Of a stretch of DNA of 64,000 nt, positions 1 to 64,000 are shown one piece after another. The notes below the pieces were generated by a model, which worked only from the letters and a program-made list of their open reading frames with translations, was not told where the DNA came from and made no database searches. This stretch comes from Dehalococcoidia bacterium (GTDB taxonomy: Bacteria > Chloroflexota > Dehalococcoidia > SM23-28-2 > RBG-16-64-32), in NCBI GenBank assembly GCA_963665775.2, contig CAXXTF010000002.1:544001-608000 (forward strand), given 5' to 3'. A program made the position numbers and the translations under genes. Positions within the stretch are counted from its first letter, which is position 1. The number at the start of each line of letters is the position of its first letter.

Positions 1-103
1 GCTCCAAGAGCCACTCTGGCTCCTCTTTCAGGCGGGACAGCTCCCGTACTACTTCCTCCGAGAATCCCCGGAGGCCTTGGGTCAGGAGTGGCGTCTGAGT
101 CAT
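1..103 (-). CDS. sufD: SufD-like Fe-S assembly protein, 5' part (runs off the window edge)
   Basis: ATG at 103 on minus strand after GAAAGGGG; reads MTQTPLLTQGLRGFSEEVVRELSRLKEEPEWLLE, similar to the SufB/D N-terminal motif; follows sufB. Confidence 0.7.
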   Translation of the reverse strand, partial: MTQTPLLTQGLRGFSEEVVRELSRLKEEPEWLLE

Positions 104-118
104 GTGCCCCTTTCGCAA

Positions 119-151
119 GAGGGGGCGGGCGTTGAATCATCCCGCCCCCTC
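119..151. other. GC-rich hairpin between sufB and sufD
   Basis: GAGGGGGCGGG (119-129) and CCCGCCCCCTC (141-151) form a perfect 11-bp inverted repeat. Confidence 0.6.
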
Positions 152-190
152 AGCCCGCCCGTTAGGCGGACGATCATCCATAATGCATGC

Positions 191-1600
191 CTAGCCGACA
201 GCACCCTCCATCTGGAGCTGGACGATGCGGTTCATCTCTACGGCGTACTCCATCGGCAGCACCTTCACCAACGGCTCGATGAAGCCGTTAACGATCATGG
301 TGGCCGCCTCGGTCTCACTGAGGCCGCGGCTCATCAGGTAGAACAGCTGCTCGTCGCCGATCTTGCTCACCGTCGCCTCATGACCGATGGTTACGCGGTC
401 CTCGTCGATCTCCATGTAAGGGTAGGTATCGGAGCGGGACTCCTCGTCTAGGAGGAGAGCGTCGCAGCGAACGGTGGAGCGGGAGTCGACGGAACCCGGG
501 TAGACCTTGACCAGGCCACGGTAGCTGGTGCGGCCGCCGTCCTTGGCGATCGACTTGGAGGTGATGATGGATGAGGTGTGGGGAGCGGCGTGGATCATCT
601 TGGCGCCGGCGTCCAGGTGCTGCCCCCGGCCGGCGAAAGCGATGGAGAGCACCTCGCCGTGGGCGCCGGGCTCCATCAGGTAGCAGGCCGGATACTTCAT
701 CGTCATCTTGGAGCCCAGGTTGCCGTCGATCCACTCGCCGACGGCGTCCTCATAGATGGCCATCCGCTTCGTCACCAGGTTGAAGACGTTGGGCGCCCAG
801 TTCTGGATCGTCGTGTAACGGACGCGGGCGCCCTTCTTGACGATGATCTCCACCACTGCCGAGTGGAGGGCGTCAGCGGTGTAAATGGGGGCGGTGCAGC
901 CCTCAACGTAGTGGACATAAGACCCCGGCTCGGCGATTATCAGCGTCCGCTCGAACTGGCCCGCTCGCTCGGCGTTGATGCGGAAGTAGGCCTGAAGAGG
1001 GACCTCCACGCGAACGCCCTCGGGGATGTAGACGAAGGAGCCACCGCTCCAGACGGCCGAGTTGAGGGCCGCGAGCTTGTTGTCATTGGGAGGGATGATC
1101 GTCCCCAGGTACTGCTTCACGATATCCGGGTGGTCGCGCAGGGCGGTGTCGGTATCGACGAAGATGACGCCCTGCTTCTGCAGGTCCTCTCGCAGCTTAT
1201 GGTAGACGACCTCAGAGTCGTACTGAGCACCGACGCCGGCCAGGAACTTCTTCTCTGCCTCGGGGATGCCCAGCTTATCGAAGGTGCGTTTGATGTAATC
1301 GGGAACATCGTCCCAGTTCTCGGACTTCTTGTCGGTTGCCTTCAGGTAGTAGTAGATGTCATCGAACTTCACTTCCGATAGATCGCCGCCCCAGGTGGGC
1401 ATGGGCCGCTGCATGAAGTGGTCCAGCGCCTTGAGACGGAATCGGCGCATCCAGTCCGGCTCCTTCTTCATCCAGGAGATCTCCTCTACGATCTCCCTAG
1501 AGAGGCCGGGCTTGGCCTTGAAAACGTACTCCTCGTCATCGTGAAAGCCGAACTTCTTCGCGTAGTCCTCGCGGTCGATGTCGATTTTCTCTACAACCAT
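191..1600 (-). CDS. sufB: Fe-S cluster assembly protein SufB
   Basis: [54 protein letters not shown] motifs. Confidence 0.97.
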
Positions 1601-1602
1601 GG

Positions 1603-2367
1603 CTATGACACCCCTTTCAGGACCTCTTTGCGGAGGTCTTCGTAACCCTTAGCTTCCAGTTCGGCAGCCAGCCCTGGGCCACCGGAGCGCACCACGCGAC
1701 CATCGATGAGCACGTGCACGAAGTCGGGCTGAATGTAGTTCAAGATGCGCTGGTAATGGGTGATCAGGAGGATACCCATATGGGGGCCGGAGAGGGCGTT
1801 GATCCCCCCGGCGACGATGCGGAGCGCATCGATATCCAGGCCGGAGTCGGTCTCGTCCAGGACGGCCAGCGCCGGCTCTAGAACTGCCATCTGCAGTATC
1901 TCGTTGCGCTTCTTTTCGCCGCCGGAGAAGCCCTCGTTGACGTAGCGATCGGCGAAGCTGCGATCCATCTCGAGGACCCCCATCTTCTCGAACAGGAGCT
2001 TGCGGAACGCGGTCACCGGGGGCTCCTTCTCCTTGACCGCCTTGACCGCCCGGCGCAGAAAGTGGCGAACCTTCACGCCGGGAATCTCCATGGGATACTG
2101 AAAGGCGAGGAACATCCCCTTGCGGGCGCGAGCGTCCGCCGTCAGCTTGGTCACGTCCTCGCCCTTGAAGAGGACACGTCCGGCGGTGACTACATAGCGG
2201 GGGTGCCCCAGAAGGCAATTGGCCAGCGTACTCTTGCCGGAGCCGTTGGGGCCCATAAGGGCGTGTATCTCGCCCCAATTGACCGTCAGCTCCACGCCCT
2301 TAAGTATCTCCTTGCCCTCGACCGATACGTAGAGACCTTCAACGGCGAACAGCGGCTGCTCAGCCAT
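1603..2367 (-). CDS. sufC: Fe-S cluster assembly ATPase SufC
   Basis: [42 protein letters not shown]. Confidence 0.97.
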
Positions 2368-2556
2368 TCATCACTACTCCCGGCGAATAAGAGAACATTT
2401 GACCTGTATAAAGCTCCACTAGCCTGCATTGTAGCATAAGGGTAGGTTGTATTCAATAGCCTGATGGTGCGTTTCCCGTGATGGACCTCGACACTTATCT
2501 TGACCGCTCAGATGGCCGGTGCTACGGTGAACTTGGCCTGTTTTCTCTATTCTACC

Positions 2557-3777
2557 ATGAATAAGCGCATCTACCTCGACCACGCCGCCACCACGCCCCT
2601 GGAGCCCCGCGCCCTGGAGGCGATGCTACCATATCTGACCGAGCACTGGGGCAACCCCTCCAGCCTCTACGCTGAGGCCCAGGATGTCCGCAAGGGGCTG
2701 GACTGGGCCAGACGGACGGTGAGCGGGATTCTGGGCAGTAAGCCCCAGGAGATCGTATTCACCTCCGGCGGTTCCGAGAGCGATAACCTCGCCTTGCGAG
2801 GGGTCGCTTACGCCAGCCGGCAGCGCGGCAACCACATCATCACCTCCGCCATCGAACACCACGCCGTCCTGCATGCGGCCGAACGCCTGGAGCAGGAAGG
2901 GTTCCGGGTAACCTACCTGCCGGTGGACGGCGAAGGGTTCGTCGACCTGGCGGCACTGGAGGGCTCCGTCGGCCCGGAGACGACGCTGGTCAGCATCATG
3001 TACGTGAACAACGAGGTCGGCACCGTAGAGCCCATCGAGGAGGCGGTGCGCATCGTTAAGGGGAAGAACCCGCACACTGTCTTCCATACGGACGCCGTGC
3101 AGGCCATCGGCAACTTCGATGTGAACGTGGACCGTCTGGGGGTCGACCTGCTAAGTATCGGTGCCCACAAGTTCTACGGGCCGAAGGGGGTGGGAGCCCT
3201 GTACGTGCGGCGGCGGGCGCCCTTCCTGCCGCAGCAGTTGGGCGGCTCGCAGGAGAAGGAGCGACGGGCCGGCACCGAGAACGTGGCGAGCCTCGTGGGG
3301 ATGGCGAAGGCGATGGAGTTGGCCTACCAGGAGCTCGATGCGCGGGAGGCGCACTATCGGAAGTTGCAGGCGCGGCTGCTCCAGGAGATCCCTCAGCGGG
3401 TGCCGCACGCGCATCTCACGGGGCCCAGGGAGCTGTCACGTCGGGCGCCCAACAGCTTCTCCTGCTGCCTGGAGTTCATCGAGGGCGAGGCGGCCCTGAT
3501 GGCGCTGGACCTGGCTGGGGTGGCCGCCTCCAGCGGCTCCGCCTGCACCTCGGGCTCTCTGGAGCCGTCCCACGTGCTGACGGCGATGGGTGTGCCGCTG
3601 GAGCTGGCCCGGGGCAGCCTGCGGCTAACAGTGGGCAAGGATAACACCATGAAAGATATCGAGCACGTGCTCGATATACTGCCGGGGATCGTCTCGCGGT
3701 TGCGCGCCCTCTCGCCGACGTGGCCGGAGCGGCAGGAGTCGGAGGCCGGCAGGCGGGTCACCACGGGCGGCGTGTAA
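2557..3777 (+). CDS. iscS: Cysteine desulfurase, IscS/NifS type
   Basis: [24 protein letters not shown] (PLP Lys), SSGSACTS (catalytic Cys); start taken at ATG 2557. Confidence 0.92.
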
Positions 3778-3800
3778 TACATTCTCAGCCGGAGCGAACG

Positions 3801-4418
3801 ATGGACGAGTCGCTGGTCAGGATCGGAGATGCTGCGGGTGTCGACGAGGAGTCGATCCGTAAGAATATTCTGATGGGCTCCGTGGAGGAGATCATCAAGT
3901 GGGCGCGTCGCTCCTCGCTCTGGCCGGTGATGTTCGGGCTCGCCTGCTGCGCTATCGAGATGATCGCCGTGGCTACGCCGCGGTACGACCTGGCTCGCTT
4001 CGGTGCCGAGGTGATGCGAGCCTCGCCGCGACAGGCGGACCTGATGATCGTGGCGGGAACGGTGACCTGGAAGATGGCGCCGCCGGTGCGCCGGATCTAC
4101 CTTCAGATGGCGGAGCCCCGCTGGGTTATCTCCATGGGAAGCTGTGCCACCATCGGCGGGCCGTTCGCCTACGGCTACAGCACTCTCCCCGGTGTGAACC
4201 TTATCATCCCCGTGGATGTCTACGTCCCGGGCTGTCCCCCGCGGCCGGAGTCCCTGCTACAGGGGTTGATGCTCCTCCAGGAGAAGATCAAGCGGTCGAG
4301 CCTGGCCGGGGATAAAGAGCGTAAGCTGCCCAGCGGCGACTTCTCCCGGTACCTGCCCGACGGCGACCCCCTCCGCCGCGAGCTGGAGTCGCTGTTTCCG
4401 CCCTATAGCAAGGCCTAA
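3801..4418 (+). CDS. nuoB: NADH-quinone oxidoreductase subunit B homologue
   Basis: [37 protein letters not shown]; GGAG before ATG 3801. Confidence 0.92.
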
Positions 4419-4455
4419 GCCGGGGCCTAAGCCGGCACCCGAAGCCTCAGACGCC

Positions 4456-5031
4456 TCACCTCGACCCAGTCCGGCGGCCAGCCTCACCAAGCGCTCTCAT
4501 CCGGCCCGGCGGCCAGTAGACCATCCAGGCCCGCGCCAGGATCGACTCGCGACCCACCGGTCCCAACTGGCGGCTATCGGTGCTGAACTCCGGGGCGTCG
4601 CCCAGGAGCAGATACTCGTCGTCGGCCAGAATGCGGGGCTCACCGGGAGGCTCGTCCGGCCCCGGCGACGGCTCCTCGCCAGGGGGCGAGCCGTTAACCC
4701 AGCAGCGACCCTCATCCATTGCCACGGTATCACCCGGCAGGGCGGCCAGCCGCTTGACCAGCCGCCGGCCCGGACGAGCCGGGTGCCTGGCCAGTACGAC
4801 ATCGCCACGGCGAGGCGATCCCAGCCGGTATGCCAATCGATCGAACAGGACGTGCTCCTCCGGCGCCAGAGTGGGGAACATGCTCCAACCTCGGACGATC
4901 ACTCGTCTGGCAGTGAGGAACGCCAGCAGGGGGTATAGGCCGGGGATACCGGCCAGCAGGCGAACTGCTCTGTCCGGTGCGGTCAAGGGCTTCGTATCAC
5001 CTTTCCTTATCATCGAGCGTCCCATGCTCAC
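4456..5031 (-). CDS. S26-family peptidase, probable NiSOD maturation protease (SodX-like)
   Basis: SMFPTL (Ser) and LVKRL (Lys) dyad, GD..STDSR motif; divergent from sodN; start uncertain. Confidence 0.8.
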   Translation of the reverse strand: MSMGRSMIRKGDTKPLTAPDRAVRLLAGIPGLYPLLAFLTARRVIVRGWSMFPTLAPEEHVLFDRLAYRLGSPRRGDVVLARHPARPGRRLVKRLAALPGDTVAMDEGRCWVNGSPPGEEPSPGPDEPPGEPRILADDEYLLLGDAPEFSTDSRQLGPVGRESILARAWMVYWPPGRMRALGEAGRRTGSR

Positions 5032-5141
5032 CTATCGGCAGGCGGAGTCATCCCCTGCCAGCGGCTGGGGTCTGGCCTCGGATAGTGATTGTGTAGTAAA
5101 TTCTATAGCAACAGCTTGATTCTGACGAAGGAGGTCGTGCT

Positions 5142-5669
5142 ATGCTGCTCCAACGTGCGTTCGCCGGGTTTAACCGCCTCTTCCCGACGGAGGAGGCCCA
5201 CGCCCACTGCGATATCCCCTGCGGTATCTACGATCCGCATACGGCTCAGATCGGGGCCCACACTGTGGTCCGCATGGACCAGCTCATCGAGGCGCTGGAA
5301 GCACCCGGCGGAGGCGGCCCGACCCCGCCGTCCAAAGCGGACCGCGATAAGTACTTCAACTCCCTCTCTCGCTACATCACCGTCAAGGAAGAGCATGCCG
5401 AGATGGTCAAGAAGGAAGTCCGCATCATCTGGGGCGACTACTTCAAGCCGGAGCATCTGGAGAAGTACCCGGACCTGCACAGCACAGTCTGGAACATCAT
5501 GAAGCTCGCCTCCAAGGTCCGGCAGGAGGTCAATGCGCAGGCCGCCCAGGAGCTGCTGGCCGAGGTGCAGAAGTTCGCCGAGATCTTCTGGGCCACGAAG
5601 GGGGCCTCGACCCGGCGGCAGCCCTCGCTGCAGGCAGTGGGCGGGGAGTCGGTCGTCCAGGTGGCGTAA
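5142..5669 (+). CDS. sodN: Nickel superoxide dismutase precursor
   Basis: Ni-hook HCDIPCGIYDP after a 21-aa leader ending AHA; IWGDYFK and FAEIFWATK motifs; AAGGAGG RBS. Confidence 0.95.
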   Translation: MLLQRAFAGFNRLFPTEEAHAHCDIPCGIYDPHTAQIGAHTVVRMDQLIEALEAPGGGGPTPPSKADRDKYFNSLSRYITVKEEHAEMVKKEVRIIWGDYFKPEHLEKYPDLHSTVWNIMKLASKVRQEVNAQAAQELLAEVQKFAEIFWATKGASTRRQPSLQAVGGESVVQVA

Positions 5670-5685
5670 GAGGGCCGCACCGCAG

Positions 5686-5722
5686 CCTCATTCTGAGCCC
5701 TTCGCTCCGCTCTAGGGTGACA
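5686..5722. repeat. REP-like palindromic repeat copy
   Basis: TCATTCTGAGCCCTTCGCTCCGCTCTAGGGTGACA; shares ATTCTGAGCCCTTCGCT with the 9.2-kb cluster. Confidence 0.65.
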
Positions 5723-5824
5723 GGAAGCGGCAGCCGTCCAACCAGGCTGGGGCAGCGAAAAGAGGCCAGAGCATACAGCCTGAATGGTACGCACAATTCT
5801 GGTGTACGGATGCGCTCTCCAGTT

Positions 5825-5877
5825 TTGTGATTTGGTTCACTATCGGCTTGCAATTAAGAAAGCGGTGGCTGTAGAAT
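5825..5877 (+). promoter_or_regulatory. Rex/CRP-FNR-like operator plus sigma70 promoter of nuoI-nuoG
   Basis: TTGTGATTTGGTTCACTA (5825-5842); TTGCAA (5848-5853), 18 bp, TAGAAT (5872-5877). Confidence 0.55.
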
Positions 5878-5914
5878 TTAAACTGAAAGTTCTCGCGTAG
5901 GGAAAGGGGCTACC

Positions 5915-6415
5915 TTGTTCGGCATTGGCATCGCCAGGGGGATGACGCTAACCCTGCGTCACCTGTTCCGGCGCCCGTTCACGGTGCAGTATCCGGAGGA
6001 ATCGCGGCCGGTTCCCGTCACCGCCCGCACCAACCTGCTCTGGTTCGAAGAGCGGTGTACGGGCTGCTCCACCTGCGCCCAGTCCTGCCCCGACGGCTGC
6101 ATCCTGGTCCAGACCTCGCCCGGGGAGGACGGGAGCCTGAACGTGGACCGCTACGAGATCGACATGCGCCTCTGCATGTATTGCGGCCTATGTGTGGAGG
6201 CTTGCCCTTACGACGCGATCCAGGCCGGCGGCCCCCTTGACGACGCCGTCTATGACTTCAACGAGCTATATCGCGAGAAGCGGAAGCTGACAGAGATGGC
6301 CCAGGAGCACCTGCGCAATCACGAATGGACGTACCCTAACGGCATGAAGGCCCCTCGACCGGAAGAGAAGCCCCTCCACGTGGGGCTCCCGGTGGAGCGG
6401 GACCGCGTGAGGTAG
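5915..6415 (+). CDS. nuoI: NADH-quinone oxidoreductase subunit I homologue (2x[4Fe-4S])
   Basis: TVQYPEE, CTGCSTCAQSCP, EIDMRLCMYCGLCVEACP; TTG start. Confidence 0.9.
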   Translation: MFGIGIARGMTLTLRHLFRRPFTVQYPEESRPVPVTARTNLLWFEERCTGCSTCAQSCPDGCILVQTSPGEDGSLNVDRYEIDMRLCMYCGLCVEACPYDAIQAGGPLDDAVYDFNELYREKRKLTEMAQEHLRNHEWTYPNGMKAPRPEEKPLHVGLPVERDRVR

Positions 6416-6418
6416 AGG

Positions 6419-9091
6419 TTGCCACGCCTTACTATTGACGGTCGTGAGATCCAGGCCCCGGACGGCGCACCCCTGGTCGAGGTCATCAAGAACGCCGGCA
6501 TATACATCTCCAACCTCTGCTATCTGGACGGCCTACCCGCATACGCCGGCTGCCGGACCTGTCTCGTAGAGATCGAGGGCGCGCGCGGCCTCCAGCTCTC
6601 CTGCACCACGAAGGTCGCCGACGGCATGGTGGTCCGCACCGATACCAAAGAGGTGAAGGACTCCCGGCAGGCGGTGCTGTCGCTCATCCTCTCCTACCAC
6701 TCGGACCGCTGCCTTACCTGCCATCGGGTGGTGAAGTGCAGGCCAGGCGACACCTGCCTGCGCGATGACACCGTCACCCACCGCTGCCTTACCTGCTCCA
6801 AGAACTACCGCTGCGAGCTTCAGAACAGCTGCGAGATGCTGGAGATGGCGGGCTACGAGCCTTGGGACGGGGAGGAGCGCACCTACTACACCCTCCCGCA
6901 GCCGGAGCCGGATCACGGCAACGCCTTTCTGGAGTTTGACCCACAGATGTGCATCATCTGCACTCGCTGCGTTCGCGCCTGCGACGAGATCCGCCACACG
7001 GGAGCGATAACCCTTGCCGGCCGCGGCTTCTCGACAAGGATCGCCTTCGGCGTCGGCGGGCCGGTAGACGAGTCCAACTGCGACTTCTGCGGCGCCTGCA
7101 TCGACGTCTGCCCAACGGCTGCCCTGATGGAGCGCCCCAACAAGTGGGCGGCTGCCCAGGTGGAACGCTGGCTGCCCACCACCTGCACTCAGTGCTCCGT
7201 CGGTTGCACGCTGAGCCTGGGCGTGAAGGACGGCCGGGGCGTCATCGTGAGGCCGGACGCCACGGGCAACCCCGTCAGCGCCGACCAGCTATGCGTGCGG
7301 GGCCGCTTCCACTACGACGCGATCAAGCCCTGGCAGCGGCTTTCCCAACCCCTGCTCCGACGCAACGGCGCCCAGGAGACGGCCTCCTGGAACGAGGCGC
7401 TGGAGTTCACCGCCGCCCGTCTCGCTCAGATCCGACAGGAGCACGGCCCCCAGGCCATCGGCTTCCTGGGCTCCCCCTTCGCGACTAACGAAGAGAACTA
7501 CCTTCTGGGCAAGATCGCGCGGGCCGTTGTCGGCACAAACAACGTGGACTCAAGCGTGGGATCGGTGGCCCGTGCCGCCGCCGCCGCCCTGCGTCGGGCC
7601 TTCGGCAGCGAGGTGTTGCCTGCCGACCTGCTGCGCCTCGCCCAATCGAAGACGATCCTCGTTGTGGCTGATGACCTGGAGTCCAGCCACAACGTAGCCT
7701 GCCTGCGTATAAAGGACGCCGTGGTGCGGAACGGGGCGCGGCTCGTCGTCGTCAGCGCCCGTCGCGGCGAGCTGTGCGACTTCGCCGAGGTGTGGCTGCA
7801 GCCGCCGCCCGGCCAGGAGGCGGCAGTCGTGGCCGCCCTGGCCGCCGCTCTCCCCGTGACGAAGGGCTTCCCCGCTACTGAACCATCGCCGCCTCCTCCA
7901 CCGGGGGTACAGGACTCGCTGCCGCTGGCCGTCGATCTGCTGGCGGCCGCTGTGAGCGACGAGGCTCAACGCCCCCTTTCGCTGGTTTACGCGCTGCCGC
8001 ACTTCGGAGCCGAGGCCGCGGGGGCGACCACTGCGGCGCTGGCCAATATCGCCATCGGCTGCTCTGGAGAAGAGGCAACGCAGGCGCTGCTCGTTCTGCC
8101 CCAGGAGGGGAACGTGTGGGGACTGCGAGACGCGGGCGGCTCGCCCGACTTGCTCCCCGGCTACCGCTCGGCTGGGGAGGAGAGCGCGCGGCAGGAGGTA
8201 GAGCGGCTGTGGGACGCGCCACTGCCCTCCGTCCCGGGGCTGACCTTCGAGGAGATGCTGGCTGACGGGCGGCTCAAGGCGCTGGTGATCCTGAACGACA
8301 ACCCGCTCATGCTGTCGCCAAACCAGGGAGTACTGCGCCGCCGGCTGGAGCAGCTCGATCTCCTCGCTGTGATCGACGCCCTGGCCACGGACACGGCGCA
8401 GCTGGCGCATGTAGTCCTGCCTGACGTAGGGACCTATGGCAAGGCGGGGACGACGACAAGCGCCGACCGCCGCATCCTGCGCCTACACGCGGCAACGGCG
8501 CCTCAGGGGGAGGCCCAGCCCGCCTGGCGTACACTGGGTGAGCTGGGCGCGCGGCTGGCGCAACGCTTACAGGCGGGAGATGTCCGGATTAGTTATGCGG
8601 GCCCGGACGCGATCATGGAGGAGATGGCAGAGGTCGTACCGCTTTACAGGGGCGCTACCTATAAGGCGCTGGACTCCGGTGCCCGGCAGCAGCTGAACGG
8701 CCTGGCACCGAAGACGGCAGACTTGCAGGCAGTGCCGCATCTCCTGCCGCCCTCTCCAAGCGGCGACGGCTTCCTCTTGACCACGGGTCGCAGCCTGTAT
8801 ACGAGCTACGAAGGAGCTGCCCTCCACTCGCCCGAAACCGATAAGCTCCACCGGGAGGAGTTCGTGGAGATCAACCCGGCCGATGCCGTTGCCCTGGGCA
8901 TCACCGAGGGCGACCAGGTGGTGTTGCGAAAAGGCACCGTGGAGCTCGCCATCTGCGCCCGCATCACGGCGGCCGTACAGCCGCGGATGTTATACGTCCC
9001 CCTCTACTATGACGGGGGAGCGGTATGTGCCCTATTCGAGAGCGGCACGAGCGTCGAACAGGTCACGGCGACCGCTGCCCATGACGGCTAG
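6419..9091 (+). CDS. NuoG-like / molybdopterin-oxidoreductase-fold Fe-S protein
   Basis: N-terminal 2Fe-2S (CYL..CRTC..C), H/C cluster region, CIICTRCVRAC, CDFCGACIDVCP, CTQCSVGC..C; NNVDSS where formate dehydrogenases have NNVDxCARxC/U. Confidence 0.85.
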   Translation: MPRLTIDGREIQAPDGAPLVEVIKNAGIYISNLCYLDGLPAYAGCRTCLVEIEGARGLQLSCTTKVADGMVVRTDTKEVKDSRQAVLSLILSYHSDRCLTCHRVVKCRPGDTCLRDDTVTHRCLTCSKNYRCELQNSCEMLEMAGYEPWDGEERTYYTLPQPEPDHGNAFLEFDPQMCIICTRCVRACDEIRHTGAITLAGRGFSTRIAFGVGGPVDESNCDFCGACIDVCPTAALMERPNKWAAAQVERWLPTTCTQCSVGCTLSLGVKDGRGVIVRPDATGNPVSADQLCVRGRFHYDAIKPWQRLSQPLLRRNGAQETASWNEALEFTAARLAQIRQEHGPQAIGFLGSPFATNEENYLLGKIARAVVGTNNVDSSVGSVARAAAAALRRAFGSEVLPADLLRLAQSKTILVVADDLESSHNVACLRIKDAVVRNGARLVVVSARRGELCDFAEVWLQPPPGQEAAVVAALAAALPVTKGFPATEPSPPPPPGVQDSLPLAVDLLAAAVSDEAQRPLSLVYALPHFGAEAAGATTAALANIAIGCSGEEATQALLVLPQEGNVWGLRDAGGSPDLLPGYRSAGEESARQEVERLWDAPLPSVPGLTFEEMLADGRLKALVILNDNPLMLSPNQGVLRRRLEQLDLLAVIDALATDTAQLAHVVLPDVGTYGKAGTTTSADRRILRLHAATAPQGEAQPAWRTLGELGARLAQRLQAGDVRISYAGPDAIMEEMAEVVPLYRGATYKALDSGARQQLNGLAPKTADLQAVPHLLPPSPSGDGFLLTTGRSLYTSYEGAALHSPETDKLHREEFVEINPADAVALGITEGDQVVLRKGTVELAICARITAAVQPRMLYVPLYYDGGAVCALFESGTSVEQVTATAAHDG

Positions 9092-9300
9092 TGGCAGGCC
9101 GCAAGAATCTGCGTTTTCGTGAAGCATCCAAAGACCCTTCGCCGCCCCGACGGGCCCGTCGGGGCGCTTACGGTGACAATATGACCCAGCGTCATTCCCA
9201 GCCCTTCGCGCCATGATATTCTGAGCCCTTCGCTCTGTCATTCTGAGCGAAGCGAAGAATCTGGCGCCCCGCTCAGGATAAACTCCGCGAAGAATCTCGC
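9092..9300. repeat. Cluster of nested REP-like palindromes
   Basis: TGTCATTCTGAGCGAAGCGAAGAATCT core, several AAGAATCT and CCCTTCGC half-sites, perfect 24-bp palindrome at 9143-9166. Confidence 0.8.
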
Positions 9301-9384
9301 TCCGCAGGCGAATTACCATAACTGAGCGCTGGTCATGCCCTAGACTCGACTTGTGCTAAACTTTAGCTGCCCAACGGCGTCTCC

Positions 9385-9618
9385 ATGAACAGCAACGACG
9401 AATCCCTGGTCGCGATCGGTGTGGCCCATGACGAAGTGGAGGCCACTATTTGGCGCGACTCTTTGGAGCGCGAAGGGATCGTCGTTTACGTGAAGAACGC
9501 AGACCCGCTCACACCCCTCGGTGTCGCCCCGTTACCCGGTAGCCAGCAGCTGTTCGTGTTGGGTAAGGACGAGAAGAGGGCCCGCTTGATACTGGGCGAC
9601 GGGGAAGATTCGGCCTGA
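9385..9618 (+). CDS. Small DUF2007-like putative signal-transducing protein
   Basis: EVEATIWRDSLEREGI ... LFV...DEKRARLIL pattern. Confidence 0.65.
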   Translation: MNSNDESLVAIGVAHDEVEATIWRDSLEREGIVVYVKNADPLTPLGVAPLPGSQQLFVLGKDEKRARLILGDGEDSA

Positions 9619-9628
9619 GGCTCTAGCC

Positions 9629-10279
9629 GTGGACGTGCCTCTATTTCCCCTAAACTCCGTCCTTTTTCCGGGCGCCACACTGCCCCTGCACATCTTCGAG
9701 GCGCGATACAAGGAGATGATCCGCCGCTGCCTGGAGGAGAATATTCCCTTCGGCGTCACCTTGATCCGTAAGGGGAGCGAGGTAGGTGAACCGGCGGAAC
9801 CGTCTGAGGTGGGGACTCTGGCTCACATCACCCAGGTGCGTTACCTGGACGAGGGACGCATGAACCTGATCTGCCGGGGCGGGCAACGATTTCGTCTGCT
9901 GAAGACGCTCCACCAGACGCCCTACATCATGGGTGAGGTGGAGACCCTGTTGAGCGTGTCCCCGGACGATGCCAAGGCGCTGGAGCTGTCTGACACGGCA
10001 TCGGCCCTGTTCGGGGAGTACTACCGGCTGCATCTAGCCCTCTCCAATCAGTGGGCTCGCGTGCTGAGCATGCCTAGGGGCCCGGACGAGCTCGCCGACT
10101 TCATCGGCTGCCATTTAGAGATCGGTCTGTGGAGCAAGCAGAGGCTCCTGGAAGAGCTGTCGACGCCACGACGGCTGGAGATGGAGATCGAGATTCTGGC
10201 CAGTGCCGTTCGGGAGATGACGCCGCGGGTGGAGGAAGCTCGGTCTGCCCGCTGGCGCGACCTCGGCACGATAAACTAG
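9629..10279 (+). CDS. Lon N-terminal substrate-binding domain protein
   Basis: PLFPLNSVLFPGATLPLHIFEARY, KQRLLE. Confidence 0.9.
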   Translation: MDVPLFPLNSVLFPGATLPLHIFEARYKEMIRRCLEENIPFGVTLIRKGSEVGEPAEPSEVGTLAHITQVRYLDEGRMNLICRGGQRFRLLKTLHQTPYIMGEVETLLSVSPDDAKALELSDTASALFGEYYRLHLALSNQWARVLSMPRGPDELADFIGCHLEIGLWSKQRLLEELSTPRRLEMEIEILASAVREMTPRVEEARSARWRDLGTIN

Positions 10280-10298
10280 GATCTATACGGAGAGGTGA

Positions 10299-10973
10299 TC
10301 AAGACCCCGCCAGAAGGGTAGCTGCCCCCTCCCAGTCGGCGAAGTCCTCGAAGGTCAGCTGCGCGCCGCAGTCACGTAGCTCCTGGGCGCTATGGCGGCC
10401 GGTTGCCACCGCGATGGCAGTAGCCCCGTTGGCCAGCGCCGAGGAGACGTCATGAGGCGTATCGCCGATGATGAGCACGTCCCTGGGGCTGGCCCCATCG
10501 GCCCACCGCTGAATGGCCAGGCGGACGACCTCAGCCCGGTCTTCGCTCTCCTCGCCGAAGCCCCCTCCTACGAAGAAGTGATCGATGCCGTAGTACGCCA
10601 GCTTAAGGTGGGCGCCCTGACTAAAGTTGCCGGTGGCAAGGCCCAGCCGCAGGTGGGGGCGCTGGCTTAGCCTTTCCAACAGCTGTGGGAAGCCCGGCAT
10701 GAGCCGCCCCTTCTTCTCCTGGAGAGCAGCCGGTAGGAAGGCGATGTAACGGTTGGCAAACTCCGTCAGGTGCGCGTCCCGGTCTCCCTCGATTCGGTTC
10801 TGGCGGAGCGCCTCCGCGAAGATATAGCGGTCGGTGCGACCGGCAAGCTCCACCTTGGCCAGGCCATCATCGATCCCGTAAAGCTCCCGGAAGGTGTTCT
10901 CCATGGCGAAAACGCCGGCACCGCCGCTCCAGAGGAGGGTGTTGTCGATGTCGAACAGCAGAATCCTGGACAC
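10299..10973 (-). CDS. HAD-family hydrolase
   Basis: LLFDIDNTL, LATGN, IGDTPHD. Confidence 0.9.
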   Translation of the reverse strand: MSRILLFDIDNTLLWSGGAGVFAMENTFRELYGIDDGLAKVELAGRTDRYIFAEALRQNRIEGDRDAHLTEFANRYIAFLPAALQEKKGRLMPGFPQLLERLSQRPHLRLGLATGNFSQGAHLKLAYYGIDHFFVGGGFGEESEDRAEVVRLAIQRWADGASPRDVLIIGDTPHDVSSALANGATAIAVATGRHSAQELRDCGAQLTFEDFADWEGAATLLAGS

Positions 10974-11054
10974 GCTTAGCCGCTAGCCTTTCGGGCGGGG
11001 CGTCCGCAACACACCGTTAGCGGTGGCGTCGAGAAGGACCGGCTCACGCCGCGC

Positions 11055-11390
11055 TTACTTCTCCACGGGTAGGCCGGCCTTGATCCAGGCGTCAGTGCCG
11101 CCCTCAAGGTTGTACAGTCGGGTTACGCCGGCGGCGGCGGCCATCTCGCAGGCTAGCGCGCTGCGCTGGCCCACGGCGCACACGAAGATTATCTCCTTGT
11201 CCTGAGGGATCTCCTCACGGCGGGTGTAGACCGAAGCGACGGGTATATGTTTGGCCCCGGGAACATGGCCCCCGTTATACTCGTGGGGCTCGCGCACGTC
11301 GATGATGGCGACATCATCTTTGCTCAGCATCTCCCGCGCCTTCTTCGCATCGATTCGGGTGAAGGGCTCCTGTGGGTCCTTGGTGACCAT
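11055..11390 (-). CDS. Single-domain rhodanese
   Basis: IIDVREPHEY, GHVPGA, CAVGQRS, NLEGGTDAW. Confidence 0.9.
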   Translation of the reverse strand: MVTKDPQEPFTRIDAKKAREMLSKDDVAIIDVREPHEYNGGHVPGAKHIPVASVYTRREEIPQDKEIIFVCAVGQRSALACEMAAAAGVTRLYNLEGGTDAWIKAGLPVEK

Positions 11391-11473
11391 AGAGGGACCG
11401 CCTCCTATCTGTCGAGCACCTGATTTGGCACTTGGAATTCTCCTTACGAAATTGTAACATCGCCCAACCGTAA

Positions 11474-11501
11474 TTGACAGGCCCTCGCCCTCGCGTATGA
11501 T
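11474..11501 (+). promoter_or_regulatory. sigma70-type promoter
   Basis: TTGACA (11474-11479), 16 bp, TATGAT (11496-11501). Confidence 0.6.
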
Positions 11502-11507
11502 GACGAG

Positions 11508-11685
11508 CGGAGGTCTTCCACCGCCGGGTCACGTGTTCGCTTCTCGGGACTGTGACCGCGCAGCGGCGTTCCTACCGATATGACCGGCCCTACCACTATC
11601 GAGTGCGGCATTCAGATGGGTTCCTGCAACCCGCGCTCCGCCAGCGATGGCGAGCCGAGCCAGCGGCAGCGCACCGCTGCCGGCT
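11508..11685 (+). ncRNA. Candidate 6S RNA
   Basis: About 180 nt behind a near-consensus promoter; TGTTCGCT/AGCGGCA closing stem as in 6S RNA, CTCGG/CCGAG continuation, apical CACT-ATCG-AGTG hairpin; folded by eye only. Confidence 0.45.
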
Positions 11686-11690
11686 AAACG

Positions 11691-12698
11691 ATGCCGTCCC
11701 CCCGCGTCTATGTGACACGCCGCCTACCGGGCGGTGCGCTGCCCCTGCTGGCCCAAGGCGTGGATCTGCAGGTGTGGGACGGTGAGCTGCCCCCTCCCCG
11801 AGAAGACCTCATTCGCCAAGCAGCGACCTGCGACGCTCTTTTGACCCTCCTGACCGATCGGGTAGACGAGGAGCTGCTGGCGGCAGCACCACAGCTGCTC
11901 GTGGTCAGCAATATGGCCACTGGCTTCGATAACGTAGACGTGGCCGCCGCCAGCCGCAGGAATGTCCTGGTCACACGCACCCCGGGCGTTCTCAGCGAGA
12001 CGGTAGCCGACTTCACGTTCGCTCTGATCTTGGCGGCGGCGCGCCGGGTAGCAGAGGCGGATCGCTATGTGCGCAAGGGGCTGTGGAAGAGCTGGGGCCC
12101 GGAAGTGATGCTGGGACAAGACGTACACGGCGCCACACTGGGCATCGTCGGGCTGGGGGATGTGGGCGCGGAGGTGGCACGCCGGGGCCGCGGCTTCGGC
12201 ATGCGGGTGGTCTACCACAGCCGCACACCCCGGCCCGCCCTGGAGCGCCGCTACAGGCTTGAGTACCTCCCTCTGGACGAGCTGCTGCGGCAGGCCGACT
12301 TCGTTTCCCTTCACACGCCCTTGACGGACCAGACCAACCATCTGATAGGCCGGCGCGAGCTCGATCTGATGAAGCCCACGGCGGTGCTGGTGAACACAGG
12401 GCGCGGGCCGCTGGTGCAGGAAGCAGCTCTGTACGAGGCGCTTACCGAAGGAAAGATCGCGGCGGCGGCGCTGGACGTGGCGGACCCGGAACCCATGGCG
12501 CCGGACAACTCGCTGCTAACCCTGGACAACGTGATCGTGACCCCCCACATCGCCAGCGCCAGCGTAGCCACGCGATCACGTATGGCGATGCTGGCGGCCC
12601 AGAACCTGCTGACGGCGCTCCAGGGTAGGGTTCCGAAGGACACGGTTAATCCGGAGATCGGCCGCCGCTGGCGCGCCGCCTTCCGAAGCCGCCGCTGA
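11691..12698 (+). CDS. D-2-hydroxyacid dehydrogenase (glyoxylate/D-glycerate reductase family)
   Basis: GFDNVDV, GIVGLGDVG, LVNTGRG, ALDV..PEP, TPHIASAS. Confidence 0.92.
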   Translation: MPSPRVYVTRRLPGGALPLLAQGVDLQVWDGELPPPREDLIRQAATCDALLTLLTDRVDEELLAAAPQLLVVSNMATGFDNVDVAAASRRNVLVTRTPGVLSETVADFTFALILAAARRVAEADRYVRKGLWKSWGPEVMLGQDVHGATLGIVGLGDVGAEVARRGRGFGMRVVYHSRTPRPALERRYRLEYLPLDELLRQADFVSLHTPLTDQTNHLIGRRELDLMKPTAVLVNTGRGPLVQEAALYEALTEGKIAAAALDVADPEPMAPDNSLLTLDNVIVTPHIASASVATRSRMAMLAAQNLLTALQGRVPKDTVNPEIGRRWRAAFRSRR

Positions 12699-12811
12699 CG
12701 AGCTTCACGCCCAGCAGAGGAGCCACATGCGGCAACCCGGTCTCCGGCGACTGTATTGCCTGGGGTTGACACGCTATGATATACTCTGCGAACCTGGGCC
12801 CAAGAGGGGGG

Positions 12812-12888
<77 letters not shown>

Positions 12889-12889
12889 G

Positions 12890-12973
12890 GGGGAAGTGTC
12901 GGAATGGTAGACGAGCGTGATTTAGGATCACGTGCCGAAAGGCGTGGGGGTTCGAGTCCCCCCTTCCCCACCA
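12890..12973 (+). tRNA. tRNA-Leu(TAG)
   Basis: Acceptor GGGGAAG/CTTCCCC, anticodon arm CGTGA-TTTAGGA-TCACG, long variable arm, T loop TTCGAGT, encoded CCA. Confidence 0.96.
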
Positions 12974-13061
12974 CACTGAGCGGATTAGGTACCGCCTCCC
13001 GGCTCGCAACGGCGGACCGAGAGTCTCCCCCTCGTGGGAGTACGGTCATAAGGAGGAGCCC

Positions 13062-14069
13062 TTGGCAGAACCGCTCCTACGGGTAACAGGTCTCAAAACC
13101 CAATTCAACACTGAGGAAGGCATCGTCAAAGCCGTCGACGGCGTCTCCTTCGATATCCAGGCCGGGGAGATCCTAGGGCTCGTGGGCGAGAGCGGCTGCG
13201 GCAAGAGTGTCAGCGCCCTCTCTATCCTTCGGCTCATCCCTAACCCACCCGGCAAGATCGTCTCCGGCGAGGTCATCTTCGAGGGAGAGGACATGCGCGA
13301 AATGTCCGAGTCCGAGATTCGGCACGTTCGCGGCAACAAGATCGCCATGATCTTCCAGGAACCGATGACCTCCCTCAACCCTGTCCTCACCATCGGCCGT
13401 CAGATCACCGAGACCCTGGAACTCCACATGAAGATGAATCGCCGCGCCGCCACCGATCGCGCTGTGGAGCTGCTAACCATGGTGGGAATACCGGACGCCC
13501 GCGCCCGCATCGGCGACTATCCGCATCAGTTCTCCGGTGGCATGCGCCAGCGGGTCATGATCGCCATGGCCCTCTCCTGCGACCCCAAGCTTCTCCTGGC
13601 TGACGAGCCCACGACCGCTCTCGACGTTACTATCCAGGCCCAGATACTTGACATCTTGACCCGCCTCACCCACGAACTCGGTACCGCCGTCATCATCATC
13701 ACGCACAACCTGGGCGTAGTCGCCCGATACGCCGCCCGCGTGAACGTGATGTACGCGGGCAAGATCGTTGAGTCGGCAAACGCCGATGAGCTCTACCGTA
13801 ATCCCAGGCACCCCTATACTCTCGGCTTGCTCAAATCCGTACCCCGCCTTGACGAGAAGCTCAAGACGAAGCTGGATCCTATAGATGGGATGCCTCCGGA
13901 CCTGGTCAACCTGCCCGCCGGCTGTTCCTTCCAACCCCGCTGCGTCTTCGCCGTTGACCGATGCAGGGAGGAAAGCCCATCCCTCATGGCCGTCGCTAAC
14001 GAGCACCACAGCGCCTGTTGGGAATGGGAGCGAGTGGCGGAGGCAGGCAAGGCAGCCGCACCCGCTTAG
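13062..14069 (+). CDS. oppD: Oligopeptide/dipeptide ABC transporter ATPase (OppD/DppD)
   Basis: GESGCGKS, IFQEPMTSLNP, FSGGMRQR, DEPTTALD, C-terminal Cys motif; AAGGAGG RBS, TTG start. Confidence 0.93.
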   Translation: MAEPLLRVTGLKTQFNTEEGIVKAVDGVSFDIQAGEILGLVGESGCGKSVSALSILRLIPNPPGKIVSGEVIFEGEDMREMSESEIRHVRGNKIAMIFQEPMTSLNPVLTIGRQITETLELHMKMNRRAATDRAVELLTMVGIPDARARIGDYPHQFSGGMRQRVMIAMALSCDPKLLLADEPTTALDVTIQAQILDILTRLTHELGTAVIIITHNLGVVARYAARVNVMYAGKIVESANADELYRNPRHPYTLGLLKSVPRLDEKLKTKLDPIDGMPPDLVNLPAGCSFQPRCVFAVDRCREESPSLMAVANEHHSACWEWERVAEAGKAAAPA

Positions 14070-14081
14070 AAGAGGTAGCAC

Positions 14082-15110
14082 ATGGCTCAAGAACAAGTCT
14101 CACAGACCCCCGCCTCTGGCCCCGATGGCGATGTCCTGGTCGATATCCGGGACATAAAGATGTACTTTCCGGTTACCGCCGGCCTCATCTTTCAGCACAA
14201 GGTAGCCGACGTTAAGGCCGTGGACGGCGCTACCTTCCAGATCCGCCGTGGCGAGACCTTCGGACTGGTGGGAGAGAGCGGCTGCGGCAAGACCACCCTC
14301 GGTCGTTTGGCCCTTCTCCTGTACAAGCCCACCGGCGGCAGCATCCACTTCGAGGGCCGAGACCTTGCCAAGCTGAAAAGCGGCGAACTCCGCCGCATGC
14401 GCCGCCACATGCAGATGATCTTCCAGGACCCGTACGCCTCTCTGAACCCCCGCATGAGCGTCGGCAGCATCATAGCTGAGCCCATCATAATCCATAATCT
14501 CGCCAGGAGCCGCAGGGAGCGACGCGAGCGCGTCCAGGAGCTCATGCAGACCGTCGGCCTCAACCCCTACTACGCCAACCGCTACCCGCACGAGTTCTCG
14601 GGCGGGCAGCGACAGCGCATCGGCATCGCCCGCGCCCTCGCCGTCGAGCCCGACTTCGTAGTCGCCGATGAGCCTATCTCTGCCCTCGACGTCTCGATCC
14701 AGGCCCAGATCATCAACCTCATGCAGGATCTCCAGGACCAGTTCAACCTCACCTACCTCTTCATCGCCCACGACCTATCAGTTGTCCGTCATATCAGCAA
14801 CCGCGTCGGCGTCATGTACCTGGGCAAGCTCATGGAACTGACCGACCGCGATGAGTTGTATGAGAATCCGCTCCATCCCTACACCAGGGCCCTCCTCTCC
14901 GCCGTCCCCATTCCTGACCCCGCTATCGAAGCGACCCGCGAGCGTATCATCCTTCACGGCGACGTGCCCAGTCCCATGAGGCCACCACCTGGCTGTGTAT
15001 TCCACACCCGCTGTCCCATCGCCATCGACGAGTGCAAGCAGGCCGTCCCGGAATGGCGCCGAGTGGACAGGGGCGGCAAGGAACACTGGGTAGCCTGCAT
15101 CAGGGTCTAG
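14082..15110 (+). CDS. oppF: Oligopeptide/dipeptide ABC transporter ATPase (OppF/DppF)
   Basis: [39 protein letters not shown]. Confidence 0.93.
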
Positions 15111-15244
15111 CCGGTACGACGGTCTCTGGCGGCAGGTGCATAGGGAGCTTCCGACGATTGCGTCTGAATAGGGGATGTCACCGTCTCCGAACGAGAGGCC
15201 GCCAGTCGCGGCTGCAGTTCACATAACGCGCCCCGGCCTCTAAC

Positions 15245-16948
15245 CCCGAATCCACCGAAGGACACGGATGGACGGCGTGAGGACAGCGGAAGGGGGTGGG
15301 TGAGGGAGCTACAGGGGAGATGGCCTGGGGTCTTGGGGTAGATGGGAGGCCGGCGGACGGTCTTCAGTCGCCGCACAGGGCCCCTAAGGCCCTATGCGGG
15401 AGTTGCGATGCGCGGGATGGCGAGAGGATACGCAGCAGGGGACTCTCGCGACCGGGGTGGCGCGAGATTGCGGGGACGTTGGGTCAGTTGCAGGCTGGCC
15501 GTCAGGCCGGGAATGGAATGGCTTGCAGCCGGGCCAAGGCGCGACTGAACTGGGTTTCCCAAGGCCAGCGCCGGGGGAGATGCAAAGTGAGGCGGCGCGC
15601 CGAGCGGGTGATCCGTCCCACGAGAGCGAAGACCCGCCGCCTGAGGGTCTTGGTGGTCACGATCTGCTGACCCAGGCCGATGCGGGCTGTCCAGCGGGCC
15701 AGGTTATGCGCCATCACCTGGACCGCCAGCCAGGCGCCGTTGGCGGCGAAGCGCCCCGACGGCATGTGGTTCAGCCCGACGCCGTACTTGAGGTCGCGTA
15801 TGGCGTTCTCGACCTCGGCGTGGCGGCGATGATCGGCCTCCAGTTCCAGCGTCTCCCCATCGCGGTCGGTGATGAAGGCGTGATAGCTGTATCTGGCGAA
15901 GAGGGCGAGCTGGGAACCGGGCGTCGGCTTCACCCGCCGGACAATGAGCCGCACCGGCGCGGCGTCCGGCTTGGTCTGGAACGGGGTGTAAGTCGTCTCG
16001 GCGACATCGGCGGCGCCGTCCATCCAGTAGGGAATGGGAGTCCAGTCCTCCTCTGGTATCGCCTCGATCAGGTCCCGCAGGCTGGCGCGCTGGCGGATGG
16101 TGATAGAGAAGCGGACATCCATTTCCCGGCAGGCGGCAACGACAGTGTGGGCGTAGAAGCCGCTGTCGGCCCGCACCGTGAGTTGTCCCCTGGCCCCGCC
16201 GTAGCGCACCCGCCCCACCGTCTCACGCAGGAAGTGGGCGGCGCCACGGGCGGTGTTGGCCCGGCCCTCGCGCAGCCGGGACATCAGCACCTCGCCGGTG
16301 CCGGCGGCAATGGCCAGCAGCGGGTGATAGCCGCGGGCGCCGGTATAGCCGTGGTGGCGCGCTCCCTCCTTGGCCAGTCCATAGGTCTCGCAGATGGTCG
16401 AGTCCAGGTCGATGGTCAGGGGCGAGTCGCCGGGTCCGGCCCCAGCGGCCCAGGCCCGGGCCAACAACTGGCGGCTCACGCGGTCGAGTTGACGGACATG
16501 CCCCCACCGAAAGCTGCGCAGGAAGGTCCCCAGGGTGGATGGCGCCTTGACCACGCAGCCTAGAACACCGACCGTCCCACCAGCGCGCAGCGCATCGGCG
16601 TCGTCGATGCAGTCGCCGCCTGCCAGCGCGGAAGCGACCAGCGTCAGCATCTTGTCCCCAGTGTTCGCCCGTCCCGGCGCTCCGCCGAGGTCAAGGTGAT
16701 GGTCGACGAGTTCCCGCAGGCCCAGGTGCCGGGCTAGGGTGGCTGGCAGGAGCAGGCCGGCATTGGCCACCAGGCGATGGTCGTCAAAGAGGATGCGGAT
16801 ACGGTCGGGTTTGTTCTGTGGCAGCATCTATTGGGTGCTCCTTGTTTCCGGGCTGGTTTCTGTTCCAAAACCATTATCCCAGATTCAGAGGAGCACCCTC
16901 TGCCTTCTTCAAGGGCTGTCCCCAAGGCCGTCCTTCGGTGGATTCGGG
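15245..16948 (-). mobile_element. IS1380-family insertion sequence (1,704 bp)
   Basis: Perfect 19-bp IRs CCCGAATCCACCGAAGGAC (15245-15263 and 16930-16948); 5-bp TSD CTAAC at 15240-15244 and 16949-16953. Confidence 0.93.
15502..16827 (-). CDS. IS1380-family DDE transposase
   Basis: [47 protein letters not shown]. Confidence 0.95.
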
Positions 16949-16987
16949 CTAACCGGTAGCCTCCTCCTCTGCTACGATAGCTCCAGC

Positions 16988-18811
16988 ATGGAACAATCGC
17001 TTGTCCGCAACTTTTCCATCATCGCGCATATAGATCACGGTAAGTCCACCCTGGCCGACCGCCTCCTGGAGATCACCGGCGCCATCCCGCCACGCCAGAT
17101 GGCCGCGCAGGTGCTTGACCAGATGGAGCTAGAGCGCGAACGCGGCATCACCATAAAGGCCACCGCTGTCCGAATGGACTACCGGGCCGCCGATGGCCGA
17201 AACTACCAGCTCAACCTCATCGACACCCCAGGCCACGTCGACTTCACTTACGAGGTCTCCCGCGCCCTCGTCGCCTGCGAGGGGGCGATCCTCGTCGTCG
17301 ATGCCTCCCAGGGGATCGAAGCCCAGACCCTGGCCAACGTGTATATGGCTCTCGAACACGACCTCACCGTCATCCCTGTGATCAACAAGGTGGACCTGAC
17401 CGCCGCGGAGCCGGAGCGCGTCGCTCAGGCGCTCGTGGAGGCCATCGGCTTCGCTCAGGAGGAAGTCCTGTTCGTCTCCGCCAAAGAGGGCAGCGGCATC
17501 CCTGATCTCCTGGAAGCCATCGTCGCCCGCATCCCCCCACCCACCGGCGATGCGGCCGCCCCGCTGCGAGCCCTCATCTTCGACTCCATATACGATCCGT
17601 ATAAGGGCGTCGTCGCCTACGTCCGCATAGTCGACGGCGACCTCACCGCTCGCCAGAAGCTACGCCTCATGGCTACCGACCACCCTCTGGAACCGCTTGA
17701 GGTGGGCGTCCTCCGGCCGTCCCTCGCCTCCACTGGAGCCCTCTCCACCGGCGAGGTCGGCTACGTGGCCACCGGCCTCAAGACCGTCCGCGATTGCCAT
17801 GTGGGCGACACTATTACCGATGACGCCCAGCCGGCCGATATGCCCCTCACCGGCTACCAGCCCGCCAAGCCCATGGTCTTCGCCGGCCTCTATCCGTCCA
17901 ACGCCGAGAATTACGAGGCCCTCCGCGACGCCATGGAGAAGCTCCAGCTCAACGACGCTGCCCTCCAGTACCAGCCCGAATCTTCTATAGCCCTCGGTCC
18001 CGGCTTTCGGGCCGGCTTCCTTGGCCTCCTCCATATGGACATCGTCCAGGAGCGGCTGGAGCGAGAGTATGACCTCGACCTCCTGGCGACATCTCCCTCC
18101 GTCGAATACTGCGTCGAGCTGACGGACGGGAGCGAGCTCCCCGTCGACTCCCCAGCCGACATGCCCGACCCCAGCAGGATCGCCCGCGTGCTCGCGCCCT
18201 GGATGAAGGTCTCCATCGTCTGCCCGGACCGTTACATCGGTGCCGTCATGGAGCTGGTCACCGGCCGCCGCGGCGACTTCCTCAAGATGGACTACCTGGA
18301 GCACGAGCCGTCCGCCCGCTCGGGGGAGCGCCGAGTGCTCCTGGAGTACAAGATGCCCCTCTCCGAGATGCTGGTGGACTTCTACGACCTGCTCAAGTCG
18401 CGCACTCAGGGCTACGCCAGCATGGACTACAGCTTCGCGGATTACGCGCCGGAGCGGTTAGTCAAGCTAGATGTTCTGATTAACGGCGTCCCCGTTGACG
18501 CCTTGAGCCTCCTCGTCCATCAGGAGAATGCGCAGCAGCAGGGGCGAGCCCTGGTGGAGAAGCTGCGCTCCCTCATCCCGCGACAGATGTTCGAGGTGCC
18601 GATACAGGCGGCGATAGGCGGCCGCGTCGTCGCCCGCGAGACGGTGCGAGCCATGCGAAAGAACGTGCTGGCCAAGTGCTACGGCGGCGACGTGACCCGC
18701 AAGCGGAAGCTGCTGGAGAAGCAGCGCGAGGGGAAGAAGCGCATGAAACGAGTGGGCAACGTGGAGATTCCCCAGGAGGCGTTCATGTCGCTACTGCGCA
18801 TCGGTAAGTAG
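16988..18811 (+). CDS. lepA: Elongation factor 4 (LepA)
   Basis: [52 protein letters not shown]; true start ATG 16988. Confidence 0.98.
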
Positions 18812-18833
18812 GCATTACGGAGAGCGTTGCGTC

Positions 18834-19046
18834 ATGAAGGGCCCTCGCGGCATCAGCGACGAGGTGGTGCGGGCCAGAACGGGGAAGGGCTCCGACGAAT
18901 GGTACCGGCTGCTGGACGAGTGGGGCGCCGCGGACAGGGGCCATACGCTCACGGCCAGGCATCTGGCCCAGGAGTACGGTCTCTCCCCCTGGTGGGCGCA
19001 ATGCGTGACGATCCGCTACGAGTGGGAGAAGGGGCTAAGGGACTAG
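18834..19046 (+). CDS. Small DUF4287-like helical protein
   Basis: RTGK..EW..LL, H...ARHL..EYGLSPWWAQ pattern. Confidence 0.6.
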   Translation: MKGPRGISDEVVRARTGKGSDEWYRLLDEWGAADRGHTLTARHLAQEYGLSPWWAQCVTIRYEWEKGLRD

Positions 19047-19453
19047 GCTTGGCGAAGCCCCCGCGCCCGCTCGATAAGCTCCGGCAACTCCTCCACCAAC
19101 TGCGAGCGCGCCACCACCACGTCGCAGCCCGCACGACGAGCGTCGCGCAGCAGCTCCGGCTTGGTGTGCTGGCCGAAGGCGAGCACAGGTATGGGGCCGG
19201 CAGTGGGATCTTTGGCCGCCGCCACCACATCTTCCCATCGGAGGTCGTCGGCCTGCAGGTCCAGGACCAGTAGCGCCGCCGGCCCTGAGCGGAGCGCCTG
19301 GCGAGCCTCCTCAGCGGTGTCGGCGACAGCGACCTCGTAGCCGAGTGCCTTTGCCCCCTCGGTGACGCGGGAGAGCCGCATGAGATCGGTAGCCACCACA
19401 ACCAAGCGCCGCGGCGCATCAGCGTCGGCGCCGGAAACCTCGGTCACGTCCAA
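19043..19453 (-). CDS. Atypical single-domain response regulator (receiver fold)
   Basis: LLVLDL phospho-site strand, PIPVLAFGQH, AGCDVVV; Arg where receivers usually have the conserved Lys. Confidence 0.7.
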   Translation of the reverse strand: MDVTEVSGADADAPRRLVVVATDLMRLSRVTEGAKALGYEVAVADTAEEARQALRSGPAALLVLDLQADDLRWEDVVAAAKDPTAGPIPVLAFGQHTKPELLRDARRAGCDVVVARSQLVEELPELIERARGLRQA

Positions 19454-19466
19454 CCTCGGCTGCCCA

Positions 19467-19688
19467 TCAGGGATGCCCTTCCAGCCGCCTGTAATCCTTC
19501 ATGCAGAGCAAGCGCAGCCGTTTCTCCGGGACGCCATCCATCTGCTTCCAGGAGCCCGGGCCAATCATGATCTGGCTGCCGCAGGTTGCACACTCGCCTG
19601 CCGGCTTGCTCCCATCGATCATATCGATGTTCTGCTCGGCCAGGTCAGCCTCCGTGAATCCCACGATGAGAACCTTGTCATCGCTCAT
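19467..19688 (-). CDS. Small hypothetical protein with CxxC
   Basis: GGGGAG RBS and upstream TATACT; CATC...LCMKD. Confidence 0.55.
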   Translation of the reverse strand: MSDDKVLIVGFTEADLAEQNIDMIDGSKPAGECATCGSQIMIGPGSWKQMDGVPEKRLRLLCMKDYRRLEGHP

Positions 19689-19808
19689 TGTGTGCTCCCC
19701 CCTAGCGGCTTTGCACCCAGTATAACATGGTGAGGGAGCGTAATTTCGACTCCATAATGTGTCGCCAGCCTCTCGTAAAACGACACCATAAGGCGTAAAA
19801 TACGCTGC

Positions 19809-20237
19809 ATGAGTAGCGCAAAACGGGAACGGCCTGAGATCGACGTTTCCTTGCTGGACCGGGTGGCATCCCTTCCCCCCTCAGCACAGAGGTGGCTGAA
19901 GGCGGCCTTGGAGGCGATCGAGACGATCGACACGATCGAGACGATCGACCCGGCGGCGGAGCAGGAGGAGGCGAAACGCCAGCCTCCCGCCGAGATGCCG
20001 CCTCCGCCAAGTCGCCGCGTGGGCCTGGACGACATGCTGAGCGGCGACGCCGATCTGAGCGAGCTGGAAGAGGCCTACCCTGAGCTGATCGAGGAGCTAC
20101 GGGACATCGCTGACATAGCCAGCCTGCTGCAAGACGCAGGCCGCGCTCGACGCAGCCTGGGCGAGCGGATCCTCCGGGAGCAGATCCTCGGAGACCAAGA
20201 GCCCGATGAAGAGCGAGAGCCCGAAGAGGACGGCTAG
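19809..20237 (+). CDS. Acidic hypothetical protein
   Basis: TAAAAT 7 nt before ATG; 9-bp tandem repeat encoding EAI-ETI-DTI-ETI. Confidence 0.6.
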   Translation: MSSAKRERPEIDVSLLDRVASLPPSAQRWLKAALEAIETIDTIETIDPAAEQEEAKRQPPAEMPPPPSRRVGLDDMLSGDADLSELEEAYPELIEELRDIADIASLLQDAGRARRSLGERILREQILGDQEPDEEREPEEDG

Positions 20238-20704
20238 CCCCTCTTCTCCCGCAGGGCGATCACTAGACGGCGTGGGGCCAGGTCGAGCAGCTCCTCATCG
20301 GTAGCGCGGGCGGGAATCCCGTAGAAGTACCGGCTAGCCCGGGGGAAGGCCCGGTTGAACAGCCGCAACACGCGGGCCACTGTCTGGGCATCGGTGACCC
20401 GCTCGGCTACCGCCTGGAAGCGGCGGTTGCCAATCTGCACCCACACGTTAGGCTCCCTGGCCAGGTTGCGGTGCCAGTTACTGTGGGACCCGGCCTCGGA
20501 CAGCAGGTAGGGGATGCCGTCGATCCGATGGTAGGACAGGGGAGTGGTGCGAGGGCGGCCGCTCTTGCGGCCGGTGGTGGTCAGCAAGAGCACGTTGCGC
20601 CCCAGGAGCGGGCCTAGACCCAGCCGGTAAAAAAGGATGGGGGTTCTCGCCAGCACCGCGGCAATACCCCGGTTCCGGTGGGATGGTGGCACCTCGTCCT
20701 TCAT
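20234..20704 (-). CDS. Deazaflavin (F420)-dependent nitroreductase-family protein
   Basis: LLLTTTGRKSGRPRTTPL, WHRNL..EPNV. Confidence 0.88.
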   Translation of the reverse strand: MKDEVPPSHRNRGIAAVLARTPILFYRLGLGPLLGRNVLLLTTTGRKSGRPRTTPLSYHRIDGIPYLLSEAGSHSNWHRNLAREPNVWVQIGNRRFQAVAERVTDAQTVARVLRLFNRAFPRASRYFYGIPARATDEELLDLAPRRLVIALREKRG

Positions 20705-20745
20705 AGCAAGTTACTGGGCAAGTCACTGGCCCTGGGCTTTCGCCC

Positions 20746-21546
20746 CTACATCATGATAAGGTCTTCGCCACCGTCCACCAGCAGCACGTTACCCGTGCTC
20801 CAAGCGCTATCCTCTCTCGAGATGAGGGCTATGGTGCGCGCAACATCCTCGGCGGCGGTGATGCGCCCGCCCGGGTTGTGCTCGCGACCGAACTCCAGCA
20901 TCTGCTCGTGCCCGGGGATCTTGCGCAGGGCAGCGGTGTCTGTGATGCCGGCCTGGATGGCGTTTACCGCGATACCCCGCGACGAGAGCTCGACGGCGAG
21001 GTGCCGAACGTGGTACTCCAGGGCAGCCTTGGCACAGCCGGTTGGGCCGTAGGAGGGGAGAACGCGGTGCGAACCGGAGCTCGTCATGGCGAACAGCTTG
21101 GAGCCCGGTCCCAGCAGCTCGCGGTAGTACAGGTCCTGAACCCAGTAGACCAGGCTATGCGCCATGACATCTAGGGTCATCTCCATCTGCTTCTGTGACA
21201 CCGCCTGTGTCGGGTCATCGGGCACGTACGGCCGCAGGGAGCCGAAGGCGAGGGAATGCATTACGACGCGCAGGCGTTCGTCCGGGGCCAGACGTTCCCT
21301 GATGTCGGCGACGACTTGGGCGCGCTTCTCGGCATCGGCGGCGTTGATGTTGAAAAAGACCGCCTGCCGGCCCAGCCCCTCGATTTGCTCAGCCACCCGC
21401 CGGGCCTGAGGAAGAGTGGCTCGTAGATCGAGATGTACGCCGAAGATGTTCATCCCGCCCCGAGCCAGCTCTAGGGCCGTGGCAGCGCCGTGCCCGCTGG
21501 AGGCGCCCAGGATCAGGGCCCACCTATCCTTCAGGTTGTTGTTCAC
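20746..21546 (-). CDS. SDR oxidoreductase, enoyl-ACP reductase-like
   Basis: LGASSGHG, YGPTGCAKAALE (Yx6K), VNAIQAG.TDTAALRKIPG. Confidence 0.85.
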   Translation of the reverse strand: MNNNLKDRWALILGASSGHGAATALELARGGMNIFGVHLDLRATLPQARRVAEQIEGLGRQAVFFNINAADAEKRAQVVADIRERLAPDERLRVVMHSLAFGSLRPYVPDDPTQAVSQKQMEMTLDVMAHSLVYWVQDLYYRELLGPGSKLFAMTSSGSHRVLPSYGPTGCAKAALEYHVRHLAVELSSRGIAVNAIQAGITDTAALRKIPGHEQMLEFGREHNPGGRITAAEDVARTIALISREDSAWSTGNVLLVDGGEDLIMM

Positions 21547-21578
21547 GAGACCTCCTTACGAGAGCGCATCCTCACGTT

Positions 21579-22448
21579 TCAGGTTAACCGCAACGACGAG
21601 AGGTAGGACTTCAGCTCCGGGCCTATATCCTCGCGCCCCAGGGCCAGCGAGAGCGAAGCCTTGAGCAGCCCGATAGGACGACCCGTATCGAAGCGCTCGC
21701 CCCTATACTGGCAGGCGTACAGAGGATGGCCCTCACTTATGAGCATGGACAGCGTGTCCGTGAGCTGGATCTCGCCGGAAACGCCGGCAGGGGTGCGCTC
21801 CAACAAGGGCCACACCTCCGGCCCGAGAACATAGCGGCCAACGGCAGCCAGGTCCGAGGGCGCCTCCTCAGCCCTCGGCTTCTCCACGATGCCGCGCACC
21901 CGGAATACTCGCTCCTCCACCGCCTCCGGGGTGATCACCCCGTAGTGCACCACCTCCTCCGAAGGTAGCCGCTGTACCGCCAGTACGCTACCCCCGTACC
22001 GCTCATGCACGTCGATGAGCTGCCGAATGGCCGGCACCTCGGACACGATCACGTCGTCCGGAAAGAAGAGGGCAAACGGCTCATCCCCCACCACGCGACG
22101 GGCCATCAGAACGGCGTGGGCAATGCCTCTCCGCTCCTTCTGCCTGACGAACGAGATGTCCACTATCTCTGCCAGGCGGCGTACCTCGCGCAGCATGGCT
22201 TCGTTGCCCGTCTCGGACAGCACGCGCTCCAGATCAGCATCCCGATCGAAGTGATCCTCGACAGCGCGCTTGGGGCCACTGGTGACCATGACGATATGCT
22301 CCAGCCCGGCCGCCACCGCCTCCTCCACTATGTACTGGATGACCGGACGGTCGACGACGGGGAGCATCTCCTTGGGAACAGCCTTGGTGGCCGGCAGGAA
22401 GCGGGTGCCATAGCCTGCAGCCAGGAGGACGGCCTTGCGAACCTTCAT
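21579..22448 (-). CDS. galU: UTP-glucose-1-phosphate uridylyltransferase
   Basis: AAGYGTRFLPATKAVPKEMLP, VEKP, GEIQLTD. Confidence 0.95.
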   Translation of the reverse strand: MKVRKAVLLAAGYGTRFLPATKAVPKEMLPVVDRPVIQYIVEEAVAAGLEHIVMVTSGPKRAVEDHFDRDADLERVLSETGNEAMLREVRRLAEIVDISFVRQKERRGIAHAVLMARRVVGDEPFALFFPDDVIVSEVPAIRQLIDVHERYGGSVLAVQRLPSEEVVHYGVITPEAVEERVFRVRGIVEKPRAEEAPSDLAAVGRYVLGPEVWPLLERTPAGVSGEIQLTDTLSMLISEGHPLYACQYRGERFDTGRPIGLLKASLSLALGREDIGPELKSYLSSLRLT

Positions 22449-22630
22449 CTGAGGCGCGGCGCTCCTTTCCTCTTTCGCTAGGCGGTAGTCTACCGCAGGG
22501 CCCTGTCGCTAGCAAGTAAAAACCGTCTGTTCCCGCCCCCGGGCGCTGCTGGGCCACTGCCGTCACTCGCAGGCAACGCACCCCCGGTTGGCCCCGGGAT
22601 ATAGGCGCTTCTTTAGCTGCCTGGTTAGCC

Positions 22631-22661
22631 TTGACAACAACCTTTCCCGTCATGGTACGAT
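22631..22661 (+). promoter_or_regulatory. Promoter of SRP RNA
   Basis: TTGACA (22631-22636); extended -10 TGG-TACGAT (22653-22661). Confidence 0.6.
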
Positions 22662-22668
22662 GGCCTGC

Positions 22669-22937
22669 GGTCGTGCTAGACGGGGAGCTAGCGGTGCCCT
22701 GTACTCGCAATCCGCTATAGCGAGGTCGAATTCCCGCTCGAGGTCTTGGCGCCGTAGGGACTGTCCTTGATAAGTGGTGTTGATAGCCTGGCCCTGCGCG
22801 GCGGGACCCTGTGAACTCCGTCAGGCCCGGAAGGGAGCAGCGGTAAGCGGTGAGTTCCGGGTGCCGCAGGTATAACCGGGCAGGAGCTGGCTGTTAAGGG
22901 TAAGCCTGCGAGCCGGATCGACAGCGGGTGCACGACC
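22669..22937 (+). ncRNA. ffs: Large bacterial SRP RNA with Alu domain
   Basis: TCAGGCCCGGAAGGGAGCAGC helix 8; Alu-like CGGGGAGCTAGCGGTGCCCTGTAC..GCAATCCGC as in Bacillus scRNA; terminal GGTCGTGC/GCACGACC pairing. Confidence 0.95.
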
Positions 22938-22983
22938 ATTATCAGATAGGCAGGCCCGCCGAGGCGGGCCCCATCAGGCTGAG

Positions 22984-24324
22984 GTGGTCTTGGCGAATTC
23001 AGGGACCGACAGGCGTCGCTCCGGCAGTGGGCGCGCGCAGCGTAACGACGAGCTGTCCCCCCGGATAGCGAACCTCCCCAATAGCAGCCTTCACTTGGCC
23101 CTGCTGATGGCGACGGCGGTGGCTCTCCTGATCGCTGTGGTTGTTCCCATCCGTGCCTTTGCCAGCGGCCAGGGGACGCCGGACACTCCCATCGCCATCG
23201 GTGCCGGCTTGACGGCTGCCCTGGACCCTCAGGCTCAGAGCATAGCCAGTATCCCGGCGGAGGCGAGCGATTCCTCGGCGTACTCGGCGTTCGCCTCTCT
23301 AGAGAGGCTGCAGTCTCTTCCCGGTGCCACCCTGGTGCCACCGTCCCTGCTGGCTGCCGTGGGCAGAATCGTGGCCAGCGGAGTGGTGCAGTTCCCTCAG
23401 TTACAGGCAGCCCTGCTGGTTCAGTGGCAGCAGCCCGTCCCGATTACCATCTACCAACAGGGCCTCCCCTCGATACATCTGACCTTCGGCTTCACAGTGG
23501 GCCAGGCCCTGGCCGGTCAGAACATCACGATCGGCCCCTATGACCGCCTCTCGCCGGCCCCAGAGACGGCCCTCGTCCCGGGGCTCCATGTTTACGTGCA
23601 ATATGCCAGCCTAGTGGACCTCGTCGTGAACGGGGAACAGTGGACGGCCTACACCCACGTCGCCACCGTCGGCGACTTCCTGGACGAAGCCGAGGTCAAG
23701 CTGGGGCCGCTCGATCGTGTGTCCCCCGGCCTCACCGAGCCTATCGGCCGGAGCACGCAGGTCGAGGTCACGAGCGTCGACGCGGCCATCGAGTATCTGG
23801 AGGAACCGCTCCCGTTCGACACCATCTACCGGGGCGACGCGAGCCTGTTGGAGGGCGACCGCACGCTGATCCAGGCTGGAAGTGCCGGTCTCGTCCGCAA
23901 GGCCTACCTGATTCACTACGAGAACGGAATCTACGTCGGACGCCAGCTCCTCGGGGAGACGACCGTACAGGCCACCGATGAGATCATCGGCCTGGGCATT
24001 CAGGTGGTCGCCAGGCCGGAGCCTCCGCCGGAGGGTGAGTTGGAATGCGCCGACACCATGACCGTGTGGGCCACCTGGTACACGGCGGCCAACGGCGGCG
24101 GCTCCGGGATAACATTTACGGGTACGGCCGTCTACAAGGGGATCGTCGCCGTGGACCCCAGCGTCATCCCCCTGGGCACGGAGATGTACATCCCGGGCTA
24201 CGGATACGGCCTGGCCGCCGACACCGGCGGCGGCGTCATCGGCAACTGGATCGACCTGGGATACGGTCCAGACGATGTGTACGATTGGGCTACGGGCTGG
24301 GTGGATATCTGCATCCTGGGCTAG
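22984..24324 (+). CDS. YabE/RpfB-like protein: N-terminal TM, DUF348, G5 and 3D domains
   Basis: TVGDFLDEAEVKLGPLDRVSPGL (DUF348); G5-like segment; VAVDPSVIPLGT...AADTGG...IDL (3D); precedes rsmA-ispE; start uncertain. Confidence 0.85.
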   Translation: MVLANSGTDRRRSGSGRAQRNDELSPRIANLPNSSLHLALLMATAVALLIAVVVPIRAFASGQGTPDTPIAIGAGLTAALDPQAQSIASIPAEASDSSAYSAFASLERLQSLPGATLVPPSLLAAVGRIVASGVVQFPQLQAALLVQWQQPVPITIYQQGLPSIHLTFGFTVGQALAGQNITIGPYDRLSPAPETALVPGLHVYVQYASLVDLVVNGEQWTAYTHVATVGDFLDEAEVKLGPLDRVSPGLTEPIGRSTQVEVTSVDAAIEYLEEPLPFDTIYRGDASLLEGDRTLIQAGSAGLVRKAYLIHYENGIYVGRQLLGETTVQATDEIIGLGIQVVARPEPPPEGELECADTMTVWATWYTAANGGGSGITFTGTAVYKGIVAVDPSVIPLGTEMYIPGYGYGLAADTGGGVIGNWIDLGYGPDDVYDWATGWVDICILG

Positions 24325-24375
24325 AGGAGATCTGGCAATAGAGCGCGGGCCCGCCCGGTATCGTATCATGGCCGT

Positions 24376-25203
24376 GTGACGGAGCCCCGCCGAAACCGCC
24401 CCCGAAAGTCCCTGGGCCAGCACTGGTTGGTGGATCGCCGGCTCCTGAACCGCATCGCCGCCGCGGCGGACCCCGGGCCAGAAGATACCGTTCTGGAGAT
24501 TGGCGCCGGCACCGGCCTTCTGACAGACGCCCTGGCCCAACGCGCAGCACGCCTCATCGCCGTGGAGGTCGATCCTGATCTGGCCGAGCGACTCCGACAG
24601 CACTTTGTCGATCGCCCTGAGGTCTCCGTCGTCGCCGCCGATGCCCTGTCAGTTCCGCCAGAAGAGCTGCTAACCGCCGCTGGCGGCCGCCCGCCCTACA
24701 TGCTGGTAGGGAACCTCCCCTATTTCATCGGCACGGCTATAGTGCGGCACTTTCTGCGCGCCGCCGTACCACCCCGCCAACTGCTGGTCACGCTCCAGGC
24801 GGACGTGGCAGAAAGGATCGCCGCCGGGCCGGGCCGCATGAGCTATCTCAGCGTGGAGACACAGCTCTTCGCCCAGGCCCGGATACTGTTTTTCCTCCCG
24901 CCCAGCGCCTTCCGGCCGCCGCCGAAGGTGCGTTCGGCCCTCCTCCGCCTCGATGCCCGCGACCGCATCGCCGTGGACGTGGACGATCCCGAAGCGTTCC
25001 TCCGCCTCGTGCAGGCGGGCTTCGCCGCCCCCCGCAAGCGAACCCGCAACTCCCTGGCGGTAGGCCTCAGGGCCAGCCCCTCGCAAGCGGGTGCGATGCT
25101 GTGCGCCGCAGCCATCGATGAGGGGCTGCGACCGGCCGGCCTCAGCCTGGAAGACTGGGCGCGGCTGTACGTGGCGTACCGACAGCCCGCCGGAGCAGAA
25201 TAG
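24376..25203 (+). CDS. rsmA: 16S rRNA dimethyladenosine transferase
   Basis: KSLGQHWL, VLEIGAGTG, VGNLPY, FRPPPKV.SA. Confidence 0.95.
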   Translation: MTEPRRNRPRKSLGQHWLVDRRLLNRIAAAADPGPEDTVLEIGAGTGLLTDALAQRAARLIAVEVDPDLAERLRQHFVDRPEVSVVAADALSVPPEELLTAAGGRPPYMLVGNLPYFIGTAIVRHFLRAAVPPRQLLVTLQADVAERIAAGPGRMSYLSVETQLFAQARILFFLPPSAFRPPPKVRSALLRLDARDRIAVDVDDPEAFLRLVQAGFAAPRKRTRNSLAVGLRASPSQAGAMLCAAAIDEGLRPAGLSLEDWARLYVAYRQPAGAE

Positions 25204-25208
25204 CACTC

Positions 25209-26078
25209 ATGCGCCTCATCGCTCCAGCGAAGATCAACTGGACCCTGGACGTGCTGGGCCGCCGCGACGACGGCTACCACGAGGTGCGCACCGTACTGCA
25301 GACCATCGACCTCTTTGACGACGTGTGCCTCGATCCGGCAGAGACCCTCACCATCGCCGCCGGGAGCGGTTACTCGCCTTCCGAAGACGATCTGGCCCTG
25401 GCCGCCGCCCGCCTCCTGGCGGAGGTCGCGGATCGACCGCCGCGGGCCACCATAAGCATCGCGAAGCGCATCCCCGCTACCGCCGGACTGGGCGGCGGCA
25501 GCTCCAACGCCGCCGCGGTCCTGCGAGGCCTGAACCTGAAATGGGGCGTAGCCTGGGAACCGGGCCGCCTGTCCCAGGTGGCCGCTCGCCTCGGCTCCGA
25601 CGTTCCGTTCTTCCTCTACGGAGGCACCGCTCTAGCCCAGGGACGGGGTGAGCTCATTACGCCCTTGCCTGACTCTGCCACTGCCTGGCTCGTGCTTCTG
25701 GTGCCGCCCTTCAAGCCGAGCCACAAGACGAAGCGCATGTACCAGGCGCTGACCCCTACTGACTTCAGCGACGGCTCCCACACCGAGGCCCTCGTGAGCC
25801 GTCTTCGTCAGGGCGGACACATCAATGACGCCTGCCTGTACAACGTCTTCGAGCGGGCCGCCTACGAAACTTTCGCCGGGCTGACCGCCTATCGTGAAGC
25901 CCTCCTGGCTGCCGGCGCCCCTCATGTACACCTGGCCGGATCCGGCCCGGCCCTGTTCGCCCTGGCCACCGACAGGTCGGAGGCGGAAGAAATATATCGG
26001 TCTCTGCGTCCCCCCGGCGGCGAGTTCTTTCTCGCTCGAACTGTAGCCGCCCATGAGGCTCTGGCGATTGAGGACTGA
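25209..26078 (+). CDS. ispE: 4-diphosphocytidyl-2-C-methyl-D-erythritol kinase
   Basis: APAKINWTL, RRDDGYHE, KRIP..AGLGGGSSNAA, LGSDVPFF. Confidence 0.95.
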   Translation: MRLIAPAKINWTLDVLGRRDDGYHEVRTVLQTIDLFDDVCLDPAETLTIAAGSGYSPSEDDLALAAARLLAEVADRPPRATISIAKRIPATAGLGGGSSNAAAVLRGLNLKWGVAWEPGRLSQVAARLGSDVPFFLYGGTALAQGRGELITPLPDSATAWLVLLVPPFKPSHKTKRMYQALTPTDFSDGSHTEALVSRLRQGGHINDACLYNVFERAAYETFAGLTAYREALLAAGAPHVHLAGSGPALFALATDRSEAEEIYRSLRPPGGEFFLARTVAAHEALAIED

Positions 26079-26120
26079 ACACTGAACACTGAACTGAACA
26101 CTGAACACTGAACACTGAAC
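26074..26120 (+). repeat. Heptamer tandem repeat (ACTGAAC)n
   Basis: Six full ACTGAAC units plus one 5-nt ACTGA unit. Confidence 0.95.
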
Positions 26121-26121
26121 G

Positions 26122-26541
26122 ATGAAAGAGGTTTTCGCTGGCTTCGTGGTGGGCTACGCCTACTCCCTTCTGTTTTCCGCATTCGTTGCCGTGATGACCA
26201 TCAGTGCGCGCAGCCGGGTGCCGTACCTGGCCAAGGCGATCGCCCCCAACATCAGCGTTGTCATGCTGGCGGTCCCGGTCTCCATCCTGGCCTTCCTGGG
26301 ATGGACCTTGGTGGGGATGATCCTGGGTCTGCTCTATCGCGTCGCCGCCGACAACCTGGGGGGAGGAGGACTCGGTAGCCCCAACTGGCCCTTCACCCTG
26401 GCCGTGCTGCTGGCCGGCTGCGCACTCCTCATCGTCGTCCTTTACGGCTGGCGGCGTCTCCCCTGGCAGGCCTCGATCCTGACCGTCACCTTCGTCGCCC
26501 TTTTCGGTTGGGCGATGCCGTATCTGGCCAAGGCCGGCTAG
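26122..26541 (+). CDS. Hypothetical membrane protein (about 4 TM)
   Basis: Four hydrophobic segments. Confidence 0.75.
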   Translation: MKEVFAGFVVGYAYSLLFSAFVAVMTISARSRVPYLAKAIAPNISVVMLAVPVSILAFLGWTLVGMILGLLYRVAADNLGGGGLGSPNWPFTLAVLLAGCALLIVVLYGWRRLPWQASILTVTFVALFGWAMPYLAKAG

Positions 26542-26576
26542 TGATCGCTTGAGCCTAGGGTAGACTAAAGGCTAAG

Positions 26577-27320
26577 ATGGGGACACTCAATGTTAGCGGA
26601 AAGGTGGTCATCCACCACATGACCGGCACTATTGTCGATATGCATGTGCACACCGTGCGCGGCGCCGCCGACTCTTCCCTCCTCCCTGAGCAGCTCGTCG
26701 AGGAAGCCCGCCGCATCGGTCTGACCGGCGTCAACATCAGCGAGCACGACCGCGCCTGGGAGCCTCTCCAGATGGAAGAGTTCCGGAAGACAAGTGGCCT
26801 CTTCGTGAGCCAGGGCATGGAGGTCGCCACGGACATGGGCCATATTATAGTCGTCGGCTTGGACCGGTATGTGACCGGCATACGCCACGCGGAGGAGCTA
26901 CGGCGCGTGCTGGACGAAGTGGGAGGGTTCATGGCCGTGGCCCACCCCTTCCGGCACTTTTTCGACCCGGTCCACTTCCGGAGGGACGGGCGACCGCCCT
27001 TCGACATGACGCCGGAGGAGGCAGCGGAACGAATGCCCGTCTTCAAACTGGTAGACGAAATCGAGATAGCGAATGGTGGTTCCACGCAACAGGAGAACCA
27101 GTTCGCCCTGGAGGTGGCCCAGGCGCTGGGGAAGCGGGGCACCGGCGGCAGCGACTGCCATTCCACTCAGGGCATCGGCTGCTTCGTTACGGTCTTCGAG
27201 GAGGAGCTGCGCAGCCAGGAGCAGATGCTGGAGCAGCTGCAGGCCAGGCGCTTCTACGCTGCCGAGGGGCTCAACAAGGGCGCTATGAGGCCGTTCGTGG
27301 AGACCGCCGTCCCCAACTAA
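26577..27320 (+). CDS. PHP-domain metal-dependent phosphoesterase
   Basis: DMHVHT, SEHD, GMEV..DMGH, AHPFR, GGSDCH; start may be 26619. Confidence 0.88.
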   Translation: MGTLNVSGKVVIHHMTGTIVDMHVHTVRGAADSSLLPEQLVEEARRIGLTGVNISEHDRAWEPLQMEEFRKTSGLFVSQGMEVATDMGHIIVVGLDRYVTGIRHAEELRRVLDEVGGFMAVAHPFRHFFDPVHFRRDGRPPFDMTPEEAAERMPVFKLVDEIEIANGGSTQQENQFALEVAQALGKRGTGGSDCHSTQGIGCFVTVFEEELRSQEQMLEQLQARRFYAAEGLNKGAMRPFVETAVPN

Positions 27321-27421
27321 GCGAAAAGGCCGCCTCGCCTTGGGCGGGACCGCGGCCAGAATGCCACCGGGGAGATAGGCGCGGTCCGCTAACCTGCCTC
27401 GGCTGCTACAATGGCGGCGGG

Positions 27422-30211
27422 TTGGCTACTACTTACGTTGCCCTGGATCTGGAGACCACCGGCCTCGACTTTCGTACCGACGCGATCATCGAGGTGGGCG
27501 CCGTTCGCTTCGACGGCGACGGCGTCCGCCACCGCTACTCCACCCTCGTGAACCCGCGGCGGCCGCTCCCGCCCCGAATACAGGAGCTCACCGGCATCCG
27601 CGATGAGGAGTTACGGCAAGCGCCTCCCCTCGAAGCGATCACCCAGGAGCTGGAGGCGTTCCTCCATGGTGCGGTAATCGTCGGCCACAACGTCGTTGGG
27701 TTCGATGTCCGATTCCTGGACGCTGCCAGCATCCGCTACGGTGAGTCGCTTTACGACACGTTCGACTTGGCTACCCTCCTTCTGCCCGGCCTCACCCAGT
27801 ACAGTCTGGCCGCCCTGGCCGCGCACTTCCAAATCGACTTCCCCGTCCAGCACCGGGCCCTGGCCGACGCCGAGGCCACCCGCGACCTCTTCCTGGCCCT
27901 GCAAGAACAGGCTCTCCAACTGCAGCCGAACGTCCTTGGCCAGGTCGCTCAGTGGCTAACCCCTACCGCCTGGCCCTGGCGCGGATTCTTTCCGGAGGTA
28001 TGGGAGATGGCGCAGGCTTCGGCTCCGGCCGGGGGCCGTCCCTTCCGCCTGCAGCCACCGACCATCGCCGGCCCCCTGTCGCCGCGCTCGCGACCGGAGC
28101 CGGTCCCGGTGGAACAACCGCTGGCCGTCCTGGCCTCCGGCCAGCGCCAACCGGAAGCACTCCCCCAGTTCGAGGAGCGGCCCGAGCAGCAGGCGATGGT
28201 TCGGGCCGTCAACGAGGCCCTGAACGAGGGGCAGCGCCTGCTGGTTGAGGCCGGCACGGGCACCGGTAAGTCGCTCGCCTATCTGATTCCTGCCGCCTGC
28301 GAGGCCCTGACCAACGACCGACGCGTTGTGATCTCCACAGCCACCATCAACCTTCAGGACCAGTTAACCGGTAAGGACCTGCCGGCCCTGCGAGCCCTTC
28401 TGCCAGACGACTCGACCGAGCTGCGGGCCTGCCAGCTCAAGGGCCGGCGCAACTACCTCTGCCTGCGACGGTTCGCTGCCCTGCAGGCGTCACCCTCCCT
28501 AAGCGACGACGAGGCCCATATCGCCGCCCGCATCCTCATCTGGCTCACCCAGACGGAGACCGGGGACCGCGGGGAACTGCGTCTCACCCCGGCGGAGGAG
28601 ACCATCTGGCGCCGTCTCAGCGCCGAGGGAGCCGACTGCAGCGTCAACAACAGCCCCTTCATGGTCGAAGGCACCTGTTTCCTCCAGCGCGCCCGCCGCC
28701 GCGCTGAGAGCTCCCACATCGTTGTCGTTAACCACTCCCTCCTCCTCTCCGACATCGCCAGCGAGGGGCGCGTCCTCCCGCCCTACGATCACCTGGTTGT
28801 GGACGAGGCCCATCACCTGGAGGAAGAGGCCACCCGCCAGTTCGGCTTCACCTGCCGCGAGAGTGAGGTGGCGGAACTCCTCGATCGGATGGAGGGGCTG
28901 TCGCCGTCGCTTCGAGGGGCACTCGGAGGTGCTGACCCCCTCGGCCCAGCCGGCCAGATCACGGGCACGGTAGACGCCGTGCGCCGGGCCGCCCGTGGTA
29001 CTCGATCCCATCATCAGGAGCTATCGCGCCAGCTTCTCGCCTTCCTCCGCCAGCAGGCCGGCGGGGCCGCCGAGCAGGAACCGCGCCTTCTCATCACCCG
29101 TGGCATGCGCGTTCAGCCGGACTGGTCCGGCGTGGAGATGGCGTGGGAGAACCTGGGTCTGAGTCTCCGCGAGGCGCTCGGACTCCTAGATCGACTACAG
29201 GCCGCCCTCAGCGAGACAGGAGAGTCGGGGGTCGTGAACAGCGAGATGCTCCTGGCGGAGGTGGACGCTCTGAGGCAGGAAGGACAGGCCCTGGTGGACG
29301 GCCTGGCTGTCGCCCTGGAGCGGGATGACCCAGAGCGGGTCGTCTGGCTGGAGCGAGAGCGGGGGGACGGCAGCCTGGTCGTCGCCTGGGCCCCGCTGCA
29401 CGTCGACGAGACGTTGCGCACCCGGCTGTATGACGACCGGAGCAGCGTCATCCTCACAGGGGCGACGCTCACCAGCCAAGGCAGCTTCGACTACCTGCGT
29501 GAGCGCTTGGGCCTGGAGGATGCACAGACGCTTGCCATGGACTCCCCCTTCGACTTCCAGGGGGCCGCTCTGGTTCTTGTGCCCCACGACATGCCAGAGC
29601 CCAGCCAGTCCGATTACCTGGACGCCCTTGGCCGCGCCATCGTCGACCTGGCGCGCGCCTCGGCCGGGCGGGCCCTGGTTCTGTTCACCTCCCACGCCAC
29701 CCTGCGAGCCTCGCACGCCTTTATCCGCGAACCGCTCCAACGGGAGGGAATCGCGGTCATGGGACAGGGGATCGATGGCTCTCCTCGCTACCTGGTTCGC
29801 TACCTTCAGTCCAACCCCCGCAGCGTGATCCTCGGTACGGCCAGCTTCTGGGAGGGGATCGATGTCGTCGGCGAGGCCCTCTCCCTGCTGATCATCGCCC
29901 GCCTGCCCTTCACCGTGCCCACGGAGCCCGTCTTCGCCGCCCGCTCTGCCCTCTACGACGAGCCGTTCACGCAATACGCCGTGCCCCAGGCTACCCTCCG
30001 CTTCCGGCAGGGGTTCGGCCGCCTCATCCGCAGCAAGACCGATCGTGGCGTCCTCGTCGTCCTGGACCGTCGCATCGTCAGCAAGCGCTACGGCTCGGCC
30101 TTCCTCGACTCGCTGCCCGGCTGCTCCAAGCGCGAGGTGATGCTCCGGGAGATGCCCGCCCTCGTCCAGCAGTGGCTAGGACCAGGAGAACACACCCGCG
30201 AGGTGGAGTAA
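27422..30211 (+). CDS. dinG: DnaQ-like exonuclease-DinG helicase fusion
   Basis: LDLETTG, VGHNV, HRALADA (DEDDh); EAGTGTGKS, VDEAHH, FWEGID, QGFGRLIRS..DRG. Confidence 0.93.
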   Translation: MATTYVALDLETTGLDFRTDAIIEVGAVRFDGDGVRHRYSTLVNPRRPLPPRIQELTGIRDEELRQAPPLEAITQELEAFLHGAVIVGHNVVGFDVRFLDAASIRYGESLYDTFDLATLLLPGLTQYSLAALAAHFQIDFPVQHRALADAEATRDLFLALQEQALQLQPNVLGQVAQWLTPTAWPWRGFFPEVWEMAQASAPAGGRPFRLQPPTIAGPLSPRSRPEPVPVEQPLAVLASGQRQPEALPQFEERPEQQAMVRAVNEALNEGQRLLVEAGTGTGKSLAYLIPAACEALTNDRRVVISTATINLQDQLTGKDLPALRALLPDDSTELRACQLKGRRNYLCLRRFAALQASPSLSDDEAHIAARILIWLTQTETGDRGELRLTPAEETIWRRLSAEGADCSVNNSPFMVEGTCFLQRARRRAESSHIVVVNHSLLLSDIASEGRVLPPYDHLVVDEAHHLEEEATRQFGFTCRESEVAELLDRMEGLSPSLRGALGGADPLGPAGQITGTVDAVRRAARGTRSHHQELSRQLLAFLRQQAGGAAEQEPRLLITRGMRVQPDWSGVEMAWENLGLSLREALGLLDRLQAALSETGESGVVNSEMLLAEVDALRQEGQALVDGLAVALERDDPERVVWLERERGDGSLVVAWAPLHVDETLRTRLYDDRSSVILTGATLTSQGSFDYLRERLGLEDAQTLAMDSPFDFQGAALVLVPHDMPEPSQSDYLDALGRAIVDLARASAGRALVLFTSHATLRASHAFIREPLQREGIAVMGQGIDGSPRYLVRYLQSNPRSVILGTASFWEGIDVVGEALSLLIIARLPFTVPTEPVFAARSALYDEPFTQYAVPQATLRFRQGFGRLIRSKTDRGVLVVLDRRIVSKRYGSAFLDSLPGCSKREVMLREMPALVQQWLGPGEHTREVE

Positions 30212-30269
30212 CAGGCCTCATGGTAATATATCGAGCGGCCCTCACAGTAGGATCGAGGAGGTAGCCCAG

Positions 30270-30833
30270 GTGGAAAATGTGATCTCACGGGAGAGACTCC
30301 CCCTGCCCGCGCTACTACTGGCGGCGGCGTCCCTGGCGTTCATCGCACTAGCCGTCGCCTGTGACGGGGACGACTCTTCCCCGGCCACACCCACGGCTAC
30401 CGGTCAACCAACCGACTCGCCGACGCCCACAGCGGCTCCCACTACGCCGGTTACCACCCCCAGCCCCAGTCCCACTTCTCCCACCCCGACCGCCTCGCCC
30501 ACACCGGTCCCCTTCGACGGGACCCGAGACCCGGTGGAGACGCAGGGCACTGCACCGGCCGCCCTACTGATCAGCGTCCGGACGGGGCTGCATCCGACGT
30601 TCGACAGGATCGTATTCGAGTTCCAGGATAATGTGCCGGGCTACCGCATCGAGTACGTGGAGCCGCCCATCCTCCAGGATGGCTCCGGCCTGCCGGCCCT
30701 GGTGGAGGCGGAGCAGACCGGTGACTTCGAGGCCCATCTCACCTGGGTCCTGGGCTTGACTGAGCAGACGGAATTCCGGGTCCGCAAACTCACTGACCCC
30801 TTTCGCGTGGCCATCGACGTGAAACACCCTTAG
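30270..30833 (+). CDS. Lipoprotein with Pro/Thr linker and AMIN-like C-terminal domain
   Basis: Lipobox LAVAC; PT-rich linker; FDRIVFEF ... GDFEA.LTWVLGL ... P.RVAIDV. Confidence 0.7.
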   Translation: MENVISRERLPLPALLLAAASLAFIALAVACDGDDSSPATPTATGQPTDSPTPTAAPTTPVTTPSPSPTSPTPTASPTPVPFDGTRDPVETQGTAPAALLISVRTGLHPTFDRIVFEFQDNVPGYRIEYVEPPILQDGSGLPALVEAEQTGDFEAHLTWVLGLTEQTEFRVRKLTDPFRVAIDVKHP

Positions 30834-30866
30834 CCCGGCGCTTTTGCGCTGGAAGGAGTCGGAAAC

Positions 30867-32243
30867 ATGCGGGATATCTACCCGTATCTTGATGAGCACT
30901 TGAACGAGTCCATCGCCGAGCTGACGGAGCTGTGTAAGCTCCCCAGCGTCAGCGCCCAGGGCTCGGCGATGGAGGAGACGGCGGAGCATGTCGCCGGCCT
31001 CCTCCGGCACCTCGGCTTCGAGGTGCGTATCCTGCCCAAGCATGTCCTGAGCGGAGCCGAAGGGCCAGCCGGTGGTCAGCCCGTCGTGTACGCTCAGCTC
31101 GGTGGCGTCTCCGCCAAGACGCTCCTCTTCTACAATCACTACGACGTGCAGCCGGCGGAGCCTCTGGAGCTCTGGGCGTCTCCCCCTTTCCAGCCCACCC
31201 TGCGCGATGGGAAGCTGTACGGTCGTGGCGTCTGCGACAATAAGGGCAACATCATCTCCCGCCTGGCTGCCGTCCGGGCCTGGCAGGAGGTCCGGGGCGA
31301 GCTGCCGTGTACCGTGAAGTTCTGCATCGAGGGCGACGAGGAGATCGGCAGCCCCCACATGGAGGAGTTCGTGGCGGAGCACCGGGAGCTCCTCTCAGCG
31401 GATGCCTGCCTGTGGGAGGGTGACGGCGTCACCTGGGAGGGCGCGCCACAGATCCTGCTGGGGGTAAAGGGGCTCCTTTACGTGGAGCTGGAATCCAATA
31501 CGATCAACCGAGATGCCCACTCCTCCTACGGCACCATCCTTCCCAACGCCGCCTGGCGGTTGGCTTGGGCCCTGGCCACGATCAAGGGTCCGGACGAGCG
31601 GGTACGAATAGAGGGTTTCTACGACGCCGTTCGCGCTCCCACGAGCGAGGAGCGGGCCGCCGTGGAGGCGATGCCATCCGAAGAGGAGGAGACCCTCGGG
31701 TCGTACGGCATCGAGGAAGCGCTCACCGGCGCCCGTGGTCTCGACTACCGGCTGCGCCACCTGTTCGAGCCGACAGCCACCGTCGACGGCCTCTCCTCGG
31801 GCTACGAGGGCGAGGGGCCCAAGACCGTTCTCCCGGCCCGAGCGCTGGCCAAGATGGACTTTCGCCTGGTGCCCGAGCAGGACCCCCACGACATCATGCA
31901 GAAGCTACGCCGTCACCTGGAGCAGCATGGGCTCGCCGACGTGCAGGTGCGCCTGCTCAGCGCCGAGCGGCCGGCCCGCACGCCGGTAACCCACCCCTTC
32001 GTCGGCGCGGTGCGGGAAGCGATGCGGCAGGTCTATGACAGGGAGCCCATCGTCGTCCCCACCATGGCCGGGACGGGCCCCCTCCATCCCTTCGTCGCGG
32101 TTCTCGGTCTGCCCACCGCCGACTGCGGCATCGGCTACCCGGACACCCATATCCACGCCCCGGACGAGAACATCCGCATCGAAGACTTCCGGCGGGGGAC
32201 GAAAGCGATAGCGGCGCTGCTGGGGCGCTTCGGAGAGGCGTGA
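30867..32243 (+). CDS. M20-family metallopeptidase
   Basis: YNHYDVQP, GRGVCDNKG, EGDEEIGS, HAPDENI. Confidence 0.92.
   Translation: MRDIYPYLDEHLNESIAELTELCKLPSVSAQGSAMEETAEHVAGLLRHLGFEVRILPKHVLSGAEGPAGGQPVVYAQLGGVSAKTLLFYNHYDVQPAEPLELWASPPFQPTLRDGKLYGRGVCDNKGNIISRLAAVRAWQEVRGELPCTVKFCIEGDEEIGSPHMEEFVAEHRELLSADACLWEGDGVTWEGAPQILLGVKGLLYVELESNTINRDAHSSYGTILPNAAWRLAWALATIKGPDERVRIEGFYDAVRAPTSEERAAVEAMPSEEEETLGSYGIEEALTGARGLDYRLRHLFEPTATVDGLSSGYEGEGPKTVLPARALAKMDFRLVPEQDPHDIMQKLRRHLEQHGLADVQVRLLSAERPARTPVTHPFVGAVREAMRQVYDREPIVVPTMAGTGPLHPFVAVLGLPTADCGIGYPDTHIHAPDENIRIEDFRRGTKAIAALLGRFGEA
31043..31064. repeat. REP-like element inside the M20 peptidase gene
   Basis: TGTCCTGAGCGGAGCCGAAGGG; its reverse complement matches 39118-39139 at 21/22 nt. 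Confidence 0.7.
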
Positions 32244-32253
32244 CGACCGACCT

Positions 32254-32850
32254 CTAGACGTTGTACCCCGACCTTCGCAACGTCCGTCGGACTTCTCGCT
32301 CAAGTATCCGCCGGACATGAACCCTGAATCGCTTCTCCAGCGCCTCGCGCGCCGCCGTGTAGAGCTCAATGGCGTTCTCGATAGAGTGCGGCGTCTCCGC
32401 GACCCCCATGGGGCGCAACAGGTGTGCCGACATCTTGGCGAACTCCGGCCTGACCAGCTCGTACTTACCGCTGAAGTGCTTGGCCGCCAGCCAGAGGATC
32501 CAGTCCCAGAAGTGGCTGTCCACGCCCTCGAGAGTCTCGGCGCCGACCTCCCACGGCGGTTCCAGCGTGTGCTCCTGGTTGAAGAGCAGATCCACCTTGG
32601 CAGCGCCCGGCAGGATCAGCATGTACGTCCCCCACTGGCTCAGGCGATCCCACTGCTGGGCCAGGGGGCGCAGCGATGCAACCAGCGCAGGGATAGCCCT
32701 AGCGACAGCCTGAAAATCGTCCGTCTCGACCGCGAAATCCCAGTCGGAGAGCTCCTTGGCGTCCCCCCGCTCACGTGATCCCACCAGACGGACCGACCTT
32801 ATGGCGGGATATCCCTCCAGAGCCGACATGACCCGCTCTGCTATGTTCAC
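32254..32850 (-). CDS. Pol-beta-superfamily nucleotidyltransferase-domain protein
   Basis: LVGSRERG...SDWDF motif followed by a helical C-terminal domain. Confidence 0.75.
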   Translation of the reverse strand: MNIAERVMSALEGYPAIRSVRLVGSRERGDAKELSDWDFAVETDDFQAVARAIPALVASLRPLAQQWDRLSQWGTYMLILPGAAKVDLLFNQEHTLEPPWEVGAETLEGVDSHFWDWILWLAAKHFSGKYELVRPEFAKMSAHLLRPMGVAETPHSIENAIELYTAAREALEKRFRVHVRRILEREVRRTLRRSGYNV

Positions 32851-32885
32851 CGAGACAGTCGTACGGGGCGACCCCTCGGCCGCCG

Positions 32886-33128
32886 CTAGTGCCCGCCCCC
32901 GACCGACGGCTCCGCTGGTGACTCCTCCGAATCCTCAACGCCCAGGCAGCCGAAGCAGCCGAACTCCAGGGCCTGGTGCTCTGAGCTGATCCAGACCTCG
33001 CCGCAATCCTTATCGTCGCTGTCATTGCGCAGCCTCAAATGATACGGCTCCTGACAGAAGTTGCAGTCGGCGGAATTGGACTCGTCGACACCATCGCCAC
33101 ACACGCAGCAGACCAACGTCTCACTCAC
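32886..33128 (-). CDS. Small Cys/His-rich zinc-finger protein
   Basis: C7,C10,C22,C25,H30,C42,C58,C61; GGAG upstream, starts 3 nt after the tRNA nucleotidyltransferase stop. Confidence 0.7.
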   Translation of the reverse strand: MSETLVCCVCGDGVDESNSADCNFCQEPYHLRLRNDSDDKDCGEVWISSEHQALEFGCFGCLGVEDSEESPAEPSVGGGH

Positions 33129-33131
33129 GGG

Positions 33132-34436
33132 CTAACTCCACCTCCTACGGCTACCGCTCGCCAGCAGCGAACGCACCAACTGCTCCTCATCTCTCCTGGA
33201 ACTCACTTCGCCGTCAAGCTTAGCAACTTTCACTCGTTGCAGCAGCTCTCCTACCCTCGGTCCCGGCGGAACGCCCATTTCCAGCAGGATACTCCCTACA
33301 AGGGATGGCTTGACATAACGCCTGTGCCTGAGATAGTCCAGGCAACGCTCCCGCACCGTAGGAGATGTAGCCGCGGCTAGCAGGGCCTGAACCGCGGTCA
33401 GTGGGTAAGGCGCTAGTGTCTCGACGACCGCACTCGGCCTGAGTCCAGGCCTCGCCAGCGCATCCTGCAGCCCGTGCAGATGAGAGGCGGCGCAGACCGC
33501 CCGCGACTGCCTCTTGGTCAGCTGCAGCCGTCCGGCCAGGGCTGAGGCCTCACCCGCGTCGAGGCCCCAACCCAGAAGCGGCCAGTAGGCACCTGGGACA
33601 GCCTCCGGCATCAGCTCCCGCAGGGCTGCAAAGGCCTGGGCACGGCCCAGATCGAAGGCGAGCGAGGGGTGAATCGCGGATAGGGCACCCAGCTCGCGAA
33701 GTCGGAGTAACGCCCGCTCCGGTTCCGTCTCAGCCAGGATGCGCGCCATCTCCTGTCGCAGGCGGGCACCGCTTATCGATTCCAGCCATCCTATGTCTCG
33801 CTGGAGCCAGGCCTGCGTGCGCTCCTCCAACCGAAATCCCAACCGGACCTCATAGCGAACCGCCCGCAGGATGCGCGTGGCGTCATCCACGAAGCTGCCT
33901 TCGTGCAGCGCCCGTACCAACCCGGCCTGCAGATCAGCCTGCCCGGCCCAGGGGTCGAACAGCTCGCCTCGCTGTGGGCCGGTCATGGCAAGGGCCATGG
34001 CGTTAAGGGTGAAGTCTCGCCGCCCCATGTCCTCTCGGATGGAGGCGGCACGCACCCTGGGCAGCGCGCCTGGGTGGCGGTAGCTCTCGGAGCGGGCCAT
34101 CGCCAGATCCAGCGAGAAGCTTTCTACCTTGATCGTTGCCGTTCCGAATGTAACGTGCTCGACACAACCAGCGTCCATGACGACGGCGACCCGATGGGCC
34201 AGCGCGATGGCATCCCCCTCAACAGCCAGATCGAGATCGAGAGTCGGAACGCCCAGCAGCAGGTCTCGCACCGGGCCTCCCACCAGGTACAGGGGCTGGC
34301 AGGCGTCCCCGGCCAGCCTCACCAGCGTGACAACGGCCTCTTGTGCGGCGGCCGGGAGGCGACTCAGTATTTTATCGATAAGGTTAGCATTGCTACCAGG
34401 CATAAGCGGCTCCATTATAACCTGTCGTCTTGACAA
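33132..34436 (-). CDS. tRNA nucleotidyltransferase (class II CCA/A-adding family)
   Basis: VGGPVRDLLLG, DLDL, RSESY..PGALP, RRDFTLNAMA, DDATRILRAVRY; true start probably a few codons downstream. Confidence 0.9.
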   Translation of the reverse strand: MSRRQVIMEPLMPGSNANLIDKILSRLPAAAQEAVVTLVRLAGDACQPLYLVGGPVRDLLLGVPTLDLDLAVEGDAIALAHRVAVVMDAGCVEHVTFGTATIKVESFSLDLAMARSESYRHPGALPRVRAASIREDMGRRDFTLNAMALAMTGPQRGELFDPWAGQADLQAGLVRALHEGSFVDDATRILRAVRYEVRLGFRLEERTQAWLQRDIGWLESISGARLRQEMARILAETEPERALLRLRELGALSAIHPSLAFDLGRAQAFAALRELMPEAVPGAYWPLLGWGLDAGEASALAGRLQLTKRQSRAVCAASHLHGLQDALARPGLRPSAVVETLAPYPLTAVQALLAAATSPTVRERCLDYLRHRRYVKPSLVGSILLEMGVPPGPRVGELLQRVKVAKLDGEVSSRRDEEQLVRSLLASGSRRRWS

Positions 34437-34597
34437 CTCCCTCAGCCCGTACCTATCATTGGCAGGTGACGAGGTTGGCTAGCCGGCGATCTTTTTTGGG
34501 AAATTAGTTATATAAAACCACAGTAAACAGCCAGGAGTGCCGAGCCGCATAGGGCGGCTCTCTTCATCAGGGCCATAATTTTAAGGTTACTGTTAGG

Positions 34598-35311
34598 ATG
34601 AGAACACCTACCAAGGCAAGGGAACCACAGGAGCTGGCACTCTCCCTGGGTATAGCCTTCCGTGAGCCCTCCCTTCTGGCGCAGGCCCTATTCCATCGCT
34701 CCTACCTCAACGAGGTGCCTGAATACGACATCGAGTGCAACGAGCGGCTGGAGTTCCTGGGCGATGCCGTCCTGGGGCTGATTATCTCCGAGAAGCTGTA
34801 TCAGGACTACCCCGACTTCAGCGAGGGCAAACTGAGCCAGCTACGATCACACCTCGTGCGCTGGGACACCCTGGCCAGTGCCGCCGAGCGCATCGGCCTG
34901 GGCAACTACCTCGTCCTGGGTAACGGCGAAGAGCTCTCCGGAGGCCGCGACCGCCCCTCCAACCTCTCCGGCGCCCTCGAGGCCCTCATCGGCGCGGCCT
35001 TCCTGGACGCCGGCCTGACGCAGGCCCGGAAGCTCATCCTTCAGCTTCTGAAACCCGATCTCGAGGAGGTCGCCGCCCGCGGCGCTACCGCCGATAGCAA
35101 ATCTGAATTTCAACACGTAGCGCAGACGCGCTGGCACGAGATTCCAGAGTATCGGCTCATCTCTTCCGAAGGGCCGGACCACGCCAAGCTGTTCAAGGTG
35201 GAGGTTTTGGTGGGGAGTAGAGTGATGGGTAACGGCCAAGGCCGCAACAAGAAGCAGGCCGAGCTCAACGCCGCCCGCCAGGCTCTCGAGACTCTGGCGG
35301 GGAGCAACTAG
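34598..35311 (+). CDS. rnc: Ribonuclease III
   Basis: HRSY, NERLEFLGDAVL, EALIGA, dsRBD GPDH..F, KKQAE. Confidence 0.97.
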   Translation: MRTPTKAREPQELALSLGIAFREPSLLAQALFHRSYLNEVPEYDIECNERLEFLGDAVLGLIISEKLYQDYPDFSEGKLSQLRSHLVRWDTLASAAERIGLGNYLVLGNGEELSGGRDRPSNLSGALEALIGAAFLDAGLTQARKLILQLLKPDLEEVAARGATADSKSEFQHVAQTRWHEIPEYRLISSEGPDHAKLFKVEVLVGSRVMGNGQGRNKKQAELNAARQALETLAGSN

Positions 35312-35321
35312 CGACTCGAAC

Positions 35322-38300
35322 GTGTACCTGAAGCGCCTGGACATCCAAGGCTTCAAGAGCTTCGCGACCCGGACTACCTTCGAGTTCGGGCACGGGATGA
35401 CGGCGATCGTCGGTCCCAATGGCGCCGGCAAGTCCAACATCGCCGATGCCCTGCGATGGGTTCTGGGAGAACAGTCCGGCCGCCTCCTCCGCGCCAGTAA
35501 GCTAGACGACATTATATACGCCGGCTCCGCCAAGCGCTCCGCGACCGAAAAGGTGGAAGTCACCCTCACCCTGGATAACACCGACGCCTGGCTCCCCCTA
35601 GAGTTCCGCGAAGTCGCCATCTCCAGGCGGGGCTACCGCTCCGGCGAGAGCGAATACCGGATCAACCGCAAGCGGATCCGCCTGCGCGACCTGCAGAGCC
35701 TCCTGGCGCGGGCCAACGCCGGCCAGAACTCGTACGCCATCATCGGCCAGGGGCTGGTGGAGAGCGTCCTCAACCTCCGCCCCGAGGAGCGCCGCCAGCT
35801 GATCGAGGAGGCCGCCGACATCCAGCGCTATCGTCTGAAGATCGAGGACGCCTATAGCAAGCTGGCGGCCACCCACGAGAACGTAGAGCGGATCAGGCTG
35901 CTCATCAAGGAGATCAGGCCCCAACTGGCTCAGCTGGAGCGCCAGGCCAAGCGGGCGGGAGAGCACGCTCGCCTCTCCCATGAGCTGTCGGTGGCCCTCC
36001 ACGCCTACTACGGGCACCGTTGGCACCACGCCAACGAGACGCTCATCGTCAGCCGCGCTGAACACGATCAGGCTCAGGCTGAGCTTATCCAGGCCAAGGT
36101 GGCTCTCGACACCTGCCAGTGGGAGCTAGCCGACATCTCCTCTCAGCTCGAGGAGCAGCGCCGCGCTGCCGCGGCGGGCGCCGCCGAGCGGGACCGGCTG
36201 GACCAGCGCCTACGCGAGATGGAGCAACGTCTGGCGGTCGCTGAGGATCGTCGCGCGATCCTGGCGGCGCGCCAACGCGAGCTTCAGGACGAGCTCACCT
36301 CTGTCGAGGCCGAGCGCGACCGCGCTACCGCTGGCCTGGCCGCCGCCGACGCCCGCCGCGCGGAGCTCGATCAGGCGGTCGCCACGGCAGGCGCGGTTCG
36401 GGACGGACGCCAGGCGGAGCTGGACGCCCTCGACGGGGAGTTCCGCGATGGCCAGGCCCGTGCCATCGACACCGAGGCCAGGAGCAAGCGGCTGCAGACG
36501 GCGGCCGCCGACCTCAAGGCTCGCCTCCAGCGCCTCTCCTATAGCCAGCGCGACATGGAGCGTCAGGTGGCTAGCCTGGACATCCGGCGTCGCTCCCTGA
36601 TCAGCCAGATGGCGGAGCACCTGCGCATCCTGCGCAGCTACCGAGCCCAGGATTCCCTGCTGACAGCCGAGGTGTCCCACACCAGCACCCGCCGCCAGGC
36701 CTTGGAGACGGAGGTGCAGGAGGTTCGCCGGTCGCTGGCCAAGGTGGAGGCGAATCAGAACGCGCGCCGCGGCAAGCTGGAGGCGCTGGAGGCCCGCTTG
36801 GACATCTTGGGCCGGGCCCAGAAGCAGATACAGACGCAGCCGGAGAACAGTGCGACCGTAGAGGGCGTCCAGGCTGCGATTACGGCGATCATACGCGTTC
36901 CCCAGGGCCTGGAGGAGGCGATTGCCGCCGCCCTGGCCGACCAACTGGACGCCCTCGTTTTCGAGCGTCAGACGGAGGCTATCGCTGCTGTGGAGGCCCG
37001 CCTCGAGCAGCGCGGCCCGCGGCTCACCCTGCTCCCCCTGGACACCATGAAGCAGGTCTACCCCCTCAACCTCATGCGCGAGAAGAGCGTCCTCGGTGTC
37101 GCCTCCCGGCTGGTCAAGTATCCACCACGGTACGAGAAGCTGGTCAGCACCCTCCTCGGCCGGACGATCATCGTGCAGGATACAGCCACCGCCGTCCGCG
37201 TTTTGCGCCGCGGCATGGGAAACGTCGTCACCCTGGACGGCGTCGTCTTCCACGCCTCGGGCTCCATCACCGTGGGCCAAGCTGAGGCTGGCCGCCCCTT
37301 CATCCTGGGCTACGAACGTGACCTGGAGTCCATACCCAAGGAGATCGACCGCGTTCGCCGGTCACTGGCCATAACCGATCGCGAGCTCCTATCGCTGCAA
37401 GACCGTCTCCGCCAGGACGAATCGGACCTGGCCGGCCTCAACCGAGAGGCGGAGGACAGCATGGAACGGCGTCTCCGCCTCCAGGACTCTTTGGCCCAGA
37501 GACAGCAACAGCTCGCCCGGCTCAAAGGCGAGCTGCGAGGTCTCATCGGCTCCCAGGCCGTCCTTCGCGACCAGGAGCGCTCCTTCGCTCAAGAGGCAGA
37601 GCGGCTGGAGCAAGAGCGCGAGGGTCTGCTGGCCGAGGCCAAGGAGGCTCAGGGTACAAGCGGTTACCTGACACGGGCCAACGTCATCGTCGAACAGAGA
37701 AGGGAGTCGCTCCTCGCCGCCGCTGACGAGGCCACCGCAGAGCACGCCCGCCTTGATGGAGAGCATCGCTCCCTGGCGATCCAGCGAGAGGGAGCCCAGG
37801 CCGCTCTCGCCCGCCTGGAGGCCCAAACCTCCGCCAAGGCGCTGCAGCTGCACGACTTGGAGACGGAACTCGCGGCTCTCGAGTCCGGTGGCCGCTCCGA
37901 CCGGGACGGGCTAGCCGAGGCCCGGGAACAGCTCGAACCCTTCCTCGGGACGAATCAGCCTGGGCAGGAGACGGGCCGCCATCTGGAAGCGCGCCGGAGC
38001 GATCTCCACCCTCAGGTGCTTCGCGCCCAGAGCCGCCTCTTCGACGCCGAGCGCTACGCCCAGGAGTCCGAAGCCCAAGTCCGCCGCTGGCAGAGCGAGA
38101 TCGACACGATTCGTGTGCGTATCCAGGAGGATGGCTTGCTCTTGACGCCCGAGGGCGATATTCAGCCTGTCGAGACCATCGCCTTGGGAACCTCCCAGTG
38201 GCTGGCCGCCGAACGGCCTCCCTTGAGCCCACAGAAGGGCCCGGACGAGGGCCCGAGCGATATGCGGATGCGGCCCGTTTCCGGCGGCGCTACCGTAGAC

Positions 38301-38960
38301 CCTGAGGACCTGGGCCGCGACATCGACCGGCTGCGGGCCCAGCTCCGCAACCTGGGCCCGGTTAACGTGGAGGCACAGACCGACTACCAGCAGTTGCGCG
38401 ACCGCCACGACTTCCTGGCCAGCCAGCTCGACGACCTGGCGGGGGCCGAGATCTCCCTCCACCACGCCATCGAGGAGCTGAACAAGGTGATGCGGGGTCG
38501 GTTCGAGTCTACCTTCGCGCAGGTGGCCGATGGGTTCGAGCAGTACTTCCAGGCCTTCTTCGGAGGTGGGCAGGCGAAGCTGACCCTGACGAACGAGGAC
38601 GATCCCAGCGCCTCCGGTGTGGAGATCGAGGCGCGACCGCCGGGCAAGCGGCTCCAGACGCTGGCCCAGCTTTCCGGCGGGGAGAAGGCCCTGACGGCCG
38701 TGGCCCTCTTGTTCGCCCTGCTCCAGACCAACCCCTCGCCCTTCTGCGTGCTGGACGAGGTGGACGCCATGCTGGACGACGCCAACGTTGGCCGCTTCGT
38801 GGCGGCCCTCCAGGCGCTATCCCAGCGGACCCAGTTCATCGTCATCACCCACAACCGCAAGACGATCGAGGTGGCGGACAGCATCTACGGCGTCTCCATG
38901 GGCCCGGACGCCGCCTCTCGCGTCCTCTCCATGCGCCTGGCGGACGTGGCGGCGAACTAG
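35322..38960 (+). CDS. smc: Chromosome segregation ATPase SMC
   Basis: GFKSF, GPNGAGKSN, hinge VTLDG, LSGGEK, LDEVDA, ITHN; rnc-smc-ftsY order. Confidence 0.96.
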   Translation: MYLKRLDIQGFKSFATRTTFEFGHGMTAIVGPNGAGKSNIADALRWVLGEQSGRLLRASKLDDIIYAGSAKRSATEKVEVTLTLDNTDAWLPLEFREVAISRRGYRSGESEYRINRKRIRLRDLQSLLARANAGQNSYAIIGQGLVESVLNLRPEERRQLIEEAADIQRYRLKIEDAYSKLAATHENVERIRLLIKEIRPQLAQLERQAKRAGEHARLSHELSVALHAYYGHRWHHANETLIVSRAEHDQAQAELIQAKVALDTCQWELADISSQLEEQRRAAAAGAAERDRLDQRLREMEQRLAVAEDRRAILAARQRELQDELTSVEAERDRATAGLAAADARRAELDQAVATAGAVRDGRQAELDALDGEFRDGQARAIDTEARSKRLQTAAADLKARLQRLSYSQRDMERQVASLDIRRRSLISQMAEHLRILRSYRAQDSLLTAEVSHTSTRRQALETEVQEVRRSLAKVEANQNARRGKLEALEARLDILGRAQKQIQTQPENSATVEGVQAAITAIIRVPQGLEEAIAAALADQLDALVFERQTEAIAAVEARLEQRGPRLTLLPLDTMKQVYPLNLMREKSVLGVASRLVKYPPRYEKLVSTLLGRTIIVQDTATAVRVLRRGMGNVVTLDGVVFHASGSITVGQAEAGRPFILGYERDLESIPKEIDRVRRSLAITDRELLSLQDRLRQDESDLAGLNREAEDSMERRLRLQDSLAQRQQQLARLKGELRGLIGSQAVLRDQERSFAQEAERLEQEREGLLAEAKEAQGTSGYLTRANVIVEQRRESLLAAADEATAEHARLDGEHRSLAIQREGAQAALARLEAQTSAKALQLHDLETELAALESGGRSDRDGLAEAREQLEPFLGTNQPGQETGRHLEARRSDLHPQVLRAQSRLFDAERYAQESEAQVRRWQSEIDTIRVRIQEDGLLLTPEGDIQPVETIALGTSQWLAAERPPLSPQKGPDEGPSDMRMRPVSGGATVDPEDLGRDIDRLRAQLRNLGPVNVEAQTDYQQLRDRHDFLASQLDDLAGAEISLHHAIEELNKVMRGRFESTFAQVADGFEQYFQAFFGGGQAKLTLTNEDDPSASGVEIEARPPGKRLQTLAQLSGGEKALTAVALLFALLQTNPSPFCVLDEVDAMLDDANVGRFVAALQALSQRTQFIVITHNRKTIEVADSIYGVSMGPDAASRVLSMRLADVAAN

Positions 38961-39013
38961 GCTCGCCGCTACCCGCTTGCCCCTTCTCCTCCTCCGCCCT
39001 ATCATCGGACTCG

Positions 39014-40042
39014 ATGACCCGCTTCTTCCGCCGCAAGCAAGGGGCTCCCGCCGAACCTATCGCCGCCGCCGAGCCCATCGCTGAACCAGCCGTCGAGGCC
39101 GCATCCGTAGACCAGGCCCCTTCGGCTTCGCTCAGGACAGGCGTCGAGCGCACGCGGCGGACCTGGTTCGGCCGCATCGGCGGCATGTTCCGCCGCGGCC
39201 TGGACGACGAGCTGTGGGAGGAGCTGGAAGAGACCCTCATCGCCGCCGACACTGGCGTCCAGACCACGACTAGGATCCTCGACGATCTGAAGGAGCGGGT
39301 AAAGAGCGAGGGCATCCGCGATCCGGACGAGGCTTTAGCCGCCCTGAAGGAAGAGCTCATCAGCATCCTGGAGATCGAGACGGGCCGGGGCAAGCTCTGG
39401 TATCGCGATGGGGAGCGAGAGGCGGCGGTGAGGCCGGCCGTTATCCTGACCGTCGGCGTCAACGGCACCGGCAAGACCACCAGCATCGGCAAGCTGGCCC
39501 ACGGCTACACGGCGGCCGGGAAGACCGTCATCCTGGCCGCCGCCGACACCTTCCGCGCCGCCGCCATCGACCAGCTCCAGCGGTGGGGCGAGACGGCCGG
39601 AGCCGATGTCGTGGCGCACCAGCAGGGCGCCGACCCCAGCGCCGTCATCTTCGATGCCCTGGCCGCCGCCGAGAGTCGCAAAGCCGATATCGTCATCATC
39701 GACACCGCCGGCCGGCTCCACACCAAGGTCAACCTGATGGACGAGCTGCGAAAGGTCAACCGCGTGATCCAGCGAAAGCTCGCTGACGCCCCTCACGAGG
39801 TGCTGTTGGTTCTGGACGCTACCACCGGCCAGAACGCCCTCCCCCAGGCGAAGCACTTCACCGAAGCTGTGGGCGTGACCGGAATCCTGCTGGCCAAGCT
39901 GGACGGCACCGCCAAGGGCGGCGTCATCTTCGCGGTGTGCGACCAGCTGGGTATCCCCGTGCGCTTCGTGGGTACGGGGGAAAGACCGGACGACCTCGCC
40001 CCGTTCGAGCCCCGAGAGTTCGTGGAAGCGCTGTTCGCCTGA
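39014..40042 (+). CDS. ftsY: SRP receptor FtsY
   Basis: [37 protein letters not shown]. Confidence 0.97.
39118..39142. repeat. REP-like element inside ftsY
   Basis: CCCTTCGGCTTCGCTCAGGACAGGC, translated PSASLRTG. Confidence 0.7.
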
Positions 40043-40230
40043 CCTAGCAATTGCCATCCCTGGCTCGGCGGTAGTAGTATGGGCCGCACCATGCCGCCGT
40101 CTGGCTTGGCGCGCAGAGCGCCAGCAGCTTCACCGGCCGGGTGGTGAGATGCCAGGAGTTCGGCAAGGGCTGGCCGTAGATATCTCCGTCTGAGCCTGAA
40201 CTGAGCCTCGCCGCCGCACCCGTAAGCGCC

Positions 40231-40695
40231 CTACGATTGGGCGAGAGTTTCCCGGTACTCGCGCAAGGCCTGGCGCACACCCTCGTGCTTCAGAGCGATG
40301 ATGGCGGCGGCGTAGAGGGCGGCGTTCTTGGCCCCGTTGACGGCCATGCAGGCCACGGGGACGCCCGGCGGCATCTGGGCGATCGAGAGAAGAGCGTCCA
40401 AACCGGACATGCCGGGTTTGCCGATGGGCACACCTATAACCGGGAGGGATGTCTGGGCGGCGACGACACCGGGCAAGTGGGCGGCCATACCGGCGGCGGC
40501 GATGATCGCCTCGAAGCCGCGGTCGGCGGCGGCGGTGGCGAACTCCCGCACCCTCTCCGGCGAACGGTGAGCGGACATGACCTGCAGCTCGTGCTCGATG
40601 CCGAGGTCAGTGAGGGTCTGGAGGCAGGGCTCCATGATGTCGGCATCGGACTGAGAGCCGAGGATGACGGCGACGCGGGGGTTGGTCATGACCAC
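40231..40695 (-). CDS. purE: N5-carboxyaminoimidazole ribonucleotide mutase
   Basis: GSQSD, SAHRSP, AGMAAHLPG, PVIGVP, QMPPGVPVA. Confidence 0.96.
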   Translation of the reverse strand: MVMTNPRVAVILGSQSDADIMEPCLQTLTDLGIEHELQVMSAHRSPERVREFATAAADRGFEAIIAAAGMAAHLPGVVAAQTSLPVIGVPIGKPGMSGLDALLSIAQMPPGVPVACMAVNGAKNAALYAAAIIALKHEGVRQALREYRETLAQS

Positions 40696-41147
40696 AAGCC
40701 TCCCAACCAGCTAACAAGCGTTGCTACCACCACAGAGGTCACAGCGCTAACGATGATTCCACGAATGACGCTCCTCAGTCCAAGTGCTCGTAGGAGTTTC
40801 ACGTACCACGAGGCAAGATGCTCCCTCGCGTAGGCGAAACCGTTTGAAGTGGGCTTGTAGACATTGCCGCCCACGTTGTAAATGTGGCCCCGTTTCACTA
40901 GCTGTGAGACAGCCTCCTCGATAGGCTGGAGTGGCTCAAACGTCCATTCCGTCTTAGTCCCTCGCTCAGTGCGTTCCTCCGGGCCTTTTCTTGCAAAGGG
41001 GATCTTGGCGGCATCGATCATGTCAATAGTGCCTAACCCTTGAACCCTGGCCTGGTCATCCTTTTGGTCGTCATAGGCCTTCACCATAGCGGCAAGCATT
41101 CGGTCAGCGTATTCGGATGGTTTAGGCTCCCTCCGAAACAAGTGCAC
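40686..41147 (-). CDS. Orphan protein, winged-helix-like region plus C-terminal TM
   Basis: More AT-rich than neighbours; IEEAVSQLVKRGHI..GGNVYKPT; hydrophobic C-terminus. Confidence 0.6.
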   Translation of the reverse strand: MHLFRREPKPSEYADRMLAAMVKAYDDQKDDQARVQGLGTIDMIDAAKIPFARKGPEERTERGTKTEWTFEPLQPIEEAVSQLVKRGHIYNVGGNVYKPTSNGFAYAREHLASWYVKLLRALGLRSVIRGIIVSAVTSVVVATLVSWLGGLWS

Positions 41148-41151
41148 CTAC

Positions 41152-42432
41152 TCACCCCACCCTCGCCTCCTGGGCGGGGGCGGCGATGTCCCTGCGGTAT
41201 TGGCAGCGGCTGAAGTGGATATACCGAACGTTGCGATAGGCCTTCGTCCGCGCCTCCGCCAGGGTGGGGCCCGTGGCCACGACGGTGAGGACACGGCCGC
41301 CCGCGGTGACCACGCTGCCGTCGTCGGTAGGGGCCGTGCCAGCGTGGAAAACGAGGGCGTCGGGCTCCACGGAGCCGAGGCCGGAGATGGGGAGTCCGGT
41401 CGGATAGTCGTCCGGGTAGCCGCCGGAAGCGAGGACGACCCCGACGCAGGCTTCGTCGGACCACTCGACCGACAGTTCGTGGAGGCGATTGTTGGCCACG
41501 GCCCAGCAGATCTCCAGCAGGTCGGACTTCAGGCGGGGAATCAGGACCTGGGCTTCGGGGTCGCCGAACCGGCAGTTGAACTCGATGACCTTCGGGCCCT
41601 CCGCCGTGACCATAAGGCCGGGGTAGAGGACGCCTCGATAGGGGCGATCCTCCTCCATCAGGGCACGCACGGTGGCGGCCGTGACCTGCTCATCGACCCA
41701 GCGGGCCGTCTCCTCTTCCAGCCAGGGCGGCGGGCTGTAGGCGCCCATGCCGCCGGTGTTCGGGCCCTCGTCGTCGTCCAGGGCGCGCTTGTAGTCGCAG
41801 GAGAAGGGCATAGGGACCACCGTGACGCCGTCCGTGAAGGCGTGGGCGGTGAGCTCGCGGCCGGAGAGCCGCTCCTCGATGACGACGGTGCGGCCGGAGT
41901 TCCCGAAGATCGCCTCGTCGCCCATCATGAGGTCGATAGCGCGCAGCGCCTCCTCCTGGGAATCGCAGACGAAGACGCCCTTGCCGGCAGCCAGGCCGTC
42001 GGCCTTAACCACGGGCGGTTCCGAGAGGCCCAGGATGTGGTTCCGGGCGTCGGTGCGGTTGTCGAAGGTGGCGGAGGTGGCGGTCGGGATGCCGTGGCGC
42101 CGCATCAGCTCCTTGGCGAACCCCTTGGACGACTCGATGTGGGCGGCGGCCCCTGACGGCCCGAAGACGGCGATGCCGCGCACGGCCAGCCGGTCGACGA
42201 GGCCGTCGGCCAGGGGCTGCTCCGGCCCGACGATGACCAGCTCCACACGCTGTTCGGCGGCGGTGCCGACCAGGCCATCGAGGTCGGTGGCCTTTATCGC
42301 TAGGTTTTGGGCTATCGAGGCCGTCCCCGCGTTGCCGGGGGCGACGAACAGGTCGGTCAGCCGGGGCGACTGGCGCAGCTTCCAGGCCAGGGCGTGCTCG
42401 CGGGCGCCGGAGCCGACGAGGAGGACGTTCAT
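41152..42432 (-). CDS. purD: Phosphoribosylamine-glycine ligase
   Basis: GSGAREHAL, APGNAG, KADGLAAGKGV, GPNTGGMGAY, EFNCRFGDPE. Confidence 0.97.
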   Translation of the reverse strand: MNVLLVGSGAREHALAWKLRQSPRLTDLFVAPGNAGTASIAQNLAIKATDLDGLVGTAAEQRVELVIVGPEQPLADGLVDRLAVRGIAVFGPSGAAAHIESSKGFAKELMRRHGIPTATSATFDNRTDARNHILGLSEPPVVKADGLAAGKGVFVCDSQEEALRAIDLMMGDEAIFGNSGRTVVIEERLSGRELTAHAFTDGVTVVPMPFSCDYKRALDDDEGPNTGGMGAYSPPPWLEEETARWVDEQVTAATVRALMEEDRPYRGVLYPGLMVTAEGPKVIEFNCRFGDPEAQVLIPRLKSDLLEICWAVANNRLHELSVEWSDEACVGVVLASGGYPDDYPTGLPISGLGSVEPDALVFHAGTAPTDDGSVVTAGGRVLTVVATGPTLAEARTKAYRNVRYIHFSRCQYRRDIAAPAQEARVG

Positions 42433-42546
42433 AGTGCGCGGGCTGGCAGGCTCACTTCACCCCCACGAATACACGCTGGCGGCGGCGCCGTCAAGGGGCG
42501 GGCAGGACGGGGGGTAGGGAGGGGAGGTGAATGTGGAGGGGAGTGG

Positions 42547-42774
42547 TCATCGTCTCATTAGCTCTCGGAACTCGTCGACAGTGAGGCCAGCCTGGCGAAT
42601 GAGGGCACGGAGGGCACCGGGCTTAAGCTCGCGATGGTCGGGGACGGAAAGCGTCTCCAAGGAATCTGGCTTGGTCATTATAATGTGGCTACCGCGCTGG
42701 CGTCTCACTTGGAAGCCTGCTCGTTCGAAGGTAGTGACGGCTCGCCTTCCGGAGACGTGAGGGAGCCGGGGCAT
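42547..42774 (-). CDS. hicA: HicA-family toxin
   Basis: MPRLP.VSG...AGF...RQRGSH..VPDH.ELKPG.L..I; start 42774 overlaps the hicB stop. Confidence 0.9.
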   Translation of the reverse strand: MPRLPHVSGRRAVTTFERAGFQVRRQRGSHIIMTKPDSLETLSVPDHRELKPGALRALIRQAGLTVDEFRELMRR

Positions 42775-43070
42775 CAGACGGCGACCTCGGCCTCCACTTC
42801 CACGATGCGGGTCTCGATGGTGAGGGGCAGGCCCTCTTCGGCGCGGTCTTTCAAGCAGGCCTTGATCTCTTCGGCGACAATTTCCGGCGTCTCTTTCGGG
42901 GCCGGCAGCCCTTCCTCTTTGCCCACTTCGAGGCACAGGAGGATCGCCTCGCGGATGTTGCTTAGGGCCTCGTCTAGCGAGTCGCCCTGGCTCACGCAGC
43001 CGGGGATGGCGGGGCAGACGACGGAGTAGCCGCCGTCCGCTTCGGGGGAGAGGATAACCGTGAACTTCAT
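42774..43070 (-). CDS. hicB: HicB-family antitoxin
   Basis: GGYSVVCPAIPGCVSQGDSLDEALSNIREAI; start ATG 43070. Confidence 0.9.
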   Translation of the reverse strand: MKFTVILSPEADGGYSVVCPAIPGCVSQGDSLDEALSNIREAILLCLEVGKEEGLPAPKETPEIVAEEIKACLKDRAEEGLPLTIETRIVEVEAEVAV

Positions 43071-43234
43071 GGCTGGTCTATGATAGCACGCGCTGGATGC
43101 CAAACATGCACCGTGTAGAAAAAATATATCGCCAGCAGCACTAGAAGCGCCGCCGCAAATACACATATGAGGCTCCTACGGTCAGGTCACGTAACAACTT
43201 GACTGTGTTCATCGTGACCTCCCCCTTGTTTTTT

Positions 43235-43705
43235 CTACCCATGTTCCAAAAGCCAGTGGGCATGAAGGCGGAACCTCAAAGATTCCGCGCGGAGATAGGC
43301 GGCATCATTGGATATGGCACTAAAGTGCTGTTTCACAAGCTCGTCGGTCTTTTTGTATAGACCAATCGCGTGGACTAGCGGATCTCCAAGATGTGGCATA
43401 ACACCTGCATAGTGGTCGAGGCGGTTCGCTGCAACCAATAAAGCAAGTCCCGTACTTGACGCAACGTCCTGAGTTATCTCAACAGAGACAGCTAACCATA
43501 CGCTTTGAGATAGACCCACAAACGGACTGGAAATTGTATTGAGAACTGTCTCTAAATCGGATTTCCAATCAGCCCTATTGGCATCTACTTGAATTCCATA
43601 GTTGGGCTGGATATTCGTGTCAATTTCATCGATCACCAGTCGTACTGCCACTTGAATTGTATCGACGTCTTCTGGTGTGAGCATCCACTTGCGCTTTGAA
43701 GCCAT
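43235..43705 (-). CDS. Orphan hypothetical protein (AT-rich)
   Basis: 156-aa ORF starting 9 nt after guaA stop, GAGGG RBS, composition unlike the flanking genes. Confidence 0.6.
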   Translation of the reverse strand: MASKRKWMLTPEDVDTIQVAVRLVIDEIDTNIQPNYGIQVDANRADWKSDLETVLNTISSPFVGLSQSVWLAVSVEITQDVASSTGLALLVAANRLDHYAGVMPHLGDPLVHAIGLYKKTDELVKQHFSAISNDAAYLRAESLRFRLHAHWLLEHG

Positions 43706-43714
43706 CTGCCACCC

Positions 43715-45385
43715 TCACTCCCACTCGATCGTGCCGGGTGGCTTCGACGTGATGTCGTACACCACCCGGTTCACCGTCGGCACCTCGTTCACGATGCGAC
43801 TGGAGATGCGGGCCAGCAGGTCGTAGGGCAGCCGCGCCCAGTCGGCGGTCATCGCGTCCTCCGCCGTGACGGCGCGCAGCGCCACCACGTGGCCGTACGT
43901 GCGCAGGTCGCCCATCACGCCCACGGAGCGGCTGTCCGTCAGGACGGCGAACGATTGCCACAGATCGCGATACAGCGCCGCCTTCTTCACCTCGTCCATC
44001 ACCACCCAGTCGCAGCCCCGCAGGATCTCCAGCTTGTCGCGCGTCACCTCGCCGATTATGCGGATGGCCAGGCCGGGCCCAGGGAAGGGCTGCCGAAGGA
44101 TCATCTCTTCGGGCAGGCCCAGGACCAGGCCCGCCTGTCGCACCTCGTCCTTGAACAGGTAGCGCAGGGGCTCGATCAGGGTGAACGTCATCTCCTTGGG
44201 CAGGCCACCCACATTGTGGTGAGTCTTGATCTTGGCGGCGGCGCTATGGCCCACGGCGGACTCAATAACGTCCGGGTAGGTCGTCCCCTGGGCGATGAAG
44301 TCCACGCGGCCCAGTTTGTCCGCCTCCTCCTCAAAGACGCGGATGAACGTCTCGCCGACGATCCGCCGCTTCTCCTCCGGGTCGGTGACGCCGGCCAGGC
44401 GCTCCAGAAAGCGGTCGCTGGCGTCCACGTACATGAAGTTCATCTTGATGTGGCGGCGGAAGGTATCCTGGACCCGTTCCGCCTCCTCGCGGCGAAGCAG
44501 GCCGTTGTTGACGAAGATACAGATGAGCTGGTCGCCCACGGCCCGGTGGACGAGGGCGGCGGTGACGGCGGAATCGACGCCGCCGGAGAGCGCGCAGATG
44601 ACGCGGCCCTCCCCCACCTGCTGTCGAACCGCGTGGATGGAATCGGCGATGAAGCCGCCGGGGGTCCAGTCGCCGCGGCAGCCGCAGAGGCGGTAGAGGA
44701 AGTTCTCAAGTAGCGATTTACCCTGCGGGGTGTGCACGACCTCCGGATGGAACTGGAGGCCGATGAGGCCGCGGTCGTTGCCCATCACGGCGATGGGCGA
44801 GCTATCGGAGTGAGCGAGGGCACGGAAGCCGGGCGGCAGCTCGTCTACGCGATCGCCGTGGGACATCCATACAGGCATGGAGGGCGGCAGGCCGTGGAAG
44901 ATGCCGGTGTCGTCGCCCTGATAGATGACGGCGTGGCCGTACTCACGACTCGCGGAAGGGGCGACGACACCGCCGAGCTGGTGGGCCAGGAGCTGCATGC
45001 CGTAGCAGATGCCGAGCACGGGCAGGCCGGAATCGAAGACGTACATGGGGGCCAGAAGCGCCCCTTCGTCGTATACGGAAGAGGGGCCGCCGGAGAGGAT
45101 GAAGCCGAGGGGGTTCAGCTTGCGGACCTGCTCCCACGGCGCGTCGAAGGGGACGACCTCGCAGTATACGCGACACTCGCGGACTCGGCGGGCGATGAGC
45201 ATGCTATACTGTGAGCCGAAATCGAGGATGACGACGGTCTGGGGTTGGGCAGGAGCGGAGGGTTCGCCGCTGCGGGGCTCCTCGCCTTCCCGCTGGCGGG
45301 CGATTTCCAGGTAAGTGGAGACCTCCAGGTCATCGGAGGTGGGGACTCTGTGAGTGGTGTCCGGGGCGTTCTCGGTTTCGCTCAC
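43715..45385 (-). CDS. guaA: GMP synthase (glutamine-hydrolysing)
   Basis: [48 protein letters not shown]. Confidence 0.97.
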
Positions 45386-45595
45386 GGGGGCTGCGCGCCC
45401 TCCTTTTTCGTATCATACCAGTCGGGCAGTTCCGGGTCAAGGAACGCTGATGAAGAGCGTAGATGGGTTAGCAAAAACGACATCGATAGCGGTCTTCGAC
45501 CGAGACGGCGTTAGCGCTATGAATAGGGTACTCGATCCGGCTTTCAACTCTGGAACCCGCCTGTCGCCGGTCAGGCGGTCCCCTTTGATCACACG

Positions 45596-46225
45596 ATGGC
45601 GAAGATAACCTTCGCCACAGCGGGGAGAGGCGTGGAGGAGGCGGTACGGCTACTCCGACAGGGAGAGCTGGTCTGCTACCCGACAGACACCGTCTACGGC
45701 CTCGCCGCCGCGGCGGGAAACGCTGAGGCGGTAAGGAAAGTGTTCGCCGCCAAGGAACGATCCCCTGACAAGGCGATGCCGCTGCTTATCGCGGCTGCCG
45801 AGGACGCGCCCCGTCTGGCGGAGGTGACCCCGAGAGCCCGCGCTCTGATGGATCGCTTCTGGCCCGGCGCCCTGACTATCGTGATGCGAGTGGCGAAAGG
45901 GTACAGCAGCGTGGCCCTCGCCCAGCAGGGAACGGTGGCGCTACGAGTCCCAGACCACGCCGTGATCCAGGAGATCATTCGGGCCCTGGGCGAGCCCATC
46001 ACCGGCACCAGCGCCAACCGGGCAGGCGCGCCCCCACCGTTGTCCGCAGCCGAGACAGCGCTGCAGATGGGAGAGGCGGTATCCCTGGTTGTGGACGGGG
46101 GTCCCTGCCCCCGTGGCCGGGAGTCGACCGTGATCGACATAACAGGCGACGCGCCGCGCCTCCTGCGGGACGGAGCGGTGAGCCGGGAGGAGATCGAGAA
46201 GGCGCTGGGGCAGCAGGTGGAATGA
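45596..46225 (+). CDS. tsaC: L-threonylcarbamoyladenylate synthase (YrdC/Sua5 family)
   Basis: PTDTVYGL, KER, FWPGALT, GTSAN, STVID. Confidence 0.93.
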   Translation: MAKITFATAGRGVEEAVRLLRQGELVCYPTDTVYGLAAAAGNAEAVRKVFAAKERSPDKAMPLLIAAAEDAPRLAEVTPRARALMDRFWPGALTIVMRVAKGYSSVALAQQGTVALRVPDHAVIQEIIRALGEPITGTSANRAGAPPPLSAAETALQMGEAVSLVVDGGPCPRGRESTVIDITGDAPRLLRDGAVSREEIEKALGQQVE

Positions 46226-46297
46226 GGCAGTCTCGGTCGGACGTGCCGACGCTGGCAGAGGTGCCAGCACTGGCCGGGCGAGCCAAGGGGGCAGGCT

Positions 46298-48700
46298 ATG
46301 GGGATGGGTAGGGTGGCGCGGACGCTGGCGCTGGGCCTCGCGGTGGCCTTGGCGGCCACGGCTGCGGCATATCTGCTGCGGCGTCCGCTGCCGCGGGTCA
46401 AGGGCCGTCTGACCCTAAGGGGGTTGGAGTCTTCGGTAGAGATCCTGAGAGATCGCTGGGGGGTGCCGCATATCTACGCCTCGAACCTGCGGGACGTCTT
46501 CTTTGGCGTTGGCTATGCTCAAGCCCAGGATCGGCTATGGCAGATGGAGTTCAACCGGCGTCTCGCCTCGGGAACGCTTTCCGAGATTGCGGGCGAGCGG
46601 GGGCTGGAAGTGGATCGGTTGGTGCGGCGAATCGGCTTCCGGCGCATGGCGGAGCGGGAGTGGCAGGAGGCGGACGAGGAGGAGAGAGCGATTGCGGAGG
46701 CGTTCAGCGCCGGCGTGAACGCCTACCTGGATGTAGGTCGCCTGCCCCTGGAGTTCACGCTGCTGCGCCGTCGGCCCGCCCCGTGGAGTTCCATAGACGG
46801 CATCGCCTTCGGCCGGTTCATAAGCTGGACGCTGGCCGGCAACTGGGACACCGAGATACTGCGCTCGTGGACCATAGAGCGATTCGGCCCAGAGGTGACG
46901 GCCGATCTGGAGCCCGGCTACCCTTCAGACGGGCCGCTGATCGTGCCGCCGGGAACGGAGGCGAAGGGCGCCGGGCCGGATCTGGGTGACGACTTCCGGC
47001 GGGCGGCGGAGTTGATCGGCGCGGCGGGCCGGGAGATGAGCAACCATTGGGCCGTGGACGGCCAGAAGTCGGCCACGGGAAAACCCCTCCTGGCCAACGA
47101 CCCGCACCTCCCCCTGATGATCCCCTCCCTCTGGTGGGAGCTTCATCTGGACTGCCCGGAATTGAAGGCGGCTGGCGTCGCGCTGCCGGGGACGCCGGGG
47201 GTAATGATCGGCCACAACGACCGGATCGCCTCGGGCATAACGGCGGCTATCGTCGACGCGGACGACCTGTTCGTGGAGCGGGTCAACCCAGACAACCCAT
47301 CCCAGTACGAGCACCGCGGCGAGTGGGTCGACGGCGAGCTGATTCGGGAGGAGATCGAGGTGAGAGGCCGCGCCAAACCGGTAGTGGAGGAGGTGCTGAT
47401 CACCCGCCACGGGCCCGTGGTGAGCCCGGCGATCGGGGGGGAGACCAGAACGCTGGCCCTACGTACCGCGGCGCTGGAGCCGTCGCACCAGATGCGGGCC
47501 CAACTCTTGCTCATGAGAGCGGGCAACTGGGCCGAGTTCCGAGAGGCCTTACGGGGGTGGACGGTGCCCTCCCTGAACTTCGGCTACGCCGATGTGGACG
47601 GCAACATCGGCTACCAGCTGGCCGGTCTGGCACCCATCCGAGCCAAGGGCCATGGAATGGTGCCGGTTCCGGGTTGGACGGACGAGTACGACTGGACCGG
47701 GCATATCCCTTTCGAGGAGTTACCGTCCTCCTACAACCCACGGACACACTGGCTGGCCAGCGCCAACAATAAGATCGCCGATGACAGCTATCCCTACTTC
47801 CTGGGCGCCAGCTACGCCGACAGCGCCCGACAGGCGCGGATCATCGAGATGCTGGAGGCGAAGGGTAAGCTCTCGATGGATGACTTCCGGGCGATGCAGG
47901 CCGATCAGCTGTCGCTACCGGCCCGGGAGTTAGTCCCTCGCATTCTGGCGCTGACCCCCCGGGACGAGTGGTCGCGGCGGGCCCTCTCCTTCCTGCGGGC
48001 CTGGGACTACGTCGTCGCCCCGGAGAGCGTGGCGGCCTGCATCTTCGAGCTGTTCTTCAGCCACCTGGTACGGCGGGCCCTATCGGAGAAGTTGGGCTCC
48101 TGGTCGGACTACTATATGGGGAAAGGGATTCACCCCCTGCGCCCGGACAGCATGTTCTTCTACGCTACCTCTTCCTGGCTGACGAAGAAGATGCGGGAGC
48201 GGCCGGACTGGTTCGAGGGGAAGAGCTGGTCGGAAGCGATGGAGGATTCCCTCGCCTCCGCTACGATGGATCTACGCCGGCGGCTGGGGAACGAGGTCTC
48301 GCGCTGGCAGTGGGGGCGGCTTCACAGGCCCAGATTTCGGCATCCACTGGGACGGCTGCCCGGTCTGAGCCGGATATTCGACCGGGGGCCGATACCGATG
48401 GGAGGAGACGCCAACACCGTCTTCGCAACGGCGTATCCGCCCTACCACGGCTACGACCGGATCAGCTTCACGCCCTGCTGGCGCCAGATTATCGATCTGG
48501 CCGACTTCAACCGCAGCCTGGCCGTGCTGCCATCGGGGCAGTCTGGACACCCTGGCAGCCGCCACTACAGCGACATGATCGGTATGTGGCAGCGGCTGGA
48601 GTACCACCCGATGCCCTGGGACCGACAGGCGGTGGAACGGGCGGCGCGGGCACGGCTCGTTCTGGCGCTGGCAGTGAACGGCGAGGCCGAGAGGGCGTAA
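46298..48700 (+). CDS. Penicillin acylase family (S45) Ntn hydrolase
   Basis: RDRWGVPHIYA, QAQDRLWQME, SNHWAV (beta-chain N-terminal Ser), LANDPHL, GQSGHPGS.HY.D. Confidence 0.92.
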   Translation: MGMGRVARTLALGLAVALAATAAAYLLRRPLPRVKGRLTLRGLESSVEILRDRWGVPHIYASNLRDVFFGVGYAQAQDRLWQMEFNRRLASGTLSEIAGERGLEVDRLVRRIGFRRMAEREWQEADEEERAIAEAFSAGVNAYLDVGRLPLEFTLLRRRPAPWSSIDGIAFGRFISWTLAGNWDTEILRSWTIERFGPEVTADLEPGYPSDGPLIVPPGTEAKGAGPDLGDDFRRAAELIGAAGREMSNHWAVDGQKSATGKPLLANDPHLPLMIPSLWWELHLDCPELKAAGVALPGTPGVMIGHNDRIASGITAAIVDADDLFVERVNPDNPSQYEHRGEWVDGELIREEIEVRGRAKPVVEEVLITRHGPVVSPAIGGETRTLALRTAALEPSHQMRAQLLLMRAGNWAEFREALRGWTVPSLNFGYADVDGNIGYQLAGLAPIRAKGHGMVPVPGWTDEYDWTGHIPFEELPSSYNPRTHWLASANNKIADDSYPYFLGASYADSARQARIIEMLEAKGKLSMDDFRAMQADQLSLPARELVPRILALTPRDEWSRRALSFLRAWDYVVAPESVAACIFELFFSHLVRRALSEKLGSWSDYYMGKGIHPLRPDSMFFYATSSWLTKKMRERPDWFEGKSWSEAMEDSLASATMDLRRRLGNEVSRWQWGRLHRPRFRHPLGRLPGLSRIFDRGPIPMGGDANTVFATAYPPYHGYDRISFTPCWRQIIDLADFNRSLAVLPSGQSGHPGSRHYSDMIGMWQRLEYHPMPWDRQAVERAARARLVLALAVNGEAERA

Positions 48701-48707
48701 GGGTCTT

Positions 48708-49247
48708 ATGACGCCGGACCTCAGGGCGGAACCCGTCGAGATAGCCGAATACGACCCGAACTGGCCCGACTTGTTCGAACGGGAGCGCGCCCTAATCGCC
48801 GGCGCGCTGGGCGGTCTCGTGGTCGCCGTCGAGCACGTGGGCAGCACGGCCGTGCCCGGGCTGGGTGCTAAGCCGGTCATCGACATCATGATCGGGGTGC
48901 GCACCCTCGCTGACGGTGAGAAGTGCGTCGGGCCGCTGGAGGGGCTGGGCTACGAGTACAAAGGCGAGCTTGGCATTCCGGGGAGGCTCTACTTCTACAG
49001 GCTCGCCAAGGGCTGGCGGAGTCACCAGCTCCACATGGTGGAGTACGGGAGCGACTTATGGGAGCGGCACCTCCTCTTCCGCGATTACCTGCGGGAACAC
49101 CCGCAGGAGGCGGTGGAGTACTATCGTCTGAAGGTGCGACTGGCGACAGAGTTCCGGATGAACCGTGAGGGGTATACGGAGGCCAAGACGGCGTTCATCG
49201 AGTCGGTGCTGGCGCAGGCAACTAAGATGACCGGAGGGACAGGATGA
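48708..49247 (+). CDS. GrpB-family protein
   Basis: EHVGSTAVPGLGAKPVIDI, FRDYLR.HP, YTEAK. Confidence 0.92.
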   Translation: MTPDLRAEPVEIAEYDPNWPDLFERERALIAGALGGLVVAVEHVGSTAVPGLGAKPVIDIMIGVRTLADGEKCVGPLEGLGYEYKGELGIPGRLYFYRLAKGWRSHQLHMVEYGSDLWERHLLFRDYLREHPQEAVEYYRLKVRLATEFRMNREGYTEAKTAFIESVLAQATKMTGGTG

Positions 49248-50431
49248 ACAAGAAGACGATGCGCGATGTCGACGTTCGCGGCAAGCGAGTCCTGGTGCGG
49301 GTGGACTACAACGTCCCCCTGGAGCCGGAGAGCGGCCGCCTGCTGGACGACACACGGATCAGGGCCACGTTGCCCACCATAACGTATCTGCGGGAACAGG
49401 GCGCCAAGCTGATCCTCTGCTCCCACCTGGGGCGGCCCCAGGGCCGCGACCCAGCGCTGAGCCTTTGCCACGTGGCAAAGCGACTGTCGAACCTGATCGG
49501 GCAGCCGGTGAAGACGACGGGCTGCTGCCGCGGGCCGGATGTCCAGCAGGTGGCCCACGCCCTGGCGGCCGGCGAGGTGTTGCTGCTGGAGAACCTGCGC
49601 TTCCATCCTGAGGAGGAAGCGAACGACCCGGAGTACGCCGGGGCGCTGGCCAGCCTGGCCGAGGTGTATGTTAACGACGCCTTCGGCGCCGCGCACCGGG
49701 CCCACGCCTCGACGGTGGGCGTAGCGGCCTTCCTGCCGGCGGTGGCCGGCTCCCTGATGGAGAACGAGATCGACTTCCTGAGTCGGGCGGTCGTGAACCC
49801 GGAGCGCCCCTACGCCGCCATAATCGGAGGGGCCAAGATCAGCACTAAGATGGCGGTGCTGGAGGCCCTGTTGGAGCGCGTGGACAAGCTGCTCATCGGG
49901 GGTGGCATGGCGAACACCTTCCTGAAGGCCGAAGGGTTCGCGGTGGGCGAATCGCTGGTGGAGGATGGCTACCTGGAGCAGGCCCGACAGGTTATGGCCC
50001 ACGCGCAGGAGCGAGGCGTTAGGCTGCTTCTGCCCACGGATGTACTGGTGGCGGAACGGGTTGCCGAGGACTCGCCGGCGCAGCGAGTCTCCGTCCGCGA
50101 CGTGCCGGTGGGATGGCGAATCGTCGACGCGGGGGAGACAACGATCGACGTGTTCGGGCGGGCGTTGCAGGGGTGCCGCACGGTGGTCTGGAACGGCCCG
50201 ATGGGCGTCTTCGAGCTCGCCCCCTTCGCCCACGGGTCGCACCGGCTGGCGACGGCGATCGCCGGCCTCGAGGGGGCGACGACGATACTCGGCGGCGGCG
50301 AGACGGCGGCCGTCGTGGAGAAGGTGGGGATGACGAGCAAGTTCTCCCACGTTAGCACCGGCGGTGGCGCCGCCCTGGAGTTCCTGGAGGGGCGCGAGCT
50401 GCCGGGGGTAGCCGCCCTGCTGGACGCCTGA
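49244..50431 (+). CDS. pgk: Phosphoglycerate kinase
   Basis: RVDYNVP, SHLGRP, LENLRF, NDAFGAAHRAHAS, STGGGA.LEFLEG. Confidence 0.98.
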   Translation: MNKKTMRDVDVRGKRVLVRVDYNVPLEPESGRLLDDTRIRATLPTITYLREQGAKLILCSHLGRPQGRDPALSLCHVAKRLSNLIGQPVKTTGCCRGPDVQQVAHALAAGEVLLLENLRFHPEEEANDPEYAGALASLAEVYVNDAFGAAHRAHASTVGVAAFLPAVAGSLMENEIDFLSRAVVNPERPYAAIIGGAKISTKMAVLEALLERVDKLLIGGGMANTFLKAEGFAVGESLVEDGYLEQARQVMAHAQERGVRLLLPTDVLVAERVAEDSPAQRVSVRDVPVGWRIVDAGETTIDVFGRALQGCRTVVWNGPMGVFELAPFAHGSHRLATAIAGLEGATTILGGGETAAVVEKVGMTSKFSHVSTGGGAALEFLEGRELPGVAALLDA

Positions 50432-50526
50432 GGCGCTTGCCGCATCGACAGCGAAATGTGGACAGCCAGCCGCCTTAGGGTCCTTCGCTAGCTTACGCGG
50501 CCCAAATCCCGCATAATCATCTCGCT

Positions 50527-51729
50527 ATGGAGCTTGACTTGGCCAGACAGCTCTCCACCGAGAACGGCACCAAGATCGTGCTGTTCGTCATGGACGGCCT
50601 GGGCGGGCTGCCGCACCCGGAGACCGGCCGCACGGAGCTGGAGAGCGCCCGCACTCCCAACCTGGACCGCCTGGCCAAGGAGAGCGCCTGCGGCTTCACG
50701 CTCCCCGTGGCGCCTGGCGTCACGCCGGGGAGCGGACCCGGCCACCTCGCGCTCTTCGGCTATGACCCCCTCCAGTACAATATCGGCCGCGGGGTGCTCG
50801 AGGCAACCGGAATCGATTTCGACCTGACGGCCGACGACGTGGCCGCCCGGGGCAACTTCTGCACCGTGGACGGCCGCGGTCTCCTCACCGACCGGCGGGC
50901 CGGCCGCCTCAGCACGGAGCGATCCTCCGCGCTGGTCGAACGGCTGCGCGCGATACCCCTTGACGGCGCCGAGCTGTTCGTAGAGCCGGTGCGCGAGCAC
51001 CGCTTCGTGCTGGTCCTGAGGGGGATCGGGCTGTCGGACGCGGTAGGGGAAACGGACCCCCAGAGGGAGGGCACGCCGCCACTGGCCGTTCGAGCCACGG
51101 CTCCAGCGGGCGAAGCGACAGCCCGGCTTGTGGCCCGGTTCGTGGAAGAGGCGAAGCGAATCCTGGCCGATGAGTCGCCCGCCAACATGCTCCTCCTGCG
51201 CGGCTTCGCCAAGCGACCGCACTGGCCCAGCATCGCCGAGGTGTTCAGGCTGAGGGCGGCGGCGGTGGCCTACTACCCCATGTATCGGGGTCTGGCCAGG
51301 CTCGTCGGGATGGAGGCGCTGCCGGCGGGAGAGGCGGTCGAGGAGTCCATCGCAACCATGCGGGAGAACTGGCACCGGTTCGACTACTTCTTCGTCCACT
51401 ATAAGTACACGGACACGGCGGGCGAGGACGGCGACTTCGAGCGGAAGGTGGCGAAGCTGGAGGAGGCGGACGCAGCGATCCCTGCCCTGCTGGCGACGGA
51501 GCCGGACGTGCTGATGGTGGCCGGCGACCACTCGACGCCGGCGATTATGGCCGCCCACTCCTGGCACCCCGTGCCGTTCCTGCTGCGGGCCAGATGGGCT
51601 CGCGCCGACGCCTGTGACGCCTTCAACGAGGTGGCCCTTCAGCGAGGGTCGCTGGGGACGTTTCCGGCGGTGGAGGCGCTGCCCCTGGCCATGGCCCACG
51701 CCGGCCGCCTCAAGAAGTACGGAGCGTAG
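50527..51729 (+). CDS. apgM: BPG-independent phosphoglycerate mutase, archaeal (ApgM) type
   Basis: MDGLGG, TELESARTPNLD, PGSGPGHLALFGYDP, GRGVLEA, GDHSTP, HSWHPVP. Confidence 0.92.
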   Translation: MELDLARQLSTENGTKIVLFVMDGLGGLPHPETGRTELESARTPNLDRLAKESACGFTLPVAPGVTPGSGPGHLALFGYDPLQYNIGRGVLEATGIDFDLTADDVAARGNFCTVDGRGLLTDRRAGRLSTERSSALVERLRAIPLDGAELFVEPVREHRFVLVLRGIGLSDAVGETDPQREGTPPLAVRATAPAGEATARLVARFVEEAKRILADESPANMLLLRGFAKRPHWPSIAEVFRLRAAAVAYYPMYRGLARLVGMEALPAGEAVEESIATMRENWHRFDYFFVHYKYTDTAGEDGDFERKVAKLEEADAAIPALLATEPDVLMVAGDHSTPAIMAAHSWHPVPFLLRARWARADACDAFNEVALQRGSLGTFPAVEALPLAMAHAGRLKKYGA

Positions 51730-51841
51730 AGATGATTAGCCACAGAAAGACGCAGATAAGCTCAGATGTGAACTCCGCTCATGGAGAGCCGTTCGAACCA
51801 TGGCTAGTACCATAGCGGATAATTCAGGGGGAGACGATGGG

Positions 51842-52609
51842 TTGAGGACGCCGGTAGTAGCAGGCAACTGGAAGTGCCACACGCGGCTGGCCAGCGCGCG
51901 CCAGCTCGTGGCCGGGCTGCGGGGCCGCATCGATGCCGTCGACGGCGTGGAGAAGGTGGTCTGTCCGCCATTCGTCTATCTGGGGGTAGCGGCGGAGGCG
52001 CTGGTCGATTCGTCCCTAAGGGTGGGAGCGCAAGACGTCCACTGGGAGGACGACGTTGCCGCCACCGGCCAGATTGGCCCGAAGATGCTGGCGGAGCTGG
52101 TGCAGTACGTGATCATCGGCCACTCCGAGCGGCGTCACCAGCTCGGCGAGACGGAGGCGATGGTGCGCCGGAAGGTGGAGGCGGCCCTGGCGGCCGGGCT
52201 CAAGCCCATCATGTGCGTGGGGGAGACGCTGGGGGAGCGCGAGGCGGGCCGGACCGAGGAGATGCTGGTGCGGCAGACCCGCAGCGCCCTGGAGGGGATC
52301 GATCTGCCCGCCGGCTTCATCGTGGCGTACGAGCCGGTGTGGGCCATCGGCACGGGAACCGCGGCCACCAGCGAGGACGCGGACAGCGCCATCGGCCTGA
52401 TAAGGCAAGAGGTGGCGGCGATGTTCGGGCCGGCAAAGGCGGAGACGGTACGCATCCTCTATGGCGGCAGCGTGACGGCGGAGAACGTCGCCGAGCTCCT
52501 CTCGCGAGTCGGGATCGACGGGGCTCTGGTGGGTGGGGCGAGCCTGAAGATGGACGCCTTCTCGGGCATCGTGAAGGAGGCGGCGCGGGTGAAGGCGGGC
52601 GCCTCGTGA
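51842..52609 (+). CDS. tpiA: Triosephosphate isomerase
   Basis: AGNWK, GHSERR, AYEPVWAIGTG, LYGGSV, LVGGASL; TTG 51842 follows GGGGAG (ORF open from 51800). Confidence 0.96.
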   Translation: MRTPVVAGNWKCHTRLASARQLVAGLRGRIDAVDGVEKVVCPPFVYLGVAAEALVDSSLRVGAQDVHWEDDVAATGQIGPKMLAELVQYVIIGHSERRHQLGETEAMVRRKVEAALAAGLKPIMCVGETLGEREAGRTEEMLVRQTRSALEGIDLPAGFIVAYEPVWAIGTGTAATSEDADSAIGLIRQEVAAMFGPAKAETVRILYGGSVTAENVAELLSRVGIDGALVGGASLKMDAFSGIVKEAARVKAGAS

Positions 52610-53553
52610 CACGAAGGCTGGTCGCCATCGTGGGGCCGACGGCGGCCGGGAAGACGGCCCTGGCCGCCGAGCTGGCGCACCGGTTGCCTGGGGAGATCGT
52701 CGGGGCCGATTCGCGGCAGGTGTACCGCCACATGGACATCGGCACGGCCAAGCCCACGGACGGCGAACGGGCGGCGGCGCCACATCACCTCATAGACGTG
52801 GTGTACCCGGACGAGCCGTTCAGCCTGGGGCGCTGGCTGGATCTGGCCCTGGAGGCCCTGGACGGAATCTGGTCCCGTGGCAAGCAGCCCTTTCTTGTGG
52901 GTGGTACGGGGCAGTACGTGTGGGCGCTGCTGGAAGGGTGGCAGGTGCCACGGGTGCCCCCGCAGAGAGAGCTGCGGCGGGAACTGGAAGCCCAGCCCGT
53001 TAGCGCTTTGATCGAGGAGTTACGTCGGGCCGACCCGGAGTCCGCCGCTCAGATCGACCCACGGAACGCGCGTCGGGTCATCAGGGCGCTAGAGGTGTAC
53101 CGGGTTACGGGGAAGCCCCTCTCCTACTGGCGGACCAAGGCGCCGCCGTCTTTCCAGACGCTGGTCATCGGACTGAGGATGCCACGGGAGGAGCTCCATC
53201 GGCGCACCGACTCACGGGTGGACCGGATGATGGATGGTGGCCTCATTAGCGAGGTGCAGCGGCTACTGGCGATGGGCTACGGGCGGGAGCTACCGTCCAT
53301 GTCTGGCATCGGCTATCGGGAGATATGCCAGTACCTGGCCGCAGAGATGGACCTGATAGAGGCCACCACCAGGATCAAGATGGGGACGCACCGGCTGGCT
53401 CGACACCAGAGCTCGTGGTTCAAGCCGGACGACCCGCGCATTCGTTGGATCGAGGCGGGGGAGAGTGCTGCGGAGGCGGCGACACGCCTCGTGGTGGAAT
53501 GGCTGGGCGCGGTCGGGCCCGCGGAGCGCCGGGCAGCGAAGGTGATTCGATGA
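52606..53553 (+). CDS. miaA: tRNA dimethylallyltransferase
   Basis: GPTAAGKT, DSRQVYR.MDIGTAKP, VGGTGQY, IGYRE; GTG start overlapping the tpiA stop. Confidence 0.95.
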   Translation: MTRRLVAIVGPTAAGKTALAAELAHRLPGEIVGADSRQVYRHMDIGTAKPTDGERAAAPHHLIDVVYPDEPFSLGRWLDLALEALDGIWSRGKQPFLVGGTGQYVWALLEGWQVPRVPPQRELRRELEAQPVSALIEELRRADPESAAQIDPRNARRVIRALEVYRVTGKPLSYWRTKAPPSFQTLVIGLRMPREELHRRTDSRVDRMMDGGLISEVQRLLAMGYGRELPSMSGIGYREICQYLAAEMDLIEATTRIKMGTHRLARHQSSWFKPDDPRIRWIEAGESAAEAATRLVVEWLGAVGPAERRAAKVIR

Positions 53554-54389
53554 AGTTCGTCAAGATGCAGGGAACGGGAAACGACTTCATCCTCGTCGAG
53601 GCGAAGGGGGAGGAGAAGGACTGGCCCCAGCTAGCGCTGGAGATGTGCGACCGCCACTTCGGGGTGGGAGCGGACGGACTGATGCTGGTTCTGCCCTCGC
53701 AACGAGCGGACGTGGCCATGCGCTTGTTCAACGTCGACGGCTCGGAGGCGGAGGTCAGCGGCAACGGCGTGCGCTGCCTGGTTAAGTATGCGGTGGAGCG
53801 CGGCCTAACAGCGGCAACCTCCGGCCGAGTTACGGTAGAAGCGGCCTCCGGCCTGCTGGCAGCGGAGGTATTCGCCGAGGCGGGACAACTGAGCGGTGTG
53901 CGCCTGGCCATGGGAGCGCCACGCTTCCTGCCGGCGGAGATACCGGTGCTGGCCGACACGGAGCCACCGCTGCTGGATTTACCCCTGGACATAGAGGGGC
54001 AGCGGCTGCGGGTCACCTGTCTCTCCATGGGCAACCCCCACGCGGTGCTCTTCTTCGCTCAACCCGTCGAGCGCTACCCGTTGGAGCGGGTGGGGCCTAC
54101 GGTAGAGCGCCACCCCAGCTTCCCGCAGCGAGTGAACTTCGGGGTAGCACGCGTGTTGGGCCGCGCCCGCATGGAGCTGCGGGTGTGGGAGCGAGGGGTG
54201 GGGGAGACGCTGGCCTGCGGGTCGGGCTCCTGTGCCGCCATGGTCGCCGCCCGCTTGCACCACCTGGTAGAGGACCAAGTTGACATAAGTCAGCCGGGCG
54301 GCACACTGACCGTAGAATGGGACGGTAGGGGAGAGGTCTACCTGACCGGGCCGGCCAAGTTCGTCTTCGAGGGAGAGTGGAAGAAGTGA
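53550..54389 (+). CDS. dapF: Diaminopimelate epimerase
   Basis: MQGTGNDF, GVGADG, DGSEAEVSGNG, MGNPH, WERGVGETLACGSG. Confidence 0.93.
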   Translation: MKFVKMQGTGNDFILVEAKGEEKDWPQLALEMCDRHFGVGADGLMLVLPSQRADVAMRLFNVDGSEAEVSGNGVRCLVKYAVERGLTAATSGRVTVEAASGLLAAEVFAEAGQLSGVRLAMGAPRFLPAEIPVLADTEPPLLDLPLDIEGQRLRVTCLSMGNPHAVLFFAQPVERYPLERVGPTVERHPSFPQRVNFGVARVLGRARMELRVWERGVGETLACGSGSCAAMVAARLHHLVEDQVDISQPGGTLTVEWDGRGEVYLTGPAKFVFEGEWKK

Positions 54390-55549
54390 CGCAGTTCGCC
54401 AAACGGATCGAGAAGCTACCGCCCTACCTCTTCGCGGAGATCAGCCGCAAGATCGCCGAAAAGCGGGCGCAGGGGGTGGACGTTATCTCCTTCGCCATCG
54501 GCGACCCGGACCTGCCGACCCCGGACCACATCCTCGGCGCCCTGACGGAGGCGTCACTGGACCCGACCAACCACCGCTACCCGGAAACGGACGGCCTGCC
54601 GGAGCTGCGAGAGGCGATCGCCGCTTGGTACGAGCGGCGGTTTGGCGTCCAACTGGACCCCCAGAAAGAGGTGCTGCCCCTCATCGGCTCCAAGGAAGGG
54701 ATCGGCCACATCGCTCTCTGCTTCATCGATCCCGGAGACGTGGCGCTCGTGCCCGACCCCGGCTACCCGGTGTACGCCGTAGGGACGATGTTCGCCGGCG
54801 GCGAGGCTTACTACCTGCCGCTGCGGGAGGAGAACGAGTTCTTGCCGGACCTGGACTCCGTGCCGCAGGACGTATTGCGACGGGCCAGGCTGCTCTGGTT
54901 AAACTACCCCAACAACCCTACCGGCGCCGTAGCCGACATCGACTTCTTCGAGCGGGCGGCGGCCTTCGCCCGGCGCCACGGGTTTGCGGTCCTCCACGAC
55001 GGACCGTACTCGGAGGTAGCCTTCGACTCCTACCGGCCGCCCAGCTTCCTGCAGGCGGAGGGCGCACGCGAGGTGGGGATCGAGTTCCACTCGCTCTCCA
55101 AGTCCTACAACATGACCGGTTGGCGGATAGGGATGGCCGTGGGCAACGCCGCCATCATCGACGCCCTGATGCGGGTGAAGTCCAATCTGGACTCCGGGAT
55201 ACCGCAGGCCATCCAGCGCATGGCGATCGCCGCCCTGGAGGGGCCGCAGGACTGCATCGAGGAGCACAATCAGGTGTATCAGCGACGGCGCGATCGGCTG
55301 GTGGCGGCGCTTTCGGCCATGGGGCTGCGCCTGCGCCCGTCCAGGGCCAGCCTCTACCTCTGGGCACGGGTGCCGGATCGGACGACGAGCATGGAGTTCG
55401 CCACGCGGCTGCTGGACGAGGCGGGCGTTGTAGTAACGCCCGGGGCCAGCTACGGCCCCAGCGGCGAGGGGTACGTGCGGCTCTCCCTGACGATAGCCGA
55501 CGAGCGGCTGGAGGAGGGAGTGCGGCGGCTGGAGGGGCTGCGGGGGTAG
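54377..55549 (+). CDS. dapL: LL-diaminopimelate aminotransferase
   Basis: LPPYLFAEI, IGDPDLPTP, LIGSKEGI, NYPNNPTG, SLSKSYNMTGWR; adjacent to dapF. Confidence 0.85.
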   Translation: MEEVTQFAKRIEKLPPYLFAEISRKIAEKRAQGVDVISFAIGDPDLPTPDHILGALTEASLDPTNHRYPETDGLPELREAIAAWYERRFGVQLDPQKEVLPLIGSKEGIGHIALCFIDPGDVALVPDPGYPVYAVGTMFAGGEAYYLPLREENEFLPDLDSVPQDVLRRARLLWLNYPNNPTGAVADIDFFERAAAFARRHGFAVLHDGPYSEVAFDSYRPPSFLQAEGAREVGIEFHSLSKSYNMTGWRIGMAVGNAAIIDALMRVKSNLDSGIPQAIQRMAIAALEGPQDCIEEHNQVYQRRRDRLVAALSAMGLRLRPSRASLYLWARVPDRTTSMEFATRLLDEAGVVVTPGASYGPSGEGYVRLSLTIADERLEEGVRRLEGLRG

Positions 55550-55556
55550 CGTCCCC

Positions 55557-56270
55557 TTACGCCGCAGCCGTCTCCGCCTCCGATAGCCGCCACAGGCCAA
55601 CGCCCGAGCCCAGGATCCAGATGAAGCCCAGGATGGAGCTGATATTATCGACCGTTTCGAACGCTTCCGCCGCCAGGAAGAAAGCGCCGATAATGCCGAG
55701 GACTCCGCTGGCTATGCCGATCCAGCCCACCACCGACCAGAAGCGCTGTCCCAGCCGCAGCATCACCAGGCTGGCGGTTATGGCCGCTATGCTGATGGTC
55801 ACGCTGAACATGGCGAACATGACATCGCTGGCCCACGCCAGGGCCTTGGCATCGGACAGCAGTATGGCGCGGGTGGCCTCGTCGCCCGCCTCGTCCCAGG
55901 CGGGGAGAATGTAGGCCGTGAAGGTGGCCATAGGTGCGGTGCCCAGAACGCTGAGCATGGCCGCCAGCACGGCAAAAAGGACGGCGACGCGCATGTAGCT
56001 CTCGCCCCAGCGTCGCAGGCCGTAGTACAGCCCCAGGCTGTAGGGCACTAGGAGCAGGGCGGAGAAGGCGAACAGCCACACCAGCGCAATGACGAATTTC
56101 TTGTTATCAGATACGTCGTCTAAGAACTCTGCGGTCTCTGTCCTCGGGTTGGCCCCGGAAAGGCTCTCAAAGCTGGCGATCGCAACGACGAGCGTCGCTA
56201 CCAGCAGGAAAGCGGCCACCGCCCCCACCTTCATGAAGTTGATCTCCCGGGGAATCGCGACCATTCGCAT
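55557..56270 (-). CDS. DUF4386-like multi-pass membrane protein
   Basis: About six hydrophobic helices; AAGGAG RBS. Confidence 0.65.
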   Translation of the reverse strand: MRMVAIPREINFMKVGAVAAFLLVATLVVAIASFESLSGANPRTETAEFLDDVSDNKKFVIALVWLFAFSALLLVPYSLGLYYGLRRWGESYMRVAVLFAVLAAMLSVLGTAPMATFTAYILPAWDEAGDEATRAILLSDAKALAWASDVMFAMFSVTISIAAITASLVMLRLGQRFWSVVGWIGIASGVLGIIGAFFLAAEAFETVDNISSILGFIWILGSGVGLWRLSEAETAAA

Positions 56271-56332
56271 GGCTTCTCCTTACCTAGCACCTGCAGAACT
56301 CTCGTGGGGTCCACGGCCCGCACCTTCGCCCC

Positions 56333-57649
56333 ATGGGACGCCGTGGGGGGAAGATGGTTAACGATAAAGGCGTATACTGGGATCGGAAGGCTCAGCAGGC
56401 CTCAGTAACGCGTCATTCGGAGGTTAGCAGACCCATCGCCAAGACGTTACATCAAACGGCAGAGCCCCAGGAGCGGGCATTCCTGGTAGCAGCCGAGGTC
56501 AAAGGCCGCGGTGACGGCTGGACGGGCGACAGCTCCCTGGACGAGCTCTCGCTCCTGGCGGACACGGCCGGAGCACGGGTCGTCGGCCGAACGATTCAGC
56601 GGCTGGACGGGCCGCAGCGGGCGACCTACGTCGGTAAGGGGAAGCTCCAGGAGGTCGCCTCGCAGCGACTCGCCCTGAACTTTTCGACGGTCATCTTCGA
56701 CGACGAACTATCGCCGTCGCAGCAACGGAACCTGGAGACCGCTCTCAAGGTGAAGGTGCTGGACCGGACGGCCCTGATCCTCGACATCTTCGCCCAGCAC
56801 GCCCACACACGAGAGGGGAGACTGCAGGTAGAGCTGGCCCAGCACGAATACCTCCTGCCGCGGCTGCGCGGCCAGTGGTCTCACCTGGAACGGTTGGAGG
56901 GGCGCATCGGCACCCGCGGCCCCGGCGAAACGCAGCTGGAGACGGACCGCCGACTGATCCGGGAGAAGATTCGCAGGCTCAAACGGCAGATCGAGGCGGT
57001 GCGACAGCAGCGGGCGCTGCACCGCCGCCAGCGGGCCCGTCAGGGCATGCCCGTGGTTTCCCTCGTCGGATACACGAACGCCGGCAAGAGCACCCTCATG
57101 CGCGCCCTCTCCGGCGCAAACGTACTTGTCGAAGACAAGCCTTTCGCTACCCTTGACCCTGTAACGCGACGGCTACGCCTACCGTCGGGAGCGACGGCCT
57201 TGCTGACCGACACGGTCGGCTTCATCCAAAAACTGCCGACACAGCTTGTCGCTGCCTTCCGGGCCACACTGGAGGAGCTGCAGGAGGCGACGCTGCTCCT
57301 CCACGTAGTAGACATAACGCATCCAAGCGCGCTGGAGCAGAGCGGCAGCGTGGAGGAGACTCTGAGGTTGCTGCGGTTAGGAGAGAGGCCGCAGCTGACG
57401 GTTCTCAACAAGACAGACCTCCTCACTGACAAGCAGGGAAATCAGACGGTCGACGGCGCCGCGACGGCCGTGCCCGGGATAGCGCTCACCGAATGGCCGC
57501 CGGATACGCTTCTAGTCTCGGCGGCGCAAGGCTGGGGCATGGACGAGCTGCTAGAGCGGATCGAGGGGGCCCTGGCCGCCGGCTCGGAAAAAGCGGCTTA
57601 CAGCCAGGCATACCAGCAGGGGATAACCAGCGCCCTGAGCCAGCAGTAG
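56333..57649 (+). CDS. hflX: GTPase HflX
   Basis: ILDIFAQHA.TREG.LQVELA, GPGETQLE.DRR, GYTNAGKS, DTVGFI, NKTD; start uncertain. Confidence 0.95.
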   Translation: MGRRGGKMVNDKGVYWDRKAQQASVTRHSEVSRPIAKTLHQTAEPQERAFLVAAEVKGRGDGWTGDSSLDELSLLADTAGARVVGRTIQRLDGPQRATYVGKGKLQEVASQRLALNFSTVIFDDELSPSQQRNLETALKVKVLDRTALILDIFAQHAHTREGRLQVELAQHEYLLPRLRGQWSHLERLEGRIGTRGPGETQLETDRRLIREKIRRLKRQIEAVRQQRALHRRQRARQGMPVVSLVGYTNAGKSTLMRALSGANVLVEDKPFATLDPVTRRLRLPSGATALLTDTVGFIQKLPTQLVAAFRATLEELQEATLLLHVVDITHPSALEQSGSVEETLRLLRLGERPQLTVLNKTDLLTDKQGNQTVDGAATAVPGIALTEWPPDTLLVSAAQGWGMDELLERIEGALAAGSEKAAYSQAYQQGITSALSQQ

Positions 57650-57751
57650 CCAGCGGCCAGGGCACTCAGCTATATTGACAACAGTCGTAATTACCCCCTT
57701 GACGTAGGTACTTGTTCATGGTACGATATCCCCGAAAGGTAGGTAGAAACC

Positions 57752-58627
57752 ATGAACAAGTACACAATCCGAGACCTCGATAGTCAGTTCCCCACGGACG
57801 ATGCTTGCCTGGACTGGCTGAAGGATTACCTCTACCCCGATGGCATCTTTTGCAAGGTCTGCCAAGCCGTCACTAAGCATCATCGGATTAAGAGCCGCAC
57901 TTCCTACTCATGTGACCGCTGCGGGCACCATGAGCACCCGATGGCCGGAACGATTTTCGAGAACTCACGCACCCCGCTCCGACTGTGGTTCCATGCTGTA
58001 TTTCTCATGGCCTCCACACGCTGCGGCATTTCGGCTAAGCAGCTTGAGCGTCAATTGGGCGTCACCTATAAGACGGCTTGGCGCATGTTCAAGCAGATTC
58101 GTACCCTTCTGGCTGAGCCGCCTAGCCTCCTCTCCGGCCAAGTGGAGGTTGATGAGACCTACATCGGCGGCAGGCCGCGTCAGAGCACCGACAGGCGAAC
58201 CGCCGCCCGAACCCGCATGAGTAACAAGTCTGCGGTTGTTGGCCATGTCCAGCGCGGTGGTAGGCTTCACGCCATCCACCTACCAGATGGTACAGCCAAG
58301 GTGCTGGTGCCCCTAGCTGAACAGTACATCATCCCTGGCTCCACGGTTTACAGCGACGAACTCCCCGCCTACAAGGCGCTTGCCCGTAAGGGCTACCAGC
58401 ACAAGCGGGTCCACCACGCTGCTAAGGTCTACGTTTCCGGCGACGCCCACACCAACACGATTGAGGGCTTTTGGAGCCTGCTGAAGCGCGGCATTGGCGG
58501 CGTCTACCATGCAGTTAGCGCGCAGCATCTACAATCCTACCTGAACGAATACGCATTCCGTTACAACCATCGACGTGATACTCAGCCTATGTTCGAGACG
58601 ATTCTCCGCCAGGTGGAGAAGACTTAG
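57752..58627 (+). CDS. IS1595-family transposase
   Basis: Zn ribbon CKVC..CDRC, HTH ISAKQLERQLGVTYKTAW, VEVDETYIGG, YSDE, HTNTIEGFWS, YLNEYAFRYN. Confidence 0.95.
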   Translation: MNKYTIRDLDSQFPTDDACLDWLKDYLYPDGIFCKVCQAVTKHHRIKSRTSYSCDRCGHHEHPMAGTIFENSRTPLRLWFHAVFLMASTRCGISAKQLERQLGVTYKTAWRMFKQIRTLLAEPPSLLSGQVEVDETYIGGRPRQSTDRRTAARTRMSNKSAVVGHVQRGGRLHAIHLPDGTAKVLVPLAEQYIIPGSTVYSDELPAYKALARKGYQHKRVHHAAKVYVSGDAHTNTIEGFWSLLKRGIGGVYHAVSAQHLQSYLNEYAFRYNHRRDTQPMFETILRQVEKT

Positions 58628-59595
58628 CCCGGCGACTCACTTTCTTGAGAGCTGCTTCGAAGGTCCGACGCGTTAACCCCTGCATCTGCTTCGTCCGCTT
58701 TGGCTTCGGCTTCCTTCCGCTCTTCTTCTGTTGCTGCCCTGGGTCTCGCGACACTAGATCCCTCCTCTGCCAAAATCTTGGAAAGCCTCGCCGCGTCAGT
58801 CGTGATCGACTGGAGCTCTAGCGTGCGCATTGTATTAAACATCGTGGTAAGCTCTTGAGTCACCCGCGACGTGGGCTCGTATTGCATCCTGCCCCCGGCT
58901 ATGACGTGCCAAAGATCAGTAGTGCCGCCGACTCCGGGCGCTTCCTCGGCTCGTTTCTTCGCAAACAGAGCGATACGCATCGCTGAAAACCAATTTCTCT
59001 TGGGGCTGTACATCGCATGAGCAAATTCCGCTTCAGCATGCCCAGCGCCAATCCCTATCGCACAGAAGCCCGTTCCGGTCCAATTGCGCTCCCATCCAGG
59101 CCCCTCAATCGTATATAACTGAGCGTACTCCTGACCCTCTAGGGTATCGAATCCAGCGATGATGATTGAGCCTAAGTCGTTGTCGTCATCACCAATTAGG
59201 ATGCTTAACCGCTCGAAAAAGTCTGGTGTCCACTCTTTCTGACGGCTGATGAGACTGTCAACATCGAGACCGCAAGGGTGAAGATAGCGCCTCTCTACGT
59301 CTCTACGACGAATAGCCTGTACTTCCACTGCGACGACCTTCGCTAACTCCTGAACCGTACAGTCCTTCTCTACTCGCTTCCACGCATTCATGTACGCTTC
59401 ATAGAGAGAGTCAACCGATCCCGACATCAATACTGCCGTATTGTCACGAAACCAAGTCACCTTGGTCTGGTCAGCTAGTTCGTACTCTCGTATGCGTCTC
59501 GCGGTTATCATTCGGTCAGATGCTAAAATGATAGCTGAGCGCTGGACGCCCTCCGTGTCCAGGTAGGTAGACAATGCCGCTATGCAAACCGTCAT
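58624..59595 (-). CDS. Proteasome-beta/HslV-like Thr-Ntn hydrolase (IS passenger)
   Basis: MTVCIA, ILASDRMIT, TKV, MSGS, IIIAGFD, LYTI, FCAIGIG, GVGG.TDL; ORF also open from ATG 59649. Confidence 0.7.
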   Translation of the reverse strand: MTVCIAALSTYLDTEGVQRSAIILASDRMITARRIREYELADQTKVTWFRDNTAVLMSGSVDSLYEAYMNAWKRVEKDCTVQELAKVVAVEVQAIRRRDVERRYLHPCGLDVDSLISRQKEWTPDFFERLSILIGDDDNDLGSIIIAGFDTLEGQEYAQLYTIEGPGWERNWTGTGFCAIGIGAGHAEAEFAHAMYSPKRNWFSAMRIALFAKKRAEEAPGVGGTTDLWHVIAGGRMQYEPTSRVTQELTTMFNTMRTLELQSITTDAARLSKILAEEGSSVARPRAATEEERKEAEAKADEADAGVNASDLRSSSQESESPG

Positions 59596-59719
59596 AGGCC
59601 GTCGTCTCCGCAGTACTCTCTTGCGCTTAAGGCGCTGCTGGGATATCATATCCCCGCTCCCCTACCTACGTCAAGGGGATAATTACGACAACAGTCGATA
59701 TAAGGCCTATCATAGCGTC

Positions 59720-60079
59720 ATGGCTATGGAAGTGAAGGTCACCAGCGAGAAGGGCTGCTGCGACGTGGAGGAGGAGCCGCTCAGGGAGGCGGCGTCCGCT
59801 ACGGATAGCGCCCTGGCCGATGCGGCAACGCTGTTCAAGGCGCTCTCCGATGAAACGCGGTTGGGCATCCTGCGAACGATGGCGCACTCTGGAGTAGAGG
59901 TGTGCGAGTGTGAGATAGTGCCCCTGTTTGGGCTATCGCAGTCGACGATCTCCTACCACCTGAAGGTGTTGCGCGAGGCGGGGTTCGTGGAGTGCGAGAA
60001 GCGGGGGCTGTGGAGGTACTGTAGAGTCAACCCGCGCGCTTTGATGGCCGCGGTAAAGACGCTGGCCGAGCTGGCCTAA
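59720..60079 (+). CDS. arsR: ArsR/SmtB-family regulator
   Basis: LFKALSDETRL.IL, EVCECEI, LSQSTISYHLKVLREAG; N-terminal CC. Confidence 0.9.
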   Translation: MAMEVKVTSEKGCCDVEEEPLREAASATDSALADAATLFKALSDETRLGILRTMAHSGVEVCECEIVPLFGLSQSTISYHLKVLREAGFVECEKRGLWRYCRVNPRALMAAVKTLAELA

Positions 60080-60095
60080 ATCGATAGATATCGAT
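60080..60095. promoter_or_regulatory. Putative ArsR operator upstream of arsM
   Basis: ATCGA-TAGATA-TCGAT palindrome; same pattern as the reconstructed arsR promoter site ATTGA-CAACAG-TCGAT. Confidence 0.55.
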
Positions 60096-60112
60096 AGAGA
60101 GGAGGGTTACCC

Positions 60113-60952
60113 ATGACCACCGAGCGAGAGATCAAGGAGACGGTGCGCGAGCGTTATGCTGAGAGCGCACGTCAAGTAAAAGCGGCGGACGAGACGTCCT
60201 GTTGCGGGTCCGACTGTTGCGGGTCCGAGACTACGGCGGACGTGACCAGCTCCAAGCTCTACACGACGGACGAGCTCCAGGAGCTGCCGCAGGAGGCGGT
60301 GGCCGCCTCCCTGGGCTGCGGCAACCCGGTGGCGATGGCGGAGCTTCGCCAGGGCGAGGTAGTGCTGGACCTCGGCTCCGGCGGTGGCATCGACGTGCTC
60401 CTCTCGGCGCGTAGGGTCGGTCCCACGGGCAAGGCCTACGGGTTGGACATGACGGACGAGATGCTGGAGCTGGCCAGGGAGAACCAGCGCCAGGCCCGAG
60501 TCACCAACGCCGAGTTCCTAAAGGGCGAAATGGAGGATTTACCCCTACCGAACGGCTCCGTGAACGTGATCATAAGCAATTGCGTGATCAACCTTTCGCC
60601 GGACAAAGACCGGGTGCTACGGGAAGCGTACCGGGTGTTGGAGCCGGGCGGCCGCATCGCCATCGCGGACATCCTGACCAGGGGAGAGATGCCACCAGCG
60701 CTGAAGCGCGATATGGAGCTATGGGCGGGCTGCGTAGCGGGAGCGCTATCGGAGGTAGCGTACCGGAGCAAGCTAGAGGCAGCCGGTTTCCAAGAAGTGG
60801 AGATCGAATCGGTGCCTGAGCACACAGCCACGGGGCTCCGGCGATCGTATGAAGGAGAAGTGCCGGGAACAGAGGACACGCCACCCGGCCCTGCCCACGC
60901 GGAGCGGCTGGGGCTCGCCAGTGTCATCGTGCGGGCAGGGAAGCCGCGGTAG
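60113..60952 (+). CDS. arsM: Arsenite S-adenosylmethionine methyltransferase
   Basis: VRERY, SCCG, SLGCGNP, VLDLGSGGGID, ISNCVINLSPDK, WAGCVAGAL. Confidence 0.9.
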   Translation: MTTEREIKETVRERYAESARQVKAADETSCCGSDCCGSETTADVTSSKLYTTDELQELPQEAVAASLGCGNPVAMAELRQGEVVLDLGSGGGIDVLLSARRVGPTGKAYGLDMTDEMLELARENQRQARVTNAEFLKGEMEDLPLPNGSVNVIISNCVINLSPDKDRVLREAYRVLEPGGRIAIADILTRGEMPPALKRDMELWAGCVAGALSEVAYRSKLEAAGFQEVEIESVPEHTATGLRRSYEGEVPGTEDTPPGPAHAERLGLASVIVRAGKPR

Positions 60953-61036
60953 GAAGGGCCGTCGTTCAGACGACAAATTGGAGAGCGGCGGCGAAGTCCT
61001 ACGCCGCTATAGAACTAGAAGGGGCCACCCACGGAT

Positions 61037-61474
61037 ATGGAGAAGGATCTGGAAGCCAGAGTGCGAGAGCTGGAGGACGTTCGCGCGATCATGGCTCTGG
61101 AGGCGGATTACGCGCGTGCGGCCGATAGCCTTGATCCGGAAGGATACAGCAACGTCTTTGCCCATGACGGTGTGATTGAGCTCAACCAAGATGGTGATCA
61201 GGAGACCCAGCGTGTCATAGGCCGGGAGGCGATCGCTGGATTCTGCCGCGAGGTGATCGCTAAGCGCTATAAGTTCGCTATCCACAGCCTCCACAACCCC
61301 CGGATCGTTATCGATGGGGATACGGCCACCGGAAAGCTCTACTTCGAGGTAACGAGCCACACCGTCGCGGATGAAACGGGATGGAGCGCCGGCTCTTACC
61401 AGGACGAGTACGTGAGAACGGATGAGGGGTGGCTGATTAGCAAGAAGGTCATCACGTTCTCATTCCGTGGCTAA
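61037..61474 (+). CDS. SnoaL/NTF2-like protein
   Basis: LEDVRAIMAL..DY...D, H.LHNPRI.IDGDTATG, Y.DEYVRTDEGWLI. Confidence 0.85.
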   Translation: MEKDLEARVRELEDVRAIMALEADYARAADSLDPEGYSNVFAHDGVIELNQDGDQETQRVIGREAIAGFCREVIAKRYKFAIHSLHNPRIVIDGDTATGKLYFEVTSHTVADETGWSAGSYQDEYVRTDEGWLISKKVITFSFRG

Positions 61475-61503
61475 CGCAGAACCCGGCCCGCGGCGGCCTA
61501 CTG

Positions 61504-62007
61504 CTACCCGAATAGCCGAACGGCCGTCTCCGCGACACGCCGACCCAGGGCGCGGGCCTGCTGACGGTCCTCCTCGCTGACCTGACCGTGAGCCGTGGCC
61601 CCGTAGTACGAGCCGGAGAGCCGCATCTCCTCCGTCCAGGGCAAACCGACGACCAGCATGCCGTGGGCGAACAGGAGGTGGAGCAGCTGCAAAAGAGTGG
61701 CCTCGATGCCGGCAGAGCGGGACAAGCCCGCCGTGAACGCGGCGCCTACCTTACCCGCTAGCTCACCGCTCCGCCAGAGGTCGCCCGAGTAGTCGATCCA
61801 GTCCTTGAGCTTGCCGGTCATGCCGCTCCAGTTGGGAGAGCCCAGGATGAGGGCCTCGCACTGTGTCAGCTCCCCGACATCGGCTTCGTCCAGGCGGCGA
61901 TAGAGGAGACGGGCGTCGGGAACGGAGCGTACGCCCTCGGCGATGGCTTCCGCCAGCTGCTCCGTGAGGCCGCCGCGGGAGTCGAACAGGAGAAGGACGG
62001 TGGCCAT
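61504..62007 (-). CDS. WrbA-like flavodoxin-fold NAD(P)H oxidoreductase
   Basis: SRGGLTEQLA, LGSPNWSG, LAGKVGAAF, GSYYGA. Confidence 0.85.
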   Translation of the reverse strand: MATVLLLFDSRGGLTEQLAEAIAEGVRSVPDARLLYRRLDEADVGELTQCEALILGSPNWSGMTGKLKDWIDYSGDLWRSGELAGKVGAAFTAGLSRSAGIEATLLQLLHLLFAHGMLVVGLPWTEEMRLSGSYYGATAHGQVSEEDRQQARALGRRVAETAVRLFG

Positions 62008-62022
62008 GGCAGAGGAGGCCGC

Positions 62023-63102
62023 TCAGGCCCGCTCCTTCGTGGCGATGAAGCAGAAGTTGATGCCGCCTCCGGGCGTGCTCTCTACCGTCACCTGACCGAA
62101 TCCGGCCTCAGCCAGCATCTGTCGCGCCTTCTGCTCCCCCCACATCGTGCCCAGCCCCGCGCCACCCAGCCCCAGCGATATCGTCATGCAGCGCATCGTC
62201 GAACTGGCGTACAGAAACGGCCCCATCGGCAGATCCAGGTTCTCGTGCAGGTTGCTCGAGGCGCCGATATCGACCATCAGGAGCGTCCCACCGGGCCGAA
62301 GAGCGTCGACGATCGCCGCCAATACCCTGGCGGGCTGGGCCTGGTCATGAATCACATCGAAGGCCGTAATAAGGTCGTACTCACTGCCCATATCTAAGTC
62401 CGCGATGTCCCTCACCGCAAAGCGGGCGTTGGCAAGACCCATCTGGGCGGCCTCTGCCCTTCCCCCGATCGCCCCCTCCTCAACAAAGTCGTAGCCGGTG
62501 AACCGACTGTTGGCGAAGGCTTGGGCCATCAGATTGACGGCGTGCCCGGAGCCGCAGCCGAGATCGGCTACGTCGATACCGGCCTGTAAGCGCGGGATCA
62601 ATCCGGGGACGAGCGGAAGCGTCACGTCGACGAGCGTCCTATCGAACGTCGCGCTGGACATCTCGGACATCAGCTGCGGGAAGCGGGGATAAGCCGAGTA
62701 GGGCACGCCGCCACCGTCGCGGAAGCTATCGATGACCCTCTCTTCGACGTTGCCGTACATAGCGACCAGCTGGGTAACCGCCGCCATGTTCGCCGGCCCG
62801 GCCGCCCGAGTGAGAGCGGCGGCATGCTCCTGGGGAAGACTGTAGGTGGCTCCGGCGGGGTCGTAGTCGATGATGCGGCCGGTGACCATGGCGCCCAGCC
62901 ACTCCCGCACGTATCGCTCGTTTAGCCGGGCCGCCTCGGCGATCTGGTGGCTCGTTGAGGGAGGCAGGCTAGCCATAGTGTCGAACAATCCGACCTGATG
63001 GCCGATGCTGGTCATCAAGGCGAGCGCCGCCTCGTCCATGATGCCGATCATCTGCCCCGCAAACGCCTCCACCCGTGCCTTATCGAGCTCTTGAGTCGCC
63101 AT
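62023..63102 (-). CDS. SAM-dependent methyltransferase with N-terminal winged helix (Rv2258c-like)
   Basis: LNERYVREWLGAM, DLGCGSGH, FDVIHD, CMTISL..GG.GLGTMWGE. Confidence 0.88.
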   Translation of the reverse strand: MATQELDKARVEAFAGQMIGIMDEAALALMTSIGHQVGLFDTMASLPPSTSHQIAEAARLNERYVREWLGAMVTGRIIDYDPAGATYSLPQEHAAALTRAAGPANMAAVTQLVAMYGNVEERVIDSFRDGGGVPYSAYPRFPQLMSEMSSATFDRTLVDVTLPLVPGLIPRLQAGIDVADLGCGSGHAVNLMAQAFANSRFTGYDFVEEGAIGGRAEAAQMGLANARFAVRDIADLDMGSEYDLITAFDVIHDQAQPARVLAAIVDALRPGGTLLMVDIGASSNLHENLDLPMGPFLYASSTMRCMTISLGLGGAGLGTMWGEQKARQMLAEAGFGQVTVESTPGGGINFCFIATKERA

Positions 63103-63126
63103 GGGTCCCTCCGCCCGCTCTTCGTT

Positions 63127-64000
63127 TCAGCCCTTCCTGGCGATGCAGTAGTAGTTCCTGTCGCCTGGAACCCGCTTGAACTCCAGGCGGGAGAACCCCG
63201 CCTCGGTCAGCATCTGCCGCGCCTTCTGCTCCCCCCACATCATGCCCAGACCCTCCCCACCCTCCGCCAGCGATACCGTCATACAGCGCATCGTGGAGTT
63301 GGCGTACAGGTACGGCCCCATCGGCAGATCGAGGTTCTCGTGCAGGTTGCTCGAGGCGGCGATATCGACCATCAAGAATATCCCATCGGGCCGAAGGGCC
63401 CTGGCGATCCCCCGCAAGGTCTGGGTGGGCCGGGCGAGGTCGTGGATAACGTCGAAGGCGGTGATGAAATCGTACCGGCCGGGCCTGCCCAGATCGGCAG
63501 CGTCCTTAACCTCAAATCGAACGTTGGCGAGCCCCATCTGGGCAGCCTCGGTCCTGGCCGCGGCCAGCGCCTCCTCGGAGATATCGTAGCCCCTGAGCCG
63601 GCTACGGGGGAAGGCTTCAGCCATCAGGTTGAGGGCGTGGCCGGAGCCGCAGCCCACGTCGGCCACATCGATGCCCGCCTCCAAGCGCGGCACCAGGCCC
63701 GGGACCAGGGGCAAACTTCTGTTGGTAAGCGTCTCGTCGTACCGGGGCCGCGTCGCGTCTGCTATCAGTTGAGGATAGCCAGCAAAGGCGGATAGGGGCA
63801 CACCGCCGCCCTTTCGAAAGCACTCAACGATCCCTCCCTCGACCCTGGAGAGCAGGCCGATGCGCTTAGTACCGGCAGCCATGTTGCGCGGCCCCGCGGA
63901 CCGGGTAAGGGAAATCGCATGCTCTGGGGGCAGGGTATAGGTGCCGCCAGCCGGGTCATAGTCGATGATGCGGCCCGTGACCAGAGCCCCCAGCCACTCA
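63127..64000 (-). CDS. Second Rv2258c-like methyltransferase (5' end beyond the window)
   Basis: EWLGAL-like sequence at the window edge, DVGCGSGH, FDVIHD, CMTVSLAEGGEGLGMMWGE. Confidence 0.85.
   Translation of the reverse strand, partial: EWLGALVTGRIIDYDPAGGTYTLPPEHAISLTRSAGPRNMAAGTKRIGLLSRVEGGIVECFRKGGGVPLSAFAGYPQLIADATRPRYDETLTNRSLPLVPGLVPRLEAGIDVADVGCGSGHALNLMAEAFPRSRLRGYDISEEALAAARTEAAQMGLANVRFEVKDAADLGRPGRYDFITAFDVIHDLARPTQTLRGIARALRPDGIFLMVDIAASSNLHENLDLPMGPYLYANSTMRCMTVSLAEGGEGLGMMWGEQKARQMLTEAGFSRLEFKRVPGDRNYYCIARKG

Follow-up and report, generated by a model that had tools for sequence, protein, structure and literature searches.

An insertion sequence in the window (the whole stretch of DNA analysed, 64,000 nucleotides) carries, convergent to its transposase gene, a gene for a predicted proteasome-like Ntn hydrolase. 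The same pairing recurs in related elements of many bacterial phyla; it is not a one-off, which was not visible from the single sequence. We consider it somewhat probable (about 0.55) that the Ntn gene is a passenger of a transporter IS and not part of the transposition machinery, that its family is largely borne by IS1595-type and IS1-like elements, and that the predicted activity is a proteolysis or ligation independent of transposition. As the pairing recurs in related mobile elements, this little-known Ntn family seems to travel largely by transposon. The recurrence across several phyla appears to be new: Fuchs, Alva and Lupas 2021 (PMC8665760) report no link to transposons, and the string 'transpos' is absent from their paper.

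Structure of the element

The IS1595-family element is 2,002 bp long (window 57686-59687), is bounded by 25-bp inverted repeats, contains two convergent genes and is located between hflX and an arsR-arsM pair. Its features are as follows.

57678..57685, no strand: left copy of the 8-bp target-site duplication, ACAACAGT (direct repeat)
57686..57710, plus strand: left inverted repeat (IRL), 25 bp, CGTAATTACCCCCTTGACGTAGGTA, containing TTGACG (from the sequence; a second genomic copy starts matching here)
57699..57727, plus strand: promoter-like site of the transposase gene, -35 TTGACG in IRL, 17-nt spacer, -10 TACGAT (consensus scan)
57708..57763, plus strand: perfect 15-bp stem, arms 57708-57722 and 57749-57763, the right arm including the transposase start codon
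57727..57745, plus strand: subterminal partial copy of the inverted-repeat motif, TATCCCCGAAAGGTAGGTA, just 5' of the transposase start
57752..58627, plus strand: IS1595-family DDE transposase, 291 aa, N-terminal Zn ribbon (ORF, Pfam, NCBIfam)
58624..59595, minus strand: proteasome-beta-like Thr-Ntn protein, 323 aa, no propeptide, MTVCIAA start (ORF, profile, AF2, Foldseek)
59645..59674, minus strand: promoter-like site of the Ntn gene, -35 TTGACG in IRR, 18-nt spacer, -10 TATGAT (consensus scan, 10/12 matches)
59663..59687, minus strand: right inverted repeat (IRR), 25 bp, reverse complement CGTAATTATCCCCTTGACGTAGGTA, matching IRL at 24 of 25 positions
59688..59695, no strand: right copy of the 8-bp target-site duplication, ACAACAGT (direct repeat)

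The transposase gene and the Ntn gene are the only two long ORFs within the element, and their stop codons overlap (TAG at 58625-58627 on the plus strand, TAA at 58624-58626 on the minus strand). The earlier note had read this overlap at 58624-58627, together with the 25-bp repeats and the 8-bp duplication around two convergent genes, and every one of these features was found where it had placed it. By a hand estimate, not the output of a tool, chance would produce a perfect 8-bp duplication together with an 18-nt repeat having no more than 4 mismatches about 3e-5 times per locus in the space searched. The source genome contains another, truncated copy (G000:C2:859929-860669), 99% identical over element positions 1-741; as its match begins exactly at 57686 and its flank differs from that of the window, the left end is confirmed independently. 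We read the element as an IS1595-family 'transporter IS' that is intact and was inserted with an 8-bp duplication. Neither an empty site nor an excision joint was found among the Logan contigs of 4 runs, where contigs break at IS ends, and the hflX genes of 40 relatives, at only 70-80% identity, were too distant for an intergenic comparison that could reveal an empty site. In the Logan contigs, one loose IS end matches the flank of the second genomic copy.

The transposase matched Pfam DDE_Tnp_IS1595 (PF12762; 5.2e-44, score 150 with a cut-off of 27 bits), the zinc-ribbon model PF12760 (3.1e-08) and the NCBIfam model IS1595 (NF033547; 6.4e-61), and C34, C37, C54, C57, D134, D202, E238 and K245 are invariant in the transposase alignment (A3). 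These matches agree with the terminal repeats and the 8-bp duplication on the family identity first proposed from the letters of the window. The ISNwi1 subgroup is characterised by ends of the form ggnnatTAT, a DDEK motif and variants with passenger genes. The element ends in CGTAATTAT, and nGnnATTAT ends occur in 10 other elements. The nearest group of transporter IS may be the ISNwi1 group with passenger genes.

The consensus scan found 5 promoter-like sites, against 1.3 +/- 1.1 in shuffled sequences. The roles proposed for the promoters and for the hairpin rest on consensus matches and a fold prediction. If both listed sites function as promoters, each gene would be transcribed towards the interior of the element, the -35 box (TTGACG) of its promoter sitting in its own terminal repeat; given that position, a transposase bound at the ends could damp both genes, as we propose. 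The predicted stem is stable (-27.1 kcal/mol, z -5.1, none of 200 shuffles equally good) and its left arm lies upstream of the presumed transcription start, so that the stem would arise solely on transcripts reading in from beyond the element. On such incoming transcripts the hairpin would mask the transposase start codon, a putative regulatory role drawn by analogy with IS10/IS50. The subterminal copy of the inverted-repeat motif, with an equivalent repeat in locus L027, is possibly a second binding site for the transposase.

The Ntn protein has a predicted proteasome-like fold

An alternative upstream ATG at 59649 would give a protein of 341 aa; since this codon is part of the putative promoter's -10 box, 59595, with GGAG about 9 nt upstream, is likely the true start. 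In the AF2 model (pLDDT 89, pTM 0.80), helices are inserted at about 109-135, the C-terminal part forms a long helix (244-281), and the charged tail is of low confidence. Foldseek matched it to 20S beta subunits and Anbu (E about 1e-9, probability 1.00), and in the VIA structure comparison residues 2..255 superposed on residues 1..198 of the archaeal beta chain 1j2q_H (Z 24.9, rmsd 2.4, 194 residues); Z was at least 8 for all 1000 compared chains, and all the matches listed were 20S proteasome chains. A profile of 29 relatives matched 20S alpha and beta chains among PDB sequences with E of 2e-6 to 1e-4, and identity to the ten best structural matches was 14-21%. The protein is therefore predicted, from model and profile, to have the proteasome-like Ntn hydrolase fold of peptidase family T1. 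The proteasome-beta-like character of the ORF had been put forward earlier, with the comparison of a structure model as a check, and was borne out.

Proteasome beta subunits, HslV, Anbu and BPH share a Thr1 at the N-terminus, Asp17, Lys33, Gly47 and a GSG motif. In VIA, residue 2 (Thr) of the model aligns to residue 1 of 1j2q_H, and in 59 of 60 loci the start codon stands immediately before the Thr codon. D27, K45 and G59 are the equivalents of Asp17, Lys33 and Gly47 by order and spacing (D-K 18, K-G 14). Across 173 family proteins, down to 24% identity, Thr is found in 160 of 161 aligned, Asp27 in 165 of 166, Lys45 in 171 of 171, Gly59 in 164 of 173, G181 and G183 in all 173, Lys213 in 172 and Asp227 in 169; Thr1, Asp and Lys, whose conservation among homologues the earlier note had made a test, are near-invariant, and the motifs it listed are all present in the translation. 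Removal of the initiator Met would leave Thr at the N-terminus as the nucleophile, with Asp27, Lys45 and Gly59 in support. No partner ATPase is found inside the element, as had been remarked, or adjoining it.

The Ser129 of the G-S-G turn is replaced in the window's protein by the Ile of G-I-G (181-183), which a profile alignment places on the G-S-G of a Thermoplasma subunit, in accordance with the earlier reading. This loss is not disqualifying, since the position varies among the 173 relatives (Ile 83, Ser 24, Ala 19). The window's protein had no Pfam or NCBIfam match, PF00227 (Proteasome) giving nothing at E <= 1; the same model matches 13 of 29 relatives at E <= 0.01, and the family has no Pfam model of its own. 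The replaced Ser and the scores below every Pfam threshold would suit a protein that survives only as an inactive scaffold or a degenerating remnant without function; however, the near-invariant Thr, Asp, Lys and several Gly, the intact ORF with its Shine-Dalgarno sequence and the confident structure model make this very improbable.

The gene pair recurs across phyla

The Ntn family is large, with 1,523 clusters at E<=1e-30 and roughly 5,000 members. In 50 of 147 loci the Ntn gene adjoins a transposase of the IS1595 type or like that of IS1, so the co-occurrence with IS1595 transposases, proposed before as a check, was indeed observed. In the genome set the transposase lies within 1.5 kb in 19/67 loci (11 IS1595-type, 8 IS1-like), to which L025 and L026 add a transposase inside the same repeat-bounded unit; in the metagenome set it stands beside the Ntn gene in 31/80 loci (17 IS1595-type, 14 IS1-like). 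Among loci with at least 1,200 nt of flank on both sides the pairing amounts to 31/77 (genome set 16/45, metagenome set 15/32). Some loci are the same element in different assemblies and are not independent (L050/L141, L130/L131, L032/L033, L106/L108, L110/L111). Five other hosts have one Ntn locus per genome. At L022, a degraded Ntn copy lies beside a Cdc48-like ATPase, which we took as chance.

Among IS1595-linked loci, 12 of 28 (10 distinct) have both genes surrounded by inverted repeats and a perfect 8-bp duplication; among IS1-like-linked loci, 4 of 24 do. Distinct complete insertions other than that of the window number 14 and come from several phyla. We considered that IS1595 elements might merely insert beside Ntn genes, and rejected it because the repeats and duplications enclose both genes. 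Some elements have extra genes between the Ntn gene and the transposase gene.

Passenger or partner of the transposase

We read the Ntn gene as a passenger because the pairing recurs and because, in the two closest IS1595 elements from plasmids (transposases 42-43% identical, same end motif, 8-bp duplications), the convergent slot is occupied by other genes, which show no match to the Ntn profile. The same IS lineage carries other cargo there. Intact Ntn genes also occur without a transposase; at two such loci, L031 and L047, the window-type end motif is found upstream of the Ntn gene, and others have similar TTGAC-containing motifs, judged by eye. No convincing pair of repeats bounding an Ntn gene as a transposase-less cassette was found in 8 of these loci. 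Since the gene stays intact after loss of the transposase, we propose that its product most likely performs proteolysis or peptide ligation independently of transposition. The family would spread inside IS1595-type and IS1-like transposons, and this activity would benefit the carrier cell or the element.

One point against this reading is that just two kinds of transposase, IS1595 and IS1-like, recur beside the gene, and these are related, whereas a hitchhiking cargo might turn up in transposons of other types as well. Host Lon or ClpX dismantles post-transposition complexes for other elements. The Ntn protein could likewise be an accessory protease of IS1/IS1595-type transposons, controlling the transposase level or dismantling the post-transposition complex, and the restriction to two transposase types over 50/147 loci speaks for it. 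So does the layout: the IS1595-type transposase gene is downstream of and convergent to the Ntn gene in 24/28 cases, and in the window the -35 boxes of both genes lie inside the terminal repeats. Distances between Ntn proteins correlate with those between transposases (Mantel r 0.74, p about 0.0008, 8 pairs), a pattern equally compatible with a functional partnership. The L073 and L077 transposases come closest to the window's group (42-51% identity), but the Ntn proteins of these loci fall in the other main clade; such mixing suggests that the two genes were re-paired more than once inside one transposase superfamily. However, related IS1595 elements have other genes in the slot, 237 plasmid records contain IS1595 transposase relatives and no plasmid record contains a detectable Ntn relative, and in more than half of the well-flanked loci the Ntn gene has no transposase. 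In G246, moreover, a 3,437-bp IS1-like unit is present twice, 100% identical and with the same Ntn frameshift in both copies, so that a unit whose Ntn gene is broken has been duplicated; even so, an intact Ntn gene at another place in G246 could act in trans. An accessory role is rather unlikely on this evidence. The wider proposal, that the whole Thr-protease family is a dedicated partner module of IS1/IS1595-superfamily transposons with the IS as its main route of spread, is equally tentative; were it true, IS elements would be a main route for proteasome homologues among bacteria and archaea.

A special case of the passenger reading is that the protein is an anti-phage or conflict effector moved by IS elements. 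The distribution of the gene is patchy (8/401 genomes of the phylum), its tree does not follow host taxonomy, and broken copies are common, the gene being in more than one piece in 16/147 loci. Where the transposase is absent, the neighbours in some loci are AbiE, DUF6119, caspase/CHAT, patatin or NYN genes, a DNA methylase, integrases or a terminase, and one element additionally carries an 8xMP membrane protein. Against this, the window's protein matched 0 families of PADLOC-DB 2.0 at E <= 1, PHROGs gave nothing significant, and tblastn no match in plasmids and phages; viral contigs searched with alignment A2 held no confirmed relative, which for these queries leaves phage collection and viral contigs without one. 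Many neighbours are housekeeping genes, and transposases are the only conserved ones, neither a partner ATPase nor any other conserved neighbour being found beside Ntn relatives. We therefore regard an effector function as quite improbable.

The passenger reading has several implications. Insertion sequences, besides phages, move proteasome-like genes between phyla and domains, and a recurrent, conserved passenger is added to the IS1595/IS1 'transporter IS' class. For stand-alone proteasome homologues that so far lack an assigned function (Anbu, BPH, the 22 groups of 2021), the IS link gives this Ntn group a testable context, and the convergent design with two promoters is compact, easily rebuilt and assayed in a laboratory strain.

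Comparison with known systems

With the archaeal 20S beta subunit (1j2q chain H) the Ntn protein shares the alpha-beta-beta-alpha fold, the N-terminal Thr and the order of Asp, Lys and Gly; it differs in lacking a propeptide and any nearby alpha subunit or ATPase gene, and in having a helical insertion of about 27 residues after helix 2, a 38-residue C-terminal helix, an acidic tail and Ile at the Ser129 position. Anbu, BPH and HslV are likewise bacterial proteasome-like Thr proteases; Anbu and BPH have neither ATPase partner nor propeptide, and Anbu has a long C-terminal helix. However, none of the three is among the best 60 sequence matches in the PDB, Anbu ranks 27th by Foldseek, no Anbu-type operon lies beside the Ntn gene, and the HslU AAA+ ATPase of HslV is not adjacent, the neighbours being the transposase, hflX and arsR. 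Connectase, as described in PMC8665760, has lost helices H1/H2 and has a two-helix insertion between S3 and S4, whereas our model has helices at 61-74 and 81-108 and early strands without insertion.

The earlier note would have taken membership of an already characterised family as a refutation. The ORF probably belongs to a group in the in-silico catalogue of Fuchs, Alva and Lupas 2021 (PMC8665760), but none of those groups is experimentally characterised. The group that includes PHI is, according to the same paper, also close to alpha and beta subunits, free of propeptide, spread over bacteria and archaea, and provided with a long insertion after H1/H2 and, in some PHI, a C-terminal coiled coil. 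Helices 112-117 and 124-134 of the model may correspond to the PHI-type insertion; PMI-4 has insertions after H1/H2 and between H3 and H4, of which the model has the first, whereas only about 8 residues separate its helices 184-193 and 202-216. PPH and AAH, in the same text, are also proteasome-like genes on mobile elements, spread by phages; here the vehicle is an insertion sequence, and PPH has about 140 residues against 323.

Transporter IS (tIS) of the IS1595 family were reportedly described by Siguier, Gagnevin and Chandler in 2009. PMC3129680 cites that work for them. The element shares with them a DDE transposase with a Zn ribbon, the 8-bp duplication, nGnnATTAT ends, the invariant D, D, E and K, and a gene unrelated to transposition between the repeats. 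Our literature searches found no paper linking IS1595 elements to proteasome homologues. What sets the present case apart is that the passenger is a proteasome homologue, that its pairing recurs across phyla, and that it is also paired with a second, IS1-like transposase.

Structure of the element and its insertion site

The element and its neighbours, the latter named by reading their translations, are arranged in the window as follows:

56333-57649: hflX-like GTPase gene, left neighbour of the element
57686-59687: whole element, 2,002 bp, bounded by inverted repeats
57752-58627, + strand: IS1595-family transposase, 291 aa
58624-59595, - strand: Ntn gene, 323 aa, beginning MTVCIAA
from 59582/60113: arsR-like and methyltransferase pair, right neighbours of the element

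As the earlier note had described, two convergent genes with overlapping stop codons are enclosed by terminal inverted repeats of 25 bp each, complementary at 24 of 25 positions, and by the 8-bp direct repeat ACAACAGT on both flanks. The genome holds a second copy (G000:C2:859929-860669, within L002 1501-3741) with 99% identity across element positions 1-741, after which it is interrupted by a different insertion sequence encoding a 441-aa protein. Because the match begins exactly at the equivalent of 57686 and the flanking sequence is different, the left end of the element is fixed at this position. The rest of the element has no further occurrence in this genome, which is 91% complete. To the right of the insertion (59582-60952), the longest reading of the ArsR-like regulator ORF begins within the IS end, and the SAM-methyltransferase-like ORF, named from its translation, has a Cys-rich N-terminus and is possibly an arsenite methyltransferase; transcription of both ORFs may be affected by the IS.

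The assignment of the transposase to the IS1595 family agrees with its matches to Pfam DDE_Tnp_IS1595 (5.2e-44) and Zn_ribbon_IS1595 (3.1e-08) and to NCBIfam IS1595 (6.4e-61), and when it is aligned with eight relatives, four Cys, D134, D202, E238 and K245 are the same in every sequence. In four public runs, contig depth rises 10- to 30-fold across the transposase segments 58052-58239 and 58428-58521, which likely reflects conserved motifs shared with IS1595 elements that other organisms present in the samples carry.

The second gene encodes a proteasome-type Ntn protein

The window protein has no match in Pfam, NCBIfam or PADLOC. A word-indexed search gave 29 relatives (24-100% identity), named '20S proteasome alpha/beta subunit' or 'hypothetical protein' depending on the source; 13 of them reach Pfam PF00227 at E <= 0.01, and a profile built from all 29 finds 20S alpha and beta chains in the PDB (E 2e-6 to 1e-4). 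AlphaFold2 models the protein with high confidence (pLDDT 89, pTM 0.80), Foldseek places the model with 20S beta subunits and Anbu (E ~1e-9), and VIA-align aligns it with the Archaeoglobus beta subunit 1j2q_H (Z 24.9, rmsd 2.4, 194 residues). Chain residues 1..198 of 1j2q_H lie under model residues 2..255, therefore Thr2 falls on the catalytic Thr1. The codon preceding this Thr is ATG, GTG or TTG in 59 of 60 loci, usually with an upstream Shine-Dalgarno sequence, so that a propeptide is absent. The Thr, Asp27, Lys45, Gly59, G181, G183, Lys213 and Asp227 are near-invariant across 173 family proteins, and the Ser129 position, Ile in the window protein, is variable across the family. The second protein is thus a proteasome-type Ntn protein, and the proteasome-beta-like fold, the Thr/Asp/Lys/Gly motifs and the Ile claimed in the earlier note are all borne out. 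Unlike a 20S subunit, the modelled protein would carry extra helices after helix 2 (112-117 and 124-134), and a 38-residue helix (244-281) followed by a charged, low-confidence tail.

Ntn genes recur beside transposases and inside complete transposons

The proposed co-occurrence of homologues with IS1595 transposases was checked in 67 genome-derived loci (9 regions and 59 loci, minus L083, identical to L021) and in 80 metagenome loci (the best 80 of 232 relatives). Adjacency was scored with two profiles, one for the window-type transposase and one for a second cluster of neighbours, an IS1-like DDE transposase whose matches to NCBIfam IS1 (2e-7 to 9e-22) stay below the cut-off. The pairing is recurrent: a transposase of either kind lies <=1.5 kb from the Ntn gene in 19/67 genome and 31/80 metagenome loci, counts that are not all independent, as several loci are one element in different assemblies. 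Where each flank extends for at least 1,200 nt, the figures are 16/45 and 15/32, respectively; in addition, L025 and L026 hold the transposase within the same repeat-bounded unit, separated from the Ntn gene by a nested IS. Of 28 IS1595-type transposases, 24 are downstream of and convergent to the Ntn gene.

In 12 of 28 IS1595-linked loci, representing 10 distinct insertions (L039, L050, L064, L065, L130, L131, L135, L141, L142, L144, L153 and L168), both genes are enclosed by an 18-nt inverted repeat (<=4 mismatches) that is itself flanked by a perfect 8-bp duplication. The same scan was positive in 4 of 24 IS1-like-linked loci (L019, L026, L119 and L154), the negative loci including short contigs and decayed copies. 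Ends of the IS1595-type elements share nGnnATTAT...CTTGAC, and those of the IS1-like elements begin GGTAGTG. In these loci the Ntn gene is therefore located inside the transposon.

Genome G246 holds a 3,437-bp IS1-like transposon twice at 100% identity (L026 8994-12430, L025 7150-10586), with perfect 17-bp repeats GGTAGTGTCTCAGTTTG and, at one copy only, the 8-bp duplication AAACTACC; it contains a basic ORF of 82 aa, an Ntn gene with a frameshift, a nested ORF of 321 aa that resembles a transposase, and the IS1-like transposase. In four loci (L026 9042-9290, L025, L049 and L067), an ORF of ~82 aa (motif ...GGKARASKLTAEERSEIARKGALARW) without a Pfam match lies just 5' of the Ntn gene. Two further ORFs separate the Ntn gene from the transposase in the 3.5-kb IS1595-type element of L142 (66-3553), which has an 8-bp duplication: one encodes 165 aa and matches Pfam 8xMP (octameric membrane protein, 1.5e-08), and the other, of 116 aa, falls in no family.

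Passenger or accessory factor

We favour the Ntn gene as a passenger of the transposon, at a probability of roughly 0.55. Additional genes are found inside some elements, both G246 copies carry the same Ntn frameshift, and many intact Ntn genes have no adjoining transposase; in L031 and L047 the window-type end motif is still upstream of the Ntn gene, which also argues for a passenger, and several other transposase-less loci show similar end motifs by eye. IS1595 transposase relatives occur in 237 plasmid records, yet a detectable Ntn relative was found in no plasmid record at all. The two nearest plasmid-borne IS1595 transposases (42-43% identity) belong to elements that share the end motif and also have 8-bp duplications, and their different convergent genes do not match the Ntn profile:

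L180 2423-4949 (CP122394.1): related plasmid IS1595 element, different convergent passenger
L181 2453-4122 (NZ_CP083567.1): related plasmid IS1595 element, different convergent passenger

One 107-aa ORF in these plasmid elements is a borderline hit to Cas2 (6.3e-05), narrowly missing the cut-off. That the Ntn protein is instead an accessory factor of the transposon seems less likely to us, even though the recurrent neighbour transposases come from two related families only, the gene arrangement is conserved, and Ntn lineages have switched partners among the transposase lineages.

Predicted regulation

Both terminal repeats contain TTGACG with a -10-like hexamer 17-18 nt further, facing inward; as these promoter-like sites start in the terminal repeats, transposase bound at the element ends could repress both genes. 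No terminator-like site was found between the convergent genes, so the two transcripts may run into or pair with each other. The transposase start codon is predicted to be buried in a perfect 15-bp stem (-27.1 kcal/mol, z -5.1), the left arm of which precedes the predicted transcription start; nothing comparable is present in the Ntn leader (z -0.9). IS10 and IS50 are protected against read-through from outside, and the stem may act in a similar manner.

Distribution and comparison with known systems

When 1.84 billion cluster representatives were searched exhaustively with a profile, 1,523 family clusters were found at E <= 1e-30; the number rises to 3,801 at E <= 1e-10 and to 5,012 at E <= 0.001, and the weakest matches will include ordinary proteasome subunits. 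Ntn loci occur across many phyla of bacteria and in a few archaeal bins, and the protein tree is out of step with host taxonomy; the phylum of the window yields matches in only 8 of the 401 genomes sampled, and several of these matches are broken. Identical Ntn genes and upstream regions in L032 and L033, on contigs binned to different phyla (titles Binatia and Pirellulales), reflect either a recent transfer or a binning artefact. In L022 (9797-12501), a degraded Ntn copy without its N-terminus adjoins a gene for a Cdc48-like double AAA+ ATPase; no other ATPase neighbour was observed among the Ntn loci.

Both the observation and the core interpretation of the earlier note are upheld. The element itself is of an ordinary kind, and the 'transporter IS' of the IS1595 family, with their passenger genes, go back to a definition by Siguier et al. 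(2009); the recurrent Ntn cargo is unusual and, as far as we found, undescribed. Our literature search returned no publication on an IS1595-proteasome pairing, and the string 'transpos' is absent from the paper by Fuchs, Alva and Lupas (2021; PMC8665760). According to that paper, among 22 new proteasome homologues, PPH and AAH are tied to phages, and the PHI group, found in bacteria and archaea, has a helical insertion after H1/H2 and, in some members, a C-terminal coiled coil. Compared by these published descriptions, the Ntn protein fits PHI best and PMI-4 less well.
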